From the NCBI GenBank assembly GCA_027051165.1, contig JALTZZ010000029.1, positions 9,001-73,000 on the forward strand: a stretch of DNA of 64,000 nt. Direction: 5' to 3'. The notes below the pieces were generated by a model, which saw only the letters and a list, made by a program, of their open reading frames with translations, had not been told where the DNA came from and ran no database searches. Origin of the DNA: an archaeon. GTDB lineage: Archaea; Hydrothermarchaeota; Hydrothermarchaeia; JALTZZ01. Made by a program: the position numbers and the translations under genes. This document shows, one piece after another, positions 1-64,000 of this stretch; position 1 is the stretch's first letter; the number at the start of each line of letters is the position of its first letter.

Positions 1-206
1 TTATAGTTAGAGAGGAGCAGGATAGACCACAGCCAAGGCTCGACAGAAATGCTGGAAGAGGGATGAGCGTTACAGTTGGAAGGATAAGAGAAGATACAAT
101 CTTCGATTTTAAGTTTGTTGTCCTCGGGCACAATACAATTAGAGGAGCAGCTGGTGCAAGCGTTCTCAATGCTGAGCTTCTATACAAACTCGATAAGCTG
201 GGGTGA
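1..206 (+). CDS. Partial CDS (5' end outside window): C-terminus of an aspartate-semialdehyde dehydrogenase-like protein
   Basis: The in-frame translation ends ...[26 protein letters not shown] at TGA 204-206. The GAAG..LNAELL C-terminal motif is typical of Asd/ArgC-type semialdehyde dehydrogenases. Confidence 0.45.
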
Positions 207-211
207 TCCTA

Positions 212-532
212 ATGTTCCTCGTGTATATAACGTGCTCAAGCTACGAAGAGGCTGAAAAGATTGCAAAAAAAATTTTAGAAGAAAGGCTGGCTGCATGTGC
301 AAACATATACAAAGAAATAAAATCAATATACTGGTGGAAAGGCAAGCTTGAAGAAGCAAAAGAATCTATTCTTATATTAAAAACCGATGAAAAAAACTTA
401 GAAAAGCTGAAAAATAGAGTTAAGGAGCTTCACAGCTATACGATCCCAGCTATACTGCCTATAAGAGTTGAAAAGCCAAACAGGGAATATCTAAATTGGC
501 TTATCGGTGAGATCTCCGAGAGAAAAGAGTGA
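212..532 (+). CDS. cutA: Divalent-cation tolerance protein CutA
   Basis: ~105 aa with ...ACANIYKEIKSIYWWKGKLEE...LILKT...HSYTIPAI, matching the CutA1 signature. The ORF opens at GTG 203; ATG 212 is the likely start. Confidence 0.7.
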   Translation: MFLVYITCSSYEEAEKIAKKILEERLAACANIYKEIKSIYWWKGKLEEAKESILILKTDEKNLEKLKNRVKELHSYTIPAILPIRVEKPNREYLNWLIGEISERKE

Positions 533-1127
533 TTTCGCATACAGGGCTATATTCGCAGAACCTGCACTCCCACTCCTCTGGCTTAACACCGTCCTCCAAA
601 TATTTCTTCAGCAAATTTTTTATGTCGATTTTTCTTTTTTTGACAAAAAAAGCCTTGAAATCACATGATATTGTATTTAAATATACCAAATAACCTCTTT
701 TTATACCCAAAAGCTCCATATAAATTAAAACCTGCTTTTCATGAATTTTCTTTGGCTTTTTTAAATCTCTTCTCGTCGTTTTGAATTCATACACAGCGTT
801 GTTGTAAACTGCATCTGCTTTTCCCTTTACAACAACATCCTTGCCATTTATATTAAATTTTTTCTCTATATAAACTCCCAAGAACTTTCCGAGCAGATTT
901 TCTATACCTCTATGAAATATCTCCCCAAAAATAACTTTGTTTTCAAAAGCTTTTTTTAACCTGAGCCACGGATACTTAACCCTTAAGTAGTGTTTTCTCG
1001 AGCAACAGCAGAGCTCTGTAACATACCAGACGTTTTCGTTTGTAATATCGTTCATCTTTAAAAACAATCTTTTTATTTTTCTTTTTCTTATAAAATCCAG
1101 AAGCTCGATGTTGCTTAGCACATCCAT
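501..1127 (-). CDS. Cas4-like / RecB-family PD-(D/E)XK nuclease with Fe-S cysteine motif (DUF83-like), not CRISPR-associated in this window
   Basis: N-terminal Cys cluster (TELCCCSRKHY). D..ExK motif (GKADAVYNNAVYEFKTT). C-terminal C-x2-C-x5-C (CRFCEYSPVC), typical of Cas4. Confidence 0.6.
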   Translation of the reverse strand: MDVLSNIELLDFIRKRKIKRLFLKMNDITNENVWYVTELCCCSRKHYLRVKYPWLRLKKAFENKVIFGEIFHRGIENLLGKFLGVYIEKKFNINGKDVVVKGKADAVYNNAVYEFKTTRRDLKKPKKIHEKQVLIYMELLGIKRGYLVYLNTISCDFKAFFVKKRKIDIKNLLKKYLEDGVKPEEWECRFCEYSPVCEITLFSRRSHR

Positions 1128-1227
1128 ATTTTAATATCAAATAAATACATTTTTGAATTTAATAATGTTTTTAAATTTTTTATGATATTAAAATGTTTTA
1201 AGTTGTGAGAGTTCTTTTCTATTAACA

Positions 1228-1479
1228 ATGCCTAAAAGAGAGATTGAAAAAGAACCTGTTTTAATAAGAATTCCAAAAAAAGTTCTTGAAAAAATAGATA
1301 GATATGCTAAGGAAAATTATATGGATAGAGCAGATTACATAAGACTTATACTTGCTCAACACGTAAAAGAGAAGGAAAAAGCTGAGATTGAGAACGTTAG
1401 GGAAAAGATTATATACTACTTAAAGCAAAACTCTAAGCTGAGAAAGGAAGTTAAAGAGCTCCTTTCAAAACTTGATTAG
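1228..1479 (+). CDS. Small ribbon-helix-helix (CopG/Arc-like) DNA-binding protein
   Basis: 83 aa; VLIRIPKKVLEKIDRYAKENYMDRADYIRLIL resembles an RHH beta-strand plus helix, followed by a coiled-coil tail. Confidence 0.4.
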   Translation: MPKREIEKEPVLIRIPKKVLEKIDRYAKENYMDRADYIRLILAQHVKEKEKAEIENVREKIIYYLKQNSKLRKEVKELLSKLD

Positions 1480-1489
1480 GGGGTTTAAA

Positions 1490-1798
1490 ATGTTCGCAGA
1501 AGCTTTGTGCCCATACTGTGGCGGGGAAATTGTTCACGAAGTTATTGTTTTTAAAGAATTTGAAAATATAAATGCCGAAATTCTAATAAAAAACAGTTGG
1601 AAAAAGGAAGATTTTCTAAGAAAAATAATAGACACATTTATTGCAAAAATAAATGGAAGAAAATCTATCCCTATTGAAGAACTCGAAGATATTATAGTAT
1701 CTCACGGAATTACTGGTAGTCTTGTTTATGATATAATAGAAAGGATAAAATTGGAATTTGGAATGTTCGAAAAAGATGGATTGCTAATATTTGCTTAA
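1490..1798 (+). CDS. Hypothetical small protein with N-terminal CxxC
   Basis: ORF with CPYCGGE motif; overlaps the upstream stop by 8 nt. No recognisable family. Confidence 0.3.
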   Translation: MFAEALCPYCGGEIVHEVIVFKEFENINAEILIKNSWKKEDFLRKIIDTFIAKINGRKSIPIEELEDIIVSHGITGSLVYDIIERIKLEFGMFEKDGLLIFA

Positions 1799-1892
1799 CC
1801 TTTAGAATATCAAAGCATGCATGCACCTATTGATTGCCTATAAATGAATATTTTGTGATTGTTAAATATAATAAACATTTAAGGGTGTAGGA

Positions 1893-3074
1893 ATGGTTGA
1901 GGTTAAAAAAGGTATATACTGGGTTGGGGCTGTTGACTGGAGTGCAAGGGACTTCCACGGATACTACATTGCAAGGGGAACAACATATAACGCTTATTTA
2001 ATAGTTGACGAAAAAATTGCTCTTGTAGATTTTGTAAAACATGGATTCGAAGACGTTTTGATAGACAGAATAAAGAAAATAGTAGATCCTAAGGAGATTG
2101 ACTATCTCGTGTGCAACCACGTTGAGATGGATCACAGCTTTGCATTAAATAAAATGGTTAAAATAGCGAAAGATGCAGAAGTAGTTACCAATTCAAGAGC
2201 AAAAGAGCACCTTAGCCTTCACTACGATACAAGCAACTGGAGCTTCAGAATAGTAAAAACTGGAGACGAAATAAGCTTGGGAAGCAAGACACTTAGGTTT
2301 ATAGAGGCTCCTATGGTGCACTGGCCGGATAGCATGTTTACGTATGTAGTCGAAGACAAGGTTCTAATGCCCAACGATGCTTTTGGGCAGCACATAGCTA
2401 CGAGCGAAAGGTTCGCTGATGAGGTTCCAGAAGACATTGTATATGAGGCTACAAAGGACTACTATGCAAATATATTAACCCACTTAGCAACTCAAATAAG
2501 AAGGAAGCTTGAAGAGCTTGAAAAGCTTGATATTGAGATAATTGCACCAAGTCACGGCTTGATATGGCGCGGAAAAGAATGGGTTGAGAAGGTGGTAAGC
2601 TGGTATAGAAGATGGGCAAACCATGAAAGCGAGGAGTATGCGGTGGTAGTCTTTGACAGCATGTGGCACAGCACAGAAACGATGGCTCAGGAGATCGCTA
2701 AGGGAATATCGGATAAAGGTGTAAAGGTGAGGGTTTTCCATTTAAGAAAAACCCCTTTGAGCTTTATAATGCGGGAAATTCTTGAAGCAAAGGCTATTGT
2801 TGTTGGAACATCCACACAGCACAACGAAATGCTTCCGAGCGTTGGAGCTTTTTTAACTTACATAAAAGGGTTTAGAATAAAAAATAAAATTGCAACAGCT
2901 TTCGGTAGCTATGGATGGGGAGGAGGCGGAGTTAGAAATGTTATGAAGGAACTTAAAGCTATGGGACTCGAAACTATAGATCCTCTTGAAATAAGGTTTG
3001 TTCCAAAAGAAAAAGAGAAAAGGCTTTGCTACGAGTTTGGGGAAAAAATCGCAGAAAAAATAAAAGAAGTCTAA
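1893..3074 (+). CDS. fprA: Flavodiiron protein (FprA / A-type flavoprotein; metallo-beta-lactamase plus flavodoxin domains)
   Basis: 393 aa; di-iron motif LVCNHVEMDHS (H-x-E-x-D-H); C-terminal flavodoxin-like domain (VVVFDSMWHSTE...); the size and architecture match FDPs. Confidence 0.85.
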   Translation: MVEVKKGIYWVGAVDWSARDFHGYYIARGTTYNAYLIVDEKIALVDFVKHGFEDVLIDRIKKIVDPKEIDYLVCNHVEMDHSFALNKMVKIAKDAEVVTNSRAKEHLSLHYDTSNWSFRIVKTGDEISLGSKTLRFIEAPMVHWPDSMFTYVVEDKVLMPNDAFGQHIATSERFADEVPEDIVYEATKDYYANILTHLATQIRRKLEELEKLDIEIIAPSHGLIWRGKEWVEKVVSWYRRWANHESEEYAVVVFDSMWHSTETMAQEIAKGISDKGVKVRVFHLRKTPLSFIMREILEAKAIVVGTSTQHNEMLPSVGAFLTYIKGFRIKNKIATAFGSYGWGGGGVRNVMKELKAMGLETIDPLEIRFVPKEKEKRLCYEFGEKIAEKIKEV

Positions 3075-3119
3075 TTTCTATTATTTTTATTTTTGTCGTT
3101 AAATTTACAGCCTAATTAT

Positions 3120-3413
3120 ATGGAAAAAATTATTATATATCCGGTTTATTTTGATATACAAAAATCAAGAAGCGATGGAAGAAAGGTAAGCGAAAAATAC
3201 GCTGTGAAGTCCCCAAAGATCGAGGAAATAGCCGAAGCAGCAAGAAGGCTTGGTTTAAATCCTGTTGTTGAGATGGATAAAAGATATCCAAAAGATTGGT
3301 TTTTCAGCAGAGGAAGGGTTCTCGTTGACAAAATTAAGCCAAAAAGTGTTATACTTAAGGAGATAGGACTTGAAATAAAGAAAATGAGAAAAGAAAACAA
3401 AAATGATGGTTAA
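3120..3413 (+). CDS. srp19: Signal recognition particle protein SRP19
   Basis: MEKIIIYPVYFDIQKSRSDGRKVSEKYAV...EIAEAARRLGL... matches the SRP19 signature (IWPVYFD..SR..GRRV). The ORF opens at TTG 3093; ATG 3120 is the likely start. Confidence 0.75.
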   Translation: MEKIIIYPVYFDIQKSRSDGRKVSEKYAVKSPKIEEIAEAARRLGLNPVVEMDKRYPKDWFFSRGRVLVDKIKPKSVILKEIGLEIKKMRKENKNDG

Positions 3414-3906
3414 ATTATTTTTGGCTGCTATTTACAGGGAGGAAGAAATATTAAAAGAAGCCCTGAAGGAGTTTAAAGATAGATACGGTAATATAGATTT
3501 GGAAAGTGAAGCCTTTGAGTTCAGCTTTACGGACTACTATTTCAGAGAAATGGGAAAGCCTCTTTTTAAGAAGCTTTTTACATTTGAAAATCTTATAGAT
3601 GCTTCTGAAATAAAGAGAGTTAAAAAATTTGCGATGGAAATTGAGGAAAAATTTTCGGAAAATGGTAGAAGAAAGGTAAACTTAGATCCCGGATACATAT
3701 CGCTGGACAACCTTGTTTTGACAACAAGAAAAAATAGATACCAGAGAATATATCTCGGAGATGGCGTATTTGCGGAGGTAACCCTTATATTAAGAAGAAA
3801 TAGGTGCGAGCATCTACACTGGACATATGCAGACTACAGAACAGACCTTGCATGCAAGTTTCTGCTTAAAGCAAGGAGTATTCTTAAAGAACAGCTTAAA
3901 TCATGA
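3403..3906 (+). CDS. Conserved hypothetical protein
   Basis: 167-aa ORF with a NLDPGYISLDNLVLTTRKNRYQRIYLGDG segment; family not recognised with confidence. Confidence 0.3.
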   Translation: MMVKLFLAAIYREEEILKEALKEFKDRYGNIDLESEAFEFSFTDYYFREMGKPLFKKLFTFENLIDASEIKRVKKFAMEIEEKFSENGRRKVNLDPGYISLDNLVLTTRKNRYQRIYLGDGVFAEVTLILRRNRCEHLHWTYADYRTDLACKFLLKARSILKEQLKS

Positions 3907-4370
3907 CATATCGAAAACCGTTGGAAGAAAGATGTGAAGGTGAACCTTCTCTTGGAACTTATAAACAAGAATGTAGATTCCTTCAAACTTTTTGGGCATG
4001 ATGTAATCTCCGTTTGTCTTGAAACTGTCCATGTTTACTCTCTGACACCTTTCCTCAGTGATTTTAAATGCATCTATTATATCAATATTCCTCGTAAGCT
4101 TACCACCAAATGAGACATACTTCGGATTGTATTTTTTTATGAGCTTTGCTATATTCAGAAAGCAATCTGCGGATGCAATAAACATGTTAGATATATGGTT
4201 ACGAACAAATATAACATTTATTATAATAAATTATGTTAAAATATTTACCGCCGCTAATAAATTAAAATTATATTACGCTGCATTGCGTATAGATAAAACA
4301 AAAATATGGAAAAATCAAAAATAAGCAGGGTATTTAATTATAAGATAATAATTTAATAATAATTTGGGGA

Positions 4371-4631
4371 TTGAGCACCATGAAAGCCAAGATATATGTT
4401 AGAAGGGAATCCTGCACATGCTCACATGATTTAATAAGAGAAATTGCTGAAAGAGCATTCGATTACTTAGAATATAAATACGGATTAAAAATAGATTATG
4501 AACTTGAGGTAAACGAGAAAAAACATTGCACAATAGAGGTAGATAATGAAGTCATCGTAGAATCCTTTAATAATCATAAAGAAATTATAGAAGGTTTTGA
4601 GAAATTTTTATTAAAAAAGATGTTAAAATAA
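4371..4631 (+). CDS. Hypothetical small protein (CxC motif)
   Basis: 86-aa ORF, KIYVRRESCTCSHDL; a plausible RBS-like GGGG lies upstream. No family assignment. Confidence 0.3.
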   Translation: MSTMKAKIYVRRESCTCSHDLIREIAERAFDYLEYKYGLKIDYELEVNEKKHCTIEVDNEVIVESFNNHKEIIEGFEKFLLKKMLK

Positions 4632-5303
4632 TTTGCCGTTTCTATATCTATCCATTTTTTTTGCTTCAACATAGAGCGTGTCAAGGACTCTCTCTATCTC
4701 TCTCGAAATCTTTTCTCCTATTCCGCTTACCTTTTCAAGTTCCCTTCTGCTCGCCATAAAAACCTTTCTTGGTGTTCCAAATCTATGAAGAAGCCTTTCT
4801 GCAAGCTTTACATTTATATTCGGCAATCCAGTTACTAAAAAGAGCTGTTTTTCTCTTAAAGTTAACATTCTTGGCTTAGATCTAATTTTGAGTTTTATCC
4901 CACTTTCTCTTTCCCGTTTTGCGAGAAGGTATATTAGTTCTGCGGTTTCCTCGCTATCTGCAGTGTGGAACACTGCAATGTTGTAGTCCAAGACAAGGCT
5001 ACTAAAGCTTCCGAGTATAGCTTTCTTTTTCGCATAGTCAAAGACGTTCCCTTCAACAATTAGAATAGGCTTTTCATAAGCTTCACTTAGCCTTTTTGCC
5101 TGATCAAATAGCCTCAAACTAAACATACTGTTTACGTAATCTTGAGCAGATTTCCTCTCTATTCCTATCCTCTCGCTGACGACGTAGTCTGCAACATCAA
5201 GGTGCTTAATCTCTATCTTTGCACCGATTCTCTCTAAGAAAAAGAGCACTGGGCTGCCTTCTTCATGAACATCAGCTATTATCCTCACAAAATTTCTCCC
5301 CAT
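4623..5303 (-). CDS. ERCC4-domain nuclease with C-terminal (HhH)2 (XPF/Hef nuclease-domain family)
   Basis: ERCC4 motif VADYVVSERIGIERKSAQD (GDY..ERK..D); C-terminal helix-hairpin-helix GLPNINVKLAERLLHRFGT ... VSGIGEKISREI. Confidence 0.7.
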   Translation of the reverse strand: MGRNFVRIIADVHEEGSPVLFFLERIGAKIEIKHLDVADYVVSERIGIERKSAQDYVNSMFSLRLFDQAKRLSEAYEKPILIVEGNVFDYAKKKAILGSFSSLVLDYNIAVFHTADSEETAELIYLLAKRERESGIKLKIRSKPRMLTLREKQLFLVTGLPNINVKLAERLLHRFGTPRKVFMASRRELEKVSGIGEKISREIERVLDTLYVEAKKMDRYRNGKLF

Positions 5304-5369
5304 AATAGCTATTTCTTTATGAAACTTTTTTAAAAAATATTTACCTCCTTACCCTTAGATAATACCACT

Positions 5370-6266
5370 ATGCCTAAATGTAGAAAATGTGATAAAAAAG
5401 CTATTTATATTAAAAAATATGCCGGAACAGCTCTCTGCAAAGAGCACTTCATTATAGATTTCGAAAAAAGGGTTTTTAGGAGTATAAGGAAGAATAAAAT
5501 GATAAAAAGGGGAGAAAAAATAGCCGTAGCTGTGAGCGGTGGAAAAGACAGCCTTTCTCTTCTATTTTTCTTAAACAAGTATAAGGAGAGGTTTGGTATA
5601 AATATATGTGCTGTTGCCGTTGATGAGGGAATAGCCGGATACAGAGACAAAACACTGGAAAAAGTCAAAAAATTTTGCAAAAATTTTGGAATAGAATATA
5701 GAATTGTCTCATTTAAGGATAAGTATGGATTTTCAATTGACGAAGTAGACAAAAAACATTCATGTGATTACTGCGGAGTTTTTAGAAGAAGAGCTTTGAA
5801 TGAAGCAGCTTTAGAGATAGGTGCAAACAAAATAGCTACTGCACATAATCTTGACGATGAGGTTCAGGTAATCCTTCTTAACTTTATAAGAGCTGATGTA
5901 AACAGATTTATAAGGCTCAAGAGGAAGAAGAAGATAATTATAGATAGAATAAAGCCTTTTTATGAGATTCCAGAAAAGGAGGTTGCTTTATATGCATTCC
6001 TAAACAATATAGACGTCAGCTTTGACGAGTGTCCTTATGTTCATGGCTCATTCAGATACGAGATCAGAAAATTTATAAATCATTTAGAGGAAAAAAGTCC
6101 CGGAATAAAATTTTCTATTTTAAGATCTTATGAAAAGATTGTGGATCTCATAGGAGAAAAAGTAGAAAAAGAGATAAAAAGATGCAAGAAATGTGGAATG
6201 CCTTCTTCAAGGGATATATGCAAAGCCTGCGAGCTTCTCTCGAAGATAAATAAGATAAACAAATAG
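5370..6266 (+). CDS. tRNA 2-thiolation PP-loop ATPase (NcsA/TtuA/Ncs6 family)
   Basis: N-terminal Zn finger CRKCDKK..C; PP-loop SGGKDS; CDYCGVFRR; C-terminal CKKCGMPSSRDICKAC zinc ribbon. Confidence 0.75.
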   Translation: MPKCRKCDKKAIYIKKYAGTALCKEHFIIDFEKRVFRSIRKNKMIKRGEKIAVAVSGGKDSLSLLFFLNKYKERFGINICAVAVDEGIAGYRDKTLEKVKKFCKNFGIEYRIVSFKDKYGFSIDEVDKKHSCDYCGVFRRRALNEAALEIGANKIATAHNLDDEVQVILLNFIRADVNRFIRLKRKKKIIIDRIKPFYEIPEKEVALYAFLNNIDVSFDECPYVHGSFRYEIRKFINHLEEKSPGIKFSILRSYEKIVDLIGEKVEKEIKRCKKCGMPSSRDICKACELLSKINKINK

Positions 6267-6296
6267 TTTAAAACGTTAATATAGATTTCAAGGTTC

Positions 6297-7352
6297 ATGG
6301 AAGTGTATATTGCCTTAGCTGTTATAGCTGTATTAACTGTTTTTCTTCTCATATTGGAGAAAAAAGGGAAGATTGAGAGAAAATTTTTATTCTTTATATA
6401 CAGAACACAGAGGTTAAAGAATTTTATAGAGAATGTTTCAAAATTTAAATTTTGGAAAGTATTTTCGAGCATAGGAGTTATTGTCGGTGTTTTATCTTTA
6501 TTCTTTATGATAGTAAATATAGCTCTCTTATTCTATTTTGCAGTAAAAAGAGAGCCGATAGAAGGAGGCGTTCAACTCGTTATACCGGGGATTACAATAC
6601 CGTTTTGGTATGGAATAATAGCACTTATAACGGTTATTCTTGCACATGAACTCATGCACGGCATCGTTGCGAGAAATGAGAATATAAGGTTGAAAAACCT
6701 CGGAGCAATTTTCTTCGCTTCAATTCCAATAGGTGCTTTTGTGGAGCCGAATGAAGAAGATTTAAACAAGAGCTCGAGCATGTCTAAGCTCAGAGTATAT
6801 GCTGCCGGCTCTTTTGCAAACATCGTTCTCGCAGTTTTTGCAACTGCTCTAATGATCCCGCTAAACGATGGTGTCGAGATAGTAGGTGTTATGGAAGGTT
6901 CTCCAGCGGATGGAATCTTGGAGAGTGGCATGGTAATAAAAAAGATAAATGGAAAAGAAATTAAGAGTTTAGCGGATTTCATGATTGAAGCGGGAAACAT
7001 AAAGCCAAATCAGGTTGTTTTTCTCGAAACAGATGAAGGTGTTTTTAAAATCGTAGCGAAAAAGAGGGAAGATGATCCAGAGAGAGGGATGATTGGAATA
7101 TACGTTAAACAGCACGTTTTCGGCGGACTCGAATTCATATACTACACTCTGCTTTGGATATCCTTTCTGAATCTCGGCATAGGGCTTATTAATCTTGCTC
7201 CGATAAACTTTGGCGTTGCAGCTACAGATGGTCATTTAATATTAAAAGAACTTTTGTCAAAACTCATCAAGGAAAAAGCAGATGAGATAAGTGGACTGTT
7301 CTCAACAACAGTAACTATGATGTTGTTATTTGCACTTATTCTTAGCAGATAG
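6297..7352 (+). CDS. Site-2 protease family membrane metalloprotease (peptidase M50) with PDZ domain
   Basis: HELMHG zinc motif; multiple TM helices; a central PDZ-like segment (VIKKINGKEIKSLADF); LNLGIGLINLAP. Confidence 0.75.
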   Translation: MEVYIALAVIAVLTVFLLILEKKGKIERKFLFFIYRTQRLKNFIENVSKFKFWKVFSSIGVIVGVLSLFFMIVNIALLFYFAVKREPIEGGVQLVIPGITIPFWYGIIALITVILAHELMHGIVARNENIRLKNLGAIFFASIPIGAFVEPNEEDLNKSSSMSKLRVYAAGSFANIVLAVFATALMIPLNDGVEIVGVMEGSPADGILESGMVIKKINGKEIKSLADFMIEAGNIKPNQVVFLETDEGVFKIVAKKREDDPERGMIGIYVKQHVFGGLEFIYYTLLWISFLNLGIGLINLAPINFGVAATDGHLILKELLSKLIKEKADEISGLFSTTVTMMLLFALILSR

Positions 7353-7354
7353 CT

Positions 7355-7924
7355 ATGTATAGCGAAACGCTAAGGCAGCTTATACATGCAAGCGGAATTT
7401 TTATGATCCCGATATCCCATGCAATTTATACGTATTTGGGCAAGGACTTCCTTCTATTCTTCTATTTATCTATGATATTATTTTTAGTTTTTCTCTCAAG
7501 GGTCATTAAAAAAAGCAGATACTTTTTTGAATTTTTTAAAATAGTTGATAGAAAGGAAGATTTAAAGGTTATGCCAGCAAAAGGAGCTATAAATTTTTTT
7601 ATCGGAATACTTTTAGTCAGTGTTTTTTTCGATATAAAAACGTTGTATATATCTATAGCGGTTCTCTCCTTAGGCGATTCTTTCTCAACAATAGTTGGAA
7701 AGAGATTTGGTAAGCATAAAATTCCTTACAATAGAAAAAAATCTGTAGAAGGGTTCTTTGCTTTTGTTGTTTTTGCTTTTATTGGAAGTATATTTTTCTG
7801 CGATATTAAAACGGCTCTACTCGTATCTATCTTTGGAGCACTTATAGAGTCTCTTCCATTAAGGGTGGATGACAACATATCTATACCCATATCCGTGGCT
7901 GTTTTTTTGAATTTTCTTTTATAG
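7355..7924 (+). CDS. Polytopic membrane protein of the CTP-dependent phosphatidate cytidylyltransferase / dolichol kinase-like family
   Basis: C-terminal SLGDSFSTIVGKRFGKHKIP motif plus hydrophobic helices. Confidence 0.4.
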   Translation: MYSETLRQLIHASGIFMIPISHAIYTYLGKDFLLFFYLSMILFLVFLSRVIKKSRYFFEFFKIVDRKEDLKVMPAKGAINFFIGILLVSVFFDIKTLYISIAVLSLGDSFSTIVGKRFGKHKIPYNRKKSVEGFFAFVVFAFIGSIFFCDIKTALLVSIFGALIESLPLRVDDNISIPISVAVFLNFLL

Positions 7925-8011
7925 CTTTGATTGGCAGCTGAGCAAATGACGGTTATTTTTGAAATTAAAATAAAAACATCATGTCAGCGAGAAATAGAAG
8001 AGTTATAAGAG
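7923..8011 (+). repeat. Direct repeat copy A (~90 bp) starting TATAGCTTTGATTGGCAG...ATGTCAGCGAGAAATAGAAGAGTTATAAGAG
   Basis: Near-identical to 8645-8741. Begins at the stop codon of the upstream gene. Confidence 0.8.
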
Positions 8012-8083
8012 CAAAATGCAGAAAAATCTTTAGCAGATTTTCCTTTATTTTTGTTTTTAATGTTAAGATAAGCAGAAAGCTAC

Positions 8084-8617
8084 ATGGTGGATTACGACAA
8101 GCTCGTTGATAAGCTCAAAGAAGCCCTGCTTGGGGATCTAAGAAAAGAGCTTAGGGAGTTTAAAAAGGAGGTTTCCGGCTTATTAGAGGGCTTTAGAATC
8201 GCTATTGAAACTATGAACAAGCGCATGGACTCCTTGGAAAAAGATTTAAGAGAGCTTAGGGATAGAATTGACAAAGTTAGAGAAGAGCTAACAAAAAGAA
8301 TTGATGAGACCAATAAACGCATAGATGAGACCAATAAAAGAATTGATGAACTCTCAGGAAGCTTAAACGCAAGGATAGATGAGACCAATAAGAGGATAGA
8401 CGAAACTAACGCAAGGATAGACAAGGTTAGGGAAGAGCTTGCGGCGATGATCATGGAGACAAACACAAGGATAAACGAGACTAACAAGAGGATTGACGAT
8501 CTTACTATGGAGATAAGCAATCTGAAAGCTGAATTTGAAAGGTTTAGAAAGGATCAGGAGGTAATAAAAGATATCTTAGTTAGGTTGAGAAAGCTTGAAG
8601 AAAAGGTATTTACTTAA
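8084..8617 (+). CDS. Coiled-coil protein with tandem heptad repeats (RIDETNK x ~6)
   Basis: 177 aa; repeats TKRIDETNKRIDETNKRIDE...ARIDETNKRIDETNARIDK; flanked by the ~90-bp direct repeats. Confidence 0.5.
   Translation: MVDYDKLVDKLKEALLGDLRKELREFKKEVSGLLEGFRIAIETMNKRMDSLEKDLRELRDRIDKVREELTKRIDETNKRIDETNKRIDELSGSLNARIDETNKRIDETNARIDKVREELAAMIMETNTRINETNKRIDDLTMEISNLKAEFERFRKDQEVIKDILVRLRKLEEKVFT
8296..8420 (+). repeat. Tandem 21-nt coding repeats (AGAATTGATGAGACCAATAAA-like units)
   Basis: Repeated nucleotide units encode the RIDETNK heptads. Confidence 0.7.
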
Positions 8618-8644
8618 GGGATTTCCGCTTAAAATTTGAATTAT

Positions 8645-8741
8645 AGCTTTGATTGGCAGTTGAAGATCGTTCAAATGGCTGTTATTTTTGAAATTAAACT
8701 AACAACGTCCATGCCAGCGAGAAATAAAAGAGTTATAAGAG
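8645..8741 (+). repeat. Direct repeat copy B (~97 bp) of the element at 7923-8011
   Basis: AGCTTTGATTGGCAGTTGAAGATCGTTCAAATGGCTGTTATTTTTGAAATTAAA...ATGCCAGCGAGAAATAAAAGAGTTATAAGAG. Differs from copy A by a small indel near the 5' end and a few substitutions. Confidence 0.8.
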
Positions 8742-8772
8742 TGTTTTCTTTTAGACATGATTTATGACCTTT

Positions 8773-9888
8773 TCAAACAATCTCTCTAACTGCAATTAAA
8801 TCGAGTTTTGACTGTGGCTTTAATATCATCTTTCTTGGGTTTAGAAAGAGGATATTTTTATCTATACACCAAGAAACCGCCTCGGTAATATCTCTGCACT
8901 CAACCTCTTCTTCAGATTTGAACTCAAGCAAAATCTCATAAACATCTCTGTAAAGCTTCTTGTTGTTTCTCTTAAGCTCGTTTAGTGCATAGATTATTAC
9001 GCTCCTCCTCTCCTCAAGAACGTTCTCGCAGAACTCTCTAAGCCTATGCCTGTTTTTAACAGCTTCTACAAGATAGATCGGCTTTCCTCCAAAGTAGTCC
9101 AGCGTGAGCTTGATCTCCTCATCGCTAAAGCCGTTTTCCCTAAGAAAGGCTTTAGCAGTCTCTAAGCTAAAGTCGTCAACGAGAATATATCTTGCTCTTC
9201 CGTGAAGCATTGCTGAGCTGTATATCTTTTCTATGAACAAGGAATCGCTTGTAACAGCAAATACATGAGCTAAGTGTAGCTCCTTTGTTAAGTGAACGAA
9301 GAAATTGAAGAGCTTGTATATCAAGAAATCGTCTATTTTAACGTCTTTTATAACCTGAAGCTCGTCGAAGATTAATATAGGGGTTTTTCCCTTATCTTTA
9401 ATGCTTTTAAGAGCATTAGTTATGTATCTGAATATCCTTCTATACTTTCTTTCGGATTCAAACATTATTTTAAAAGTTTCCCCAGCTATAGGAATTCCAA
9501 GAGATACCCTTGGTATTCTCTCCAAAATCTTTTCTAAGGTTTTCTCTTCCCTAATATCAAACATTATTTCGAAGAAATTTTCTGCACTTACAACCTCCTC
9601 GCCTCGTAGATTTATGTAGAAAGCTGCAAAATTTTCTGGAAGCTCATCAGCAACTTTTTGCATTAGCTCTGTTTTGCCTGAATTTATAGGTCCATAAACG
9701 AAAGTAATAAGATTTGGCTCCGTGCTCACAATCCTCCTTATCTCTTCCATCTCCTTCTCTCTGTTGAAGAACATCAAAACACCTCTTGAAGTTCTTCTTT
9801 TAGTCATTATTTTAACTTCATCAAGCTCCCTTTTCTTTCTTAAAAATTTGCTGCACGAAAACATATATCTTAAAGTGCAATAATTCAC
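8773..9888 (-). CDS. Archaeal ATPase family AAA+ protein (arch_ATPase-like)
   Basis: Walker A GPINSGKT; Walker B ILIFDELQ; N-terminal FFNREKEMEEI, typical of the archaeal ATPase family. Confidence 0.55.
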   Translation of the reverse strand: MNYCTLRYMFSCSKFLRKKRELDEVKIMTKRRTSRGVLMFFNREKEMEEIRRIVSTEPNLITFVYGPINSGKTELMQKVADELPENFAAFYINLRGEEVVSAENFFEIMFDIREEKTLEKILERIPRVSLGIPIAGETFKIMFESERKYRRIFRYITNALKSIKDKGKTPILIFDELQVIKDVKIDDFLIYKLFNFFVHLTKELHLAHVFAVTSDSLFIEKIYSSAMLHGRARYILVDDFSLETAKAFLRENGFSDEEIKLTLDYFGGKPIYLVEAVKNRHRLREFCENVLEERRSVIIYALNELKRNNKKLYRDVYEILLEFKSEEEVECRDITEAVSWCIDKNILFLNPRKMILKPQSKLDLIAVREIV

Positions 9889-9944
9889 AAAGTATTTTTT
9901 TCACTACTAAAGCTTTTTAAACCGATAAAACATTAATAAAAAGC

Positions 9945-11477
9945 ATGAGAAAAATTCCTGTAGCGATGGCAACACAGCATCCAGATTCTGCAAGTAAGTA
10001 TGTTCCCGTTCAGGAAGAGCCTTATGAGGCTGTGGAGAACTTCAAGCTTGGCTGCGACGAACAGATGGTTGATTATGAAGGAAAGCTGACACCATATCAT
10101 CAAACCTCACAGATAGTTCTTGAGGCTCTTTCAAATGGAATTAAGGTTGGTGAAGATGTCTTTGTAACACCGAGAGTTCCAAGTGCGAGCAAAGAGAACG
10201 TCTTCAGACAGCTAATGGCACTTCTAAGCGTTCTTGAAGCTCAGTTCATGGCAAAAGAACATACATCAGAGCTCGTTGTTTGTGAAATAATACACCCCAT
10301 GGTTGAGAGTGCGGAAGAGCTTATAAATGCAAAGAAGAGAGTCGATGAAATTATAAGGCTTGGAAAGAGGGAGCTTGGTTTAAATATAAAAGAGCTAAAT
10401 ATAATACCGCTTGTAGAGGAGGTTCCAGAGCTTATTAAAATAGGCAGTATAATTTCAAAATACATTGATGCTGCAAAACCCGAATATCTCAGAGTTCTTA
10501 TTGGGAGAAGCGATCCTGCTCTGTGCTACGGCTTGGTTCCAGCAGTTCTTTCCTGTAAGCTTGCTGTTGCGGAGTGCTGCAAATTTGAAAATGTATTCCC
10601 AATACTTGGAGCCGGTTCTCTACCATTCAGGGGGCATGTTACTCCGTATAATATAAAAAACATACTCGAAGAATTCTCTGGAATAAGAACCCTAACAATA
10701 CAGTCTGCACTCAGATACGATTATGGAAAAAATGAGACAAAAAAACTTATCAAAATTCTTAAAAAAGAAATAAAAAGAAAACCGCTGAATTTTAGCGATG
10801 AAGAAAGAGAAGAAATTATAGAAATAATAGGAATTTTCACAAGAGAATACCTGATCTCCTTCTATCAGATAGCCCACAGCAAAGTGATGGAAATTGCCGA
10901 TCTTCTACCAAATCAAAGAGATAGGCTTGCAACAAAAGGTGCGTTGGGATATGCAAGAGCATACGCAATGCCGTCTAAAATTCCGGTAAAAGATAAAGAA
11001 CTTCTAAAAGAATTAAGCAGACTTGAAATAAGGTCTGATATAAAGCTTCCAAGGGCTATAAAATTTACTGGTGCACTGTATACTATAGGTCTTCCACCAG
11101 AATTCATAGGAACTGGAAGAGGGTTAAAAAAACTTGAAAACAAGCTTGGAGAAGAGGCTTTAGATAGGTTCCTCACATACTACTATAAGACAATCATAGA
11201 TGACATAAAATTTGCATGCAGATATCTCAACTTGAAAGTAGCGAAAAGTTTTTTACCGAACTTTGTTATAAATCAGGTAAGGAGAGACGTCGAATATGTA
11301 TGCGACATGCTCGGAATAGAGCCGGAGGAAGATGAGGAATACATGGAAATTATGGAAAGGCTTGAACCTTATCTAAAATACATGATTAGGGATAAAGAGA
11401 AGCTTCTTGATATAGAAAGAGAAGTTGCACGAGTCATGACAATAAAACTCGGTATTTTGAGAAAATCCCTTGGATAA
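9945..11477 (+). CDS. ppcA: Archaeal-type phosphoenolpyruvate carboxylase
   Basis: N-terminal MATQHPD motif and ~510-aa length are characteristic of the archaeal PEPC family. Confidence 0.75.
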   Translation: MRKIPVAMATQHPDSASKYVPVQEEPYEAVENFKLGCDEQMVDYEGKLTPYHQTSQIVLEALSNGIKVGEDVFVTPRVPSASKENVFRQLMALLSVLEAQFMAKEHTSELVVCEIIHPMVESAEELINAKKRVDEIIRLGKRELGLNIKELNIIPLVEEVPELIKIGSIISKYIDAAKPEYLRVLIGRSDPALCYGLVPAVLSCKLAVAECCKFENVFPILGAGSLPFRGHVTPYNIKNILEEFSGIRTLTIQSALRYDYGKNETKKLIKILKKEIKRKPLNFSDEEREEIIEIIGIFTREYLISFYQIAHSKVMEIADLLPNQRDRLATKGALGYARAYAMPSKIPVKDKELLKELSRLEIRSDIKLPRAIKFTGALYTIGLPPEFIGTGRGLKKLENKLGEEALDRFLTYYYKTIIDDIKFACRYLNLKVAKSFLPNFVINQVRRDVEYVCDMLGIEPEEDEEYMEIMERLEPYLKYMIRDKEKLLDIEREVARVMTIKLGILRKSLG

Positions 11478-11488
11478 AGTGGGTTAGG

Positions 11489-12457
11489 GTGATGATGAAG
11501 GAAATATTTGTGCTCTTGGGAACGCTTGCATTTGTATATGCGATAAAGCCCCTACTCGGTGCTGTAGTGCTGTCGCTCTTTCTTTTTTATTTGCTCGTGC
11601 CTATAGTGGATGGATTTAAGAGAATAGTAAGATTTAGAATAATTTCTCTGATAATTTCCTATATTGTCTTTCTATTTTCAACAACAATTTTCTTATACTT
11701 CTTGTTGAATTCCCTTATAAGAGAGATAAGCAAACTTTACGTAATACTTACTGAAGAGGCTGCAAAATATTCAGATATACTAAGTGAGTTCGGTATAAGG
11801 GTTGATGAGATTATTCAATACAGAGACGTTATTCTAAAGAGCTTTGAGGTTTTGACGAAGTTTTCTATTGGCATAGGGCACGCACTTATTCAAATCGTAT
11901 TTGGAATTATTATTTCTGCCTATTTCGTTTATAAGGCTGAGGATTTGAGAAAGATAGAAATAAAGGACGAGAAGCTTAAGAGATATATTGATTTTATAAA
12001 TATGGGAATGAAAAACGTTGTATATAGCATTTTTCTTACATCAATAATAACGGGCTTTATAGCTCTGCCCATATACTATGCCTTTAATCTCCCATACCTC
12101 TCAATCCTCTTCATTCTTACAGTAATACTAACGCTCATTCCCATAGTTGGAGCGTGGCTTGTATATATACCACTGACAATATACCTCTACTACTCCCAAG
12201 GACTTACAGAAGCTCTAATTTTCTTCATTCTCTCAGTTGCATTTATAAGCGTTCTTCCAGACATCTTAGTAAGACCTCTGCTCGCTCAAACAAGGGAAGT
12301 TAATGCCGTAGTTCTCCTTATAGCATTCTTTACTGGAATACTTGCTTTTGGAGCACCGGGATTGATCTTAGGTCCACTAATTTTTATAGCAGTTATTGGA
12401 TTCTTTAAAGTATATATGTCTGAAATTTTTGTCAAAAAAGAGGAAAACGAGGATTAA
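11489..12457 (+). CDS. Polytopic membrane protein (AI-2E/UPF0118 permease-like)
   Basis: 322 aa with ~8 predicted TM helices; the family call is tentative. Confidence 0.35.
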   Translation: MMMKEIFVLLGTLAFVYAIKPLLGAVVLSLFLFYLLVPIVDGFKRIVRFRIISLIISYIVFLFSTTIFLYFLLNSLIREISKLYVILTEEAAKYSDILSEFGIRVDEIIQYRDVILKSFEVLTKFSIGIGHALIQIVFGIIISAYFVYKAEDLRKIEIKDEKLKRYIDFINMGMKNVVYSIFLTSIITGFIALPIYYAFNLPYLSILFILTVILTLIPIVGAWLVYIPLTIYLYYSQGLTEALIFFILSVAFISVLPDILVRPLLAQTREVNAVVLLIAFFTGILAFGAPGLILGPLIFIAVIGFFKVYMSEIFVKKEENED

Positions 12458-12642
12458 ATTTTTTCTGCAAATGCAAATCTCTTTAGAACCTTTGTTATTC
12501 TTATCTCTACCTCGTTGCCCTCCTGAACATTCGGAACAAAAACAACGAATCCATCGATTTTCGCTATTCCATCACCCTCTCTACCAACAGCACTTATCCT
12601 AACCTTATACGTTTCCCCAACTTTAACTGGAATTTTTCTCAA
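12454..12642 (-). CDS. TRAM-domain protein
   Basis: 62 aa; VGETYKVRISAVGREGDGIAKIDGFVVFVPNVQEGNEVEIRITKV is a typical stand-alone archaeal TRAM domain. Confidence 0.7.
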   Translation of the reverse strand: MRKIPVKVGETYKVRISAVGREGDGIAKIDGFVVFVPNVQEGNEVEIRITKVLKRFAFAEKI

Positions 12643-12696
12643 ACTTAAACCTCCTTCAGAAATTACCTATCTCTTCTCCTATATAAACCTTTCCTC

Positions 12697-13671
12697 TCAG
12701 AAGGAATATCCACTATTCTTATGCGTATCTAAAGACAAAAACGATATACCTCCTAAAATGAATACAAGCCAGTAGGATAGTAGTCTATCAACAATAGCTA
12801 AGGAAACGCTTGCCTCAATCGGTAAGCCGAGGGAGTAGTAGAGTGTTGCAATAATACCCTCTGTTATCCCAACGTTTCCCGGAAGTATAGGCAGTGTCGC
12901 TAAGGAAAGCGTTATAACGGTTACAACTGCAACTGCTAAAAAAGGAACCTCCTCGCCCAACGACTTCAATACTAAAAATGTCCTCAGAATTTCAAAAAAC
13001 CATATAATCATTGTAAAAAATAAAGATGGTATCATAATGTTTTTTCCCAGCAGAGAATATGATCTTCTCTTAAAAATTAGGAAATTCTCAAAGAAATTAA
13101 ATCTTTTTGGCAATCTGCTTCCAATCTTTTTCGCAAGCTTCTCGCTGAATATAGCCTTTATTGCCCCGGTATATAAGAGCAGAAAGAAGAGAAGGATTAG
13201 AGATATCTTGTTTCTTACAGAAGAATCAATTTCATAAATAAAGGTTATAAAGATCAATGAAGTAAATGCTATTGAGATAAAAATAAAAAAATCCGAAATT
13301 CTTTCGGCAAATATTGTAGCAGCACCTCTCGAAACTTCGATGCTAAAAATTCTATTTAAAAAATATACTCTCGAAGCATCACCACCTATCTTAGCTCCCG
13401 GAGTTAAGCAATTTATAAAATATGATACGAGGACAAGTTTTATTATGTTCTTAAATTCAACAGAGGCATTAGCTTTTTTAAGCAGGAAACTCCATCTTAC
13501 AGATGTTGCAAATATAATAACAATTTGCGAAATTAAAGCAAGAAAAACAAACTTCTTCTCCATATTTCTAATTAAATTGATAATCTTTCCCGCATCTGCA
13601 ATTTTGGACATTAAAGCTATAGCAACTATACCTGCAAGCAATACAGTTCCTATTCTTAAGCTCAGCCTCAA
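12697..13671 (-). CDS. Integral membrane protein (flippase-like/UPF0104-type)
   Basis: 324 aa and strongly hydrophobic with multiple TM helices; tentative family. Confidence 0.35.
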   Translation of the reverse strand: MRLSLRIGTVLLAGIVAIALMSKIADAGKIINLIRNMEKKFVFLALISQIVIIFATSVRWSFLLKKANASVEFKNIIKLVLVSYFINCLTPGAKIGGDASRVYFLNRIFSIEVSRGAATIFAERISDFFIFISIAFTSLIFITFIYEIDSSVRNKISLILLFFLLLYTGAIKAIFSEKLAKKIGSRLPKRFNFFENFLIFKRRSYSLLGKNIMIPSLFFTMIIWFFEILRTFLVLKSLGEEVPFLAVAVVTVITLSLATLPILPGNVGITEGIIATLYYSLGLPIEASVSLAIVDRLLSYWLVFILGGISFLSLDTHKNSGYSF

Positions 13672-13718
13672 CGAACCACCCCGTAAAGTTTTATACTACA
13701 TCGAGCTAAATATTTATC

Positions 13719-14612
13719 ATGCTTATCCCTATTAAATACGATGGTGCAAGGCTTGGAAGGTTTTTAAATATAGAAACTCCAAATTTTTTTGTTCCTCTAA
13801 ATTATAATATTGATCATGAGATATACTTGGCAAATTATGAATATTTCATCAAAAATCGTGAAACTCTAAGCGAGATTGAAGATAATGTTGTTGTTGACTA
13901 TGGAAACATATATTCCTTTAGGGGAGAAATAGATGCCTTTGGAATTCTTCCAGACTTCAGCGTTGGGCTTGATGTTCCAAGAAAATTAGCGGAAATAAGT
14001 GTTGAGAAAACGGTAGAATTTGCAAGTAAATATAGAGATTACGGAGCTGTGATAAACGGATCAAGGTTCGTTGATTTGAGGGAGAAATGTGCAAAGGCTC
14101 TCGAAGACAGACCTATTGTTGTTGTTGGGAACGGATACAAGCTGTGCAAAAATCCAAGGTTAATGATTGATATAGTTACAAAAATTAGAGAAGTCATAAG
14201 CCCAAACACTGCTCTTTACTACCCCTTCGCACCTCCATGGTATTTTCCCGTCTTAGCACTCGCTGGAGTGGACATCTTCGACATGAACTACTACATTCTA
14301 CAAGCCTCCCGCAGGAGACTGGTTGTTGATATCGGAGCCGTAAGCTTAGAGGAAACTGACGAAATCCCTTGCAGCTGCAAAGTGTGTAGCAAAAAAAGTG
14401 TAAATGAGCTTTCCTTCAGTGATATTTTAGAGCACAGCTATTACCACGCTCTCTCCGTATTAAGAAATATAAGAGAAAGCATAAAAAAAGGAAAATTTTT
14501 CGAATTTGCTGAAGCGTATTCAGGCTTTAATGAAGGAGCAACAGCTGCACTTAGAATATTATACTTCGAGAAGCAAGATTTCATAGAAAAAAGAGCTCCA
14601 ATATATTATTAA
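13719..14612 (+). CDS. tRNA-guanine transglycosylase (TGT) family protein, short form
   Basis: TGT zinc motif C-x-C-x2-C-x~22-H (PCSCKVCSKK...HSYYH); catalytic-region-like LAGVDIFDMNY. Confidence 0.5.
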   Translation: MLIPIKYDGARLGRFLNIETPNFFVPLNYNIDHEIYLANYEYFIKNRETLSEIEDNVVVDYGNIYSFRGEIDAFGILPDFSVGLDVPRKLAEISVEKTVEFASKYRDYGAVINGSRFVDLREKCAKALEDRPIVVVGNGYKLCKNPRLMIDIVTKIREVISPNTALYYPFAPPWYFPVLALAGVDIFDMNYYILQASRRRLVVDIGAVSLEETDEIPCSCKVCSKKSVNELSFSDILEHSYYHALSVLRNIRESIKKGKFFEFAEAYSGFNEGATAALRILYFEKQDFIEKRAPIYY

Positions 14613-14638
14613 ATTGTTAAAGGTATATATAACTTTCT

Positions 14639-15082
14639 ATGAAAAGTGTGAGAAGAATTGGTATAATGGCTTTTAGAAGATTAGAAAATATAATTTTATT
14701 TTTTGTTCTTATAGTTCTTTTTTCATTAATAACAATTATTATACTCACAATACTGAAGTTTATTGAGCATATAAACGGATACTTCTTGGGAAAAACACAG
14801 ATAGAGACATTAATTGGTGATGTAATGCTCGTTCTTCTGCTTATAGAGCTTATGAGAATAAGTGAGATATACATAAGAAGGAGGGAGTTCTATATTCATT
14901 ACGTCTTTGCTGCCGCACTCATAGCTGTCGCAAGGAAGATAATAGTCCTAACGGAAACGAGAGAAGTTCTACCATCTCTTATAATAGCTTATGGCGTGCT
15001 TGTCCTCGCCTTAGGTGCAACTTTCTACATCCTTCAGAAGTATCATAGAAGGAGGCAGTTTGACGGTATAAGGGAAAGGTGA
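14639..15082 (+). CDS. Small membrane protein (PsiE-like)
   Basis: 147 aa with 3-4 TM helices; IELMRISEIYIRRREF. Confidence 0.35.
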   Translation: MKSVRRIGIMAFRRLENIILFFVLIVLFSLITIIILTILKFIEHINGYFLGKTQIETLIGDVMLVLLLIELMRISEIYIRRREFYIHYVFAAALIAVARKIIVLTETREVLPSLIIAYGVLVLALGATFYILQKYHRRRQFDGIRER

Positions 15083-15086
15083 TTTT

Positions 15087-15698
15087 ATGGTAGTTGAAGA
15101 AGTAGAAGAATTTGTTAAGAGAGCTTTTAGAAGAAGTAAGATGATTTCTCATGACTATTTGCATGTTCTTAGAGTTAGGAAGCTCGCTGTCGAAATTGGT
15201 AAGAAAGAGGGAGCTGATATTGAAGTTCTCGAACTTGCTTCTCTGCTCCACGATATAGCACTTGCCCTTGGTAAAGAAAAGCATTTACATGCAGAAGAAT
15301 CGGCAAAAATTGCAAAAAAGATCCTTAAAGGAAAGATAAGTGAAGAAAAGCTGAATAAAATTATAGATGCTATAGAAAATCACAGCTATTCTAAGGGCAC
15401 CGTTCCAAGGAGCTTAGAAGGAAAAATTCTGCAAGATGCTGATAGACTCGATGCGATAGGTGCTATAGGTGTGTGCAGAGCGATAGTCTATGGAGCGTTA
15501 AAGAGTAGAGCACTCTACGATGCAGATGATCCCTTCGCAGAGAGAAGAGAGTTAAAAGAGGATGAATACACGATAGACCACTTCTTTACAAAGCTACTGA
15601 AGATTGATATGAACACAGAAACTGCAAAAAGAGAGGCTGAAAGAAGAATAAAATTTATGAAATATTTTCTTGAAGAACTAAAAAGAGAGATATTATAA
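15087..15698 (+). CDS. HD-domain phosphohydrolase
   Basis: H..HVLRV...LLHDIA ... DADRLDAIGAIG are HD motifs. Confidence 0.65.
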   Translation: MVVEEVEEFVKRAFRRSKMISHDYLHVLRVRKLAVEIGKKEGADIEVLELASLLHDIALALGKEKHLHAEESAKIAKKILKGKISEEKLNKIIDAIENHSYSKGTVPRSLEGKILQDADRLDAIGAIGVCRAIVYGALKSRALYDADDPFAERRELKEDEYTIDHFFTKLLKIDMNTETAKREAERRIKFMKYFLEELKREIL

Positions 15699-15710
15699 AA
15701 AGAAAAAAGT

Positions 15711-17360
15711 TTAGTCAAACTCGCTTCCGCCGCTTGGTGGTGTTTCTCCTGCTCCGCCCTTCTCTTCTTCTTTCTCGAGCTTCTTTGCCGCTATGACGTC
15801 ATCAATTCTGAGGATCATTATTGCAACTTCGCTTGCACTGTCAATAGCCTGTGTCTTTACTCTTAGCGGTTCTATAACTCCCTTTTCCCACATGTCGCCG
15901 ATTTTTCCTTCATAGACATCCACGCCGCATGTTTTGCAACCCTGCTCGTGCTTGCTTCTGAGCTCAACAATGATGTCTATTGGATCCATTCCAGAGTTCT
16001 CGGCTAAAGCTCTTGGAATAACCTCAAGTGCATCTGCAAACATCTCTATTGCAAGCTGCTCTCTTCCGCCAACAGTCTTAGCCCAGTCTTTAAGTCTCAG
16101 GCTTACCTCTATTTCTGGTGCACCGCCTCCTGCAAGAACCTTTTTATCTCTGAGTGCAGCAGCTACCACGCCAAGGGCATCTTCGATAGCTCTTTCAACC
16201 TCAGCTACAATGTGCTCGCTTCCTCCTCTTATAAGTATTGTAACGCTCTTTGGATCCTTGCAGTCTCTAACGAAGACCATGTTGTCCTCGCCGATCTTTA
16301 CCTCCTCAACCAAGCCAGCATAACCTAAGTCTTTCTCGCTTAAATCCTGTATGTTTGTTACGATTGTAGCACCGGTAGCTCTTGCAAGTTTCTCCATGTC
16401 GCTCTTCTTTACTCTTCTTACTGCAAATATTCCAGCCTTAGCTAAGTAGTGCTGGGCTAAATCGTCAATACCCTTCTGGCAGAAGACAACGTTTGCACCC
16501 GTGCTTGCGATTTTATCAACCATCTCCTTGAGCATCTTCTCTTCTTCGTCAATGAAAGCTTTCAGCTGGCTTGGGTCTGTAATTCTTATCTCAGCATCAA
16601 ACTCTGTCTTCTCTATTTCAAGTGGAGCGTTTATAAGAGCAATCTTTGCATTCTCTACTCTTCTTGGCATTCCTGGATGAACTCTCTCTTTGTCAATGAC
16701 AATTCCCCTTACAAGTTCAGTATCCTCTATTCCACCGCCTTCTTTCTTTTCAAGCTTTATATGATCGAGATCAACTATGTATTTATCGCCCTCTTTCTCT
16801 GCAACTGCCTTAACAGCCTTAACGACCAAGTCAGCTAAGTATTCCTTAGCCTTCTCTGCACCTTTGCCAGTCATTGAAGTTGTAGCAATTTTCTTTAATA
16901 CTTCCTCGTCCTCTATATCAATATCTCTTGCAACCTCCTTGAGAATCTCCTTAGCCTTCTCTGCAGCCATTCTGTAACCGTTTGCTATTATTGTTGGATG
17001 AACATCCTGATCGAGAAGCTCCTCAGCCTTCTTTAAAAGCTCACCGGCAAGAACAACTGCTGTCGTTGTTCCATCTCCTACTTCATCTTCCTGAGTCTTT
17101 GCAATTTCAACCATCATTTTTGCTGCTGGATGCTCAACGTCCATCTCCTTAAGTATTGTTACACCGTCGTTTGTAACCACTATGTCGCCGAGGTTGTCTA
17201 CGAGCATCTTGTCCATGCCCCTTGGTCCAAGGGTTGTCTTCACAGCTTCTGCAATTACTCTTGCAGCAAGTATATTTGTCCTCTGTGCATCTCTACCAAC
17301 AAGCCTCTGTGTTTTTTCAGAAAGCACCAATATTGGTGTTCCACCCAACTGTGCAGCCAT
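15711..17360 (-). CDS. ths: Thermosome (group II chaperonin) subunit
   Basis: 549 aa; [26 protein letters not shown] (ATP-binding), C-terminal GGAGE tail. Confidence 0.95.
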
Positions 17361-17434
17361 GGTATCACCCCATTTCTATTCTTTCTTTATCTGATTCCTT
17401 TACGTTTTTCTAACCACAAGTTACCAAAACTTAT

Positions 17435-17452
17435 GGTATAAGAACTTCTATA
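17435..17452 (-). promoter_or_regulatory. Candidate TATA box (TTCTATATAA on the minus strand) upstream of the thermosome gene
   Basis: AT-rich TATA-like element ~85 nt upstream of the thermosome ATG. Not verified. Confidence 0.25.
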
Positions 17453-17522
17453 TAAATTTTTCGGTCAATCTTTCGGGACTAAAATGTTCATATTAGATGA
17501 ACATATATAAACAAATTTGTAT

Positions 17523-18089
17523 TCATAAAACCTTCTTTAAGTTCTCACCGCTGTAGAGATAAACATCAACATCAAAATCTATGTATTTTTCTATTTTTTT
17601 AATATTTTTTAGAATATTTTCATCAACTTCATTTCCCAAAACTCCAAAGACAACCTTAACACTTCTTCCAGTAAAGATAGAATGATTTTTTATTTTTCTC
17701 TGCTTATCTTTTATATTTACTAATTTTTTTATTATATTTCTTGGATTTCTCTCTATTTCAATAAAAATTGCGTCGTTTTCCCTTAAAATAACGATATCTG
17801 GTCTGTATCCTACCCTTGAAAGCTTTGTGTCCTCAGCTTCTAAATAGTATGCATCTCCCTCTTTTATAATCTCATTAAAAAGAAGGTTCTTCATTATATA
17901 GTGCTCCATACTTTCATTGCTCTTCCTCTTTAATTTAAAATTCTGCTCTTTTATTGCAATTCTAATTTCTTTTATTGCATTCTCCAAGCTTCTGCTTTTT
18001 AAGATTCTGTTTATGCTTTCAAGCTCATCTATTATTTTCTCAAGCCTTTCTATCATAGAGAATATCCCTACTTCTCTTAACAATTTCAT
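17523..18089 (-). CDS. Hypothetical protein with PD-(D/E)XK-like motif, overlapping the 3' end of mutS
   Basis: GYRPDIVILRENDAIFIEIERN resembles a PD..ExE/K nuclease core. Overlaps the mutS stop by ~50 nt (17 nt if it starts at Met-12). Confidence 0.35.
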   Translation of the reverse strand: MKLLREVGIFSMIERLEKIIDELESINRILKSRSLENAIKEIRIAIKEQNFKLKRKSNESMEHYIMKNLLFNEIIKEGDAYYLEAEDTKLSRVGYRPDIVILRENDAIFIEIERNPRNIIKKLVNIKDKQRKIKNHSIFTGRSVKVVFGVLGNEVDENILKNIKKIEKYIDFDVDVYLYSGENLKKVL

Positions 18090-20577
18090 CGAGCTTCATA
18101 AGGGCTTTTATTGGAGTTAAATTTATGACATCTATTTCTGAAATTTCGCTCAAAAATTCAACTATAGCTCTATCTTCTGTTTTGAAGTCAATGTTGCTTG
18201 AAATTTCATAAGCTCTATTTACAACCTCCCTTGGCAAGCCAGCAAGTTCTGCAATTTTTATTCCATAGCTTTCTTTTAAGCTTCCCCTTTTTATTTTTCT
18301 ATCAAATATTATTTTATTGTCCTCCTCTTTAAGTTCAAAATGATAATTTTTAACACCGCTCAGCTTCTTTTCAAGCTCAGCAAGCTCGTGGTAATGTGTT
18401 GCGAACAACGTTTTTGCCCCAATATAGTCATGTATATATTCAACAACAGCCTGTGCTAAGCTAAGTCCATCTTTTGTGCTCGTCCCTTTTCCAACTTCAT
18501 CTAACAGTATTAAACTTCTTCTTGTGGCATTTTTCAAAATTTTTCCAACTTCAATCATTTCCACCATAAAAGTGCTGTATCCACGTGTTATATCATCAAC
18601 AGCTCCTATTCTTGTAAATATCCTGTCAACAACACCTATAACGGCATAACTTGCAGGAACAAAGCTCCCTATCTGTGCAAGCACGGTAATAAGGGCTACC
18701 TGTCTTAGATATGTTGATTTTCCAGACATGTTCGGACCAGTTACTATAAGTATTCTGCTATCTTCATCGAGAACAGCATCGTTTGCGACGAATTTTGTAG
18801 TCCTTTCTACGGTTGGATGCCTTCCGTCTCTTATTATAATTGCATAACCATTGTTTACCTTTGGTCTCGTATATCTGTATAGAGAGGCTACCTCTGCTAA
18901 GCTTGCAAGAACGTCCATCTCCGCTATAATTTTTGCACAGTTTTTAATTCTTTTACTGTGTTTAGCCACGTCATTTCTTACCTTTTCAAAAATTTCGTAT
19001 TCAAGTTTTTTTATTCTTTCTTCACATGCCAATATCTTCTCTTCCCTCTCTTTAAGCTCAGGGATTGTAAATCTCTCTGCATTAACTAAGGTCTGCTTTC
19101 TTATGTAGTATTTTGGAACGTTTTTTGCCTTTGCCTTTGAAACCTCAATATAATATCCAAAAACTGTATTGTAGCCTACCCTAAGATTTTCTATACCAGT
19201 TCTTTTTCTTTCCCTTTCTTCAAGCTTCTTAATAAATTCCTCATGCTCTTTTTTAATTTTTCTAAGATTATCGAGCTCTTTATTAAATCCACTCTTTATT
19301 ATTCCGCCTTCTTTTAAGGTTATTGGTGGATCATCAACTATTGCTTTGTCTATAAGTTCATATACCTCCTTTAGCGTGTCCAAGCTTCCAACAAGTTCCG
19401 AGAGCTTCCTTGATCTAAAGGAGAAGTTTTTAAGCTTAGAGGCGGCAAGCAGAGAATTCTTCAAAGCTACCAAATCTCTTGCATTTGCACTTTTAAAGTC
19501 TATTCTGCTTGATATTCTCTCTATATCGTAAACTTCCTTTAAAATTTCTCTAATTTCATATCTTAAATACGATTTTTCTTTAAGTTCCTCTACGGCATCG
19601 AGTCTTCTCTCTATTTCATCAACATTTATTAGTGGGCGCTGAAGCCACTTCTTTAGAAGCCTACTTCCCATTGCAGTGATCGTTTTATCAAGAATTTCTA
19701 TTAATGTTCCTTTCTGCGATCCGTCTATAAGATTTCTAAATATTTCAAGGTTTTTTAGGGTAGTTGTATCAAGAATCATGTAATCGTGTGCGGAGTATTT
19801 CTGTATTCTAAAATCAATATCCCTTAGATGCGTTTCTCTAACATAACTAACTGCTGCTCCACAAGCTCTTATGCATGCATCTTCGAGCTCCAAGCTTTCG
19901 AAGTCTCTTATGCAAGATTTCAGCAGATTTTTAGCCTCTTCTAAGGAAAACTTTTCATTTTCTATTTTATGGATAACTTTAATATTCTTTTTAAGCTCTT
20001 CAAACATCTCTTCATCAATATTTTTTGGAACTATGCATTCCACTGGGTTAAGCTTTATTATTTCAGCAAAAACCTCGTCCTTATTTTTGGCTACAGTTGC
20101 TAAAAATTCTCCAGTTGAAACATCCAAGAATGCCATGCCATATTTATTTTTATGCTCAACTAAGCTGAGAAGGAAGTTGTTTTCCCTTGTTAAAAGCTCC
20201 TCCTCAACGAGCGTTCCGGGGGTTATTACCCTCACAACCTCCCTTTTTACAAGCCCCCTTGCCTTTGATGGGTCTTCAACCTGCTCGCAGATAGCAACCT
20301 TGTATCCCTTTTCTATGAGCTTCTTTATATACGGATAGACTGCATGGTGGGGAACACCTGCCATAGGTGTTTTCTTATCCCTTGAGGTTAAAACTATACC
20401 AAGCTCCCTTGAAGCTATTTTTGCATCTTCATCAAAGAGCTCATAGAAGTCTCCAAGCCTAAAGAAAAGTAGAGCATCTTTATACTTCTCTTTTATCCTA
20501 TAATACTGCTCCATCATTGGAGTGAGCTTACCTGAATTTCCATGCCTCTTCTTTGAGCTTTTTAAATTTTGCATCAT
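18040..20577 (-). CDS. mutS: DNA mismatch repair protein MutS (MutS1)
   Basis: 845 aa; N-terminal TPMMEQY..IK..Y.DALLFFRLGDFYELF mismatch-binding motif; Walker A GPNMSGKST; DELGRGTS-like DEVGKGTS; HYHEL. Confidence 0.95.
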   Translation of the reverse strand: MMQNLKSSKKRHGNSGKLTPMMEQYYRIKEKYKDALLFFRLGDFYELFDEDAKIASRELGIVLTSRDKKTPMAGVPHHAVYPYIKKLIEKGYKVAICEQVEDPSKARGLVKREVVRVITPGTLVEEELLTRENNFLLSLVEHKNKYGMAFLDVSTGEFLATVAKNKDEVFAEIIKLNPVECIVPKNIDEEMFEELKKNIKVIHKIENEKFSLEEAKNLLKSCIRDFESLELEDACIRACGAAVSYVRETHLRDIDFRIQKYSAHDYMILDTTTLKNLEIFRNLIDGSQKGTLIEILDKTITAMGSRLLKKWLQRPLINVDEIERRLDAVEELKEKSYLRYEIREILKEVYDIERISSRIDFKSANARDLVALKNSLLAASKLKNFSFRSRKLSELVGSLDTLKEVYELIDKAIVDDPPITLKEGGIIKSGFNKELDNLRKIKKEHEEFIKKLEERERKRTGIENLRVGYNTVFGYYIEVSKAKAKNVPKYYIRKQTLVNAERFTIPELKEREEKILACEERIKKLEYEIFEKVRNDVAKHSKRIKNCAKIIAEMDVLASLAEVASLYRYTRPKVNNGYAIIIRDGRHPTVERTTKFVANDAVLDEDSRILIVTGPNMSGKSTYLRQVALITVLAQIGSFVPASYAVIGVVDRIFTRIGAVDDITRGYSTFMVEMIEVGKILKNATRRSLILLDEVGKGTSTKDGLSLAQAVVEYIHDYIGAKTLFATHYHELAELEKKLSGVKNYHFELKEEDNKIIFDRKIKRGSLKESYGIKIAELAGLPREVVNRAYEISSNIDFKTEDRAIVEFLSEISEIDVINLTPIKALMKLDEIVKRSRDILYDRKA

Positions 20578-20675
20578 TTAAATTAGAATTATTTTTCGTT
20601 CTAAAAAAATATTGTAGAATCCTACTAAACTATGCACAGTAAGAGCTTGATTATTGTAAAATATTCAGCAAAGCT

Positions 20676-22403
20676 TCATTGCTCCAGCACTTCCTCGTAA
20701 AATTTAAGTTTTAAAATATCGCTTCTTACAAGAACACCGACAAATTTTTCTTTATCAAAAACAAAGAGAACATCTTCTCCAAGCTTATCCATCTTCTCAA
20801 TTGCATTTAAAAGCGGCTCATCAATGCTAACCTTTGGTATATCTGTTCTAAGAATTCTGCTTACCTCGGCATTTAAATCGTTTACTCTTGTTATATCAGA
20901 AAGTTTAACGTATCCAATGAGCTTTCCGTAGTTAAAAACTGGTAAAGAAGTTAAACCCTGCTTCATTCCAAGCACCGCTTTTCTCAGGGAATCCTTCGGA
21001 TTAAGGACTATAAATTCCCTTCTCATTGCGTGCAAAACCTTTGGGACTTTAAGAAGCTCCAAGAAGTATTCCTTAACATGAGCCGGTGAGTTTAGCCTCG
21101 TTGAAACCTGCTCCCTGTATATCGTTTCCTCCCCGGTTAAAAGGTAGCTCGCAACAATGCTTACCATAGCTGGAAAGAGCAGTTCGTAGCTTTTCGTCAT
21201 CTCCGCAATCATAACAAGCACCGCTATTGGAGCTTTTGAAACGCCTCCAAAAAGGCTCATCATTCCTACTATAACAAAAGCTGATATATCGCTACTCGTA
21301 ACTATATCTGGAAAGAGAATATTGAATAATTTTCCTAAAAATCCTCCGAGCATTGCTCCTATAAATAGCCCCGGGGCAAAGACACCCCCGCTTCCACCGC
21401 TCCCTATAGTTAGCGATGTAAAGAGTATCTTAAGAAAAACGAGAGCAAGAAGTGCTTCAATTGCGAGCCTATTATCTATTGCGAGTTGTATAAACCCGTA
21501 TCCCATGGACAGTGCTCCGAGACTTATCTCCTTTGGTGCAGTGTAAAAAAGAACAACGACGATTACACCTACAAGCAGAGAGCCTATAGCCGGTTTTATA
21601 AACTTTGGCAGCCTAAGCCTTCTGAAGAATTCGAACGTTGTGTAGAAAGCTCTCACATATAAAACGCCTACACATGCACTTGCCACGCCAAGTATTAGAA
21701 AAAGAGGAAGATGAAGCAGATTTAAACTGTATTTTTCTTCAACTCTAAAAACTGGAGAAAATCCCATTATATATCCAAAGAGGGTATATCCGACTACACT
21801 TGCAATTATAGCTGGGATCAATGCTTCTTTTTCAAAGTCCTTCTTATATAAAATTTCGGCACTGAGCAGAGCACCGCCCAAGGGAGCTTTGAATATGCTT
21901 CCCACACCAGCCCCTATACCTACTGCAAGAGCTATCCTTCGCTCTTCAACGCTCAGCCTAAAGAGATCTGCAATAGCACTTCCAACACCAGAGCCTATAT
22001 GAGCAATAGGTCCCTCTCTTCCAGCACTTCCTCCACTGCTTATAGTAAGCGTTGAGGCGATCATTTTAACTATCGGAATCCTTCTCCTCACATACCCATT
22101 TTCTCTATGAAAAGCTCTTATCGCTGCATCGGTTCCGTGCCCTTCAGCCTCTGGAGCAAACTTATATACGATAAGCCCAGCAAAAATTCCGCCAAGAACT
22201 AAGACAAAAAGTATGCGGAACGGATTTTCTGGAGATATCCAATTAATATTTCCTTCAAATCCGGGACTCGGTGGGTAATATCCAGCAAATTCTCCTAAAA
22301 AGAAAAATGTTCCATACTTTAGCATGTTATAGAAAGCTAAGGCTGCTATACCGCATGCTATGCCTATAAATACGCTTACAACGCTTAACCTAAGAATGTT
22401 CAT
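20676..22403 (-). CDS. ClC-family chloride channel with C-terminal CBS domain pair
   Basis: GSGIP-like GSGVGSA, GREGP, GVFAPGLFIGAMLG selectivity motifs; two C-terminal CBS-like repeats. Confidence 0.85.
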   Translation of the reverse strand: MNILRLSVVSVFIGIACGIAALAFYNMLKYGTFFFLGEFAGYYPPSPGFEGNINWISPENPFRILFVLVLGGIFAGLIVYKFAPEAEGHGTDAAIRAFHRENGYVRRRIPIVKMIASTLTISSGGSAGREGPIAHIGSGVGSAIADLFRLSVEERRIALAVGIGAGVGSIFKAPLGGALLSAEILYKKDFEKEALIPAIIASVVGYTLFGYIMGFSPVFRVEEKYSLNLLHLPLFLILGVASACVGVLYVRAFYTTFEFFRRLRLPKFIKPAIGSLLVGVIVVVLFYTAPKEISLGALSMGYGFIQLAIDNRLAIEALLALVFLKILFTSLTIGSGGSGGVFAPGLFIGAMLGGFLGKLFNILFPDIVTSSDISAFVIVGMMSLFGGVSKAPIAVLVMIAEMTKSYELLFPAMVSIVASYLLTGEETIYREQVSTRLNSPAHVKEYFLELLKVPKVLHAMRREFIVLNPKDSLRKAVLGMKQGLTSLPVFNYGKLIGYVKLSDITRVNDLNAEVSRILRTDIPKVSIDEPLLNAIEKMDKLGEDVLFVFDKEKFVGVLVRSDILKLKFYEEVLEQ

Positions 22404-22822
22404 ACTTCCACCATCACGTATGCTATCAGCTTCTTCTTTGGATTCTGCATCGCCCTTCTTATCCTCTCATCTATATCTATACTTGCCTTATCCGCTTTTA
22501 TCATTAGTGTTCTGCCACATGTATATGTGCTCTTCCTAATAACGATGTCGCTCTCGTGCTCAAACGTCAAGCTCTTGCTTCCCCTACCTATTATCACGTC
22601 TCTTACTCCATCAACTTCAAGAACAACCTTAATTTTAGCATCGTCCCTTCTTGCAAGCCTCTTAAACTCCTCGCTGAAGTCTGCTAAACCTTTGTTCGCT
22701 CTAACACCTATTATGCAGTCAGCCCTCTTGCTTATCTCCGCATCCTTTGTGATCTCCAGTGTCGTTTTATGTTTAGCAGTAATATTTTTATGTCCGTAAG
22801 CAATAACCTTTTCTATCAACAC
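22400..22822 (-). CDS. Conserved hypothetical protein
   Basis: 140-aa ORF overlapping the ClC start by 4 nt (operon). Confidence 0.35.
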   Translation of the reverse strand: MLIEKVIAYGHKNITAKHKTTLEITKDAEISKRADCIIGVRANKGLADFSEEFKRLARRDDAKIKVVLEVDGVRDVIIGRGSKSLTFEHESDIVIRKSTYTCGRTLMIKADKASIDIDERIRRAMQNPKKKLIAYVMVEV

Positions 22823-22843
22823 AAAAAGAGGTTACATGATAAC

Positions 22844-23968
22844 ATGAATGAAAAGACTTATAGAAAGTTGGCAAGAAAGTTAAATAGCATATCTGATATT
22901 GAAAAATTTGAAAAAAGATATAAAAGAGGAGTATTACTCGGCATTTTAACGCAAAAAATTATAGAAAGAACTAAAAGAACAAAGATTAATAAAAAAGAAA
23001 TTGCAGAGCTTTGGAAAGAAAAGTCTATTTTAGAGATCTCTGAGGAAAAGAAAATACCACCTTTTATTGTTGCAAAAATAATCTTAGGAACGATGTGCAG
23101 GAAAGATGCTAAGAAGCTTGAGGAGAACCCTTCTTTAATAGAGGATGAAAGGCTCAGAGAAGAGGTTGAAGAAGCATATTTAAAAGATTTTGTATACTCT
23201 CCCCTTGCAGTAGAGTTCCAAAAAATAAAAGGAATTATTGGAGAAGAGCTCATAGAGGAATATTTAATAAAAAAAGGTGTGGAATTTTTTAAAGAATGCG
23301 ATTTGAAGAGCAACAAGACCCCAGATTTCTTAACAGAGGAGCAGTGGTTCGAGAGCAAGGTCTTCTTTGCAAATAGAAGCATACACAGGAACTTCTTCAA
23401 AAAGCAGTATAAACATTACTTAGATCTATTTGGCTCTGGAACTGTTGTTTACTGGCTTGGATATGTTAAAGGAGTGGAGAATTTATTTAAAAATGGAAAA
23501 AAGAAGCTTATAGTAAGAGATTATAAATACTTTAAGAGGCTTAAAAATTTCAACAAAAAGAAGCTGAACAGATTATTGGAACCTAAAATATATACAATAG
23601 GATACAGCGGAAGGAGTATAAGGAGTTTTATAAGGAAGCTTGAAGAAAATGATATCGATGCTGTTGTTGACGTCAGAAGATTTCCTACCTCGAAGATAGA
23701 TGACTTTAAGAAGGAAAATCTTAAAAAGCTGCTGGAGGAAAACGGAATAAAATACTTCCATTTAGAAAAGCTTGGGGGATATAGGAGTGGAGGATATGAA
23801 AAATACATGCTTACAAGGGACTTTAAATCTGGCATTAAGGAGCTTCTATGGATATTCAAAGACCACACCTTAGCTTTAATGTGTATGGAGAGAGATTACA
23901 GAAGATGCCACAGAAGGTTTATCTCGAAGTATATAGAAGCCCTCGGCATAAAAGTTCTCCACGTTTAA
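22844..23968 (+). CDS. Protein with C-terminal DUF488 domain and uncharacterised N-terminal extension
   Basis: C-terminal IYTIGYSGRS...VVDVRRFPTSK...GIKYFHLEKLGGYR...CMERDYRRCHRRF matches the DUF488 pattern. The ORF opens at 22769; ATG 22844 is the likely start. Confidence 0.5.
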   Translation: MNEKTYRKLARKLNSISDIEKFEKRYKRGVLLGILTQKIIERTKRTKINKKEIAELWKEKSILEISEEKKIPPFIVAKIILGTMCRKDAKKLEENPSLIEDERLREEVEEAYLKDFVYSPLAVEFQKIKGIIGEELIEEYLIKKGVEFFKECDLKSNKTPDFLTEEQWFESKVFFANRSIHRNFFKKQYKHYLDLFGSGTVVYWLGYVKGVENLFKNGKKKLIVRDYKYFKRLKNFNKKKLNRLLEPKIYTIGYSGRSIRSFIRKLEENDIDAVVDVRRFPTSKIDDFKKENLKKLLEENGIKYFHLEKLGGYRSGGYEKYMLTRDFKSGIKELLWIFKDHTLALMCMERDYRRCHRRFISKYIEALGIKVLHV

Positions 23969-24011
23969 CCATACTTCAGCTATGCTTATGTTAAAATTTG
24001 TTGATCATAGT

Positions 24012-24203
24012 ATGATCGGAACCGGCGAGATGATCGTAATACTTGTGCTTATACTCATACTCTTCGGTCCAGATAAGATACCAGAGCTCGCACGTGCACT
24101 CGGAAAAGCCTATGTGGAGTATAGAAAAGCGGTTATAGAGGCTGAGATGGGAATAAAAAGGGAGCTCGAAAATAGGGTTGAAGAGGAAGAAAAAAAGAAT
24201 TAA
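24012..24203 (+). CDS. tatA: Twin-arginine translocase subunit TatA/E
   Basis: MIGTGEMIVILVLILILFGPDKIPELARALGKA is the canonical TatA TM plus amphipathic helix (G..E....V..FGP.K.PEL.R.LGKA). Confidence 0.7.
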   Translation: MIGTGEMIVILVLILILFGPDKIPELARALGKAYVEYRKAVIEAEMGIKRELENRVEEEEKKN

Positions 24204-25684
24204 TCTTTTTTAACCACAACGGCTTCGTTTAGGGATTTCCATACTATTTTAAATCCCAACCTTTCTAAAATTGAAACTGAATCTATTCCTTCTTTTTTAA
24301 GATATTCCTTCACTTCATCAAGGCTGCATTCTTTTTTTATTATTTTATCAAGCTTCTTCTTTAAATCCTGCAGGAAATCTTCTTTTACTGCACTGCTACC
24401 TATTAAAACATATTTGCTGCTTTTCTTAATCTCTTCTTTAATAACATCCTCGCAAACACCAAGTTTCTCTGAAATATCCCTTAAATTGAGAACTTCTTCT
24501 CTTTCACTGTAAAAGTTAATCTTAGAAATTCTGCTTAAGCTTTTCCTCCTCTCATACTCCCTTAGTATCCTCACAACCTCCCTTACTGGTATCCTTTTCT
24601 TAAAAAAGATTATATCTCCTTTAACATCTTCTGTTGAGCATGAAAGCTCTTTATTTACTGCTATAATAAAGTTCTCATCCTTTAATCTTTGAAGTTTATA
24701 TATTTTCTTCCTTAAATATTCAGGAGTCCAAAATCCAACTATTTCCATATAAAACTCCATATTACCTTTTATAAATTTAAAATCCGGTATAAAAACGTGC
24801 GTTTTATCAATAACTATGGGCTCGGGTTCTCTAATAATCTCCCAGCCCGTTTCCATAGATTTAAATCTTATATAAAAATCTTTCTCAACTGTGCTGTCGA
24901 ATTTCGTTTCTTCTTCTTTTACATTAAGAATGTTCTTCTTTTTGCTGTCAAGGAAAAATATATATGTTTTATTTTTATTTCTAAAGAATATATAAGCCTT
25001 TATCCACCATCTGTTAGCCCTTGCAATCTCAGGAAAAACTTTTGCTATGCTTGTTCCATATTTCTCGGTAAGCTTTAATATGCTTGCTGGACCTTCGATT
25101 TCTACAATAAAATTTCCGTTTTTTCTTGCAACATACATTAATCCAAGTTTTTTTATTGCTCTGAAAATTCTCTGAAAGTTTCCGGAAAAATGAGCTTCTA
25201 TTTTTGTAGCTTTGAAGAGTAGAGTCTGGACAATAGAGAGATTGTATGCTTTTACAAGCTCCTCTGCATCTATTTCTCTAAAATCTTTAATTATTTTTTC
25301 TTCTTCTAAATCGGCTAAAAAACTTTCTTCAACATCTTTCTGTGGGATTTTAAATTCTTCTGCAACTTCTTTTATAATTTTTTCTCTCTCCTTTTCATTT
25401 ATAACAAAACCCTTTTCAAACAGCCTTCTTCTCAAAATTCTCGGTTCAATTTTTGCGTTTGTTTCAAGCGTGCATCTCCTAAGAAGGAGGGTTGAAAGCC
25501 CCCTTACAAGCTTGTAGTCTATTTCTTCGTATTCTTCTATCTCCCTTTTCAGCTCTTTTAATTTTTTCCCCACGTTCCTTTTAAAAATTCTTATCAGCTC
25601 TTCCGCAAGCTCCTTATCTCTAAGAAAAACAGGATAAACTCTATCTTTTACAAGTTTAACTCTGAGCAGTTCGCTTGGTAGCAT
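24200..25684 (-). CDS. DUF790-family protein (Bax1-like nuclease)
   Basis: N-terminal MLPSELLRVK...VYPVFL and ~490 aa resemble the Bax1/DUF790 family. No XPB helicase gene is adjacent. Confidence 0.45.
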   Translation of the reverse strand: MLPSELLRVKLVKDRVYPVFLRDKELAEELIRIFKRNVGKKLKELKREIEEYEEIDYKLVRGLSTLLLRRCTLETNAKIEPRILRRRLFEKGFVINEKEREKIIKEVAEEFKIPQKDVEESFLADLEEEKIIKDFREIDAEELVKAYNLSIVQTLLFKATKIEAHFSGNFQRIFRAIKKLGLMYVARKNGNFIVEIEGPASILKLTEKYGTSIAKVFPEIARANRWWIKAYIFFRNKNKTYIFFLDSKKKNILNVKEEETKFDSTVEKDFYIRFKSMETGWEIIREPEPIVIDKTHVFIPDFKFIKGNMEFYMEIVGFWTPEYLRKKIYKLQRLKDENFIIAVNKELSCSTEDVKGDIIFFKKRIPVREVVRILREYERRKSLSRISKINFYSEREEVLNLRDISEKLGVCEDVIKEEIKKSSKYVLIGSSAVKEDFLQDLKKKLDKIIKKECSLDEVKEYLKKEGIDSVSILERLGFKIVWKSLNEAVVVKKD

Positions 25685-25748
25685 TTTAAAATATTTGAAA
25701 ATTTAACACGGTAAAGCTTTTATCCTCGAAGGGCGATAACTACTAAGC

Positions 25749-27734
25749 ATGGAGCTGAAGGAGTTCCACGAGGTAGTGAGCATAGAGGAAGCAAAGAAAA
25801 GACTTTATGCGAACTACAGGCCAAAGAGGAAGGTTGAGGAGGTTTCTATTGAAGATGCTCTCGGAAGGGTTCTTGCAGAGAACGTTATAGCAAATGTTGA
25901 CGTCCCGCCCTTTGATAGAGCTGCTATGGATGGCTATGCTGTTGTTGCAAAGGATACCTTTTATGCGGATGAAGAAAATCCAGTGGAGCTTGAGGTTCTC
26001 GGATATATAAGGGCTGGAGATACAAAGATGTATGAAATAAGCTCAGGAAAGTGCTATGGAATAGCAACTGGAGCTCCTATGCCTAAAGGAGCTAACGCCG
26101 TTGTAATGGTCGAGTATACAACAAGGGAGAACAACAGGGTAAAGATCTACAGACCAGTTGCACCCGGTGAAAACGTAACATCTGCTGGAAACGATATAAT
26201 GCGTGGTGAGCTTGTTTTAAGAGAAGGAACTCTTTTATCTCCAAGAGAAACAGGCGTTTTAGCAGCTTTAGGTATAAAAAAGGTTAAAGTTTATGCAAAA
26301 CCTAAGGTAGCTATAATATCTACGGGTGATGAAATAATACCCGTTGGAGAGGAGCTTAAATTTGGTAAAATTTACGATATTAATTCAAGAACAATTGCAG
26401 ATAGTGTTAGGGAGAACGGTGGCATACCATATTTCTTAGGCATTGTTAAAGATGAACCTGAAGAACTTAAAGAAAAGCTTCTTGAAGCCCTTAATAAGGA
26501 TTTCGATGTTATAATAACATCTGGCGGAACGAGTGCTGGAGTTGGAGACCTAAGCTATAGGGTGATAGACGAGCTTGGAAGCCCCGGCATACTCGTTCAT
26601 GGCATTGCAATAAGACCGGGTAAGCCTACTATTATAGCTGTTGTTGATAATAAGCCAATATTTGGCTTGCCCGGATATCCAACATCCGCTATGATAATAT
26701 TCGACGTGTTCGTCGCACCTCTACTTAGAGAACTCGCTGGTATGCCAATGCCGACGAGAAAGAAGGTTAAGGCTAAGACCGCTATGAAGTTCTTCTCCGC
26801 AAAGGGTCGCTATGAGTATGCACTCGTAAACCTCGTAAGCGGAGAAACAGGGGAGCTGAGCGCTTATCCTATATTAACGGGCTCAGGTGCAATAACAACG
26901 CTTGCATTTGCAGACGGCTACGTAGAGATTCCAGAAAATGTTGAGCTTTTGCAGGCAAATGAAGAAGTAGAAGTAACTCTTTTAAGCGATACGATAAGGC
27001 TTGCAGACCTAACAATTATAGGGAGCCATTGCATAGGTGTTGATTTACTGCTTACAACAATGAACAAATACTATCCAGTTCAAGCTAAGGTTATAAACGT
27101 TGGATCAAGCGGAGGCTTGGCTGCAGTTAGACGTGGTGAGAGTGATATCTCAGGAACACACCTCATAGACGAGGAAACTGGCGAATACAACATACCGTTT
27201 TTAAAGAGGCTTGGAATAGATAAAAAAGCCTATCTTGTAAGGGGTTACGACAGAGAACAAGGTTTAGTTGTTAAAAAAGGCAATCCAAAGAAAATAAAAG
27301 GCATAGAGGATTTGCTCAGAGAGGATGTCCATATAATTAACAGAAACGCCGGTTCTGGAACAAGGATACTGCTCGACTTAGAGCTCAAAAAAATTGCTGA
27401 AAGAGAAGGTGTTTCCCTTGAAGAGCTTACAAAAAACATAAAAGGCTATGAGATAGAGGCTAAGAGTCACAGTGCAGTTGCTGCTGCTGTAGCCCTCGGC
27501 AGAGCAGATGTTGGTGTCGCAATAAAGACTGTTGCAGTGCAGTATGATTTGGACTTCATACCACTCAGAGAAGAAAAATACGATTTTGCAATTCCAAAAA
27601 CGAAATTTAATAAGGAAGCTGTTCAGAAATTTATCGAAACTTTGAGAAGCGACGAATTTAAGGAAATTTTAAAGAAAACTCCAGGATTAAAACCTAATAA
27701 GGAGACTGGCGAAATAATACATAGCCCATGCTAA
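25749..27734 (+). CDS. moeA: Molybdopterin molybdenumtransferase MoeA with C-terminal periplasmic-binding-like domain
   Basis: MoeA N/linker/MPT-binding pattern (GGTSAGVGDL, GLPGYP); an extra ~250-aa C-terminal PBP-like domain; 661 aa. Confidence 0.8.
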   Translation: MELKEFHEVVSIEEAKKRLYANYRPKRKVEEVSIEDALGRVLAENVIANVDVPPFDRAAMDGYAVVAKDTFYADEENPVELEVLGYIRAGDTKMYEISSGKCYGIATGAPMPKGANAVVMVEYTTRENNRVKIYRPVAPGENVTSAGNDIMRGELVLREGTLLSPRETGVLAALGIKKVKVYAKPKVAIISTGDEIIPVGEELKFGKIYDINSRTIADSVRENGGIPYFLGIVKDEPEELKEKLLEALNKDFDVIITSGGTSAGVGDLSYRVIDELGSPGILVHGIAIRPGKPTIIAVVDNKPIFGLPGYPTSAMIIFDVFVAPLLRELAGMPMPTRKKVKAKTAMKFFSAKGRYEYALVNLVSGETGELSAYPILTGSGAITTLAFADGYVEIPENVELLQANEEVEVTLLSDTIRLADLTIIGSHCIGVDLLLTTMNKYYPVQAKVINVGSSGGLAAVRRGESDISGTHLIDEETGEYNIPFLKRLGIDKKAYLVRGYDREQGLVVKKGNPKKIKGIEDLLREDVHIINRNAGSGTRILLDLELKKIAEREGVSLEELTKNIKGYEIEAKSHSAVAAAVALGRADVGVAIKTVAVQYDLDFIPLREEKYDFAIPKTKFNKEAVQKFIETLRSDEFKEILKKTPGLKPNKETGEIIHSPC

Positions 27735-27773
27735 TGTTAAATTTCTCTATATTTCTTTAAGGATTTTTCAAGG

Positions 27774-28304
27774 GTGCGTAATATGGACAACGGCTACAAG
27801 CTACTTAACAATGCGGACGTAAAGAAGTTTCTAATAGAGAACATAGGTGAGGAAAGTATAGATGTTATAAAAACGCTTTTAAAGAAGGAAAACGTAACAG
27901 ATGAGGTAATATCAGAGGAAACAGGGATAAAGCTGAATACTGTGAGAAAGATACTATATAAGCTCTATGACTACAGACTTGCGAGCTATGAAAAAAGCAA
28001 GGACAAAGAAATAGGCTGGTATATATATACATGGAAGATAGACATTTCAAGAATAAAAAGCATAATAAAGGAAAACAAAAAAAGAATATTAAGGGAACTT
28101 GAGAAAAGATTGGAATATGAAGAAAATCATGTGTTCTTTTACTGTAAAAAAGATAATATGAAACTAACGTTTGAGGAGGCAAGTGAAAGGAACTTTGTTT
28201 GTCCAAAGTGTGGTAGCATGCTTGAATATAGTGAAAACAACGAAAGTGTTGAAAAGCTCAGAAAGGAGATTGAAAAGCTTAAAAGAGAGATAGAAGAACT
28301 ATGA
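27774..28304 (+). CDS. tfe: Transcription factor E (TFE, TFIIE-alpha homologue)
   Basis: N-terminal winged helix (GIKLNTVRKILYKLYD) plus a zinc ribbon F..C..C...FVCPKCGSML. Confidence 0.7.
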   Translation: MRNMDNGYKLLNNADVKKFLIENIGEESIDVIKTLLKKENVTDEVISEETGIKLNTVRKILYKLYDYRLASYEKSKDKEIGWYIYTWKIDISRIKSIIKENKKRILRELEKRLEYEENHVFFYCKKDNMKLTFEEASERNFVCPKCGSMLEYSENNESVEKLRKEIEKLKREIEEL

Positions 28305-28864
28305 ATAATATGAATAATAATATGAATGAGGATTTTGAATATATTTTAAAAAATGTAGAAAAAATCTATGAGAAACTAAATTGCGATAAAAAAATTTTTG
28401 AGCACTGTAAAGAAGTTGCAAAGTTAGCCTCAGAAATAGCTGAAAAAATTAGCAGAAATGGAATTAAGCTTGACAAAAAAGCCATTATTTTTGGGGCGTT
28501 TCTTCATGATATTGGAAGGTGCAAAACGCATGGAATAGAACATGGTATAGTAGGAGCGGAGATTGCAAAAAAACTTGGGATTGATGAAAAAATAGTTAGA
28601 ATTATAGAGAGGCATATAGGTGCGGGAATAGATAGAAATGAGGCAAAAAAGCTTGGACTTCCAGAAAAAGACTATATACCGGAATGCTTGGAAGAAAAGA
28701 TTGTTGCATATGCTGATAAGCTTTTATATGGAGTTAAGAGAATAACATTTGAAGAAGCCTTGAGTAGATTTAAAAAAATGCTCGGAGAAAATCACAGCTC
28801 CATAAAGAGGCTTGTTGAGCTCCACAGAGAGATCGAAAGTCTAATGAAAAACAATAAACTATAA
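28301..28864 (+). CDS. HD-superfamily hydrolase
   Basis: H..EVAKLA...AFLHDIGR...HG..GA....IERHIG...AYADKL are HD motifs. Confidence 0.7.
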   Translation: MNNMNNNMNEDFEYILKNVEKIYEKLNCDKKIFEHCKEVAKLASEIAEKISRNGIKLDKKAIIFGAFLHDIGRCKTHGIEHGIVGAEIAKKLGIDEKIVRIIERHIGAGIDRNEAKKLGLPEKDYIPECLEEKIVAYADKLLYGVKRITFEEALSRFKKMLGENHSSIKRLVELHREIESLMKNNKL

Positions 28865-28903
28865 GCATGGTAAAAATGGAAAAGGAAAAGTAAAAATTAA
28901 AAA

Positions 28904-28976
28904 GGGCCCGTAGCTCAGCAGGCAGAGCGCCGCCTTCGCAAGGCGGAGGCCTCGGGTTCGAATCCCGACGGGTCCA
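28904..28976 (+). tRNA. tRNA-Ala (anticodon CGC); its 3' part (28935-28976) is the provirus att core
   Basis: Cloverleaf: acceptor GGGCCCG/CGGGUCC with the G3:U70 Ala identity pair; anticodon stem CCGCC/GGCGG with loop UUCGCAA; T-arm UCGGG-UUCGAAU-CCCGA; followed by an oligo-T. Confidence 0.95.
28935..28976 (+). repeat. attL core (42 bp; 3' part of tRNA-Ala)
   Basis: Identical to 63294-63335. Confidence 0.9.
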
Positions 28977-29186
28977 TTTTGATCGTTTTGCACAAAAGAG
29001 GCTTGAGTTAAGCTTATTTTTTACAACAATTTTTTCATTTACAAATTTGTTTTCATTTACGCTATTTTTTGCGTATTTTAAAATATTTTCGAATACTTTC
29101 CGTTTAGCTCTTTTGTCTTTATATACACTATTGATGAATTCTTCAACCCTGCTCATTGTCCTAAGCGAATTTCCAGTATTATACAA
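28935..29186 (-). CDS. int: Integrase N-terminal fragment int(N) of an SSV-type split tyrosine integrase (with in-frame att core)
   Basis: Minus-strand ORF MYNTGNSLRTMSRVEEFINSV...CAKRSK followed by core-encoded WTRRDSNPRPPPCE. The same 14 aa are encoded in the same frame in the int(C) ORF at the other end. The listed 138-aa ORF 28770-29186 is a read-through across the tRNA. Confidence 0.7.
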
Positions 29187-29526
29187 CGATTTTTATCTCA
29201 TCTTTCTTTTCTATTAGAACTATGTTCTCCGCTTCCAGTTTTCTCTTGACTCTTTCGAAAACGAGTTCTCTTAGTGTTTTTCCAACTATACCGTGCTCCC
29301 GCATTATTGCTTTTAACTCTTCCTTGCTCAGGTGCTCGCTGTTTCGTGATATTATTTCAAATGCTACTTCTCTCGCTTTCTCGTCGATCCACTCGTATTT
29401 CTTCATTACATTTACTACTCTTGCCGAAGCTTCCAAATCCTCTAAAGTTACATAGTGATATATGTCAACCTCAGCTATATTCTCCCCACCACAAAATTGG
29501 CAAGTAACTTCCAGCCCCACGAGCAT
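29179..29526 (-). CDS. Hypothetical protein with N-terminal CxxC; upstream gene of the int operon
   Basis: 115 aa, CQFCGGE; overlaps the int(N) start by 8 nt. Confidence 0.35.
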   Translation of the reverse strand: MLVGLEVTCQFCGGENIAEVDIYHYVTLEDLEASARVVNVMKKYEWIDEKAREVAFEIISRNSEHLSKEELKAIMREHGIVGKTLRELVFERVKRKLEAENIVLIEKKDEIKIVV

Positions 29527-29527
29527 T

Positions 29528-29887
29528 TTACTCCTCCCCTAATAATTTGTCAAGAAAAATCTTCCTTAATTCTTTGTCTTTCTTAATTTTCTCAGCGAAT
29601 TCTTCGAGAAGTTCCTCGTCTTCTGCAAGTTCATGAAGCGCTCTCTCGGTTATTAGTTTTTCCCGCTGTTTTTCTCGCTCTATTTTTTCAAAGAACATTG
29701 CTAAAGCTGTGCGGACAATATCACTCATGCTTCCATATATTCCCGTTCTTTCAAGCTCTTTGAGCTTATTGTAGAAATATTCTGGCAGTCTTATATTTAT
29801 TCGTGCTATCTTTTTTCCACTACTTCTTTTTTCAAAGTTCTTTTTTATCATGTTTTTCTCCTCAATATTTGTTAATACATTTTTCAT
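29528..29887 (-). CDS. Ribbon-helix-helix (CopG/Arc-type) regulator
   Basis: KKIARINIRLPEYFYNKLKELERTGIYGSMSDIVRTALAMFFEKIE is an RHH fold signature; first gene of the minus-strand RHH-ZnF-int operon. Confidence 0.5.
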   Translation of the reverse strand: MKNVLTNIEEKNMIKKNFEKRSSGKKIARINIRLPEYFYNKLKELERTGIYGSMSDIVRTALAMFFEKIEREKQREKLITERALHELAEDEELLEEFAEKIKKDKELRKIFLDKLLGEE

Positions 29888-30006
29888 GACAATTATAATT
29901 ACATTCGTGCTATATAAAACTTGTCATTATATTTGTTCATACATTAATACATACAAAAATTTTTGCGAATGATTATTTTTCTTTTTGTATATACAAATGT
30001 ATGTAG

Positions 30007-30450
30007 GTGATCAACATGACCGAGGTTGTGGGTAAGGACTTGAAGACCGTGTGGATGGCTGTGGACATTTTGAGGCATGAAGGATTTGAGGTTGATGCCA
30101 AGAGAGCGATGAGAGCGGTAAAGCAGAAAATGAAGCTTGTAGAGTGCTTGAAAGATAAAAACGGCAGAGTTTGGGCAATAGTTAAGAACGGAGAAGGAAA
30201 AGAGTATGAAGTAAGGATAAGCGTAAGCGAGAAGATAGTTAGGTGCTCCTGCGAAGACCACAAATACAGAAAAACTGTCTGCAAGCATGCAATTTTCGTT
30301 TTTCTTAACTGCTTTGAAGAAGCCCAAGAAAAAGCCAAGAAAAAACAAGACGATCTAAGCGAGGAAGAAGTTTCACAGGATACTGCTAAAATGCTCAGCG
30401 AAATGGAAGGCCCAGAAAAAGAAGAAGTTGAAGCTTTCTACGGGTGGTGA
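30007..30450 (+). CDS. SWIM-type zinc finger protein (paralogue of 41910-42320)
   Basis: C-x-C-x(n)-C-x-H: RCSCEDHKYRKTVCKHAIFV; the C-terminus ...EAFYGW is shared with the paralogue. Confidence 0.5.
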   Translation: MINMTEVVGKDLKTVWMAVDILRHEGFEVDAKRAMRAVKQKMKLVECLKDKNGRVWAIVKNGEGKEYEVRISVSEKIVRCSCEDHKYRKTVCKHAIFVFLNCFEEAQEKAKKKQDDLSEEEVSQDTAKMLSEMEGPEKEEVEAFYGW

Positions 30451-30674
30451 AGATGTCAGAAAAAATATTACCGTGTATTTTGCCCACAAACCACTGCGAC
30501 GATGCAAGGGATTGTGTTTCAAACATAATTGGCGAGGATATACCATATTTTTATCATCCAGAAAAACATGGTTTGTGCCACGTAGATTCTGTGAAACTGA
30601 TAAAAGAGCTTGAAAAGAAATTTGGCTGGGATTTTAGGCATTATAAAAATCCTGTAGGTGAGAGAAATGACTGA
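30444..30674 (+). CDS. Hypothetical small Cys/His-rich protein
   Basis: 76 aa; overlaps the SWIM gene end; CILPTNHCDDARDC...HGLCH. Confidence 0.3.
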   Translation: MVKMSEKILPCILPTNHCDDARDCVSNIIGEDIPYFYHPEKHGLCHVDSVKLIKELEKKFGWDFRHYKNPVGERND

Positions 30675-30864
30675 TATAACTGTTAGAGTGAAGGAGGACG
30701 AGATTTTGCTCATAAGAAACAATGAACCAATAATGATAATTGATAGAGAGGCTTATGAGAAGCATAAAGACATTAGAAAACTTTTAAACGTTTTTTTCGT
30801 TGATATGATATTAGCAGAGGTGAAAAAGCACAGATACTCTATTAAAGAAGAACAAAAAAGATAA
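30658..30864 (+). CDS. Hypothetical protein
   Basis: 68-aa ORF translationally coupled to the upstream ORF. Confidence 0.3.
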   Translation: MREMTDITVRVKEDEILLIRNNEPIMIIDREAYEKHKDIRKLLNVFFVDMILAEVKKHRYSIKEEQKR

Positions 30865-30933
30865 GATAAAACATCTTTTTTCTTTTATTTATATTATATA
30901 ATGTATATTACAGCCCTCGTTTTTCCACACATT

Positions 30934-30946
30934 TAAAAAGTCTATT
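30934..30946 (+). promoter_or_regulatory. Provirus promoter motif TTTAAAAAGTCTA (AAAGTCT 25-26 nt upstream of ATG 30963)
   Basis: Member of the recurrent TTTTTAAAGTCT family. Confidence 0.45.
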
Positions 30947-30962
30947 CAAGAATTCGCAAAAC

Positions 30963-31223
30963 ATGGCCGAGGAAAAGAAGGAAGAAAAGTTATGTTTAAT
31001 TTTGAACATGGTGAACTGGAGCGATTTTGAAGTTACAAACTTAAGGCTCGTAGAAGGAACTTTCGAAGGAACGCTAATAAACAAAAAAACGGGAAAAGAA
31101 GTATCAAAAGTTAAGTTTACTGTAGAGTTCAACAATCCCCAAACAGCAAAAACATACATCCCTGCGGACACTATACTCCAGCTATTTCTGAATAGCCAGC
31201 GTAAGCAGCCCCCCGACCAGTAG
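30963..31223 (+). CDS. Hypothetical protein
   Basis: 86-aa ORF preceded by the conserved promoter motif. Confidence 0.35.
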   Translation: MAEEKKEEKLCLILNMVNWSDFEVTNLRLVEGTFEGTLINKKTGKEVSKVKFTVEFNNPQTAKTYIPADTILQLFLNSQRKQPPDQ

Positions 31224-31247
31224 ATTTTTCGTATTTTTCTTTATCGG

Positions 31248-31787
31248 CTATTTGGCAATATATTTCTGTAAAAAAGAACCATCCAGAAATATAGGTAATT
31301 CATCTACATTTTTAAGTTTTTTAATAATCTCCTGTTTAATAATAGCTTTTATATCTTTTCTTTTTAAAATACCATCAAAAATCAATTTTACATCTGTATG
31401 AATTGTATAAAAAGACTTTCTTGTAACAATATTAAAATTACATGCTGGACATCTCCATTTTACTAAAAAAATTAATCTTAATCTTGAAAGTAGATGTTCA
31501 CTTTCTTTCAGTTTGCTCGAGCAATTAGGACAATAAGGCGTTTCTTCTATTAGAAAATTTTCTAAATTTAAATTGATTTCGTCTACCATTGGACTTGGAA
31601 TAGAAAAGACGTTGTAGAAATTAACATGCCAAATTACTGGTTTTGTTAGTGGATGTGGAAATTTTATAATAATATCTGGAGCACTATCATATAATGCTCT
31701 ATCATAAGTTGAACCTAAAACAATTGGTGGATAGTTTTTATTATAGTCTTCTTTATACTTTTTCATTAAAACACCTATAAAAATCAT
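31248..31787 (-). CDS. Hypothetical membrane-anchored zinc-ribbon protein
   Basis: N-terminal hydrophobic segment; CPNCSSK...CPACNF zinc ribbon. Confidence 0.3.
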   Translation of the reverse strand: MIFIGVLMKKYKEDYNKNYPPIVLGSTYDRALYDSAPDIIIKFPHPLTKPVIWHVNFYNVFSIPSPMVDEINLNLENFLIEETPYCPNCSSKLKESEHLLSRLRLIFLVKWRCPACNFNIVTRKSFYTIHTDVKLIFDGILKRKDIKAIIKQEIIKKLKNVDELPIFLDGSFLQKYIAK

Positions 31788-32075
31788 TGTAAAAATAACA
31801 AGTATAAGAAATTTATAATTATTTTGGAGAATTTTTCTTCTCTATAATTTAATATATAAAAACCGAGTGTAGGAACAGAAACTGGCATAACAAAGAAAAT
31901 TTCAATTAGTTTTTTTATTATGGCAGTAGCCATAAAAACAAAAAATCCATTAAAAAACAAAAATCTTGTCTGAACATTTGTATTTATATTCTAAAATAAA
32001 ACAGTTATAAATGTATGTATATTTGTTCAACTATTTTTTATGTTGCTACGTTTGTATATACATTTGGGTGGTAAA

Positions 32076-32504
32076 ATGTGCCCAACAGTTTTACAAAAGA
32101 AAGAGGAAACAATAAGTATAAGAATACCTACAAAAACAAAAGAAGAATTTAAATTGGCTGTGAAAGAGTTAGGGGAGTTTACTTCTATAAGTGATGCGAT
32201 AGAACACTTTATAAGAATGTATATAGAGAAATGGAAAGTTTTAACAGGTAAAGCAGATAAGGACATTATTTTTAAGCAATTACAAGGAGAACCTAACGAG
32301 CCTGCCGAGCCTCAGAGCGAAAGCAACCTTGAAAAAGACATAGAGGACTATGCAAAGTTATACATAGAATACAAGAGCGGTAAAGTGTCTCCAGAAGCTG
32401 TTGACAAGAAATATGCAGAGATTATTGAAAAACACGGAATAACAAGAGAAGAATTCGGGAAGCTGGTTTTCAAGAAGCTTAAGGAACTTGGCTGGGAGGG
32501 TTAA
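32076..32504 (+). CDS. Putative RHH-type DNA-binding protein
   Basis: ISIRIPTKTKEEFKLAVKELGEFTSISDAIEHFIRMYIEK is an RHH-like N-terminus; ATG 32076 is the likely start. Confidence 0.35.
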   Translation: MCPTVLQKKEETISIRIPTKTKEEFKLAVKELGEFTSISDAIEHFIRMYIEKWKVLTGKADKDIIFKQLQGEPNEPAEPQSESNLEKDIEDYAKLYIEYKSGKVSPEAVDKKYAEIIEKHGITREEFGKLVFKKLKELGWEG

Positions 32505-32507
32505 GCG

Positions 32508-32750
32508 ATGCTAAGAACAGAAATCGAAATTTCATGCGAGCACGCTATCAAAAGTCTTCTTTTGCAAATGCTAAGCGATGATATTAAGTGTTTAACATGC
32601 AAATCACCGCTACCAAGAGACGATATACGTAGCACGGGCTTACACGATCCAGACTGCCTGTGGAACTACTACATCGAGTGCCCAAAATGCGGCTACCAGA
32701 ATAACTTAGCGAAGCTACTGAAAATCTGGGAGTGTACCTGCAGGAGATAG
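32508..32750 (+). CDS. Small zinc-finger protein
   Basis: CLTCKSP...CPKCGYQ. Confidence 0.3.
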   Translation: MLRTEIEISCEHAIKSLLLQMLSDDIKCLTCKSPLPRDDIRSTGLHDPDCLWNYYIECPKCGYQNNLAKLLKIWECTCRR

Positions 32751-32754
32751 AAAA

Positions 32755-33408
32755 ATGGTAGAAGAGGAAATAAAAGACAAGGTAAACAGAATGCTTGGCA
32801 CGGAGCAGGCAAAGCTCAGCGAGATACAAATTGTTGATGACATGGACGAAGATTTAATAATCAAGGAGAAGGTAGAGGGAACAGATGCATTAGTTTACAA
32901 AATCAAGGATAAATACTACCTGAGCATTCAGGGAGTGATGTATGCCGCACTGAGGCGAGGAAACATTCACATAGTAACCGTAGACATCAGAAAATTCGGC
33001 GATAAAGAAGTTGGCTACTGCGAGGCAATGGATTTAAAGAGAAACGTGAAGATAGCAGCAATAGCGGAGAGATACACAAACGAGCAGTATAAAGTAACAA
33101 CGCTGATAAACAACTTCAAGAAACAAGAGAAAAAGAGAGAATACGATCATTTCGCAGAGAAGATAGTTGAGCACTTTCACAAAGACGTAAAAGAGCGAAA
33201 TCTTGCTATAAACCTCGAAACATACGTTGAGATCAGAAAGCTAAGGGAACTAATGACGATAAGAAAGCTGCTCGGAAAGCTGATAGACACGATAGAAGAG
33301 ACAGACAGCTACAGCAGCTTAAGAAAAAGAGTAAAGTCGCTTGAGGGGCAGATGAAAGCAGTAAGACAGATAGTGCTTGCTTTGGCAGAGAAGGAGGCAC
33401 ATGGATGA
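32755..33408 (+). CDS. Hypothetical protein
   Basis: 217-aa ORF within a colinear + strand block. Confidence 0.35.
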   Translation: MVEEEIKDKVNRMLGTEQAKLSEIQIVDDMDEDLIIKEKVEGTDALVYKIKDKYYLSIQGVMYAALRRGNIHIVTVDIRKFGDKEVGYCEAMDLKRNVKIAAIAERYTNEQYKVTTLINNFKKQEKKREYDHFAEKIVEHFHKDVKERNLAINLETYVEIRKLRELMTIRKLLGKLIDTIEETDSYSSLRKRVKSLEGQMKAVRQIVLALAEKEAHG

Positions 33409-33953
33409 AACTTTCGGTAAAATACCACCCGCCAGAGATCATTATCACAGAAAACATGAGAAAAAGAGCGGACAGAGAGGCAAAAAAGATAGTTAAGGCA
33501 TGTAAAGAAGCCGGCATGAAGCCGAGATTTGGCGGAGACTACAGGTCGCACTACATAGGAAAGCTCGGCGAGCAGGCTTTTCTACTATTTCTCAAAAACA
33601 AGGGTATAAAAAATGTAGAGATCCCAGCGATAAGAAGCGACTACAGAATATTGGACCACAGACCAGATTTCATAGTTAACGGTAGGGAGATTGAGGTAAA
33701 AACTCAGATAAAGAGCGGCAAGTCTTATTTCCTCTATCCAATCAGTCAGTTCCAGAAGTATTATCCAGATCTCGTTGTTTTCATAGATTACAGAGTAAGA
33801 GAAAACAAGTGCGTCCTGTATGGGTATATCCAAGGGTGGAGAATAGAGTTCATGAAAAAAGACTATTCGGTTAGGTATCCAGCCTACAGGATACCGGAGA
33901 GCGAGCTCAGTAAAATGGAGAAGCTACTTCTTTTGCTTGGTGGAGTAGCATGA
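33405..33953 (+). CDS. PD-(D/E)XK-type nuclease-like protein
   Basis: DHRPDFIVNGREIEVKTQ gives D-x(n)-E-x-K. Confidence 0.4.
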   Translation: MKLSVKYHPPEIIITENMRKRADREAKKIVKACKEAGMKPRFGGDYRSHYIGKLGEQAFLLFLKNKGIKNVEIPAIRSDYRILDHRPDFIVNGREIEVKTQIKSGKSYFLYPISQFQKYYPDLVVFIDYRVRENKCVLYGYIQGWRIEFMKKDYSVRYPAYRIPESELSKMEKLLLLLGGVA

Positions 33954-34450
33954 CGGTGTTCACGTGTCCTTGGTGTCCAATAACGACAAAAACTCTCTAC
34001 GGGCTCAGAGTTCACGTTAAGACTATACACAAAGACAAAATAATTGACAAGCGAAAAGCCGTTGCCATTCTTGTTAGAACAATGAAAAGCATCGTTCTCA
34101 CAGCGAACGAAAAGAAAAAAGAAGAACTGCTTAAAGCAAGCTTCTCAGTATCGCATAACAACAGCTTAACTGGAAAACGTGCGAAAGCGATCGCATACTT
34201 TTTCTGCAGCAGCAAAGATGCAAGGAAAATGCTCGATGAAGCGTTTAAGCTCAGGGTTAACTATGGTAGACCTAACGGTTCGAGCAATAACGGTGAGAAA
34301 ATAAGAGAATTGAAAAAGCAGATAGAAAACGGCGGAAAAGTTAAAACTGACTTGTTCACTCTCGTAGAGCTACTAAACAGCGAGAAAGACAGCACGACAG
34401 CGAGAAAAGTGAGAGAAGCAATAAAAGCGGAGAGGTATAAGCTAACATGA
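33950..34450 (+). CDS. C2H2-like zinc-finger protein
   Basis: CPWCPITTKTLYGLRVHVKTIH. Confidence 0.35.
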   Translation: MTVFTCPWCPITTKTLYGLRVHVKTIHKDKIIDKRKAVAILVRTMKSIVLTANEKKKEELLKASFSVSHNNSLTGKRAKAIAYFFCSSKDARKMLDEAFKLRVNYGRPNGSSNNGEKIRELKKQIENGGKVKTDLFTLVELLNSEKDSTTARKVREAIKAERYKLT

Positions 34451-34453
34451 ACG

Positions 34454-34619
34454 GTGTCAAGAACAACCTTGACACTAATAATAATGTGTCAAGCTCCAAC
34501 TTGACACATAGAAGAAGAACAACATATAGTGAGCACGGTGTCAACAACAAGATTGATGACGACACCGTAAAAAACAGTAGTGGTAATACATCTAATGTGT
34601 CAACTTTCAGCTTGACACC
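34454..34619. promoter_or_regulatory. Array of three palindromic sites GTGTCAAG-N6-CTTGACAC, plus a half-site (candidate origin/iteron or regulator-binding array)
   Basis: Palindromes at 34454-34475, 34486-34507 and 34598-34619 lie inside the low-complexity (N/S/T-rich) N-terminal part of ORF 34447-35211. Confidence 0.5.
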
Positions 34620-34635
34620 AGAAGAAGCAGCAGAC

Positions 34636-35211
34636 ATGGTTGATATATTAGCAGAATTAAAATATAATAAAAACAAGCTGAAGCTTGCTTATTTTCTTGT
34701 AAAAAACAGAAACTATATAAGCGTAACAGAGGCGGCGAAGCTATTAAAAGTGAAAAGACAGGCAATCCATCAAATGCTTGAGAATTCAGAGATATTTAAC
34801 TACGCTGTTATAAAAACAAAATTTTCTGAAGGTTATAAAAGCAAAAAAATAACATTATCAGCATTCTGCGAAAAATATGCAGCAGTTATAGAAAAATTGG
34901 CAACGAAAAAACTAAGTCTCGAAGAAATTTTAAAAATTGAGAAATTTAAACCAGCGATACAAATGAAAGCTGAGAAATACTTTCAAAACAATGGAAAAGA
35001 GTTTGTAAAACGTGGTATAGAAATATACATTAATGAAGGTGAACGAGGGCTCAACAAATATTTACAGGGTCTTTCTACCAAGCCGTTTTGGACTCAAGAA
35101 AAAGTAACAGTTCTAAAAGAAATTATCATGGAAAAGATCAGAAAAAAAATGAATTCTACTTATTTTTTAATTAAAATGAAAATTTATGAAAAATTAGAAG
35201 GGGAGGAATAA
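34636..35211 (+). CDS. Hypothetical protein with HTH-like segment
   Basis: ISVTEAAKLLKVKRQAIHQMLEN is HTH-like. The ORF formally opens at 34447, but its first ~60 codons are low-complexity and carry the palindrome array, so Met at 34636 is the more plausible start. Confidence 0.3.
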   Translation: MVDILAELKYNKNKLKLAYFLVKNRNYISVTEAAKLLKVKRQAIHQMLENSEIFNYAVIKTKFSEGYKSKKITLSAFCEKYAAVIEKLATKKLSLEEILKIEKFKPAIQMKAEKYFQNNGKEFVKRGIEIYINEGERGLNKYLQGLSTKPFWTQEKVTVLKEIIMEKIRKKMNSTYFLIKMKIYEKLEGEE

Positions 35212-35214
35212 AGA

Positions 35215-35736
35215 ATGGAAAGAATAGTTAAATGCAAGCTTGACTGCTGCGATACCAGAGCTTTCGAGTGCGACGAGGAAAATTGCAAAACACAGATGCT
35301 GTGCTGCAAATGTCCAAGTGGAACACCTGAGTTACCAAAAGTAGAGTGTCCAAACTGCGGGGCTATTGCAGACATGGGCGAGCTTTTCGAAGTCGAGACA
35401 TTCCCAGAAACGAGCTTACAAAAGATTTACAACAAAATAGCAGGAATAATAAACGATTTCATTTTATTTTTAAGGGACGTATTAAGTGGCGGAGTGTATT
35501 GCTCTAAATGGCCAAAAATCATAAACAAAATAACGGGAAGATCAAGGTTTAGAGTTCCCTACAAGATAGTTGATAAGCTACTGCCAACACTTCCATACTG
35601 GAGACTAAAATATTTTGATCATTTTATTTGGATCTGTAAAAAATGCGGAATGAAGTATTTAGACCCGGATCCTTATACTTTTCTAACTTTTGATTATAAA
35701 AAAGAGGAGTGTGTGGAAAATGAAGGCCGTTTGTGA
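35215..35736 (+). CDS. Cys-rich hypothetical protein
   Basis: Multiple CxxC pairs (CKLDCCD, CCKCPSG, CPNCG, CKKCGM); GGAGG Shine-Dalgarno sequence upstream. Confidence 0.35.
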   Translation: MERIVKCKLDCCDTRAFECDEENCKTQMLCCKCPSGTPELPKVECPNCGAIADMGELFEVETFPETSLQKIYNKIAGIINDFILFLRDVLSGGVYCSKWPKIINKITGRSRFRVPYKIVDKLLPTLPYWRLKYFDHFIWICKKCGMKYLDPDPYTFLTFDYKKEECVENEGRL

Positions 35737-36466
35737 AGGAAAATACCTACGGGGAGTATTTGAGGCGGTAGGAAAGATAGTGAACACAGCAATACTGAAA
35801 GCAAGCGAGGACGGCATGAAACTGAGAGCAATGAACTCAGAGCATACAATACTCGTTGACATGGAACTTGAAAAAAGTTTGTTCGAAGACTACGAAATAG
35901 AAGAAGACGAAAGCATAGGCATAGACATTAGCCAGCTGCTGAAGATACTGAAAAGAGCGAAAAAAGACGACAACATTACATTAGAAACAAGCAAAGAAAC
36001 AATAAAAATAACAATTGACGGCACTGCAGAGAGGACGTTTGAGTTCCCAGCATTAGCAGACGTCGAAGAAGATGAAATAAAGTTCCCAGAGCTTAACTAT
36101 GAAGCGGAAATATCCATTGAGGATCCAAGTGTCCTTAAGGAAATCATGAAAGACGTGGAGATAGTAGGCAACGCTGCTGTGCTTAAGGCAACAAAAGAGG
36201 AGTTTATAATACAAGCTCAAGGAAACGGATATGCATTCTCGAGCTACAAAGCGGCTCCCAGCAACATAAGCCTAAACCTTGATGAAGAGGCTGAAGAGGT
36301 AAAAAGTGCGTTCTCCGTCGAGCTCCTGAAGGATGTTCTGAGAGCGGACAAGTTCATATATAATGCTAAGGTCCATCTTGGCAACGACATCCCACTTAAG
36401 CTTGAGTATACAGGGCCGGGAATAAAGCTGACATACCTAATAGCCCCAAGAATCGAAAACGAATAA
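35720..36466 (+). CDS. Virus-encoded PCNA (DNA polymerase sliding clamp) homologue
   Basis: MKAVCEGKYLRGVFEAVGKIVNTAILKASEDGMKLRAMNSEHTILVDMELEKSLFEDYEIEEDESIGIDISQLLKILKR ... LGNDIPLKLEY ... LIAPRIE matches the PCNA topology and motifs over ~248 aa. Confidence 0.7.
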   Translation: MKAVCEGKYLRGVFEAVGKIVNTAILKASEDGMKLRAMNSEHTILVDMELEKSLFEDYEIEEDESIGIDISQLLKILKRAKKDDNITLETSKETIKITIDGTAERTFEFPALADVEEDEIKFPELNYEAEISIEDPSVLKEIMKDVEIVGNAAVLKATKEEFIIQAQGNGYAFSSYKAAPSNISLNLDEEAEEVKSAFSVELLKDVLRADKFIYNAKVHLGNDIPLKLEYTGPGIKLTYLIAPRIENE

Positions 36467-36518
36467 TTTTTTATTATTTTTTATTTTTTAAGAGAAAAGA
36501 AAAAACGGGTGAATAAAA

Positions 36519-37142
36519 ATGGATAAAAAAACATATTATCAGACCAGAAACAAAATATTTAATGTCATTTGGATATCAATAATCCCACCAAGGGGGTACA
36601 ACAGAAGGAAGAAGATAGTAATTCTGCCGAGCGAGCTACATAAATTCGTTTTCTGTCCAAAACAATTTTTATTCGACAAAAAATTAAAGAGAAAACCGCC
36701 ATTAAAGAGAAGGATTCTTATTCTTATAGGAAAGATAAAACATTATTTATATATAAAGAGAGGCTACAAGAAAGAGCACCTGCTCGAGGCCGAAATACCA
36801 TGGCTTAACGCAGTGCTGATAGGCAAACCAGATGCTTTCAAAGTTAAAGATAATGTAATAATTCTGGAAGAACTAAAAAATAGGAATGGGCCACTTAATG
36901 GTGCATGGGATTCTGATGTAATTCAAGCATTAGCTTACGCATATCTTTTAAAAGAAAACTATGGCAAAAACGTTAAGATAACTATAATATATAAGAACAG
37001 AAAAGTCGAAGTTCCTTATAACGAGGCTCTTTTAAAGCTATGTTTAGCGGACTATGTAGCCGTAGCAATCGGAGCAAGCGTCCCCATAGCCAAGAAAAGC
37101 GGAAAGTGCAGATGGTGCCAATATCAAGCGGAGTGCAAATAA
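36519..37142 (+). CDS. Cas4-like PD-(D/E)XK nuclease with Fe-S cysteine motif (viral Cas4-like)
   Basis: N-terminal Cys (FVFCPKQF); D..ExK (GKPDAFKVKDNVIILEELK); C-terminal C-x2-C-x5-C (CRWCQYQAEC). Confidence 0.55.
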   Translation: MDKKTYYQTRNKIFNVIWISIIPPRGYNRRKKIVILPSELHKFVFCPKQFLFDKKLKRKPPLKRRILILIGKIKHYLYIKRGYKKEHLLEAEIPWLNAVLIGKPDAFKVKDNVIILEELKNRNGPLNGAWDSDVIQALAYAYLLKENYGKNVKITIIYKNRKVEVPYNEALLKLCLADYVAVAIGASVPIAKKSGKCRWCQYQAECK

Positions 37143-37260
37143 TACAAATTTTTTTATTTAATTCTACCCCTATAGAATTGATATACTTGATCTTTTTCTA
37201 ATAATGATACACAAACATTGTAGGAAAAACTATATAAAGCCTAAATAAAAACTAAATATT

Positions 37261-37929
37261 ATGAGTAAATTAAGAGAGCTAAGAGAGGTATTTAATAAAC
37301 CGAAGAATATACTAAAATTCATAATTTTTGGTATTTGGGTGCTTATTTCGTTAATCCCTACACTTGCAACTCTAAATAATTGGAGTTATATATCCGTTAT
37401 GTTTCCCTATGTTATAGGGTACATGATATGGTTTTTAAGTCACAACTTATTAGGTCCCAATCGTTACTGGTGGTTATTATCATTTTTTTGGGTAGTTTCT
37501 TATGCTATACTATTTATATTTATAATTAGTAATATTGTGCTATCTAATCCTGTAGAATTCAGCAAGGGTCCACATTACCTTCCTCTCGCAATTCCTCTTG
37601 TCATTGCCATTACTGCTTTTCTTACTAACATTATCCACGAGGAAAAAATAAGCGAAAAAGAGATTTTAGAAGGACTTAAATATAGTGCCTATCCAGCGAC
37701 ATTAGCAGCTTTATCTGTGGGTCTTCATGCATTACTTGAAAATAAAGAGCTAACACGAATTGCAACAGTATTTTTTATAGTATCTTCTTTTTTTGTTTTA
37801 GTCTATTATTGGTATATAAATATTAAAGAAGAAAAAGATGATAGTCTCCTAACACTCTTAAGAATATTTTCTGTTGGATTCTTTTTTGGAGGTCTTGTTT
37901 CTCTACTATCTGCAATTATGCCAATATAA
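37261..37929 (+). CDS. Polytopic membrane protein
   Basis: 222 aa with ~6 TM helices. Confidence 0.4.
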   Translation: MSKLRELREVFNKPKNILKFIIFGIWVLISLIPTLATLNNWSYISVMFPYVIGYMIWFLSHNLLGPNRYWWLLSFFWVVSYAILFIFIISNIVLSNPVEFSKGPHYLPLAIPLVIAITAFLTNIIHEEKISEKEILEGLKYSAYPATLAALSVGLHALLENKELTRIATVFFIVSSFFVLVYYWYINIKEEKDDSLLTLLRIFSVGFFFGGLVSLLSAIMPI

Positions 37930-37982
37930 AGTCCTACAGCCCAAGCACCTTAGTAATATATGCTTCAAAACAAGCAGAGTGT

Positions 37983-38198
37983 TTAACTTTCTAGTCTTAA
38001 TACTATACCAACAGAAACCAGAAAAACGCCCGTAATAAAAAGAAGTGCCGAAACGGATTTTACACCAGTCACCTTAGCATCAACAATAGGAGTGCTTACT
38101 TCTATCGTAGCCATAGGTGCAGCTTCATATCCAATCGAAGCAAACAATGATAATAACCCAAGGAGTATTAATATATTACCGAGTTTTTTATTACCCAT
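37983..38198 (-). CDS. Small membrane protein (2 TM)
   Basis: 71 aa, hydrophobic. Confidence 0.3.
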   Translation of the reverse strand: MGNKKLGNILILLGLLSLFASIGYEAAPMATIEVSTPIVDAKVTGVKSVSALLFITGVFLVSVGIVLRLES

Positions 38199-38256
38199 AT
38201 TTGATACTTATAAATGCTACATATATAAAAGTTGTGGTAGAAGATCCATCATATAG

Positions 38257-38268
38257 TTTTAAAGTCTT
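38257..38268 (+). promoter_or_regulatory. Provirus promoter motif TTTTAAAGTCTT (AAAGTCT 26 nt upstream of ATG 38287)
   Basis: Member of the recurrent motif family. Confidence 0.45.
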
Positions 38269-38286
38269 TAATTTTATCAAGGTTTC

Positions 38287-38787
38287 ATGAAGCTTGACAA
38301 ACTTGACGCCACTAAGGAAAAGCTTGACAACCTTGACGAGCTTGACGCTGTGACCGTGCCCAATCCCCGCTGCAAAATCTGCCGCTCGCCATATTTGCAC
38401 GAGATAAACAGGATGCTTATTGAAGGCAAGCCATACAGCGAGATAATAGCCAAGTTCCCAGATCTCAATCTAAACAAGCAGAACATAAGCAACCATAAAA
38501 AACACTTTAATTTCATTAGACGAGGGATAGAAAAATATTACCAACAGCTTGAGGAGGGGGCTGACAAGATCGTTGACACTATAAAAATCCTCGACGATGT
38601 AATAATGAGGAGCTACGTTTTTTTAGCTGAAACGAACCCAAAAGAAAAGCCAAGAGTTTGGGAAGTTCTAACAAATGCAATATACAGGGCAGCAAGTTTA
38701 AAACATAAAATAATGGGAGACTATGATGAAGAAGAAGGTTTACTCGAAGAAATATTTGGAAAAGCTGAGGATATTGAAGAAAAATAA
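38287..38787 (+). CDS. Putative terminase small subunit (position-based) with N-terminal CTTGAC repeat cluster
   Basis: Immediately upstream of, and overlapping, terL. The 5' 75 nt contain five CTTGAC hexamers (KLDKLD..KLDNLDELD). Confidence 0.35.
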   Translation: MKLDKLDATKEKLDNLDELDAVTVPNPRCKICRSPYLHEINRMLIEGKPYSEIIAKFPDLNLNKQNISNHKKHFNFIRRGIEKYYQQLEEGADKIVDTIKILDDVIMRSYVFLAETNPKEKPRVWEVLTNAIYRAASLKHKIMGDYDEEEGLLEEIFGKAEDIEEK

Positions 38788-40087
38788 AGAATTGAAAGAA
38801 AAAATTAAAAAAGATCCAGTTATATTTTCAAAATTTCTTCTTAATTTTGACCCTCATGAAGCACAGCAACAAATAATGAGAGATACACACAAATTTATAA
38901 CAGTAGTTGCAGGAAGAAAGTTTGGTAAAACAAAATGCATGGCAGCATATGCTTTATTTTACGCTTTAACAAATCCTAAGCATAGAATACTCGTCGTTGC
39001 ACCAAGCTATTCCCAAGCGTCAATAATGTTTAGGGAAATGTATAATTTTATAAGAAGATCAATTATAAACAAATATGTGTCAAAAATACTAAAAACTCCG
39101 TTTCCACAGATATATTTCAAGAACGATGCTGAAATACATGCAAGATCAACACAAAATCCGGACCTACTGAGAGGTGAGGAAGCAAATCTAATAATAATGG
39201 ATGAAGCTGCATATATTAAAGACGATGTAGTAACCAACGTTCTTGAGCCAATGCTACTTGTAACAAATGGCAGGTGGATAAAAATATCTACACCAGCTGG
39301 TCATAATCATTTTTATGATACCTTCCTTAAGGGACTAAGTGAAGAGTTCCCAGAATATTCAAGTTATCACTTCACATCAACGGCTAATCCTTATGTAAGC
39401 GAAGACTTTATTGAACTAAAAAAGAAAGAGCTTGGAGAAAATTCAATTGCTTTTAGAACAGAATATTTAGCTGAGTTCGTAGAGGATCATAATGCAGTTT
39501 TCAGATGGTCAGATATTCAGAAAAATGTTGCAGATATTGAGCTAATTGACGGGGCTGAGCATATAAGCCGCAGCTATGTTATAGGAGTTGATTTAGCTAA
39601 ATATCAAGATTATACTGTTATCTGCGTTCTCGATGCAACTGAAAAGCCCTATCGCTTAGTTCATTTTGAGAGGTTTAACAGAAGACCTTACGCAGAGGTT
39701 ATTGAGAGAGTTAAGGATCTACATCGCAGGTTCAACGGTGCCAAGGTTCTAATAGACAGCACTGGTGTAGGAGACCCTATCCTGGAGGAACTGCAAGCTT
39801 CTATAGGAGCCGAGGGATACGTATTTACGAGTAAGAGCAAGGTGCAACTTATTCAGAAATTACAAGCTGTTATGGAGAATGGGGAAATAAAATACCCGTA
39901 TATCGAGCCGTTGGTCAAGGAACTACAATTTTTCGAATACCAATTGACGAGAACAGGCGTAAAAATGGAAGCAAGGCAAGGAATGCACGACGACTGTGTG
40001 ATAGCACTTGCATTAGCCGTGTGGGCGGCGGAGCAGTATTCAGGCTCTGCGGGTGGGGAGATCTATCTTGGCTACTCATTTTTATAA
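38723..40087 (+). CDS. terL: Terminase large subunit
   Basis: Walker A VVAGRKFGKTK; Walker B LIIMDEAAYI; C-terminal RNaseH-like nuclease segment (VIGVDLAKYQDYTVICVLD ... HDDCVIALALA). Confidence 0.7.
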   Translation: MMKKKVYSKKYLEKLRILKKNKELKEKIKKDPVIFSKFLLNFDPHEAQQQIMRDTHKFITVVAGRKFGKTKCMAAYALFYALTNPKHRILVVAPSYSQASIMFREMYNFIRRSIINKYVSKILKTPFPQIYFKNDAEIHARSTQNPDLLRGEEANLIIMDEAAYIKDDVVTNVLEPMLLVTNGRWIKISTPAGHNHFYDTFLKGLSEEFPEYSSYHFTSTANPYVSEDFIELKKKELGENSIAFRTEYLAEFVEDHNAVFRWSDIQKNVADIELIDGAEHISRSYVIGVDLAKYQDYTVICVLDATEKPYRLVHFERFNRRPYAEVIERVKDLHRRFNGAKVLIDSTGVGDPILEELQASIGAEGYVFTSKSKVQLIQKLQAVMENGEIKYPYIEPLVKELQFFEYQLTRTGVKMEARQGMHDDCVIALALAVWAAEQYSGSAGGEIYLGYSFL

Positions 40088-40153
40088 CATTTATAGCCCT
40101 CCCCACAGCATCCAGCACGCATCAGGTGTTAGACCCACATCTGCGTGCCGCTT

Positions 40154-40921
40154 TCACGGAGATGAGCTCAAATACAAGTTAACCATCAGCAGCAAATGCC
40201 TTCTAAGGCTCGTAAAGCCATACTCCAAGCTCTCGGTTATCACCTCCAGTTCTTTTGAATTATAAACATACGAATAAAGACTATAGGGCGAGTATTGCCT
40301 AAACTCTATTTCTTTTTTCAACTTCTCAAAATCAATTTTGCTTTTTGCTTTAAGGCTATATCTGCTAAAACTTTTGAACCTAACTCTTCTCGTGATCATG
40401 GCAGACAATCTATCGAACTTCTGCAGGGTTTTAAGCTCCTCATCCTCAATTTCATCATGATGGTGAACGCAGAGCCATCTTACCCTATCGTCCTTAATCT
40501 CGACATCAAAGTAAATTTTGCTCTGATGCTTAGGCGTAGAGACGAAATCATGAAGCAACATAGCTAAAACCATTCTTTCCTGAGCAGGAGAGAGCTTTGG
40601 CAAGCACCTCATTATTTTTATCTTTTTTCTTGGCTTTGGCGGAGCAACATTCTCCTCAACTTTAAGCCAGCGAACTCTACCCATACCTTCGCTTTGGAAC
40701 CTTCCTAAAGAATCAAGTAACAAAACCTTCTCAGGCTCGTTTGTATAATACTCAACAATGCCGAAAAAAGCCTTAAAACTGCTTGGAAACATTCTAACAT
40801 CCTTCTTTATCTTCCCGTAGAATCTTTCAACACCCTTAATTATAACGAGACCGTAATCATGTCCAAATCTTCTTTCCTTGGTAACAATAGGCGTTATAGT
40901 TTTGCCGACTACCTTAAACAT
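40154..40921 (-). CDS. Hypothetical protein with an N-terminal RAMP-like G-rich-loop segment and a C-terminal His-rich (HD-like?) region
   Basis: N-terminal ~90 aa end in LGRFQSEGMGRVRW (G-x5-G-h-G loop). The C-terminal part carries LLHDF and CVHHHDEIED. Last gene of the 4-gene minus-strand cassette. Confidence 0.3.
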   Translation of the reverse strand: MFKVVGKTITPIVTKERRFGHDYGLVIIKGVERFYGKIKKDVRMFPSSFKAFFGIVEYYTNEPEKVLLLDSLGRFQSEGMGRVRWLKVEENVAPPKPRKKIKIMRCLPKLSPAQERMVLAMLLHDFVSTPKHQSKIYFDVEIKDDRVRWLCVHHHDEIEDEELKTLQKFDRLSAMITRRVRFKSFSRYSLKAKSKIDFEKLKKEIEFRQYSPYSLYSYVYNSKELEVITESLEYGFTSLRRHLLLMVNLYLSSSP

Positions 40922-41669
40922 TTAGAACCCTCACCTTCTCCTTATACTCGACCTTATAGCCGTCTATCGTTTTAACAAGCTTTCTGATCTCCTCAACCTC
41001 TTCAAGAACTATTTTCCTCAGCATAACTTTACCGTAGCCAGCATTGACCCCGCCGCCAAGCTCTTCTATATAAAGCAAAGATTCAAGAATGAAATTAAGT
41101 TCCTCATCGTTAAGCTTGGTCACATCAATGAAAAAAGTAAAGTCTCCGCTTATATATCCCTCCTTGAAGTCCTGTATTGGTTTCTTGTCGTAGCTTAGAG
41201 CAATTCTGTTTTCCGTTGCGATGTGCATTTTTACAATAGGAATATCTGACCTATACTCCGCATGCTTTATATTTGCTATCGGGGGACTCCATACTCTTAT
41301 TTTGCTTGGAACATGCATAGAGCCAAATATTTTATGAATTATGCACTCGTTTAGCGGATAGCAGCTTCCAAGCGGATGGAATCCCTCAGGTATAAGCTTG
41401 TTTCCGTGCTTATCCTCTTCTTTGTCAGATGTATGGCAGACCTCTATACCCTTGGCTCTGGCACATCTCATAGCTGCATGCCTTAGCAAGCCCTTGAGCC
41501 CCTTGATGTAGTAAGCTTCCGCCTTGTGCTCCTTACCGTTGTTCGTGTAGGGAACCGGAGCAAGCTTAAGCAAAACCTTAGATTTTTGAACCGTTCCGTT
41601 GCTCGGCTTTGCTATGGGAGTATAGGCTTCAACTCTTATTCTTTTATATTTCTTCTTTATCTCAAACAT
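40914..41669 (-). CDS. RAMP-like (Cas7/Csm3- or Cas6-like) protein encoded in the provirus, with no CRISPR locus in the window
   Basis: YYIKGLKGLLRHAAMR resembles the (S/G)xxKGxLR RAMP motif. A four-Cys cluster (C-x8-C...C-x6-C) is followed by IIHKIFGS (cf. the Csm3 CxxC-RLFGS). C-terminal G-rich loop ELGGGVNAGYGKV. Confidence 0.35.
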   Translation of the reverse strand: MFEIKKKYKRIRVEAYTPIAKPSNGTVQKSKVLLKLAPVPYTNNGKEHKAEAYYIKGLKGLLRHAAMRCARAKGIEVCHTSDKEEDKHGNKLIPEGFHPLGSCYPLNECIIHKIFGSMHVPSKIRVWSPPIANIKHAEYRSDIPIVKMHIATENRIALSYDKKPIQDFKEGYISGDFTFFIDVTKLNDEELNFILESLLYIEELGGGVNAGYGKVMLRKIVLEEVEEIRKLVKTIDGYKVEYKEKVRVLNV

Positions 41670-41916
41670 GTTTATCCCTCTCAGGCGTTATAGTCATTGC
41701 AACCTCATTCTCATCTTCCATAAGTTCCGAAAACTTCATCGTGAAGAGAACTTTTAATTTTACGTTTGAAATAAATTTCTTCTTTGCGAGGTCTTTAACT
41801 GCGGTTATTATGACTATATTCTCTCCACAGCACGGGCATTTGGTTTTTGTCGCTTGTATCATTCTGCTCTTTATGGCTTCGTGAAAAATCTTAAGATATT
41901 CTTCCATTTTCACCAC
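41662..41916 (-). CDS. Small zinc-ribbon protein (cassette gene 2)
   Basis: 84 aa, CPCCGEN; overlaps both neighbours. Confidence 0.3.
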   Translation of the reverse strand: MVKMEEYLKIFHEAIKSRMIQATKTKCPCCGENIVIITAVKDLAKKKFISNVKLKVLFTMKFSELMEDENEVAMTITPERDKHV

Positions 41917-42320
41917 CCGTAGAAAGCCTTAACTTCTTCCTCAAGTTCTTTATCAACGTTTTCGGTAAGGCTCTTTTTATCCCCGTCTCTTAAACTTCTG
42001 AAAAGAACAAAGAGGATGTGTTTGCAGATTGTTTTTCTGAACTTATGATCTTCGCAAGAGCACCAGAAGTATTTGTTTTCAGTATCAATCCTTACCTCAT
42101 ATTTTTTCTTCTTTTCTTTGTTTTCAACGACTGCCCAAACAATCTCCTCGGCTCTTATCATCTCTTTTATCTTTAGCTTGTTGTTAACAGCTCTTATGGC
42201 TCTTTCCGCATCTATCTCCAATCCTATAGCTCTTAGCCAATCCACAACTCCCCAAATCTCCCTCACAAGCTTCTTATAAACCTTGAAGGTTGCAACCACA
42301 CGAGCCATCTTGACCACCAA
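41910..42320 (-). CDS. SWIM-type zinc finger protein (paralogue of 30007-30450; cassette gene 1)
   Basis: WCSCEDHKFRKTICKHILFV; C-terminal KAFYGW. Confidence 0.5.
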   Translation of the reverse strand: MVVKMARVVATFKVYKKLVREIWGVVDWLRAIGLEIDAERAIRAVNNKLKIKEMIRAEEIVWAVVENKEKKKKYEVRIDTENKYFWCSCEDHKFRKTICKHILFVLFRSLRDGDKKSLTENVDKELEEEVKAFYGW

Positions 42321-42414
42321 CCACTTTCATTGACCGTCATTATAATAAATGACCTTCACAATTGAAAATAAATTTGTAACGAAAGATTTAAATATAATTA
42401 TCAATACATGTATA

Positions 42415-42606
42415 TACATGACCGAAAAGTTTGAATTTGAACTTAAGGGACAAATTGAAGAAATCTTTAAAAAAAAGATTTGGAAAAGCGGTGGAGCTAA
42501 AACACCCTCAATAACAATACCTAAAAAGTATCTTGAAGGAAAAGAAGAAGTCCAATTAATAATAGTAAAAAAGCCTGATGGCAATTATGCAATTGTGATT
42601 CAATAA
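42415..42606 (+). CDS. SpoVT/AbrB-like small DNA-binding protein
   Basis: KIWKSGGAKTPSITIPKKYLEGKEEV is a swapped-hairpin-like motif. Confidence 0.35.
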   Translation, partial: YMTEKFEFELKGQIEEIFKKKIWKSGGAKTPSITIPKKYLEGKEEVQLIIVKKPDGNYAIVIQ

Positions 42607-42712
42607 CATGATTATAAAAATATTTTATAATGATATTTTTATTTTACATAAATGCCTGTTATATATCTCAGCCTATCTCATCCGATAAACAAAATTACTA
42701 TAAAAAACTTAT

Positions 42713-42725
42713 TTTTAAAGTCTAT
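42713..42725 (+). promoter_or_regulatory. Provirus promoter motif TTTTTAAAGTCTA (AAAGTCT 25 nt upstream of portal ATG 42743)
   Basis: Member of the recurrent motif family. Confidence 0.5.
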
Positions 42726-42742
42726 CAGATACTGATTTTTTC

Positions 42743-43882
42743 ATGAGAATTATAAAGAAAATAGTTCAAAATTTTACAAGAAAACAAGCAAAGTACGAGG
42801 CGGAGAAGGTTGAGATTTTTCCATTCAGCAACTTGGACAACAGCATAGCCTTCAGCTCAGGGGTTTTAGCAAACTACAGCGATTACGAGAGGCTTTATTT
42901 TACCAGCGTTGATGCAGCAACTGCGATTGATCTCATAGCCCATTATGCGATCACGGAGATCAGCTTTAGCGGTGACGAGAAAGACGTTGAAATAGCAGAA
43001 GAATTTGCTAAACGTGTTAATTTGAGATCAAGGCTTATCAATGATGTGCGAATGATGCTGATTTATGGAAATAGCTACGAATACATAGCAAACGACGAAA
43101 ATGGAGAAATAGTGTTGCAGAACCTGAACCCAAAAATGGTTACAATTAAGGTTGACAAATACGGCGAGATCCAAGCTTACAGATACCAGCCGAGCAAGGG
43201 CGTTGATCTGCCACCAGAGCGAATCATGCACTTCGCCTATGGAAGGCTTGGCAATTCACCTTACGGCTATTCGTTGGTGCACCAAGTATATGGCGACATA
43301 GTCCTTAAGCAGGCGATAGAAAAAGTTCTTGCGTATATTGCACACAGAATGAGCCACCCGCTTTTGCATGCTCGAGTGAAGAATCCTCAAAAGATCAAAG
43401 ATGTCGCAAATCTGCTTGCAAGCAGAATAAAAGACAACAGTTCAAGTGTAGAAAAAATCCAAATTTTAAACGAAATAGTGACCGATGAGGGAGTAGAGCT
43501 TCAGGTTCTCAACCCACAGTTAGATATCAGCGGAATTGTCAGAGCTTTAGAATATCTGCAGAACAAAGTTGACAAGGCTCTCAAGGTTCCCCGAATATTT
43601 TACGGTGAGCCTGAGGGAAGCAATAGGGCAAGCTCCTACAACCAGATCAGAATTTTTAGATTGTTTTTGGATTCATTAAGGGCTATTGTGAAAGAAGAAA
43701 TGGAAAAGAAGCTTTTCCCAGCTTTGAACATAGATGTAGAGATAGAATTTGAAGAGATTACAACAGAGGAAGAGATGGCATGGGCTGACATCGCAGCGAA
43801 ATTATACGAAGCAGGCATAGTGGCCACGGACGAAGCAAGAGAAATGATTGGTCTTCCACCGAGAGAAGAGGCTGAAGAATGA
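42743..43882 (+). CDS. Putative portal protein
   Basis: 379 aa; position between terL and the MuF-like gene (canonical terS-terL-portal-MuF order). No motif-level confirmation. Confidence 0.45.
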   Translation: MRIIKKIVQNFTRKQAKYEAEKVEIFPFSNLDNSIAFSSGVLANYSDYERLYFTSVDAATAIDLIAHYAITEISFSGDEKDVEIAEEFAKRVNLRSRLINDVRMMLIYGNSYEYIANDENGEIVLQNLNPKMVTIKVDKYGEIQAYRYQPSKGVDLPPERIMHFAYGRLGNSPYGYSLVHQVYGDIVLKQAIEKVLAYIAHRMSHPLLHARVKNPQKIKDVANLLASRIKDNSSSVEKIQILNEIVTDEGVELQVLNPQLDISGIVRALEYLQNKVDKALKVPRIFYGEPEGSNRASSYNQIRIFRLFLDSLRAIVKEEMEKKLFPALNIDVEIEFEEITTEEEMAWADIAAKLYEAGIVATDEAREMIGLPPREEAEE

Positions 43883-45141
43883 CAGATCCAACGAGAACAA
43901 AAATCTTAAGAGAGGAATTTGCTTCACTGCTCAAAAAACTTCCAGAAAAAGCTAAGAAAAGAGTCAAAGAGATCATAGAAACAGCATATAAAATTGATGA
44001 GGATCTTATAGAGGAAATAAAAAAAGTTATAGAAGAAGAGATGGGACCAGAAGCAGCAGAGAAAATTATAAACAAATATACAGATATATTTTGGCAGCGA
44101 GGGGCGAGTTTTGCATCAAGACAACTAAAAAAGTTTGGAATTGAAATAATTATACCAACACACCTAACGATTCTTGATGAAGAAACTATAAACCAACTGA
44201 AAAATTTGCAGTTAGAACTTGTCAGGGGATTAAGCGAAGAAACAAAGAAAAAAGTTGTTTTTCATATACGTGAGGGGCTTCTTAGAGGGGAATCAATACA
44301 GCAGATCACAAAGAGGATTACAGAGGTTCTTGGAGACGATGCGAAGAAAAGAGCGGAAAAAATAGCACGAACAGAAGCAACAAGAGTGTTTAACAAAGCT
44401 GCAGAAAGCAGATACAGCAAGGCAGGTATAAAATACTGGAGATGGCTTGCAGCGAAAGACGAGCGTTCGTGCAGCATCTGCGGATCAAGGCACGGGAAGA
44501 TATTTAAAATTGGTGATCCAACACCACCTGCACATCCAAACTGCAGGTGCACAATGGTTCCCATCTTAAGCCTAAAGAGTAAAGAGGCGAGGATTTCTAT
44601 CAAAAGAGAATCCAAGGAAATAGCTTTGCAACACTATGCAAGAGTTGTATCAAAAATACCTACGGGTAAGTTTGTTCCTGATGAGGAAAACATTAGAAAA
44701 GTTGCTCAAGCACTTAGGAGAGATGAGAGATTTAAACAGCTTGCCGAAATGTTGGAAATAGACGCTAAAGAATTCGCTAAAAGATATGCACAAGAAGCTT
44801 TGCAAATATTGAGGGAGAACTTCACAAAACATGGTATTGATCGAGCCGTTGAACTCGAAAAGCATGGCATTGTGGTCGTGAACATTTTGAGGCTAAAGAA
44901 AAGAGGGAAGCGATACATCAGCAAAAGAGGACAAGTGAACGTTCTCGCAAAAATTGGAGGTAAACATGATCCAAAATATATAAGAATTGTGCTTGATGAA
45001 AATGATAAAATAATTACTGTTCATAGAATAAGTAAAAGAAAATATGAGAAATATAAGGAGAGGTGGAAAGAAGTTGAAACTAAAAGTTCGAAAAAACGAG
45101 TTCAAAAGATCTGGATTAAAAGAAGGCTTATATTTTATTGA
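43879..45141 (+). CDS. Phage head morphogenesis protein (Mu gpF / SPP1 gp7 family)
   Basis: ARTEATRVFNKAAESRYSKAGIKYWRWLAAKDERSCSICGSRHGKIF is the conserved Mu F-like core. Confidence 0.65.
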   Translation: MTDPTRTKILREEFASLLKKLPEKAKKRVKEIIETAYKIDEDLIEEIKKVIEEEMGPEAAEKIINKYTDIFWQRGASFASRQLKKFGIEIIIPTHLTILDEETINQLKNLQLELVRGLSEETKKKVVFHIREGLLRGESIQQITKRITEVLGDDAKKRAEKIARTEATRVFNKAAESRYSKAGIKYWRWLAAKDERSCSICGSRHGKIFKIGDPTPPAHPNCRCTMVPILSLKSKEARISIKRESKEIALQHYARVVSKIPTGKFVPDEENIRKVAQALRRDERFKQLAEMLEIDAKEFAKRYAQEALQILRENFTKHGIDRAVELEKHGIVVVNILRLKKRGKRYISKRGQVNVLAKIGGKHDPKYIRIVLDENDKIITVHRISKRKYEKYKERWKEVETKSSKKRVQKIWIKRRLIFY

Positions 45142-45340
45142 AATAGATGAAGATATGGATGAGCTCAGAATAGTAGAAAAATCTGATATTCCAATTAGAT
45201 TTTACTCTGAAAACGGAAAGATATTTGCTGATGTGCCTGATGATATTGCAGAGAAGCATAAACTTTTGGATGGAGAAGAACTTGAGATTATAAGCCCTAA
45301 AGATTCTGGCTGGAAATATATTGCTATGTATATTATTTGA

Positions 45341-45353
45341 TTTTTAAAGTCTA
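45341..45353 (+). promoter_or_regulatory. Provirus promoter motif TTTTTAAAGTCTA (AAAGTCT 25 nt upstream of ATG 45371)
   Basis: Member of the recurrent motif family. Confidence 0.5.
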
Positions 45354-45370
45354 ACAGTTGGCTCTTTTTC

Positions 45371-46651
45371 ATGGAAATGCTATTGAAGAACTTAGAGCTT
45401 AATGAGAATAAGAACGTTTTCGTAGAGGGATATGCATCTGCAAACGTGAAAGATCTGGACGGGGACATCATAACAGAGGAAGCACTGCAGCAGGCGGCTA
45501 AGGAACTCACACAGGAGCCGTATAACAAGGTCTTCATAAACCACGATATCAGGGATATCCCGATAGGCAAGATTGTTGCTGCAGAAGTTAGGGACGGCAA
45601 GCTATGGGTTAGGCTGATGCTAAACAAAGCACACCCACAGTTTGAAACCATTTATAACAGCCTAAAAGACGGTTTTTTGGATGCTTTTTCTATTGGATTC
45701 AGAGTTCTTGAACGCAGAGGAAACAAGATAACCCGTTTAAAAATTTTAGAGGTGTCTATAGTGGGAGTTCCCGCAAATCCAGAAGCGGTTGTTGAAAACG
45801 TGTATGAGAAGGGAGCAAAGCTCATTGAAGAAATGGAAACTAAGGGCGTAGTTCCTGGACACCCGTTCAAGTATGGCAAGGATGAGCAGTCAGCATGGAA
45901 GAAGCCAACGTTAAGAGATTTCACAAACAAAAGCTGGGATGAATTAAGTGACGAGGAAAAACGCAGAATAGCAGGACATTTTGCTTGGAGCCCAAAGATG
46001 CCGCCAGAACGTTTCAGCGATCTCAAGCTCCCGCATCACGATCCCAAGACTCATAACGTAGTTTGGAGAGGAGTAGTAGCAGCGATGGCAGCATTGTTCG
46101 GTGCTCGTGGAGGCGTTGACATTCCAAGCGAGGATCGCAAAAAAGTATACAATCACTTGGCAAAGCACTACAGAGAATTCGACAGAGAGCCACCAGAGTT
46201 CAAAACACTTGAAGAGTTTGCAAGAGAATTCCTTGAGCCTGATTTTGAAGATTTAAAAAGTCCAGAGCCTCAGGAAGAAGCAGGTGATAGCATGACTGAA
46301 GAGCTTGAACGTCTGAAAAAAGAAAATGAAGAGCTTAGAAGAAAAGTGGCAGAATACGAGCAAAGAGAAAAAGAGAGATTAATAGATAAAGTGATTTTCG
46401 CAGAAACAAAGCTATACGGCAAAATAGACAAAGAAAAGAGAACTGAAGAGCTTAAAAACAAGACTGTCGTTGAGCTTAAGGATCTGTATCTCGATGTTCT
46501 TGAAAAACTTGCAGAAAAGCAGGAAAAACAGGTTACAGGCAAGGTCGAGGTTCCTCTCGAAGATTCAGAATACATTGAAACAAAATGGGGTAAAGCAGAC
46601 AAGAAAACCCTCGAAGAGCTTAGAAAAATGGTCGGTCTAACAGGTGATTAA
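45371..46651 (+). CDS. HK97-family prohead protease fused to a C-terminal coiled-coil scaffold-like domain
   Basis: N-terminal FVEGYASANVKDLDGDIITEEALQ...IGKIV...LWVRLML resembles the Peptidase_U35/S78 pattern. The C-terminal 150 aa are a charged coiled coil (ELERLKKENEELRRK). Confidence 0.6.
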   Translation: MEMLLKNLELNENKNVFVEGYASANVKDLDGDIITEEALQQAAKELTQEPYNKVFINHDIRDIPIGKIVAAEVRDGKLWVRLMLNKAHPQFETIYNSLKDGFLDAFSIGFRVLERRGNKITRLKILEVSIVGVPANPEAVVENVYEKGAKLIEEMETKGVVPGHPFKYGKDEQSAWKKPTLRDFTNKSWDELSDEEKRRIAGHFAWSPKMPPERFSDLKLPHHDPKTHNVVWRGVVAAMAALFGARGGVDIPSEDRKKVYNHLAKHYREFDREPPEFKTLEEFAREFLEPDFEDLKSPEPQEEAGDSMTEELERLKKENEELRRKVAEYEQREKERLIDKVIFAETKLYGKIDKEKRTEELKNKTVVELKDLYLDVLEKLAEKQEKQVTGKVEVPLEDSEYIETKWGKADKKTLEELRKMVGLTGD

Positions 46652-47060
46652 AATGGTTCTTGAATATATAGAAGGTAAGGCTATACCCATGAAAGCTGCC
46701 CAAGCCATAACGGCTGGGCAGGTGGTGGAGCTTACAGGCGACGAGCAGGTTGCACCTACCGCAGGGGCTTCAGCTAAAGTGCTCGGTGTAGCATTAATGG
46801 ATGCTCAGGCTGGCGAGAAAGTAACTGTGATCACCGAAGGTGTCGTAGAGGTAACAGCTGCAGGTGCTATAGCTGCAGGAGATAAAGTCGTTGCAGCTGC
46901 AAACGGACAGGTAGCTAAGTATACGCCATACGACGTTCCTACAACATTTGCAGATACAGACGTGGAAGCTGCGGTTGCAGAGGCACAGAAAGTCATAGGC
47001 ATTGCCTTAACAAGTGCCACGGCAAGCGGAGATAAAATAAAAATAAAGCTTCAGTTGTGA
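46644..47060 (+). CDS. Head decoration-like protein (DUF2190-like)
   Basis: 138 aa, Gly/Ala/Val-rich with GQVVELTGDEQVAP...KVLGVAL; located between the protease and the MCP. Confidence 0.4.
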   Translation: MIKMVLEYIEGKAIPMKAAQAITAGQVVELTGDEQVAPTAGASAKVLGVALMDAQAGEKVTVITEGVVEVTAAGAIAAGDKVVAAANGQVAKYTPYDVPTTFADTDVEAAVAEAQKVIGIALTSATASGDKIKIKLQL

Positions 47061-47071
47061 GGTGGTGAGAA

Positions 47072-47869
47072 ATGCCCGTTATAACCTCTCAGATTTTACC
47101 CGCAGAAGTTTTGCAGGTAATAAGCGAGGTAATAATACAGGAAGCGGAGAACAGGAGGGTGGGCAGAAACATCGCCACAGTCGAGAAGATAGACAGCGGA
47201 GCACAGGTCTACAAATACAGAAAGTTCACAGGATTTAGCAAAGTTGATGTTATACCAGAGGGATCCGAGTTCCCATTAGAGGGTGTGCAGTTCGAAGAGG
47301 CAAGCGTAGAAATACAGAAGATAGGTAAGGCTTTTGCCGTGACAAGAGAGGAGAACCTTGCAAACAAGATAGTAAGCATCGCTCAGCTTGCTAAGGATGC
47401 TGCAAGAGTAGTGGCTCTCAAGGAAGACGAGCTTATAATAAATGCATTGATACAGGATGCCGGTGCTACTGTAACAGCTGCTGCTCCATGGAGCGGAACG
47501 GGAGATCCATACGACGACGTAAGTGCAGCTATGGCCAAGCTTGAGGAGTATGCATATACCCCAAACGCCCTCGTGCTGCATCCAAACGAAGCTGCTGATC
47601 TAAGAAGGATAGATGCCGATGCAAAGTCCACATACAACGATCTCATCAAGGGCTTGGGAATTAAAATATACGTATCGCCAAAAGTTCCAACAGGCACAGG
47701 TATACTGCTTGATGCAAAGCAGGCTGCTGTGCTCGCAGTTGCAGAGGATATAACAGTTGAAGGTCCAACATATGACCAGAAGACCCAGACATACTTGGTC
47801 AACGTCTTCGAGAGGATCGGTGCAGCGGTCTGGAGACCAAACGCAGTGGTCAAGCTCAGCGGAATCTAA
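47072..47869 (+). CDS. Putative major capsid protein
   Basis: Position immediately after the protease and decoration genes; 265 aa; no motif-level confirmation. Confidence 0.45.
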   Translation: MPVITSQILPAEVLQVISEVIIQEAENRRVGRNIATVEKIDSGAQVYKYRKFTGFSKVDVIPEGSEFPLEGVQFEEASVEIQKIGKAFAVTREENLANKIVSIAQLAKDAARVVALKEDELIINALIQDAGATVTAAAPWSGTGDPYDDVSAAMAKLEEYAYTPNALVLHPNEAADLRRIDADAKSTYNDLIKGLGIKIYVSPKVPTGTGILLDAKQAAVLAVAEDITVEGPTYDQKTQTYLVNVFERIGAAVWRPNAVVKLSGI

Positions 47870-47883
47870 CTCTTATTTTTCAG

Positions 47884-48081
47884 GTGGTGGCAATGATCAA
47901 AGTAAAAAACATGAGTAAAAGCAGAATCTGGATAGGAGACAGAGTTATAAAACCAAACGAAGTTGCAGAGATTGCGAAAGAGGAGCTTGAATACAGCGGT
48001 GTCAAAGCTCTCATAAAATCAGGGGAATTGAAAATAATCAAAGAAAAAGAAGAAAAGAAAAAGCAAGAGAAAAAGAAATAA
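47884..48081 (+). CDS. Small lysine-rich protein
   Basis: 65 aa, GTG start, KEKEEKKKQEKKK tail. Confidence 0.3.
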   Translation: MVAMIKVKNMSKSRIWIGDRVIKPNEVAEIAKEELEYSGVKALIKSGELKIIKEKEEKKKQEKKK

Positions 48082-48106
48082 TTTTTATTTTTTAAAGTGA
48101 TGAACA

Positions 48107-48328
48107 ATGAACCCAGAAGAACTTTTGCCAAGGATTGCAAGGATTGACGAAAGAACAAAACTAATTTTGCAGAGGCTCGACAAGATAAATGGAAAAATAG
48201 AGGATCATGAAAAGCGAATCGAAAGCTTAGAGAAAGAACAAGAGAAGCATAAAAGCTATTTCAAAATGATCGGTGCTGTCTTAGGTTCAGCACTAACAGC
48301 GATTGTAGGGGTAATTTTCGGTAAGTAG
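48107..48328 (+). CDS. Small protein with C-terminal TM helix
   Basis: 73 aa; coiled-coil N-terminus plus MIGAVLGSALTAIVGVIFG. Confidence 0.3.
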   Translation: MNPEELLPRIARIDERTKLILQRLDKINGKIEDHEKRIESLEKEQEKHKSYFKMIGAVLGSALTAIVGVIFGK

Positions 48329-48330
48329 CC

Positions 48331-48714
48331 ATGATCACGGTTAGCGACGTTAGAAATGCACTTGGCAAAGCATATGAAACGTATCCAAGCGATACAGTTA
48401 TACAAAACTATATTGATCAGCGAACAAAAGAGCTCAAGGAACTCATAGGGCTTGAGGATCTCGCACAGGCTCCTTATCAGCAGCTACTTAAAAAGTGGCT
48501 GCTGAACAAGGTTTGCATAGACGTTCTACGCTATGATCTTTTGGGAACGGATTCGGCAGACGCTTTGGAATATACAATCGGGGATCTCAGAGAAAGCAAG
48601 AGCGAAAATATAAAACTAAAGTTACAATGGATCGAAATCTTGGAAGAGACCGCTAACAAGGCCATTGAAGAATACTTCGCAAGAACGATCAACTACGAGG
48701 CAGTATCACCTTAA
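48331..48714 (+). CDS. Putative head-tail connector (gp6-like)
   Basis: 127 aa; MITVSDVRNALG...D..IQNYIDQRTKELKELIG resembles the N-termini of gp6-type connector proteins. Confidence 0.35.
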   Translation: MITVSDVRNALGKAYETYPSDTVIQNYIDQRTKELKELIGLEDLAQAPYQQLLKKWLLNKVCIDVLRYDLLGTDSADALEYTIGDLRESKSENIKLKLQWIEILEETANKAIEEYFARTINYEAVSP

Positions 48715-48925
48715 CTTTGTAAGTTTTATAAACTTTTCAAAACCAAAATAAAAACAATGAAAGAATACAGAAGCTTAAAAGTTTTAAAGATGTTGAAAAA
48801 TCTCGTTGAAGAAAAGTTAAGTGATTATGTTACAGTTGAACAACAGGGTCTCATTCTTGTTATCAAGCCAATTAACATTGATGAACTTAAGGATAAAATA
48901 GCAAAACAGCTTGAGGAGGAACTAA

Positions 48926-49426
48926 ATGCCTTCACAAGAGGAAGTTCACAGAGCAATTAACGAACTTGGCGGTTTTGCAGATTTTAATGATTTAAAAGAG
49001 TATTTTGGCATGGAACATCTGAAGGGAAATAGTTGTCTGCCTCAGAGAATCAGAGCTTTAGAGAGAGATGGTAAAATTACGAGGTTGAGGCTTGGCAACA
49101 AAAGTATTTTCATAAGTCTTGATTTCTCTTGTTCGAGAGAAGAAGCAATTAAAATTTTAAAAGAGTTTGGAATACTGAAGGAACAAAAGAAAGAACAAAG
49201 AAAAAGAGGAAGACCACGAGGAACTTACGTTTACAATGATGAAATGATCTACAAGATTATGGATTTTATTAGAGAAAAGAAAGTTGTAACAAGATGGCAA
49301 ATAAGAAAACATTTGAAGATTAATGATAAAACCGTAAATAAATATCTGAATAAACTTCTTTCTGATGGTGCGATTTTTAAGATTAATTCTGGTGGGTGGG
49401 AGCTTTACACGATATTTAATCTCTAA
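48926..49426 (+). CDS. Winged-helix DNA-binding protein (candidate regulator)
   Basis: 166 aa with two HTH-like segments (LKGNSCLPQRIRALERDGKI; VTRWQIRKHLKINDKTVNKYLNKL). Confidence 0.35.
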   Translation: MPSQEEVHRAINELGGFADFNDLKEYFGMEHLKGNSCLPQRIRALERDGKITRLRLGNKSIFISLDFSCSREEAIKILKEFGILKEQKKEQRKRGRPRGTYVYNDEMIYKIMDFIREKKVVTRWQIRKHLKINDKTVNKYLNKLLSDGAIFKINSGGWELYTIFNL

Positions 49427-49441
49427 GACTTGCCTGATTCT

Positions 49442-49486
49442 TTGTCAATATATTTCAAAATTTTAATTTTTGAAATATATTGACAA
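49442..49486. promoter_or_regulatory. Perfect 19-bp-arm palindrome TTGTCAATATATTTCAAAA-N7-TTTTGAAATATATTGACAA
   Basis: Carries the 17-mer TTGAAATATATTGACAA in both orientations, in the convergent intergenic region downstream of ORF 49490-50044. Confidence 0.6.
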
Positions 49487-49489
49487 ACT

Positions 49490-50044
49490 CTAAAGCCTAT
49501 AGAAACTTTCATACAGAATTCTGGAGTAAAGTTTTATCGCATTTAAATAGTTATACTTATTACGAAAATTGAGTTTCTTATAAGCTTCACAGTTTTTTAA
49601 ATCCTGATCGATATCTTTTAGACGATTAGTAATTATACTAAATGCTATATTTCTAACTGAGAAATCTATACCCAACTTCATAAAACGTTCAGAAATTTTA
49701 TTTACCAAGTACTGCAACATTCTCAGGAATGTTTTTAATGTGTTCTGTCGTATTCCCTTAAAATCATCAAAACTCTTTCTGTAAAGTAGTATCAATTTTG
49801 CATAGTAAAGTGTATTTGCTATATCATAGCTTTTTCTTTCGTTTTTCAGTTGTTCATAAGCTATGTGCTGATAATCATAAAGTTCAGTTTTCTCTAAATA
49901 CTCTGCAATTTTATCATCATTTTTTAATGCATAGGGTCTCAAACTTCTTGTTTCAGTGCCATTCCACCCATACTTATATTCATATATGTCTTCCTGTAAA
50001 ACTTCCAACATTTCTCTGAGAATTTTTGTCTGAATACCTCGCAT
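49490..50044 (-). CDS. Hypothetical protein, oppositely oriented inserted (moron-like) gene flanked by repeated 17-mers
   Basis: 184-aa AT-rich ORF antisense to the structural module, with no recognisable motifs. Confidence 0.4.
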   Translation of the reverse strand: MRGIQTKILREMLEVLQEDIYEYKYGWNGTETRSLRPYALKNDDKIAEYLEKTELYDYQHIAYEQLKNERKSYDIANTLYYAKLILLYRKSFDDFKGIRQNTLKTFLRMLQYLVNKISERFMKLGIDFSVRNIAFSIITNRLKDIDQDLKNCEAYKKLNFRNKYNYLNAIKLYSRILYESFYRL

Positions 50045-50057
50045 GGTTGCTCACCTA

Positions 50058-50110
50058 TTGAAATATATTGACAGTTCATCAGGTAAACAATTGTTGAAAT
50101 ATATTGACAA
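50058..50110. promoter_or_regulatory. Two direct copies of TTGAAATATATTGACA(A/G) upstream of the minus-strand ORF 49490-50044 (operator/promoter candidates)
   Basis: Copies at 50058-50074 and 50095-50110, 14 and 51 nt upstream of the minus-strand ATG; they contain an AATATAT TATA-like core. Confidence 0.5.
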
Positions 50111-50169
50111 CATTGCAGCGATAACATTACAATTTCTGGTGCGGTTTCCGCACCGAAAATTCTTTCAGC

Positions 50170-50182
50170 TTTTTAAAGTCTA
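50170..50182 (+). promoter_or_regulatory. Provirus motif TTTTTAAAGTCTA (37 nt upstream of ATG 50212)
   Basis: Member of the recurrent family with non-canonical spacing. Preceded by hairpin GTGCGGTTTCCGCAC (50139-50153). Confidence 0.35.
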
Positions 50183-50211
50183 TTGGCTGGTCTCATTCTC
50201 GGTGATGCAAA

Positions 50212-50433
50212 ATGTTGGAATACTATGCTCTGGGAGCTACGGTCCTATCAGCGGCGTTAATTTGGGCGACGAGGAAGTATGGTAAGCAGATCGAAATGTT
50301 CAGAAAGAAGATCAGAACGGCTAAGGAATTGCTTGAAGAGATAGAGAAAGCAATGAAAGACAACAAAATAACAGAAGAAGAGCTTAGAGATATTGTAAGA
50401 CAAACAAAGAAACTTTTGAGTGATGATAGATGA
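50212..50433 (+). CDS. Small protein with N-terminal TM helix
   Basis: 73 aa; YALGATVLSAALIWAT. Confidence 0.3.
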   Translation: MLEYYALGATVLSAALIWATRKYGKQIEMFRKKIRTAKELLEEIEKAMKDNKITEEELRDIVRQTKKLLSDDR

Positions 50434-50753
50434 GCTTTGCGAAGATCCTTGAAAAACACGGAGTTAATGTAACGCTAAAAAAAGTGATAAGCGTAGAAGA
50501 AGACGAAATATATGGAACTGTTGACGAAACTTATCAAGATACAACTATAAAAGCGATTGTTCAGGATTTGAAAGAAGAAATTAAGCTTGAGAGGCAGGGA
50601 CAAGTTATAACAGCGGAAGCGGTTGCATACGTATCGCCAGACGAGCAGATCAGCGAGCAGGATTACATATTATATAATAACGTATTATATGCTATCGCAA
50701 GGATCAGTTACACGGGAGCTTACAAAAAGCTGTTTTTGTATAGGGTAGAATGA
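50430..50753 (+). CDS. Hypothetical virion-module protein
   Basis: 107 aa; position between the connector and gp10-like genes. Confidence 0.3.
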   Translation: MSFAKILEKHGVNVTLKKVISVEEDEIYGTVDETYQDTTIKAIVQDLKEEIKLERQGQVITAEAVAYVSPDEQISEQDYILYNNVLYAIARISYTGAYKKLFLYRVE

Positions 50754-51160
50754 TCGAAATAAAAATTCTGAATGCAAATGAAGTTGAAAGAGCGATAGAA
50801 AAGTATGGTGCAGAAGCTTTAACAAAAATAGAACTGACACTGAAACAGGCTGGAGCACTCGTTGAAGGAGTTGCAAAACTCAATATACAGAGAGGTCGTC
50901 CAGAGTGGCCGCCATTAAAACCGGAAACCATCAAGCGAAAGAAGAGCATTAAGCCATTAATAGACACTGGAACCCTGCTCAACAGCATCACACATAAAAT
51001 TGAAGGGAATGCTTGCCTTGTCGGGCCGTTTGGTGTTAAGTATGCAGTTTATCAAGAGTTTGGAACTTCACGTATCCCAGCAAGACCATTCTTAAGACCA
51101 GCGTTGCTTGAAAACGAAGAAAAAATAAAAGCATTATTTAAGCAAGCTCTCAAACTCTAA
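50750..51160 (+). CDS. HK97 gp10-family tail-completion/head-tail joining protein
   Basis: LIDTGTLLNSITHKIEGNACLVGPFGVKYAVYQEFGTSRIPARPFLRPAL is the conserved gp10-family C-terminal motif. Confidence 0.65.
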   Translation: MIEIKILNANEVERAIEKYGAEALTKIELTLKQAGALVEGVAKLNIQRGRPEWPPLKPETIKRKKSIKPLIDTGTLLNSITHKIEGNACLVGPFGVKYAVYQEFGTSRIPARPFLRPALLENEEKIKALFKQALKL

Positions 51161-51173
51161 TTTTTTGTTGAGC

Positions 51174-51186
51174 TTTTTAAAGTCTA
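51174..51186 (+). promoter_or_regulatory. Provirus motif TTTTTAAAGTCTA upstream of 51215/51239
   Basis: Member of the recurrent family. A small hairpin GGCCCT-AAGTG-AGGGCC (51207-51223) follows. Confidence 0.35.
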
Positions 51187-51238
51187 ATGCTTCGCTTTTT
51201 TCTCAAGGCCCTAAGTGAGGGCCGAGGAGAGATTTATC

Positions 51239-51688
51239 ATGATAAGAGAAGTGCTTGAAAGCTTGGTAAGGCTACTTAGGGATAACATAGCTGATCCTGA
51301 TCAAGACAGAGCAAATGCTGGCAAAAACTTTATTTTTCCCGGTTGGGTTAGAGAAGATGCCAAAATGCCTCGTATTAGCATAATTTCTGTCGGCACAACT
51401 GAGCAAGAAAGAACGCTTGAAGGTTATTCGCTTTTTGCAATGCAGTATCAAATAGACGTCTGGGTAGATACAAAACGTAGCTTTACGATTAACAATGAAA
51501 AATACAGCGGTGCAAAGCTTCGTGACTATTTAGCTGATCAGGTAATTAAGGTTTTGAGAAAAAATCGCAATTTTATGGAGAACGTAGTTGATGTGGAAAT
51601 TAGAAACGTTCAGGATTTTGAGGAGCGGGAATTTAATCTTTTACGCAAATCTATCACGATCACGGTAAAATATCTGGAGGTTAGCTGA
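51239..51688 (+). CDS. Hypothetical tail-module protein
   Basis: ~150 aa (ORF opens at GTG 51215; ATG 51239 is the likely start), between the gp10-like and major tail genes. Confidence 0.3.
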   Translation: MIREVLESLVRLLRDNIADPDQDRANAGKNFIFPGWVREDAKMPRISIISVGTTEQERTLEGYSLFAMQYQIDVWVDTKRSFTINNEKYSGAKLRDYLADQVIKVLRKNRNFMENVVDVEIRNVQDFEEREFNLLRKSITITVKYLEVS

Positions 51689-51690
51689 AA

Positions 51691-52161
51691 ATGGCTGAAA
51701 TAGCTTATGAAAAGATGTTGAAAGAAGATTTGATTAGATTATGCTACGAAAAAGATGAACAGATAGCAAGTTTACAAGCACAGGTTAACGAGAAGGACGA
51801 GCAGATAGCGAGCCTGCAGGCACAATTGCAGGAATACAGCACTGTGAAGCAGGAACTTGAAAACATGAAAACGCTTGTAAATACACTATTTTCAAAAGAA
51901 GAGATTAAATTTAGGTTAAATGAGAAAATAAGTATTTTAGAAGAGCAAAAACAGAACATCAAGCAGAGGATAAAAGAAATACAGAATACCATAAATTTAA
52001 CAGATTCTGAAAAAACAAAGCTGGTAGCTGGTTATAATAAGCAAATAGCACAGATAGATGACGAAATAACAAAACTCAGGATTATTTTAGATTTATATTA
52101 TTCGGAAGGGGTGAAACTGCATGACTGCACTTATAGGAAATCAGGTTTTGGAGTATGTTGA
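51691..52161 (+). CDS. Coiled-coil protein with duplicated EKDEQIASLQAQ unit
   Basis: 156 aa; tandem 39-nt duplication at ~51750-51830. Confidence 0.3.
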   Translation: MAEIAYEKMLKEDLIRLCYEKDEQIASLQAQVNEKDEQIASLQAQLQEYSTVKQELENMKTLVNTLFSKEEIKFRLNEKISILEEQKQNIKQRIKEIQNTINLTDSEKTKLVAGYNKQIAQIDDEITKLRIILDLYYSEGVKLHDCTYRKSGFGVC

Positions 52162-53017
52162 GGAAGCGAGCGAAGGACAGACGCCAGCAGATCCAGCGAT
52201 GCAGTGGATAGGCATACTTAACAATGTAAGCTTGAAGCTGCCGCAGAAATACACAACATCCCGCTATCTTGCCGACAATGCAAGCACAAACAAGCTCGGA
52301 GCTTTAATAAACGTAAAGCACAGCGAAGAGATAGAACTTAGTTTCACGGTGGAGCTACAGAGTCTCGATTTTTGGGCGAAATATTGTTTGGGAAGTGCAA
52401 CAGGAACGGCAGACAACCTACCAAGCCTATCGTTTGGCATAATCGTTGACGTGGCAGGAACTAAGCATTACGCACTTGTGAAGGGTGCAAAGTGCAAAGA
52501 GGCTAAAATTTCGATAGAAGAAGATGGCACACTGAAACTTGAAGCTACATTTAGGGCTATGGACTTTACAGGCTTCAGCACAACGGACTACATAGGTTTA
52601 GGTTCACATGCAACGGCTAATACAGCACCGCCGTTGAAGTGGAAAGATATTAGCGGTGTGCAATGGGGAGCAGCCCCTATGGATAATTACGGTTGCTACG
52701 TCAAGGGTATAAGCATAAACGTGAGCTACGATCTTAAGGAAGTTAAGGACGTCGGAGCTACCACGAGCACAGGCATAGTAACTATAGTTCCCGTTAAGAG
52801 GGAAATCAAGGTTGGATTAGTAGCAGATTTCCTAAACGTGGACATGGTAAGCAATGTAAGGAATGGAAGCAAAGCGGATCTCGCTATTACAGTTGGAGCA
52901 CAGACTATAACAGTCAAAGACGTTATCTTCCCAGAGGTTGATTTTGAATTGAAACCAGATGATCTCATAGAATACGAGTTTGAATCTCTTGAATGCACAG
53001 GAATAGCAATCGCATAA
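52121..53017 (+). CDS. Putative major tail protein
   Basis: 298 aa; position upstream of the chaperone/frameshift gene; beta-rich composition. Confidence 0.4.
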   Translation: MTALIGNQVLEYVEEASEGQTPADPAMQWIGILNNVSLKLPQKYTTSRYLADNASTNKLGALINVKHSEEIELSFTVELQSLDFWAKYCLGSATGTADNLPSLSFGIIVDVAGTKHYALVKGAKCKEAKISIEEDGTLKLEATFRAMDFTGFSTTDYIGLGSHATANTAPPLKWKDISGVQWGAAPMDNYGCYVKGISINVSYDLKEVKDVGATTSTGIVTIVPVKREIKVGLVADFLNVDMVSNVRNGSKADLAITVGAQTITVKDVIFPEVDFELKPDDLIEYEFESLECTGIAIA

Positions 53018-53029
53018 CGGTGATTCGGT

Positions 53030-53494
53030 ATGAAAATAAAGTATCGCAAGGATCCGCTTCATAAAGATGTCAAAAAAGTAAGAAAACTACAGAAGCAGAT
53101 ATTTTTCAAAGTTTTAAACCTAAGCGAAATCAGCAAAGAAGACAAGAATAAGAGCGTAGAGGAGTTTATCGCTGAGAAGTTAGCCAAAAATCCTGAGAAA
53201 TTAGCAGAGTTACAGGATGAGCTTGAGGAGTTCAACTACATTGCAACGATAATTCTTGCTACAGGGCTTGAACCTGAAGAGATTGAAAAGCTCAGTGAGG
53301 AGCAGTTCTGGGAGGTTTACGAGAAAAGCAAGGAGGCTTTAGGAGGTAAAACTGCTGAGGATTTTTTAAGTCGCTACACAAACGTTACTTCGTTGATGCA
53401 GGCGAAAACAAGCTTAGAATCGCCGACCTTATCGAGCCAGATGGAAGAGAATTCACCAGATCAGTTAAAAGAGCCCTCAAGGGTAAAGAAGTAA
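53030..53494 (+). CDS. Putative tail assembly chaperone (gpG-like)
   Basis: 154-aa acidic protein downstream of the major tail gene. It overlaps a -1 frame ORF that stays open to 53664. Confidence 0.4.
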   Translation: MKIKYRKDPLHKDVKKVRKLQKQIFFKVLNLSEISKEDKNKSVEEFIAEKLAKNPEKLAELQDELEEFNYIATIILATGLEPEEIEKLSEEQFWEVYEKSKEALGGKTAEDFLSRYTNVTSLMQAKTSLESPTLSSQMEENSPDQLKEPSRVKK

Positions 53495-53664
53495 GGAACG
53501 AGTGGCTGGAAGAGTATGCTTTGTGCAAAGAATTCGGGTGGACCTATGAACAACTGCAAAATACGCCTGAGGAAGTTGTCATTGCGTTTTCAAGGATCAT
53601 GAGCATAAAAGCGAGATATGAAGAATTAGAGATGAAAAAACTTGAGAAGGAGGTTAAAAAATGA
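53359..53664 (+). CDS. -1 frame extension ORF (gpT-like part of a putative G-T frameshift fusion)
   Basis: 101 codons open in the -1 frame with no internal ATG start. The translation GFFKSLHKRYFVDAGENKLRIADLIEPDGREF...EVKK* is protein-like. Slippery heptamer T_TTT_TTA at 53362-53368 in the 0 frame. The stop overlaps the ATG of the next gene (ATGA). Confidence 0.4.
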   Translation, partial: GFFKSLHKRYFVDAGENKLRIADLIEPDGREFTRSVKRALKGKEVRNEWLEEYALCKEFGWTYEQLQNTPEEVVIAFSRIMSIKARYEELEMKKLEKEVKK

Positions 53665-55430
53665 AAATCGGAAGGGTTGAAATCCCTGCAATCACTAAAA
53701 TTGAAAAGAAACCTCTCAAGGGCGGAGTATATGAAATTAGCATAGATGGAGTATGCTTTAAGAATTCTACATTTAAAGATGAGCTTGACGTTCAGATAGA
53801 GAATATTCACAGTTTAAAGAGCGATGACTTGAGCGAGCCGAAGCTTATTCATGCGGTAGGTGTGAAATCACCTATAATCGTTGACAGTAAAGCTGGTTAT
53901 AACTTCATTGACTATGCAGGTCTGAGAGGCTTCATTGCTGTTAAAGAAATAAACGAGAATAAAGACGCTGAGAGGCTTAATATTAGGGAAGTAAGCATAT
54001 CAGGGTTCTATATGCCTGATACGATTTACAAGCGAGCTTTAAAGCTCAGCATCACAGACCTTCAAAACGACTGGGGCATAACAGGGAGAACTCTCGTAGC
54101 TCTTCCGCCAAACAGCAAGAATATAGGAGGGGCAACTGAGCTATACACGATTGACAGCGAGGACGGGCAGATAGGCATATACGAGGCAAGCGGAGATGAG
54201 GTGGCTTTTGACTGCGAATTGAGCGATGAAGAGCTCGGGGCGGTGACGGTGTGGGATACCAACAGCACTACAGCGCCTACAGAGACCGATTTAGCTAATA
54301 AATCAACAGGTGGAGTAGCATGGAGCAAAGTGTTAAACAAGGAGCATGATTTCGGGGATAATTGGATAGTAATAGAAAATGGATTAATAGCTATAGCAAT
54401 AAAAGATAACACACCAGAGGCTAAAGTGTTTTACTATAATACTGGGTGGAAAGAGTTAGGAGTTCTTACACTTAGATTTCCAAATTGGGGATTTATAGAT
54501 AGGGTAAGAATAACGTATATTAGCCCAGATATAGTAAAAATGAAAGTGTTCTTCACAGGAGATGCAGTAAATAACCCAGATGAATATGAGACAACAATTA
54601 TAAGCATATTTAGAGGAAAGAGTATCATAAATATAGAAACAATAGATAGAAATCCAGATAATGATTATTCAGTATGTCTTACAGTTTATGGAGATTTCTT
54701 TGTTTCAGATACTTATGTGAAGGATAGAACACTATTTCCATCTATATATACGGATGGAACAAACCAATATGCTATTCAATTTAAAAAGAACAGCGATTTT
54801 ATAGCATTAATATATAATACTAAGCAGAGACTACTAAACGTTTCTTTTGGATTAAGAGTTGGAATTCCAAACATGAAATACTATGGTTTTGCTATAATTC
54901 CGTTTGATACAACTAAATTATTTGCAGAAGCTGAGAATGGAACAATAAGTGGTGATACTACAAATGTTTTCGTAGATTCTGATGTAGATGCAAGCAACGG
55001 ACAGGCAGTTAAATTTCAGCCCGTAACAGCTAATAGCTATATAGTAATAGCAAATATGACAGGACTACCAGCTGGCAAGTATAGAATCTTCTATAGAATA
55101 AAAGTTGATGATAATACTGATACCAACTATGTAGTAAGAATATATACAGTTAACGTTGATACAGGAGAATATCCTAACAGCACAATACTAACGGGAACAG
55201 ATTTTACGAGTGCTAATACGTATGAGTATAAGTATTTTGACATAGATTATGATGGAGTTAGCAATATAAGCATAAGAGCAAGCAGAGCAACCACATACAG
55301 CTCTACAACAAGTGCGTGGATAGATTATGTGCTCATAGTTCCAATCACCAACGGCAAAAACTTCCCGCAAGACATAGCACATGATGCAATGAGGCTTGTG
55401 GAACCGAGAAGAGTTTTAAAAGTGAGATAA
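53661..55430 (+). CDS. Large hypothetical virion protein (possible tail fibre/receptor-binding; AT-rich C-terminal half)
   Basis: 589 aa, beta-rich and Asn/Thr/Tyr-rich C-terminal half; translationally coupled to the chaperone extension. Confidence 0.35.
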   Translation: MKIGRVEIPAITKIEKKPLKGGVYEISIDGVCFKNSTFKDELDVQIENIHSLKSDDLSEPKLIHAVGVKSPIIVDSKAGYNFIDYAGLRGFIAVKEINENKDAERLNIREVSISGFYMPDTIYKRALKLSITDLQNDWGITGRTLVALPPNSKNIGGATELYTIDSEDGQIGIYEASGDEVAFDCELSDEELGAVTVWDTNSTTAPTETDLANKSTGGVAWSKVLNKEHDFGDNWIVIENGLIAIAIKDNTPEAKVFYYNTGWKELGVLTLRFPNWGFIDRVRITYISPDIVKMKVFFTGDAVNNPDEYETTIISIFRGKSIINIETIDRNPDNDYSVCLTVYGDFFVSDTYVKDRTLFPSIYTDGTNQYAIQFKKNSDFIALIYNTKQRLLNVSFGLRVGIPNMKYYGFAIIPFDTTKLFAEAENGTISGDTTNVFVDSDVDASNGQAVKFQPVTANSYIVIANMTGLPAGKYRIFYRIKVDDNTDTNYVVRIYTVNVDTGEYPNSTILTGTDFTSANTYEYKYFDIDYDGVSNISIRASRATTYSSTTSAWIDYVLIVPITNGKNFPQDIAHDAMRLVEPRRVLKVR

Positions 55431-55523
55431 TTTTATTTATTTGTTTTTGTTTAAGTGTAAAATGTTGCAACACTATTACTATTATCTATTGTAACGCTTA
55501 TAGCTATTGTTTTGAAGTAATTT

Positions 55524-56657
55524 TTATTTAATTTCGATTATAATTTTAATTCTTTCTTTCTTCGAATCCAAGATGTAATAATCTTCGGGTATAAACTTCC
55601 AGCCATCAGGAATTCTCTCTTTTATTTTATTAGCACTATTTTCTTCTTTCTGTGCTTCGCTTAATTTACGTTCATGTTCTAACAATAAACTACCCCAATT
55701 TTTACACGAACCCGTAATTCTGCAATTTTGTATGTATAAATACCAATATGCTTCTTTATACTTTCTGCAAGCCCATTTCATTTTGTTTGTCCATTCTCTT
55801 AGCTTTCTTAAGTTTTCTTTGTCAATGCTTCCCAAATATCTACCTTCCTCGCTTAGAATACTGTTCAAACGCTTCTCGGCTGATGAGAAATGCTCTTCGC
55901 ATTTCCTTGCATCATAATATATATCATATACACTTTCGTTGACGATCCTTATTCTTGGTCTAAATGCGTTGTAACTTTTTAGGGCATTGTCAATATCTTC
56001 TTTCGCATACATGTATTTATAAACTGCTTTCTCTGAAATTAATAAACAATTTCTTAAAAATGGTGGTTCCTCGTATAATAACCATTCATTACCTTCTTTT
56101 TTAAGAGTGTAGTGTCTTTTTATCAACAACTTCGGAGATTCGAGTTTAAAATAAACTTCTGCAGTATTATCCTTCACTTTCGTTTTAATTATCTCAACGT
56201 CAAAGCCTTCTTCCTCAGATAAAAGAAGCTCAGCGTTTCTTTCTATTATTCTGTCTGCTGTCCAGTCAAGCCCTCTTTCCTCTCTACATTTTTCTTCTAT
56301 ACGGTTTTTTATATCTTTATGGACGTATTTCGGAACTTCATTAAAATCTTTATACGCTATAGCGTCGAAAAATGCTTTTATTGTTTTTGCTGGTTCTGGA
56401 GAGTTTTCTTTACTTTTATTTCTGCTTGAATTTTGTTTACTTAAATTCTGTTGAACGTTTTTCTGTTCTTCAATTTCTTTTGTTTTATTTTCTACTTTGG
56501 CTGGTTTAGGAACTTCAATTTTTTCTTCCTGTTTAGTTATATTTTGTTTTTCGAGCTCTTTTACTTGTAGTTGTTGTTCTTCTTGTATTTTTTGAACCTG
56601 CTCACATCCTGTTAACAATATTACTAAAAGCATGAAAACCATAAGTTTGTGCTTCAT
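55524..56657 (-). CDS. Lipoprotein (signal peptide plus lipobox LLTGC), oppositely oriented inserted gene
   Basis: MKHKLMVFMLLVILLTGCEQ is a signal peptide with a lipobox; a Lys/Glu-rich linker follows, then a globular domain; lies in an AT-rich island between tail genes. Confidence 0.45.
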   Translation of the reverse strand: MKHKLMVFMLLVILLTGCEQVQKIQEEQQLQVKELEKQNITKQEEKIEVPKPAKVENKTKEIEEQKNVQQNLSKQNSSRNKSKENSPEPAKTIKAFFDAIAYKDFNEVPKYVHKDIKNRIEEKCREERGLDWTADRIIERNAELLLSEEEGFDVEIIKTKVKDNTAEVYFKLESPKLLIKRHYTLKKEGNEWLLYEEPPFLRNCLLISEKAVYKYMYAKEDIDNALKSYNAFRPRIRIVNESVYDIYYDARKCEEHFSSAEKRLNSILSEEGRYLGSIDKENLRKLREWTNKMKWACRKYKEAYWYLYIQNCRITGSCKNWGSLLLEHERKLSEAQKEENSANKIKERIPDGWKFIPEDYYILDSKKERIKIIIEIK

Positions 56658-56692
56658 TGTTATATTATCTTCTTTCTCATCATTTTTAAAGT

Positions 56693-56705
56693 CTTCGTTT
56701 TAAAG
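56693..56705 (+). promoter_or_regulatory. Provirus motif TTTTTAAAGTCTT upstream of the TMP gene (only 8 nt from ATG 56714)
   Basis: Member of the recurrent family with atypically short spacing. Confidence 0.3.
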
Positions 56706-56713
56706 CAAAAAAT

Positions 56714-59455
56714 ATGCCAACCGTAGAGGAACTAATCGTAAAAATAAAAGCTGATGTGGCGAGTTTACAAGCTGGTTTAGTCAAAGCTCGTGAAATGCTC
56801 AGCGATTTCACAGATAAGGTTGAAAAACTAAGCAAAAGCATGCGAAGCATGGCACTAAAAATGATGGCTGTAGGCGGGGCAGTTTCAGCAGGATTCGGTT
56901 TAGCAATCAAGGAAGGAATGGAACTCGAGCAACAAATGGCATACGTAGCAAAAACGACGGGTTTAGCAGGAGAACAGCTTATAGAGCTTAGAGATAGCTT
57001 GCTCGCATTGAGCACACAGATGCCTACATCAGTTGAAGAACTCGCACAGATAGCACAGATAGCAGGTCAGCTTGGTATACAGGGTAGAGCAGCAATCCTC
57101 GAGTTCACGAAAACAGTTGCACAGATGAGCGTAGCTTTTGATATGACTGCTGAAGATGCTACAATAAACATGGCAAAAATTGCAGGTGCTTTTGCATTGC
57201 CCATTAAACAAGTTAAAAATCTCGCAAGCGCTATAAACGTTTTGGGTAATACAACAGCAGCTGCAGAGAGAGAAATTTTAAACGCTCTAAGAAGGTTTGC
57301 AGGTGTAGCCTCTCAGTTTAATATAACGGCTGACTCAGCTTCTGCACTTGTTGCAACGTTAATTGCCCTTGGTGAAGAGCCAGAAAGAGCTGGCTATCGC
57401 TTGTCATCAGCTATTCTCGATCTCACGGACAATTTAGATAAACTTGCACTACAAATGAGGACAACTGTTGAGGAACTTAAGAAACGTTTAGATATGGGTG
57501 ATGCTTTAGGGGTCCTTCTCGACTATTTGAACTACTTGAGACGTATACCAAGCGAAACAGAAAGAGCGGCACTGGCACAGGAAGTATTTTCAGCAGATGC
57601 ATACAGGGCAGTAGCTAAGCTTATAACAGCTTACGACACTCTTCAAGTAAACTTAAAAAATGCTCAGCAAGGCTTTATAGAAGGAACAGCACTTGCGAAG
57701 GAGTATGAGAACGCAACAGCAACGTTGGCGGCACAATTCCAGAGATTAAAGAATGCTATGAAGCTAATAATGATTAAGGTTTTTGATAAAATAAAACCTG
57801 ATTTGGACAATTTTGTAACAAGTATCGAGAGAGCGCTTCCACAGATTTACGCTTTTGCGATAGTATTTGCTAAAACGCTAATTCCAACGTTAAAGCAGTT
57901 TGGTCAGGCTTTATTATCACTTATGAAGTGGTTCATGAACTTGTCTCCGGCTCAGAGAGAGGCATTAATAAAGTTTACTGCGATAGGCACGGCTGTAACC
58001 ATGCTTTTAGGACCGTTGCTACTATTAGCATCGTTTACACTTCCGCTTTTAGCGAAAAGCTTTAAAATGGTTGCTGGAGCTGCATTGTTCAGCACAAGGG
58101 CATTGTTAGCTTTCAGAAGCGGTGCGATATCGGCGAGAATGGTGAGCATAGCAACAGCTATAAGTTTAGCAAGACTCAGAGCAGCTTTATTTGCAGTTTC
58201 AAGGGTAGCAGGAGTTATAGGTCTAATAACAGGTGCTTTGTGGGCTATAAACAAGGGCGTTGAGAAATTTACAGGTAAGGCACTAACAACAAGAATAATG
58301 GAGAGGATCGAAGGAACATGGTTCGGCAAAGCAATATCGAGCTTAAAAGAAAAACTTGGATTACAAAAGCAAATTACAGATGAAAAGAAAGAGGAACTTG
58401 AGATAGAAAGAGAAATGAAAGAATTTGAGGATATTATGAAAAAGATAAAAGAAGAACAGCTTAAAATAGAAACTGCAATAAAAAATATTAAACAAGAAAC
58501 GTTAGAATACACGTTTGAGCAATCAAAACAAGAAAAAATAAACTTAGACTTGCTAACTAAAGCTGTTGAAATTTACAATAAACTCATAGCTCTTAAGGTT
58601 AAGGGCAAGGAACTAACAGTTAGGGAGCAGGCAGAACTGGCTTGGGCTTCTGATATTATAAGCGAAGCTAAAAAGCTATACGAGGATCTCGTAGCTAAGC
58701 AAATGCAAGGTGAACAGCTTACAAGTTCGCAGGTGACAACCTTATCGCAACTACAGGCGATTTTGAGCGGTGTTGTTAGCGAAGCAGAGTTATTAAGTAA
58801 TGCTTTCGGTAAAGCAGGTTTTAAAATAGATGAAATAAGAGAGAAAGCAAGACAGCTTGCTGAGGAAGCACATAGATACTTACAGGAAATCGGAGCAGAA
58901 GAAAAGCCAGCACCGCCAAAGCCATATATACCGCATAAACTCGAAGATACCGTGCAAGAGTTCGTTAGAAGATTTAGAGAAGAGCTTGGAATCGACAAGG
59001 CAAGAGAGTTGGCAGTCAAGTTCTATGAGGAGTTCTGGCATGTAACTGTTAGCGAGGAGAAGAAGCGTGAGCTCGGTATAAAAGTCAAAGCTAAGGTTGA
59101 CAAAACAGAATTAGAGGAATTTTTAAATCAAAAAGTAGAAAAAGTTATTGACATAGTTCCAAATATGGAAAACTTAAAAATACAAGATTTAACAGCTAAT
59201 TTAAAGATAAATACAGATACGACAGTTTTACAAACAGTTAATGATATGCTTACAAATATACAGACAAAAATAAATAATTTGAATGCCATTGTGTTGAGTC
59301 CACTTATAACACAATTTTCAAGCTTGGCTGGTGCAATAAACAACGTATATAACAAACTTGAAGCTGTTGAAGCTAAGTTAAACTCTTTGCAAGGAAAAAG
59401 AATTGATGTTTACATAGACTTACACAACGACCTCGCAAGGAGGGGTGTATTCTAA
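56714..59455 (+). CDS. Tail tape measure protein
   Basis: 913 aa; TMP-family N-terminal region (AVGGAVSAGFGLA...LAGEQLIELRDSLLALSTQMPTSVEELAQIAQIAGQLG); central hydrophobic helices; long coiled coils. Confidence 0.75.
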   Translation: MPTVEELIVKIKADVASLQAGLVKAREMLSDFTDKVEKLSKSMRSMALKMMAVGGAVSAGFGLAIKEGMELEQQMAYVAKTTGLAGEQLIELRDSLLALSTQMPTSVEELAQIAQIAGQLGIQGRAAILEFTKTVAQMSVAFDMTAEDATINMAKIAGAFALPIKQVKNLASAINVLGNTTAAAEREILNALRRFAGVASQFNITADSASALVATLIALGEEPERAGYRLSSAILDLTDNLDKLALQMRTTVEELKKRLDMGDALGVLLDYLNYLRRIPSETERAALAQEVFSADAYRAVAKLITAYDTLQVNLKNAQQGFIEGTALAKEYENATATLAAQFQRLKNAMKLIMIKVFDKIKPDLDNFVTSIERALPQIYAFAIVFAKTLIPTLKQFGQALLSLMKWFMNLSPAQREALIKFTAIGTAVTMLLGPLLLLASFTLPLLAKSFKMVAGAALFSTRALLAFRSGAISARMVSIATAISLARLRAALFAVSRVAGVIGLITGALWAINKGVEKFTGKALTTRIMERIEGTWFGKAISSLKEKLGLQKQITDEKKEELEIEREMKEFEDIMKKIKEEQLKIETAIKNIKQETLEYTFEQSKQEKINLDLLTKAVEIYNKLIALKVKGKELTVREQAELAWASDIISEAKKLYEDLVAKQMQGEQLTSSQVTTLSQLQAILSGVVSEAELLSNAFGKAGFKIDEIREKARQLAEEAHRYLQEIGAEEKPAPPKPYIPHKLEDTVQEFVRRFREELGIDKARELAVKFYEEFWHVTVSEEKKRELGIKVKAKVDKTELEEFLNQKVEKVIDIVPNMENLKIQDLTANLKINTDTTVLQTVNDMLTNIQTKINNLNAIVLSPLITQFSSLAGAINNVYNKLEAVEAKLNSLQGKRIDVYIDLHNDLARRGVF

Positions 59456-61938
59456 TGCTTCCAATGCAGGGAGAAGTTAAGGTTTATATTGCTAACAAGC
59501 TTATAGACAAAGTTAAACGTTGTGAAGTAAGGCAAGCTGTAAGCATAGCAAATGGTGAAGCGGTAATTGAACTTGAAAACATAACAGAGGAATACAACGA
59601 CATTAATGTCAATGATACAGTTGAAATATATGCAAGCGATGCATGGGCTACAGACAAGTTAATTTTCAAGGGATACGTAAGAAGCATAAAGCATATTATA
59701 AGAAATGAGGAAAATATTATACAGATAAGAGCAGTTGACGACACGAACAAGCTCCATTATCGTTTTGTCAATGCAGAAGAGTTCTACGTCTGGGAAATCG
59801 GCGATTTGGTTAAGGAGATAGTTAAAGATTTAGGATTTGACACGAGCAACGTAAATAGCAGTTTTATAGCAACAGAAGCGGGGCCAACTGCAAGCTACAA
59901 CTCCGGAGCAGCAACAATGCTAAATGGTGGAGTAACATTCACATGCACATGGAGCGACCTTGATAGCTACATTTACGTAAAGCTGAGAGGCGGAAGCTAC
60001 GAGTTCAGGATGGGCAAAAGTGGTAATGGTGCATATTTTGAGTTCTGGAAGGGTTCAACAAGACTGAGCTACTTCACACTAAACGATTTCATCTTTTCTC
60101 AAGACTTTGAAGTAAGGCTTGTTGCAAGAGGCTCTGAGTTTAGGGTATACGTAAAAGACGCTCAAATGCAAACGTATACTAAAGTGCTTGATGTTGTGGA
60201 TGAGGAATTTCAGAACGCAGGTTATGTTGAGATAGGTAGTGATGCTGGCAATTCTGCTTTCTCAAATATCAAAATTATAGACGAAAACAACATGATTGAG
60301 CATATACAAGTTAAGGGCCGTAGTTTGTTTGATGTTTTACAAGAATTAGCTGAAGCTAAAGCAATTCATGACGAGTATCACGACTTTTGGGTTGATGACG
60401 GAAAATTATATTTTGTTAGACGTGGCTGGCAGGATACAGGCATAACATTGACGCAAACAACCAATATAAATAAAAATACATGTACTATTCTCGAAAGCGA
60501 GTTTGAGAAATCGCTCTTAGAGGTAAGAAATAAAATAATTGTAAACGGGGCAACGGTGGAGAGGTATTATCCTTGGGATGGAGACATGTTTACAGAAAAA
60601 GCAGCAAACCTATGGATAGGATGGCTTACATGGCAAAAATTAAGGAATTTAGAAGGTTATAACTTAGCAGATAGCAATGATGCAATGGTTGGATTAGCAA
60701 GTATATATATGGCTGCAAGCGGTCTTTCTACAAATTATGGCACCGCACATTTTTGGTTTAATCTTCCAAAGACCATTAATTTAAATATTTTTAAAAGTTT
60801 AAAGTTATGGAAAAAAGCTGTTGGTTATGGTTCTGGTAATATACAGTATATCATGCTGGCATCTGATTATGCATTGAAAAAATATCATGGAAACGCAAAT
60901 GCTACAGAAAATATTGTTTCTGGTAGATATTATGCAATGCCATTTATTGCAAGTTCTGACAGAATAACGCTTTTAGCAGTAAAAGTTGATTATTCTGCAG
61001 ATAGTATAACCGGTGGGAACGTTGAATTTTATTTATATGATGATAATAATGGTATACCGGGTAATTTAATAGCATCTGCTTCATGGAGCTATGCAAATAT
61101 ACAGCTTGGAGGTTGGTGGTGGGTAGAATTCAACGTTTCTGTAGTTCCGGGACAAAAATACTGGCTTGTTTTTAGATCAACACTAACATTTTCTGTATTA
61201 AACTATTATTACTTATATTATGACAGCTCTGGTAACGGAATGCTGTATAGTGACGATGGTACAACATGGAACAATTTTACAGGTGGAACAGCACTCATAG
61301 AAATACGTGAGCCACAAGATTATTTCTATAAAAGTATAGGAGCTAATGAGAGTTGGAATGAAAAAGAGCTTGAAATAGGACCGTTATCTTCATGGAATGT
61401 CGTTGGAAATCCAGACTGGAATAATATAAAAAGTATAGGCATAACATGGACGGATACTGGTGGGACAAGTTATACTGATATTGTATATATTGACGGTCTT
61501 CATTTTGTAAAGCCAAGCGAAAAAGTAACAGTTGTAGCCGAAGACGCTAACTCTCAAGCTCGGTATGGTGTTAGAGAGTTGATAATAAACGATGCAAGTA
61601 TAGCAAGTGAGCAGAGGGCGAGAGACGTTGCGAAAGCAAAGTTAGCGTTGCTTAGGGACGTGAAGAGGCGTGGACGTGTAATTTGTAACGGTAACGTAAA
61701 CCTGCAAGCTGGAAAAATTGTTACTGTTAATATCCCATTACAGGGAATAAACAATGAAAAACTGAGAATTCTTGAAGCTGTGCATAGATTTAACCTTGAA
61801 ACAAAAGAATACCTGTGTGAGTTAAACCTCGATGAAGATTATCCGGCTTTAGATGCAATTTTAAAGAAACAGAAAAAAGAGCTTGACGAAGTAAGAGCAA
61901 GAGTTGCGGCATTAGAGAGTCTTATTGTCAAAACATAA
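59455..61938 (+). CDS. Putative distal tail/baseplate protein with large C-terminal extension
   Basis: 827 aa; starts at the TMP stop (ATGCTTCC overlap), the typical Dit position; the C-terminal ~500 aa are Gly/Asn/Tyr/Trp-rich and beta-rich (receptor-binding-like). Confidence 0.4.
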   Translation: MLPMQGEVKVYIANKLIDKVKRCEVRQAVSIANGEAVIELENITEEYNDINVNDTVEIYASDAWATDKLIFKGYVRSIKHIIRNEENIIQIRAVDDTNKLHYRFVNAEEFYVWEIGDLVKEIVKDLGFDTSNVNSSFIATEAGPTASYNSGAATMLNGGVTFTCTWSDLDSYIYVKLRGGSYEFRMGKSGNGAYFEFWKGSTRLSYFTLNDFIFSQDFEVRLVARGSEFRVYVKDAQMQTYTKVLDVVDEEFQNAGYVEIGSDAGNSAFSNIKIIDENNMIEHIQVKGRSLFDVLQELAEAKAIHDEYHDFWVDDGKLYFVRRGWQDTGITLTQTTNINKNTCTILESEFEKSLLEVRNKIIVNGATVERYYPWDGDMFTEKAANLWIGWLTWQKLRNLEGYNLADSNDAMVGLASIYMAASGLSTNYGTAHFWFNLPKTINLNIFKSLKLWKKAVGYGSGNIQYIMLASDYALKKYHGNANATENIVSGRYYAMPFIASSDRITLLAVKVDYSADSITGGNVEFYLYDDNNGIPGNLIASASWSYANIQLGGWWWVEFNVSVVPGQKYWLVFRSTLTFSVLNYYYLYYDSSGNGMLYSDDGTTWNNFTGGTALIEIREPQDYFYKSIGANESWNEKELEIGPLSSWNVVGNPDWNNIKSIGITWTDTGGTSYTDIVYIDGLHFVKPSEKVTVVAEDANSQARYGVRELIINDASIASEQRARDVAKAKLALLRDVKRRGRVICNGNVNLQAGKIVTVNIPLQGINNEKLRILEAVHRFNLETKEYLCELNLDEDYPALDAILKKQKKELDEVRARVAALESLIVKT

Positions 61939-61943
61939 TATTA

Positions 61944-61956
61944 TTTTTAAAGTCTT
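61944..61956 (+). promoter_or_regulatory. Provirus promoter motif TTTTTAAAGTCTT (AAAGTCT 26 nt upstream of ATG 61975)
   Basis: Member of the recurrent family. Confidence 0.45.
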
Positions 61957-61974
61957 CTCTTCCCGAAGATAAGC

Positions 61975-62211
61975 ATGGGAAGAATAAAAAGATTCATAAT
62001 ATTCCTAAGTTTCGTGATAGCTTATTTTTACTTCATATTGCTCGTAGCGACTTTTTTAGCAGCTTATGGAAGCGAAACAAAACAAGTTATAGTAGATATA
62101 AACAGCTTCGGAGAAGCAAACTTTGAGTATATTCTGTTTACGATTCTCGTGGCGATCACTACGGTTGGGTTTTACTATTTCTTTGAATGGCTTGATGAAC
62201 GTTTACAGTAA
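61975..62211 (+). CDS. Small 2-TM membrane protein (holin-like candidate)
   Basis: 78 aa with two hydrophobic helices and a charged C-terminus; last gene of the + strand module. Confidence 0.3.
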   Translation: MGRIKRFIIFLSFVIAYFYFILLVATFLAAYGSETKQVIVDINSFGEANFEYILFTILVAITTVGFYYFFEWLDERLQ

Positions 62212-62270
62212 GATTTATATGCTTTTCACGACATAATAACGTATGTAGACGCCTTCGTGATCACCGGTGA

Positions 62271-62341
62271 ATAAGTGATTTGGGCCCGGGCAGTGACGGC
62301 AGCGACGGGCCAGCAAGAGCGCCCGGGCCCACCTTCTTGTT
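62271..62341. other. GC-rich island with an 11-bp-arm hairpin TGGGCCCGGGC-N29-GCCCGGGCCCA and palindrome TCACCGGTGA
   Basis: Stands out against the AT-rich background; lies between the 3' end of int(C) and the holin-like gene. Confidence 0.6.
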
Positions 62342-62417
62342 AAACTATAAAACTCGAGATAATAAGTTATAAGTCCCGGTAGTGAGATCCTGCTGCACAC
62401 TGTTTATAATTTATAAA

Positions 62418-63335
62418 CTAACTCACCAGTATAGGGAACTTGTCCACAACTTTCTTGTAGTGCTCTATAGCTTGCATCCTCAGAAACAAATAATGCTTGC
62501 TCCCTACTTTAACGCTCGCCCTTCCTTGCATAAAATCGGCCACACTTTCAGGGATATTATGCAAAACGAAAAAATTATCAACCCATTTTCTTATAGCATT
62601 TGCATCAATACGTGAGTTAACAGGAGGCCTCCATTTTCTTGGGTTAAGTCTCGCATACCATGATTTATATTTAAGCTTTTTATTTATAGATCTCAACTTC
62701 TCAGCAAACTCCGAAGGAAAGACTGCTATAAAACTTCTTTTTGTTCCTCTTGAAAATTCTACCATAGGATATGCCGCCACGTTGCCGTGATATTCTATTT
62801 TATTCTTGTCAAAATTTCGGAGAGCCAATATGGAAGGTTTTGCTCTCAATCCTGTAAAAACAAGCCATTGGTATAGAATTAAAGTATCTTCATCCCACTT
62901 CTCTTTGATTAAATAGTAACCTTGTTTTATCTCTTCATTAGTTAGATAAACTTCTCTTACACCAGATTTTGGGATTTTAAGAAAGCTTGAAGATAGAATA
63001 TCCATTGCTATCCATCTGTTCATCATCTCTCTTTCAACGAGATAGTGAATTAAGTTCCTCACGGCTCTAACGAAACGTTCTTTATCCGTGCATTTATAGA
63101 AAGCCTTCCTAAGATCTTCTTTTGATTTAATGGGTTTATCTAAGTATTTATCAAGGATTTTTATTATTTCGTTAAGATATTCTTTACTCGTTATTTTTGG
63201 CTTCTTTTCTATTGTTAGGTAGTTTATGAAGTCTTTTTCATCAACATCATACCAATTTATTATGTATCCTTCTATTTGAATTATATTTTCATTTTCGCAA
63301 GGCGGAGGCCTCGGGTTCGAATCCCGACGGGTCCA
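62418..63335 (-). CDS. int: Integrase C-terminal fragment int(C) of an SSV-type split tyrosine integrase (with in-frame att core)
   Basis: The minus-strand ORF encodes the core peptide WTRRDSNPRPPPCE, then NENIIQIEGY...FTGLRAKP...HNIPESVADFMQGRASVKVGSKHY (recombinase R / H..R / Y residues). Upstream of the core, the listed ORF start MLILCKTNKK is host-derived read-through. Confidence 0.75.
   Translation of the reverse strand, partial: WTRRDSNPRPPPCENENIIQIEGYIINWYDVDEKDFINYLTIEKKPKITSKEYLNEIIKILDKYLDKPIKSKEDLRKAFYKCTDKERFVRAVRNLIHYLVEREMMNRWIAMDILSSSFLKIPKSGVREVYLTNEEIKQGYYLIKEKWDEDTLILYQWLVFTGLRAKPSILALRNFDKNKIEYHGNVAAYPMVEFSRGTKRSFIAVFPSEFAEKLRSINKKLKYKSWYARLNPRKWRPPVNSRIDANAIRKWVDNFFVLHNIPESVADFMQGRASVKVGSKHYLFLRMQAIEHYKKVVDKFPILVS
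63294..63335 (+). repeat. attR core (42 bp partial tRNA-Ala copy)
   Basis: Identical to 28935-28976. Its flank 63336-~63400 is ~80% similar to 28977-~29045. Confidence 0.9.
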
Positions 63336-63552
63336 CTTTTTATTTGTTTTACACAAAATAAGCATGAATTAAGCTTATTTTTTGCAAAATTATTTTCATT
63401 TTTAACATTATTTTTGCACTTTTCTATAGATTCTAAATAATCCTCTTACAGAAAGCATAAATATTACTGGAGTATAGAAAAGATAAATTTATCAAAATTT
63501 TTATGCGTTGGAAAGATTGATCCCTTAATCTCAAGCCACATCTTACAAGAGA

Positions 63553-63783
63553 TTATATCTTCTCCTTCAAAAGGTTTATTATGTCGCTCTTTATCGACAT
63601 AACCTCCTGCCTTAAGAATTTGATCTCATCCTTTAAATCTTTCATCTCGCTTTCTATACGCTCGAACCTCTTCCCAACGTATCCCCCAAATTCGTCAAAT
63701 CTCTTATCCATAACCCCCTTGCGGGATGAGTGATGCAAGAGGGTTAGTTTTTCTATAAAAACTAATTTTCCAAGAGAAAACAA
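63553..63783 (-). CDS. Hypothetical coiled-coil protein (host side)
   Basis: 76-aa ORF; EMKDLKDEIKFLRQEVMSIK. Confidence 0.3.
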   Translation of the reverse strand: MFSLGKLVFIEKLTLLHHSSRKGVMDKRFDEFGGYVGKRFERIESEMKDLKDEIKFLRQEVMSIKSDIINLLKEKI

Positions 63784-64000
63784 GTTTTCTTATAAAAGGA
63801 CATTTGCATTAGAAACGAAGCAAAATTTTCCAGACGAAACGCAGAAAGATTTATATAGGGGAAGGGGTATTAACCCCTTCTCCGGTGATAGGCATGAAAC
63901 AGCCACTAATTCCATATTTAGCTCATCCTACGTGGATAATCTTCAAACAAATCTTTTTAGTAGAAAAGTTGTGAAGAAGGAGATGGCTAAAGCAGGGATA

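Follow-up and report, generated by a model that had tools for sequence, protein, structure and literature searches.

A minus-strand gene, ORF184, lies among the plus-strand virion genes of an archaeal tailed provirus, together with four copies of one 17-bp word. Judged from sequence comparison, this cassette is probably a strain-specific, moron-type accessory transcription unit, because related proviruses lack it and because it sits between the stop codon of a winged-helix gene, wHTH166, and a hairpin. By definition, a moron is missing from relatives, deviates in GC content, and has its own promoter and terminator (PMC3594210). ORF184 is absent at the same position in relatives, and its base composition is deviant, a feature that the adjoining genes o67 and wHTH166 share. 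Toward a promoter of its own, a TATA-like core occurs at a fitting spacing in the distal copy of the word (c4), and the predicted viral promoter word, TTTTAAAGTCTAT, is absent from the cassette. Toward a terminator of its own, a perfect hairpin with T-runs begins 2 nt past the ORF184 stop codon.

The original prediction described a self-contained regulated moron, made of regulator, operators and cargo. For the gene and its four repeats this description stands, as they are AT-rich, absent from relatives and located in a variable slot. It fails for wHTH166 as a private regulator, since relatives without the 17-mer and ORF184 keep this protein family.

The provirus and the setting of the cassette

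The window, meaning the whole 64-kb stretch of DNA that was analysed, starts with about 29 kb of archaeal chromosome, marked by genes for thermosome, archaeal-type PEP carboxylase and Bax1. It continues into a tailed provirus bounded by a tRNA-Ala gene and an archaeal integrase. The host is a deep-sea archaeon, and the samples concerned are metagenomes of hydrothermal origin. The provirus has genes for the large terminase, for PCNA and for a Cas4-like nuclease. The plus-strand virion module around the cassette encodes a protease, the major capsid protein, connector, Hc1, tail completion, tube and tape measure proteins. For the connector (48331-48714) and the tail-terminator (51215-51688), matches were sub-threshold only. 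The main features are:

28904-28976: tRNA-Ala(CGC), at the chromosome/provirus junction
48716-50136, no strand: AT-rich island of o67, wHTH gene and ORF184 cassette, GC3 0.28-0.31
48926-49426, plus strand: wHTH166, winged-helix protein with an RGRPRG AT-hook-like linker
49427-50136, no strand: putative inserted cassette, about 710 bp, between the wHTH stop codon and the conserved hairpin
49490-50044, minus strand: ORF184, 184 aa, ATG start
50051-50055, minus strand: GGTGA, resembling a Shine-Dalgarno sequence, 6 nt ahead of the start codon of ORF184
50137-50155, plus strand: GC-rich hairpin GGTGCGG-TTTC-CGCACC, -14.7 kcal/mol, z = -4.7
50171-50183, plus strand: predicted viral promoter word TTTTAAAGTCTAT, in front of the neck/tail operon and outside the cassette
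50212-50433, plus strand: ORF73, which opens the neck/tail operon and is read away from ORF184
62418-63365: archaeal phage integrase (PF16795), the only integrase found

Other reversed genes are present in the provirus. Two of them occupy 40154-41669 on the minus strand, between the large terminase and the portal. The stretch 40914-41669 (minus strand) encodes a RAMP-superfamily, Cas7-like protein (PF03787, E = 1e-11; weak Csf2/Csx10 similarity). Carried by a virus, such a protein may be a decoy for CRISPR or a component that was hijacked. In the tail module, a reversed AT-rich gene (55524-56657, minus strand; GC3 0.27) encodes a 377-aa protein with a lipoprotein-like N-terminus and without family assignment. 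It is located just upstream of the tape-measure gene (56714-59455), with a divergent promoter region common to both, and is probably another moron.

ORF184 is an orphan gene

ORF184 is a genuine gene. Its length of 184 codons was attained in none of 2000 dinucleotide shuffles, and the GGTGA sequence before its start codon also precedes other genes in the window with equal spacing. The predicted product has a mass of 22.5 kDa and a pI of 9.4, is rich in tyrosine, and contains one histidine. As recognised at the outset, the gene is an AT-rich, minus-strand frame inside a plus-strand virion module (GC 0.295 and GC3 0.28, versus a GC of 0.38-0.48 in the structural genes).

No homologue of ORF184 was found in about 15 billion proteins. 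Word-indexed searching of 5.8 billion clusters found nothing beyond the protein itself, and an exhaustive phmmer search of 1.84 billion representatives gave only two giant low-complexity proteins. Neither tblastn against phages and plasmids nor a sequence search of the PDB gave a match, and the same was true for blastn of the whole cassette against plasmids. The protein had been described as lacking recognisable domains, and in Pfam, PHROGs, PADLOC and NCBIfam no domain passed the threshold; sub-threshold matches to DUF2551 (E = 0.025) and to an HNH PHROG (E = 0.006) were regarded as noise. Another reversed, AT-rich ORF, at 31248-31787, bears no relation to ORF184.

With a maximum 19-residue hydropathy of 1.05, the product is expected to lack a transmembrane segment. 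Single-sequence AF2 modelling gave an all-helical protein with long helices and no helix-turn-helix, at a low-confidence pLDDT of 49. When this model was compared with the PDB by Foldseek, all matches were helical bundles, either generic or designed (E > 0.2), which we treated as meaningless. The product is predicted to be a cytoplasmic helical protein, which probably binds nucleic acids or acts on the host. A cargo of the abortive-infection, toxin or superinfection-exclusion type, as proposed initially, was not borne out: ORF184 matched 0 PADLOC families, and neither a transmembrane segment nor a fold match was found. A HEPN toxin was rejected, as the Rx4-6H motif is absent.

A 17-bp word confined to the cassette

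The word TTGAAATATATTGACAA occurs four times within 669 bp, always inside the cassette, and no further copy with up to two mismatches is found in 64 kb. The copies and the palindrome that two of them form are:

49442-49458, minus strand: c1, exact copy
49470-49486, plus strand: c2, exact copy
50058-50074, plus strand: c3, 16 of 17 positions, last A replaced by G
50094-50110, plus strand: c4, exact copy, AT core at 50097-50104
49441-49487, no strand: palindrome of c1 and c2, 20 perfect pairs with a 7-nt loop

The four copies are those originally reported, three of them at the same coordinates; the fourth starts at 50094 and not at 50095, a difference of one base. The distance from c3 to c4 is 36 bp. 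With up to three mismatches, two other matches appear in the 64 kb, each with three mismatches, while shuffled controls gave on average 0.85 matches and none of 100 shuffles reached six. The degenerate form TTGWNWWWWWWWNWCAA matches only the three perfect copies. A concern raised beforehand, that the 17-mer might simply be a common word, is therefore not supported within the window.

An 11-nt core of the word has extra copies at 31256 and 45313, both inside coding sequence, which we judged to be chance occurrences. An unannotated small plus-strand ORF at about 45155-45342 (MDELRIVEKSDIPIRFYSENGKIF...), just before the protease promoter, holds one such chance match and resembles, by eye, an AbrB/SpoVT-type fold.

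The palindrome was noted from the beginning as perfect, and it is, with arms of 20 bp rather than 19. As RNA, it folds with -21.8 kcal/mol at 37 °C (z = -8.8) and with about -5 kcal/mol at 75 °C, and its plus-strand loop carries T4AAT5 (49461-71). It is placed 15 nt past the wHTH stop and 2 nt past the ORF184 stop, where the two reading frames converge. The repeats are longer than first described. Direct repeats of 22 nt (49465-86 and 50089-110) are 95% identical, inverted repeats of 29 nt (49430-58 and 50058-86) are 83% complementary and have the extension ATCAGGyAA in common, and a further inverted pair (49442-63 and 50089-110) matches at 91%. The cassette is identical, base for base, in three independent assemblies from other samples, so that an assembly artefact does not account for it.

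A gene bracketed by inverted repeats of 22-29 nt with 83-91% agreement has the terminal repeats of a tiny IS- or MITE-like transposable element, in which ORF184 would be the transposase or a passenger, and a length of about 660 bp would fit the smallest IS elements. Nevertheless, we regard such an origin as very improbable. The target-site duplication is at most 2 bp under any boundary model, the protein has no transposase domain and no homologue in the 15 billion proteins, and the element occurs once in the window. No empty site was found either, as the cassette is present in every contig that encodes exactly these flanking proteins. Scans of viral and genome collections with exact 16-mers gave, among the matches listed, single chance-level matches of the word and no clusters.

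Other known element types were considered and rejected. An IS200-like element would carry a Y1 transposase, which is absent. Iteron replicons have at least three phased direct repeats beside a Rep gene; the cassette has only two direct copies, 36 bp apart, and no Rep or HUH domain. For an integron cassette, the palindrome lacks the GTTRRRY core, and the sole integrase is the archaeal phage integrase PF16795. A sigma-70 promoter match (TTGACA-18-TACAAT, 50104-50133) is irrelevant in an archaeon.

Related proviruses and the insertion site

With the neighbouring genes and the winged-helix protein as queries, at least six distinct relatives were recovered, either proviruses or viral contigs, and several come from sources named Archaeoglobales. 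The gene order in most relatives is connector, two small ORFs, wHTH, small plus-strand genes, Hc1 and tail completion. Exceptions are the contig L007, where the wHTH gene lies upstream of the protease, and L006, which lacks it.

ORF184 and the 17-mer are absent from every related provirus examined (at least six distinct ones), which argues against ORF184 being a conserved structural gene, the outcome that had been named as fatal to the moron reading. The interval 3' of the wHTH gene varies in content and is plus-strand only in every relative. It holds two small membrane proteins in L005, to which L242 adds a phosphoesterase-like gene, and other sets elsewhere.

In each relative, an intergenic stretch comes after the wHTH stop codon and has TTTTAAAGTCTAT at its end, about 17-30 nt before the next start codon. 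In L005, L244, L010 and L258 a hairpin precedes this word. Here, hairpin and word follow the cassette instead of the wHTH gene, which delimits the cassette to 49427-50136. By this comparison, the hairpin at 50137-55 appears to be the conserved post-wHTH hairpin, displaced by the cassette. As the relatives are distant (40-66% amino-acid identity), the edges of the insertion are set by these landmarks and not by base-level alignment.

The word TTTTAAAGTCTAT recurs ahead of operons and is invariant in five viruses, even though the viruses that carry it have no more than 40-66% protein identity. Outside the window it is present in L005, L242, L243, L244, L254, L257 and L258. Allowing one mismatch, five more plus-strand copies are found inside the provirus, and those at 38257, 42713, 45342 and 51175 stand 29-40 nt before a start codon. 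The word looks like a family-wide viral promoter, and its conserved extension past the TATA box, GTCTAT, hints at a dedicated factor.

Private repeats at this junction are also found elsewhere in the family. In L257 (3990-4090), after the wHTH gene, there are two direct copies of a unit of about 30 nt, each containing the palindrome TACCCACTTGGGTA followed by AAATTGAGTCTTTT.

The winged-helix gene and the AT-rich island

The upstream neighbour of the cassette had been called a winged-helix protein, and its Pfam HTH_24 score of 22.6 bits (cut-off 21.9, E = 7.6e-5) places it in that family. AF2 modelled its C-terminal three-helix domain with a pLDDT of 71-83. There is probably a second winged-helix domain at the N-terminus, although only the C-terminal one is modelled with confidence. 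Orthologues at the same position in relatives are 40-48% identical, and a search for a closer allele found no homologue above 65% identity. Because the family is kept in viruses without the 17-mer or ORF184, the wHTH gene must have another, conserved role. Conserved where head and tail genes meet in tailed proviruses of the Archaeoglobales type, the wHTH family may provide the factor for TTTTAAAGTCTAT.

The wHTH gene, o67 and the cassette together form an AT-rich island, with a GC3 of 0.28-0.31 versus 0.32-0.47 in the flanking structural genes. In other viruses, the wHTH orthologues match their neighbours in GC (GC3 0.37-0.57). A 1.7-kb contig from the same study, L004, is 90-94% identical in nucleotides (L004 1033-1579, window 48720-49282), and the start of this identity coincides with the left edge of the island. 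The identity is confined to o67 and the first two-thirds of the wHTH gene, counted from the N-terminus. L004 has unrelated upstream genes and a different C-terminal winged-helix domain, with the break just before that domain; its scaffold contains Ns and may be a chimera. These different contexts point to a recent modular exchange of the o67-wHTH allele, and leave wHTH166 as a candidate binder of the 17-mer rather than as cargo of the cassette.

The island might also be taken as one imported unit, in which wHTH166 is the dedicated regulator acting on the 17-mers and ORF184 the defence or exclusion cargo. Such a unit would account for the AT-richness of o67, wHTH gene and ORF184 next to orthologues of normal GC elsewhere, L004 illustrates that the o67-wHTH allele recombines into other contexts, and two probable domains on either side of an AT-hook-like linker would match a 17-bp site of bipartite form. 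However, the wHTH family is fixed at its position in viruses that have neither motif nor cargo, and ORF184 shows no defence-family match, transmembrane segment or toxin-like fold. We consider a common import rather unlikely.

Proposed control of ORF184

Under the preferred reading, an accessory unit of moron type, ORF184 would be transcribed leftward from c4, with the AATATATT core of this distal 17-mer as TATA box. In this virus, TATA 8-mers start 29-30 nt before leaderless ATGs, and the TATA-like 8-mer of c4 starts 60 nt before the ORF184 ATG. The start site would thus be near 50074-75, leaving a 30-nt leader with the GGTGA ribosome-binding site. The nearer copy, c3, had been described as containing a TATA-like core. 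It appears to be too near the ATG for an mRNA led by a Shine-Dalgarno sequence: under the 29-30 nt rule, transcription from c3 would start inside the coding region and GGTGA would be lost, so that c4 fits better. The promoter polarity of the 17-mer is ambiguous, as a BRE-like GAAA is located on the plus-strand side of the core.

Transcribed from c4, the message would carry c3 over positions +1 to +17, which makes c3 a proposed operator; c4 is proposed to act as an operator in addition to providing the TATA box. With one and the same word on TATA box (c4) and start site (c3), as is classic for archaeal repressors, a repressor could block both TBP/TFB and RNA polymerase. At the other end, the c1/c2 hairpin, with T4AAT5 in its loop, would end transcription of ORF184 as well as the converging transcription of the head operon; its strong folding and this loop would make it able to do so. 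The early suggestion of a bidirectional terminator or operator agrees with the placement of the palindrome and its folding energy of -21.8 kcal/mol, and both roles are predicted ones. If the word is bound by a protein, c1 and c2 would form a double binding site, which could loop to c3 and c4. Since the 17-mer shows no relation to the promoter word of the virus, the unit is presumably under separate control.

As the 17-mer is confined to the cassette, its binder is most simply encoded nearby. The most plausible candidate, put forward tentatively, is wHTH166, whose probably bipartite shape with an AT-hook-like linker would suit a site composed of TTGAA / ATATATT / GACAA. Against a dedicated role of this protein, its orthologues function in viruses without the motif. 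Autoregulation by the basic ORF184 protein is a fainter possibility; the protein has no recognisable DNA-binding domain, and the only hint is the sub-threshold DUF2551 match. That another factor binds the word seems improbable.

The repeats may also be cis elements without a dedicated binder, produced by local duplication of one promoter-like, AT-rich word, with two tandem promoters upstream and a hairpin terminator downstream of the gene. Copying would predict that the copies share flanks past the 17-mer, as they do (22 nt direct, 29 nt inverted), the AT core is TATA-like, and a hairpin with T-runs alone could terminate. Recent duplication, and not selection for binding, could accordingly explain why the copies are identical and have flanks in common. 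Nevertheless, a terminator needs no 17-20 bp in common with a promoter, and the proximal copy is too near the ATG to drive an mRNA led by a Shine-Dalgarno sequence. In addition, the word has TTG...CAA ends around an AT-rich centre, an arrangement typical of the sites of dimeric helix-turn-helix proteins. Repeats that act purely in cis are in our opinion a minority explanation that deserves some weight.

A bolder reading makes ORF184 the founder of a new class of sequence-specific DNA-binding proteins, which would loop the 600 bp between the four 17-mers and act as an insulator or roadblock between head and tail operons, or form a minimal selfish element of gene plus sites. We consider this a long shot; if true, archaeal viruses would have a regulatory or mobile module of a new type.

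Comparison with known systems

The first moron was described in the tail operon of phage HK97 (PMC3594210). Like HK97 gene 15, ORF184 is an extra gene amid conserved virion genes, absent from relatives, of deviant composition and apparently equipped with its own promoter and terminator, as predicted here. Unlike gene 15, it belongs to an archaeal host, with TATA box and oligo-T in place of sigma-70 promoter and rho-independent terminator, and its predicted promoter and terminator regions are built from a single 17-mer. The gene 15 product is a membrane exclusion protein, whereas ORF184 is predicted to encode a soluble orphan.

Repressors of archaeal viruses, F55 of SSV1 among them, bind to repeats that overlap the BRE and the start site, and many act on their own genes (PMC5569661). 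The cassette is similar in that identical words are repeated, presumably on TATA box and start site of ORF184. F55 is a 6-kDa ribbon-helix-helix protein acting on 11-bp repeats at several promoters, whereas the sites of the cassette are 17 bp long and occur at one gene only. Unlike in SSV1, the word also forms an inverted pair past the stop codon, and its binder is only a candidate.

Similar to Lrs14 and Sta1, wHTH166 has a winged-helix fold, with weak profile similarity to both (NCBIfam, E = 3e-8 for Lrs14 and 1e-5 for Sta1). Its scores fall well below the NCBIfam cut-offs (33.5 versus 90 bits for Lrs14, 25.3 versus 80 bits for Sta1), and we take the relation as a resemblance only. Sta1 acts on viral promoters (PMC5569661). 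In contrast to these proteins, wHTH166 is encoded by a virus, probably has two winged-helix domains, and contains an AT-hook-like linker.

Significance

Morons are already known as a kind, and ORF184 is one more orphan. What appears to be new, as far as sequence can tell, is an orphan moron-type unit in an archaeal tailed provirus, with repeated control sites that are unusually neat. To our knowledge, regulation in archaeal tailed viruses is almost unexplored. The locus is a compact test case for it, with a 17-bp word at the predicted TATA box, at the predicted start site and as an inverted pair at the 3' end, and with two candidate binders encoded beside these copies. Beyond this strain, the word TTTTAAAGTCTAT and the conserved wHTH gene at the head/tail junction may aid the annotation of Archaeoglobales-type proviruses.
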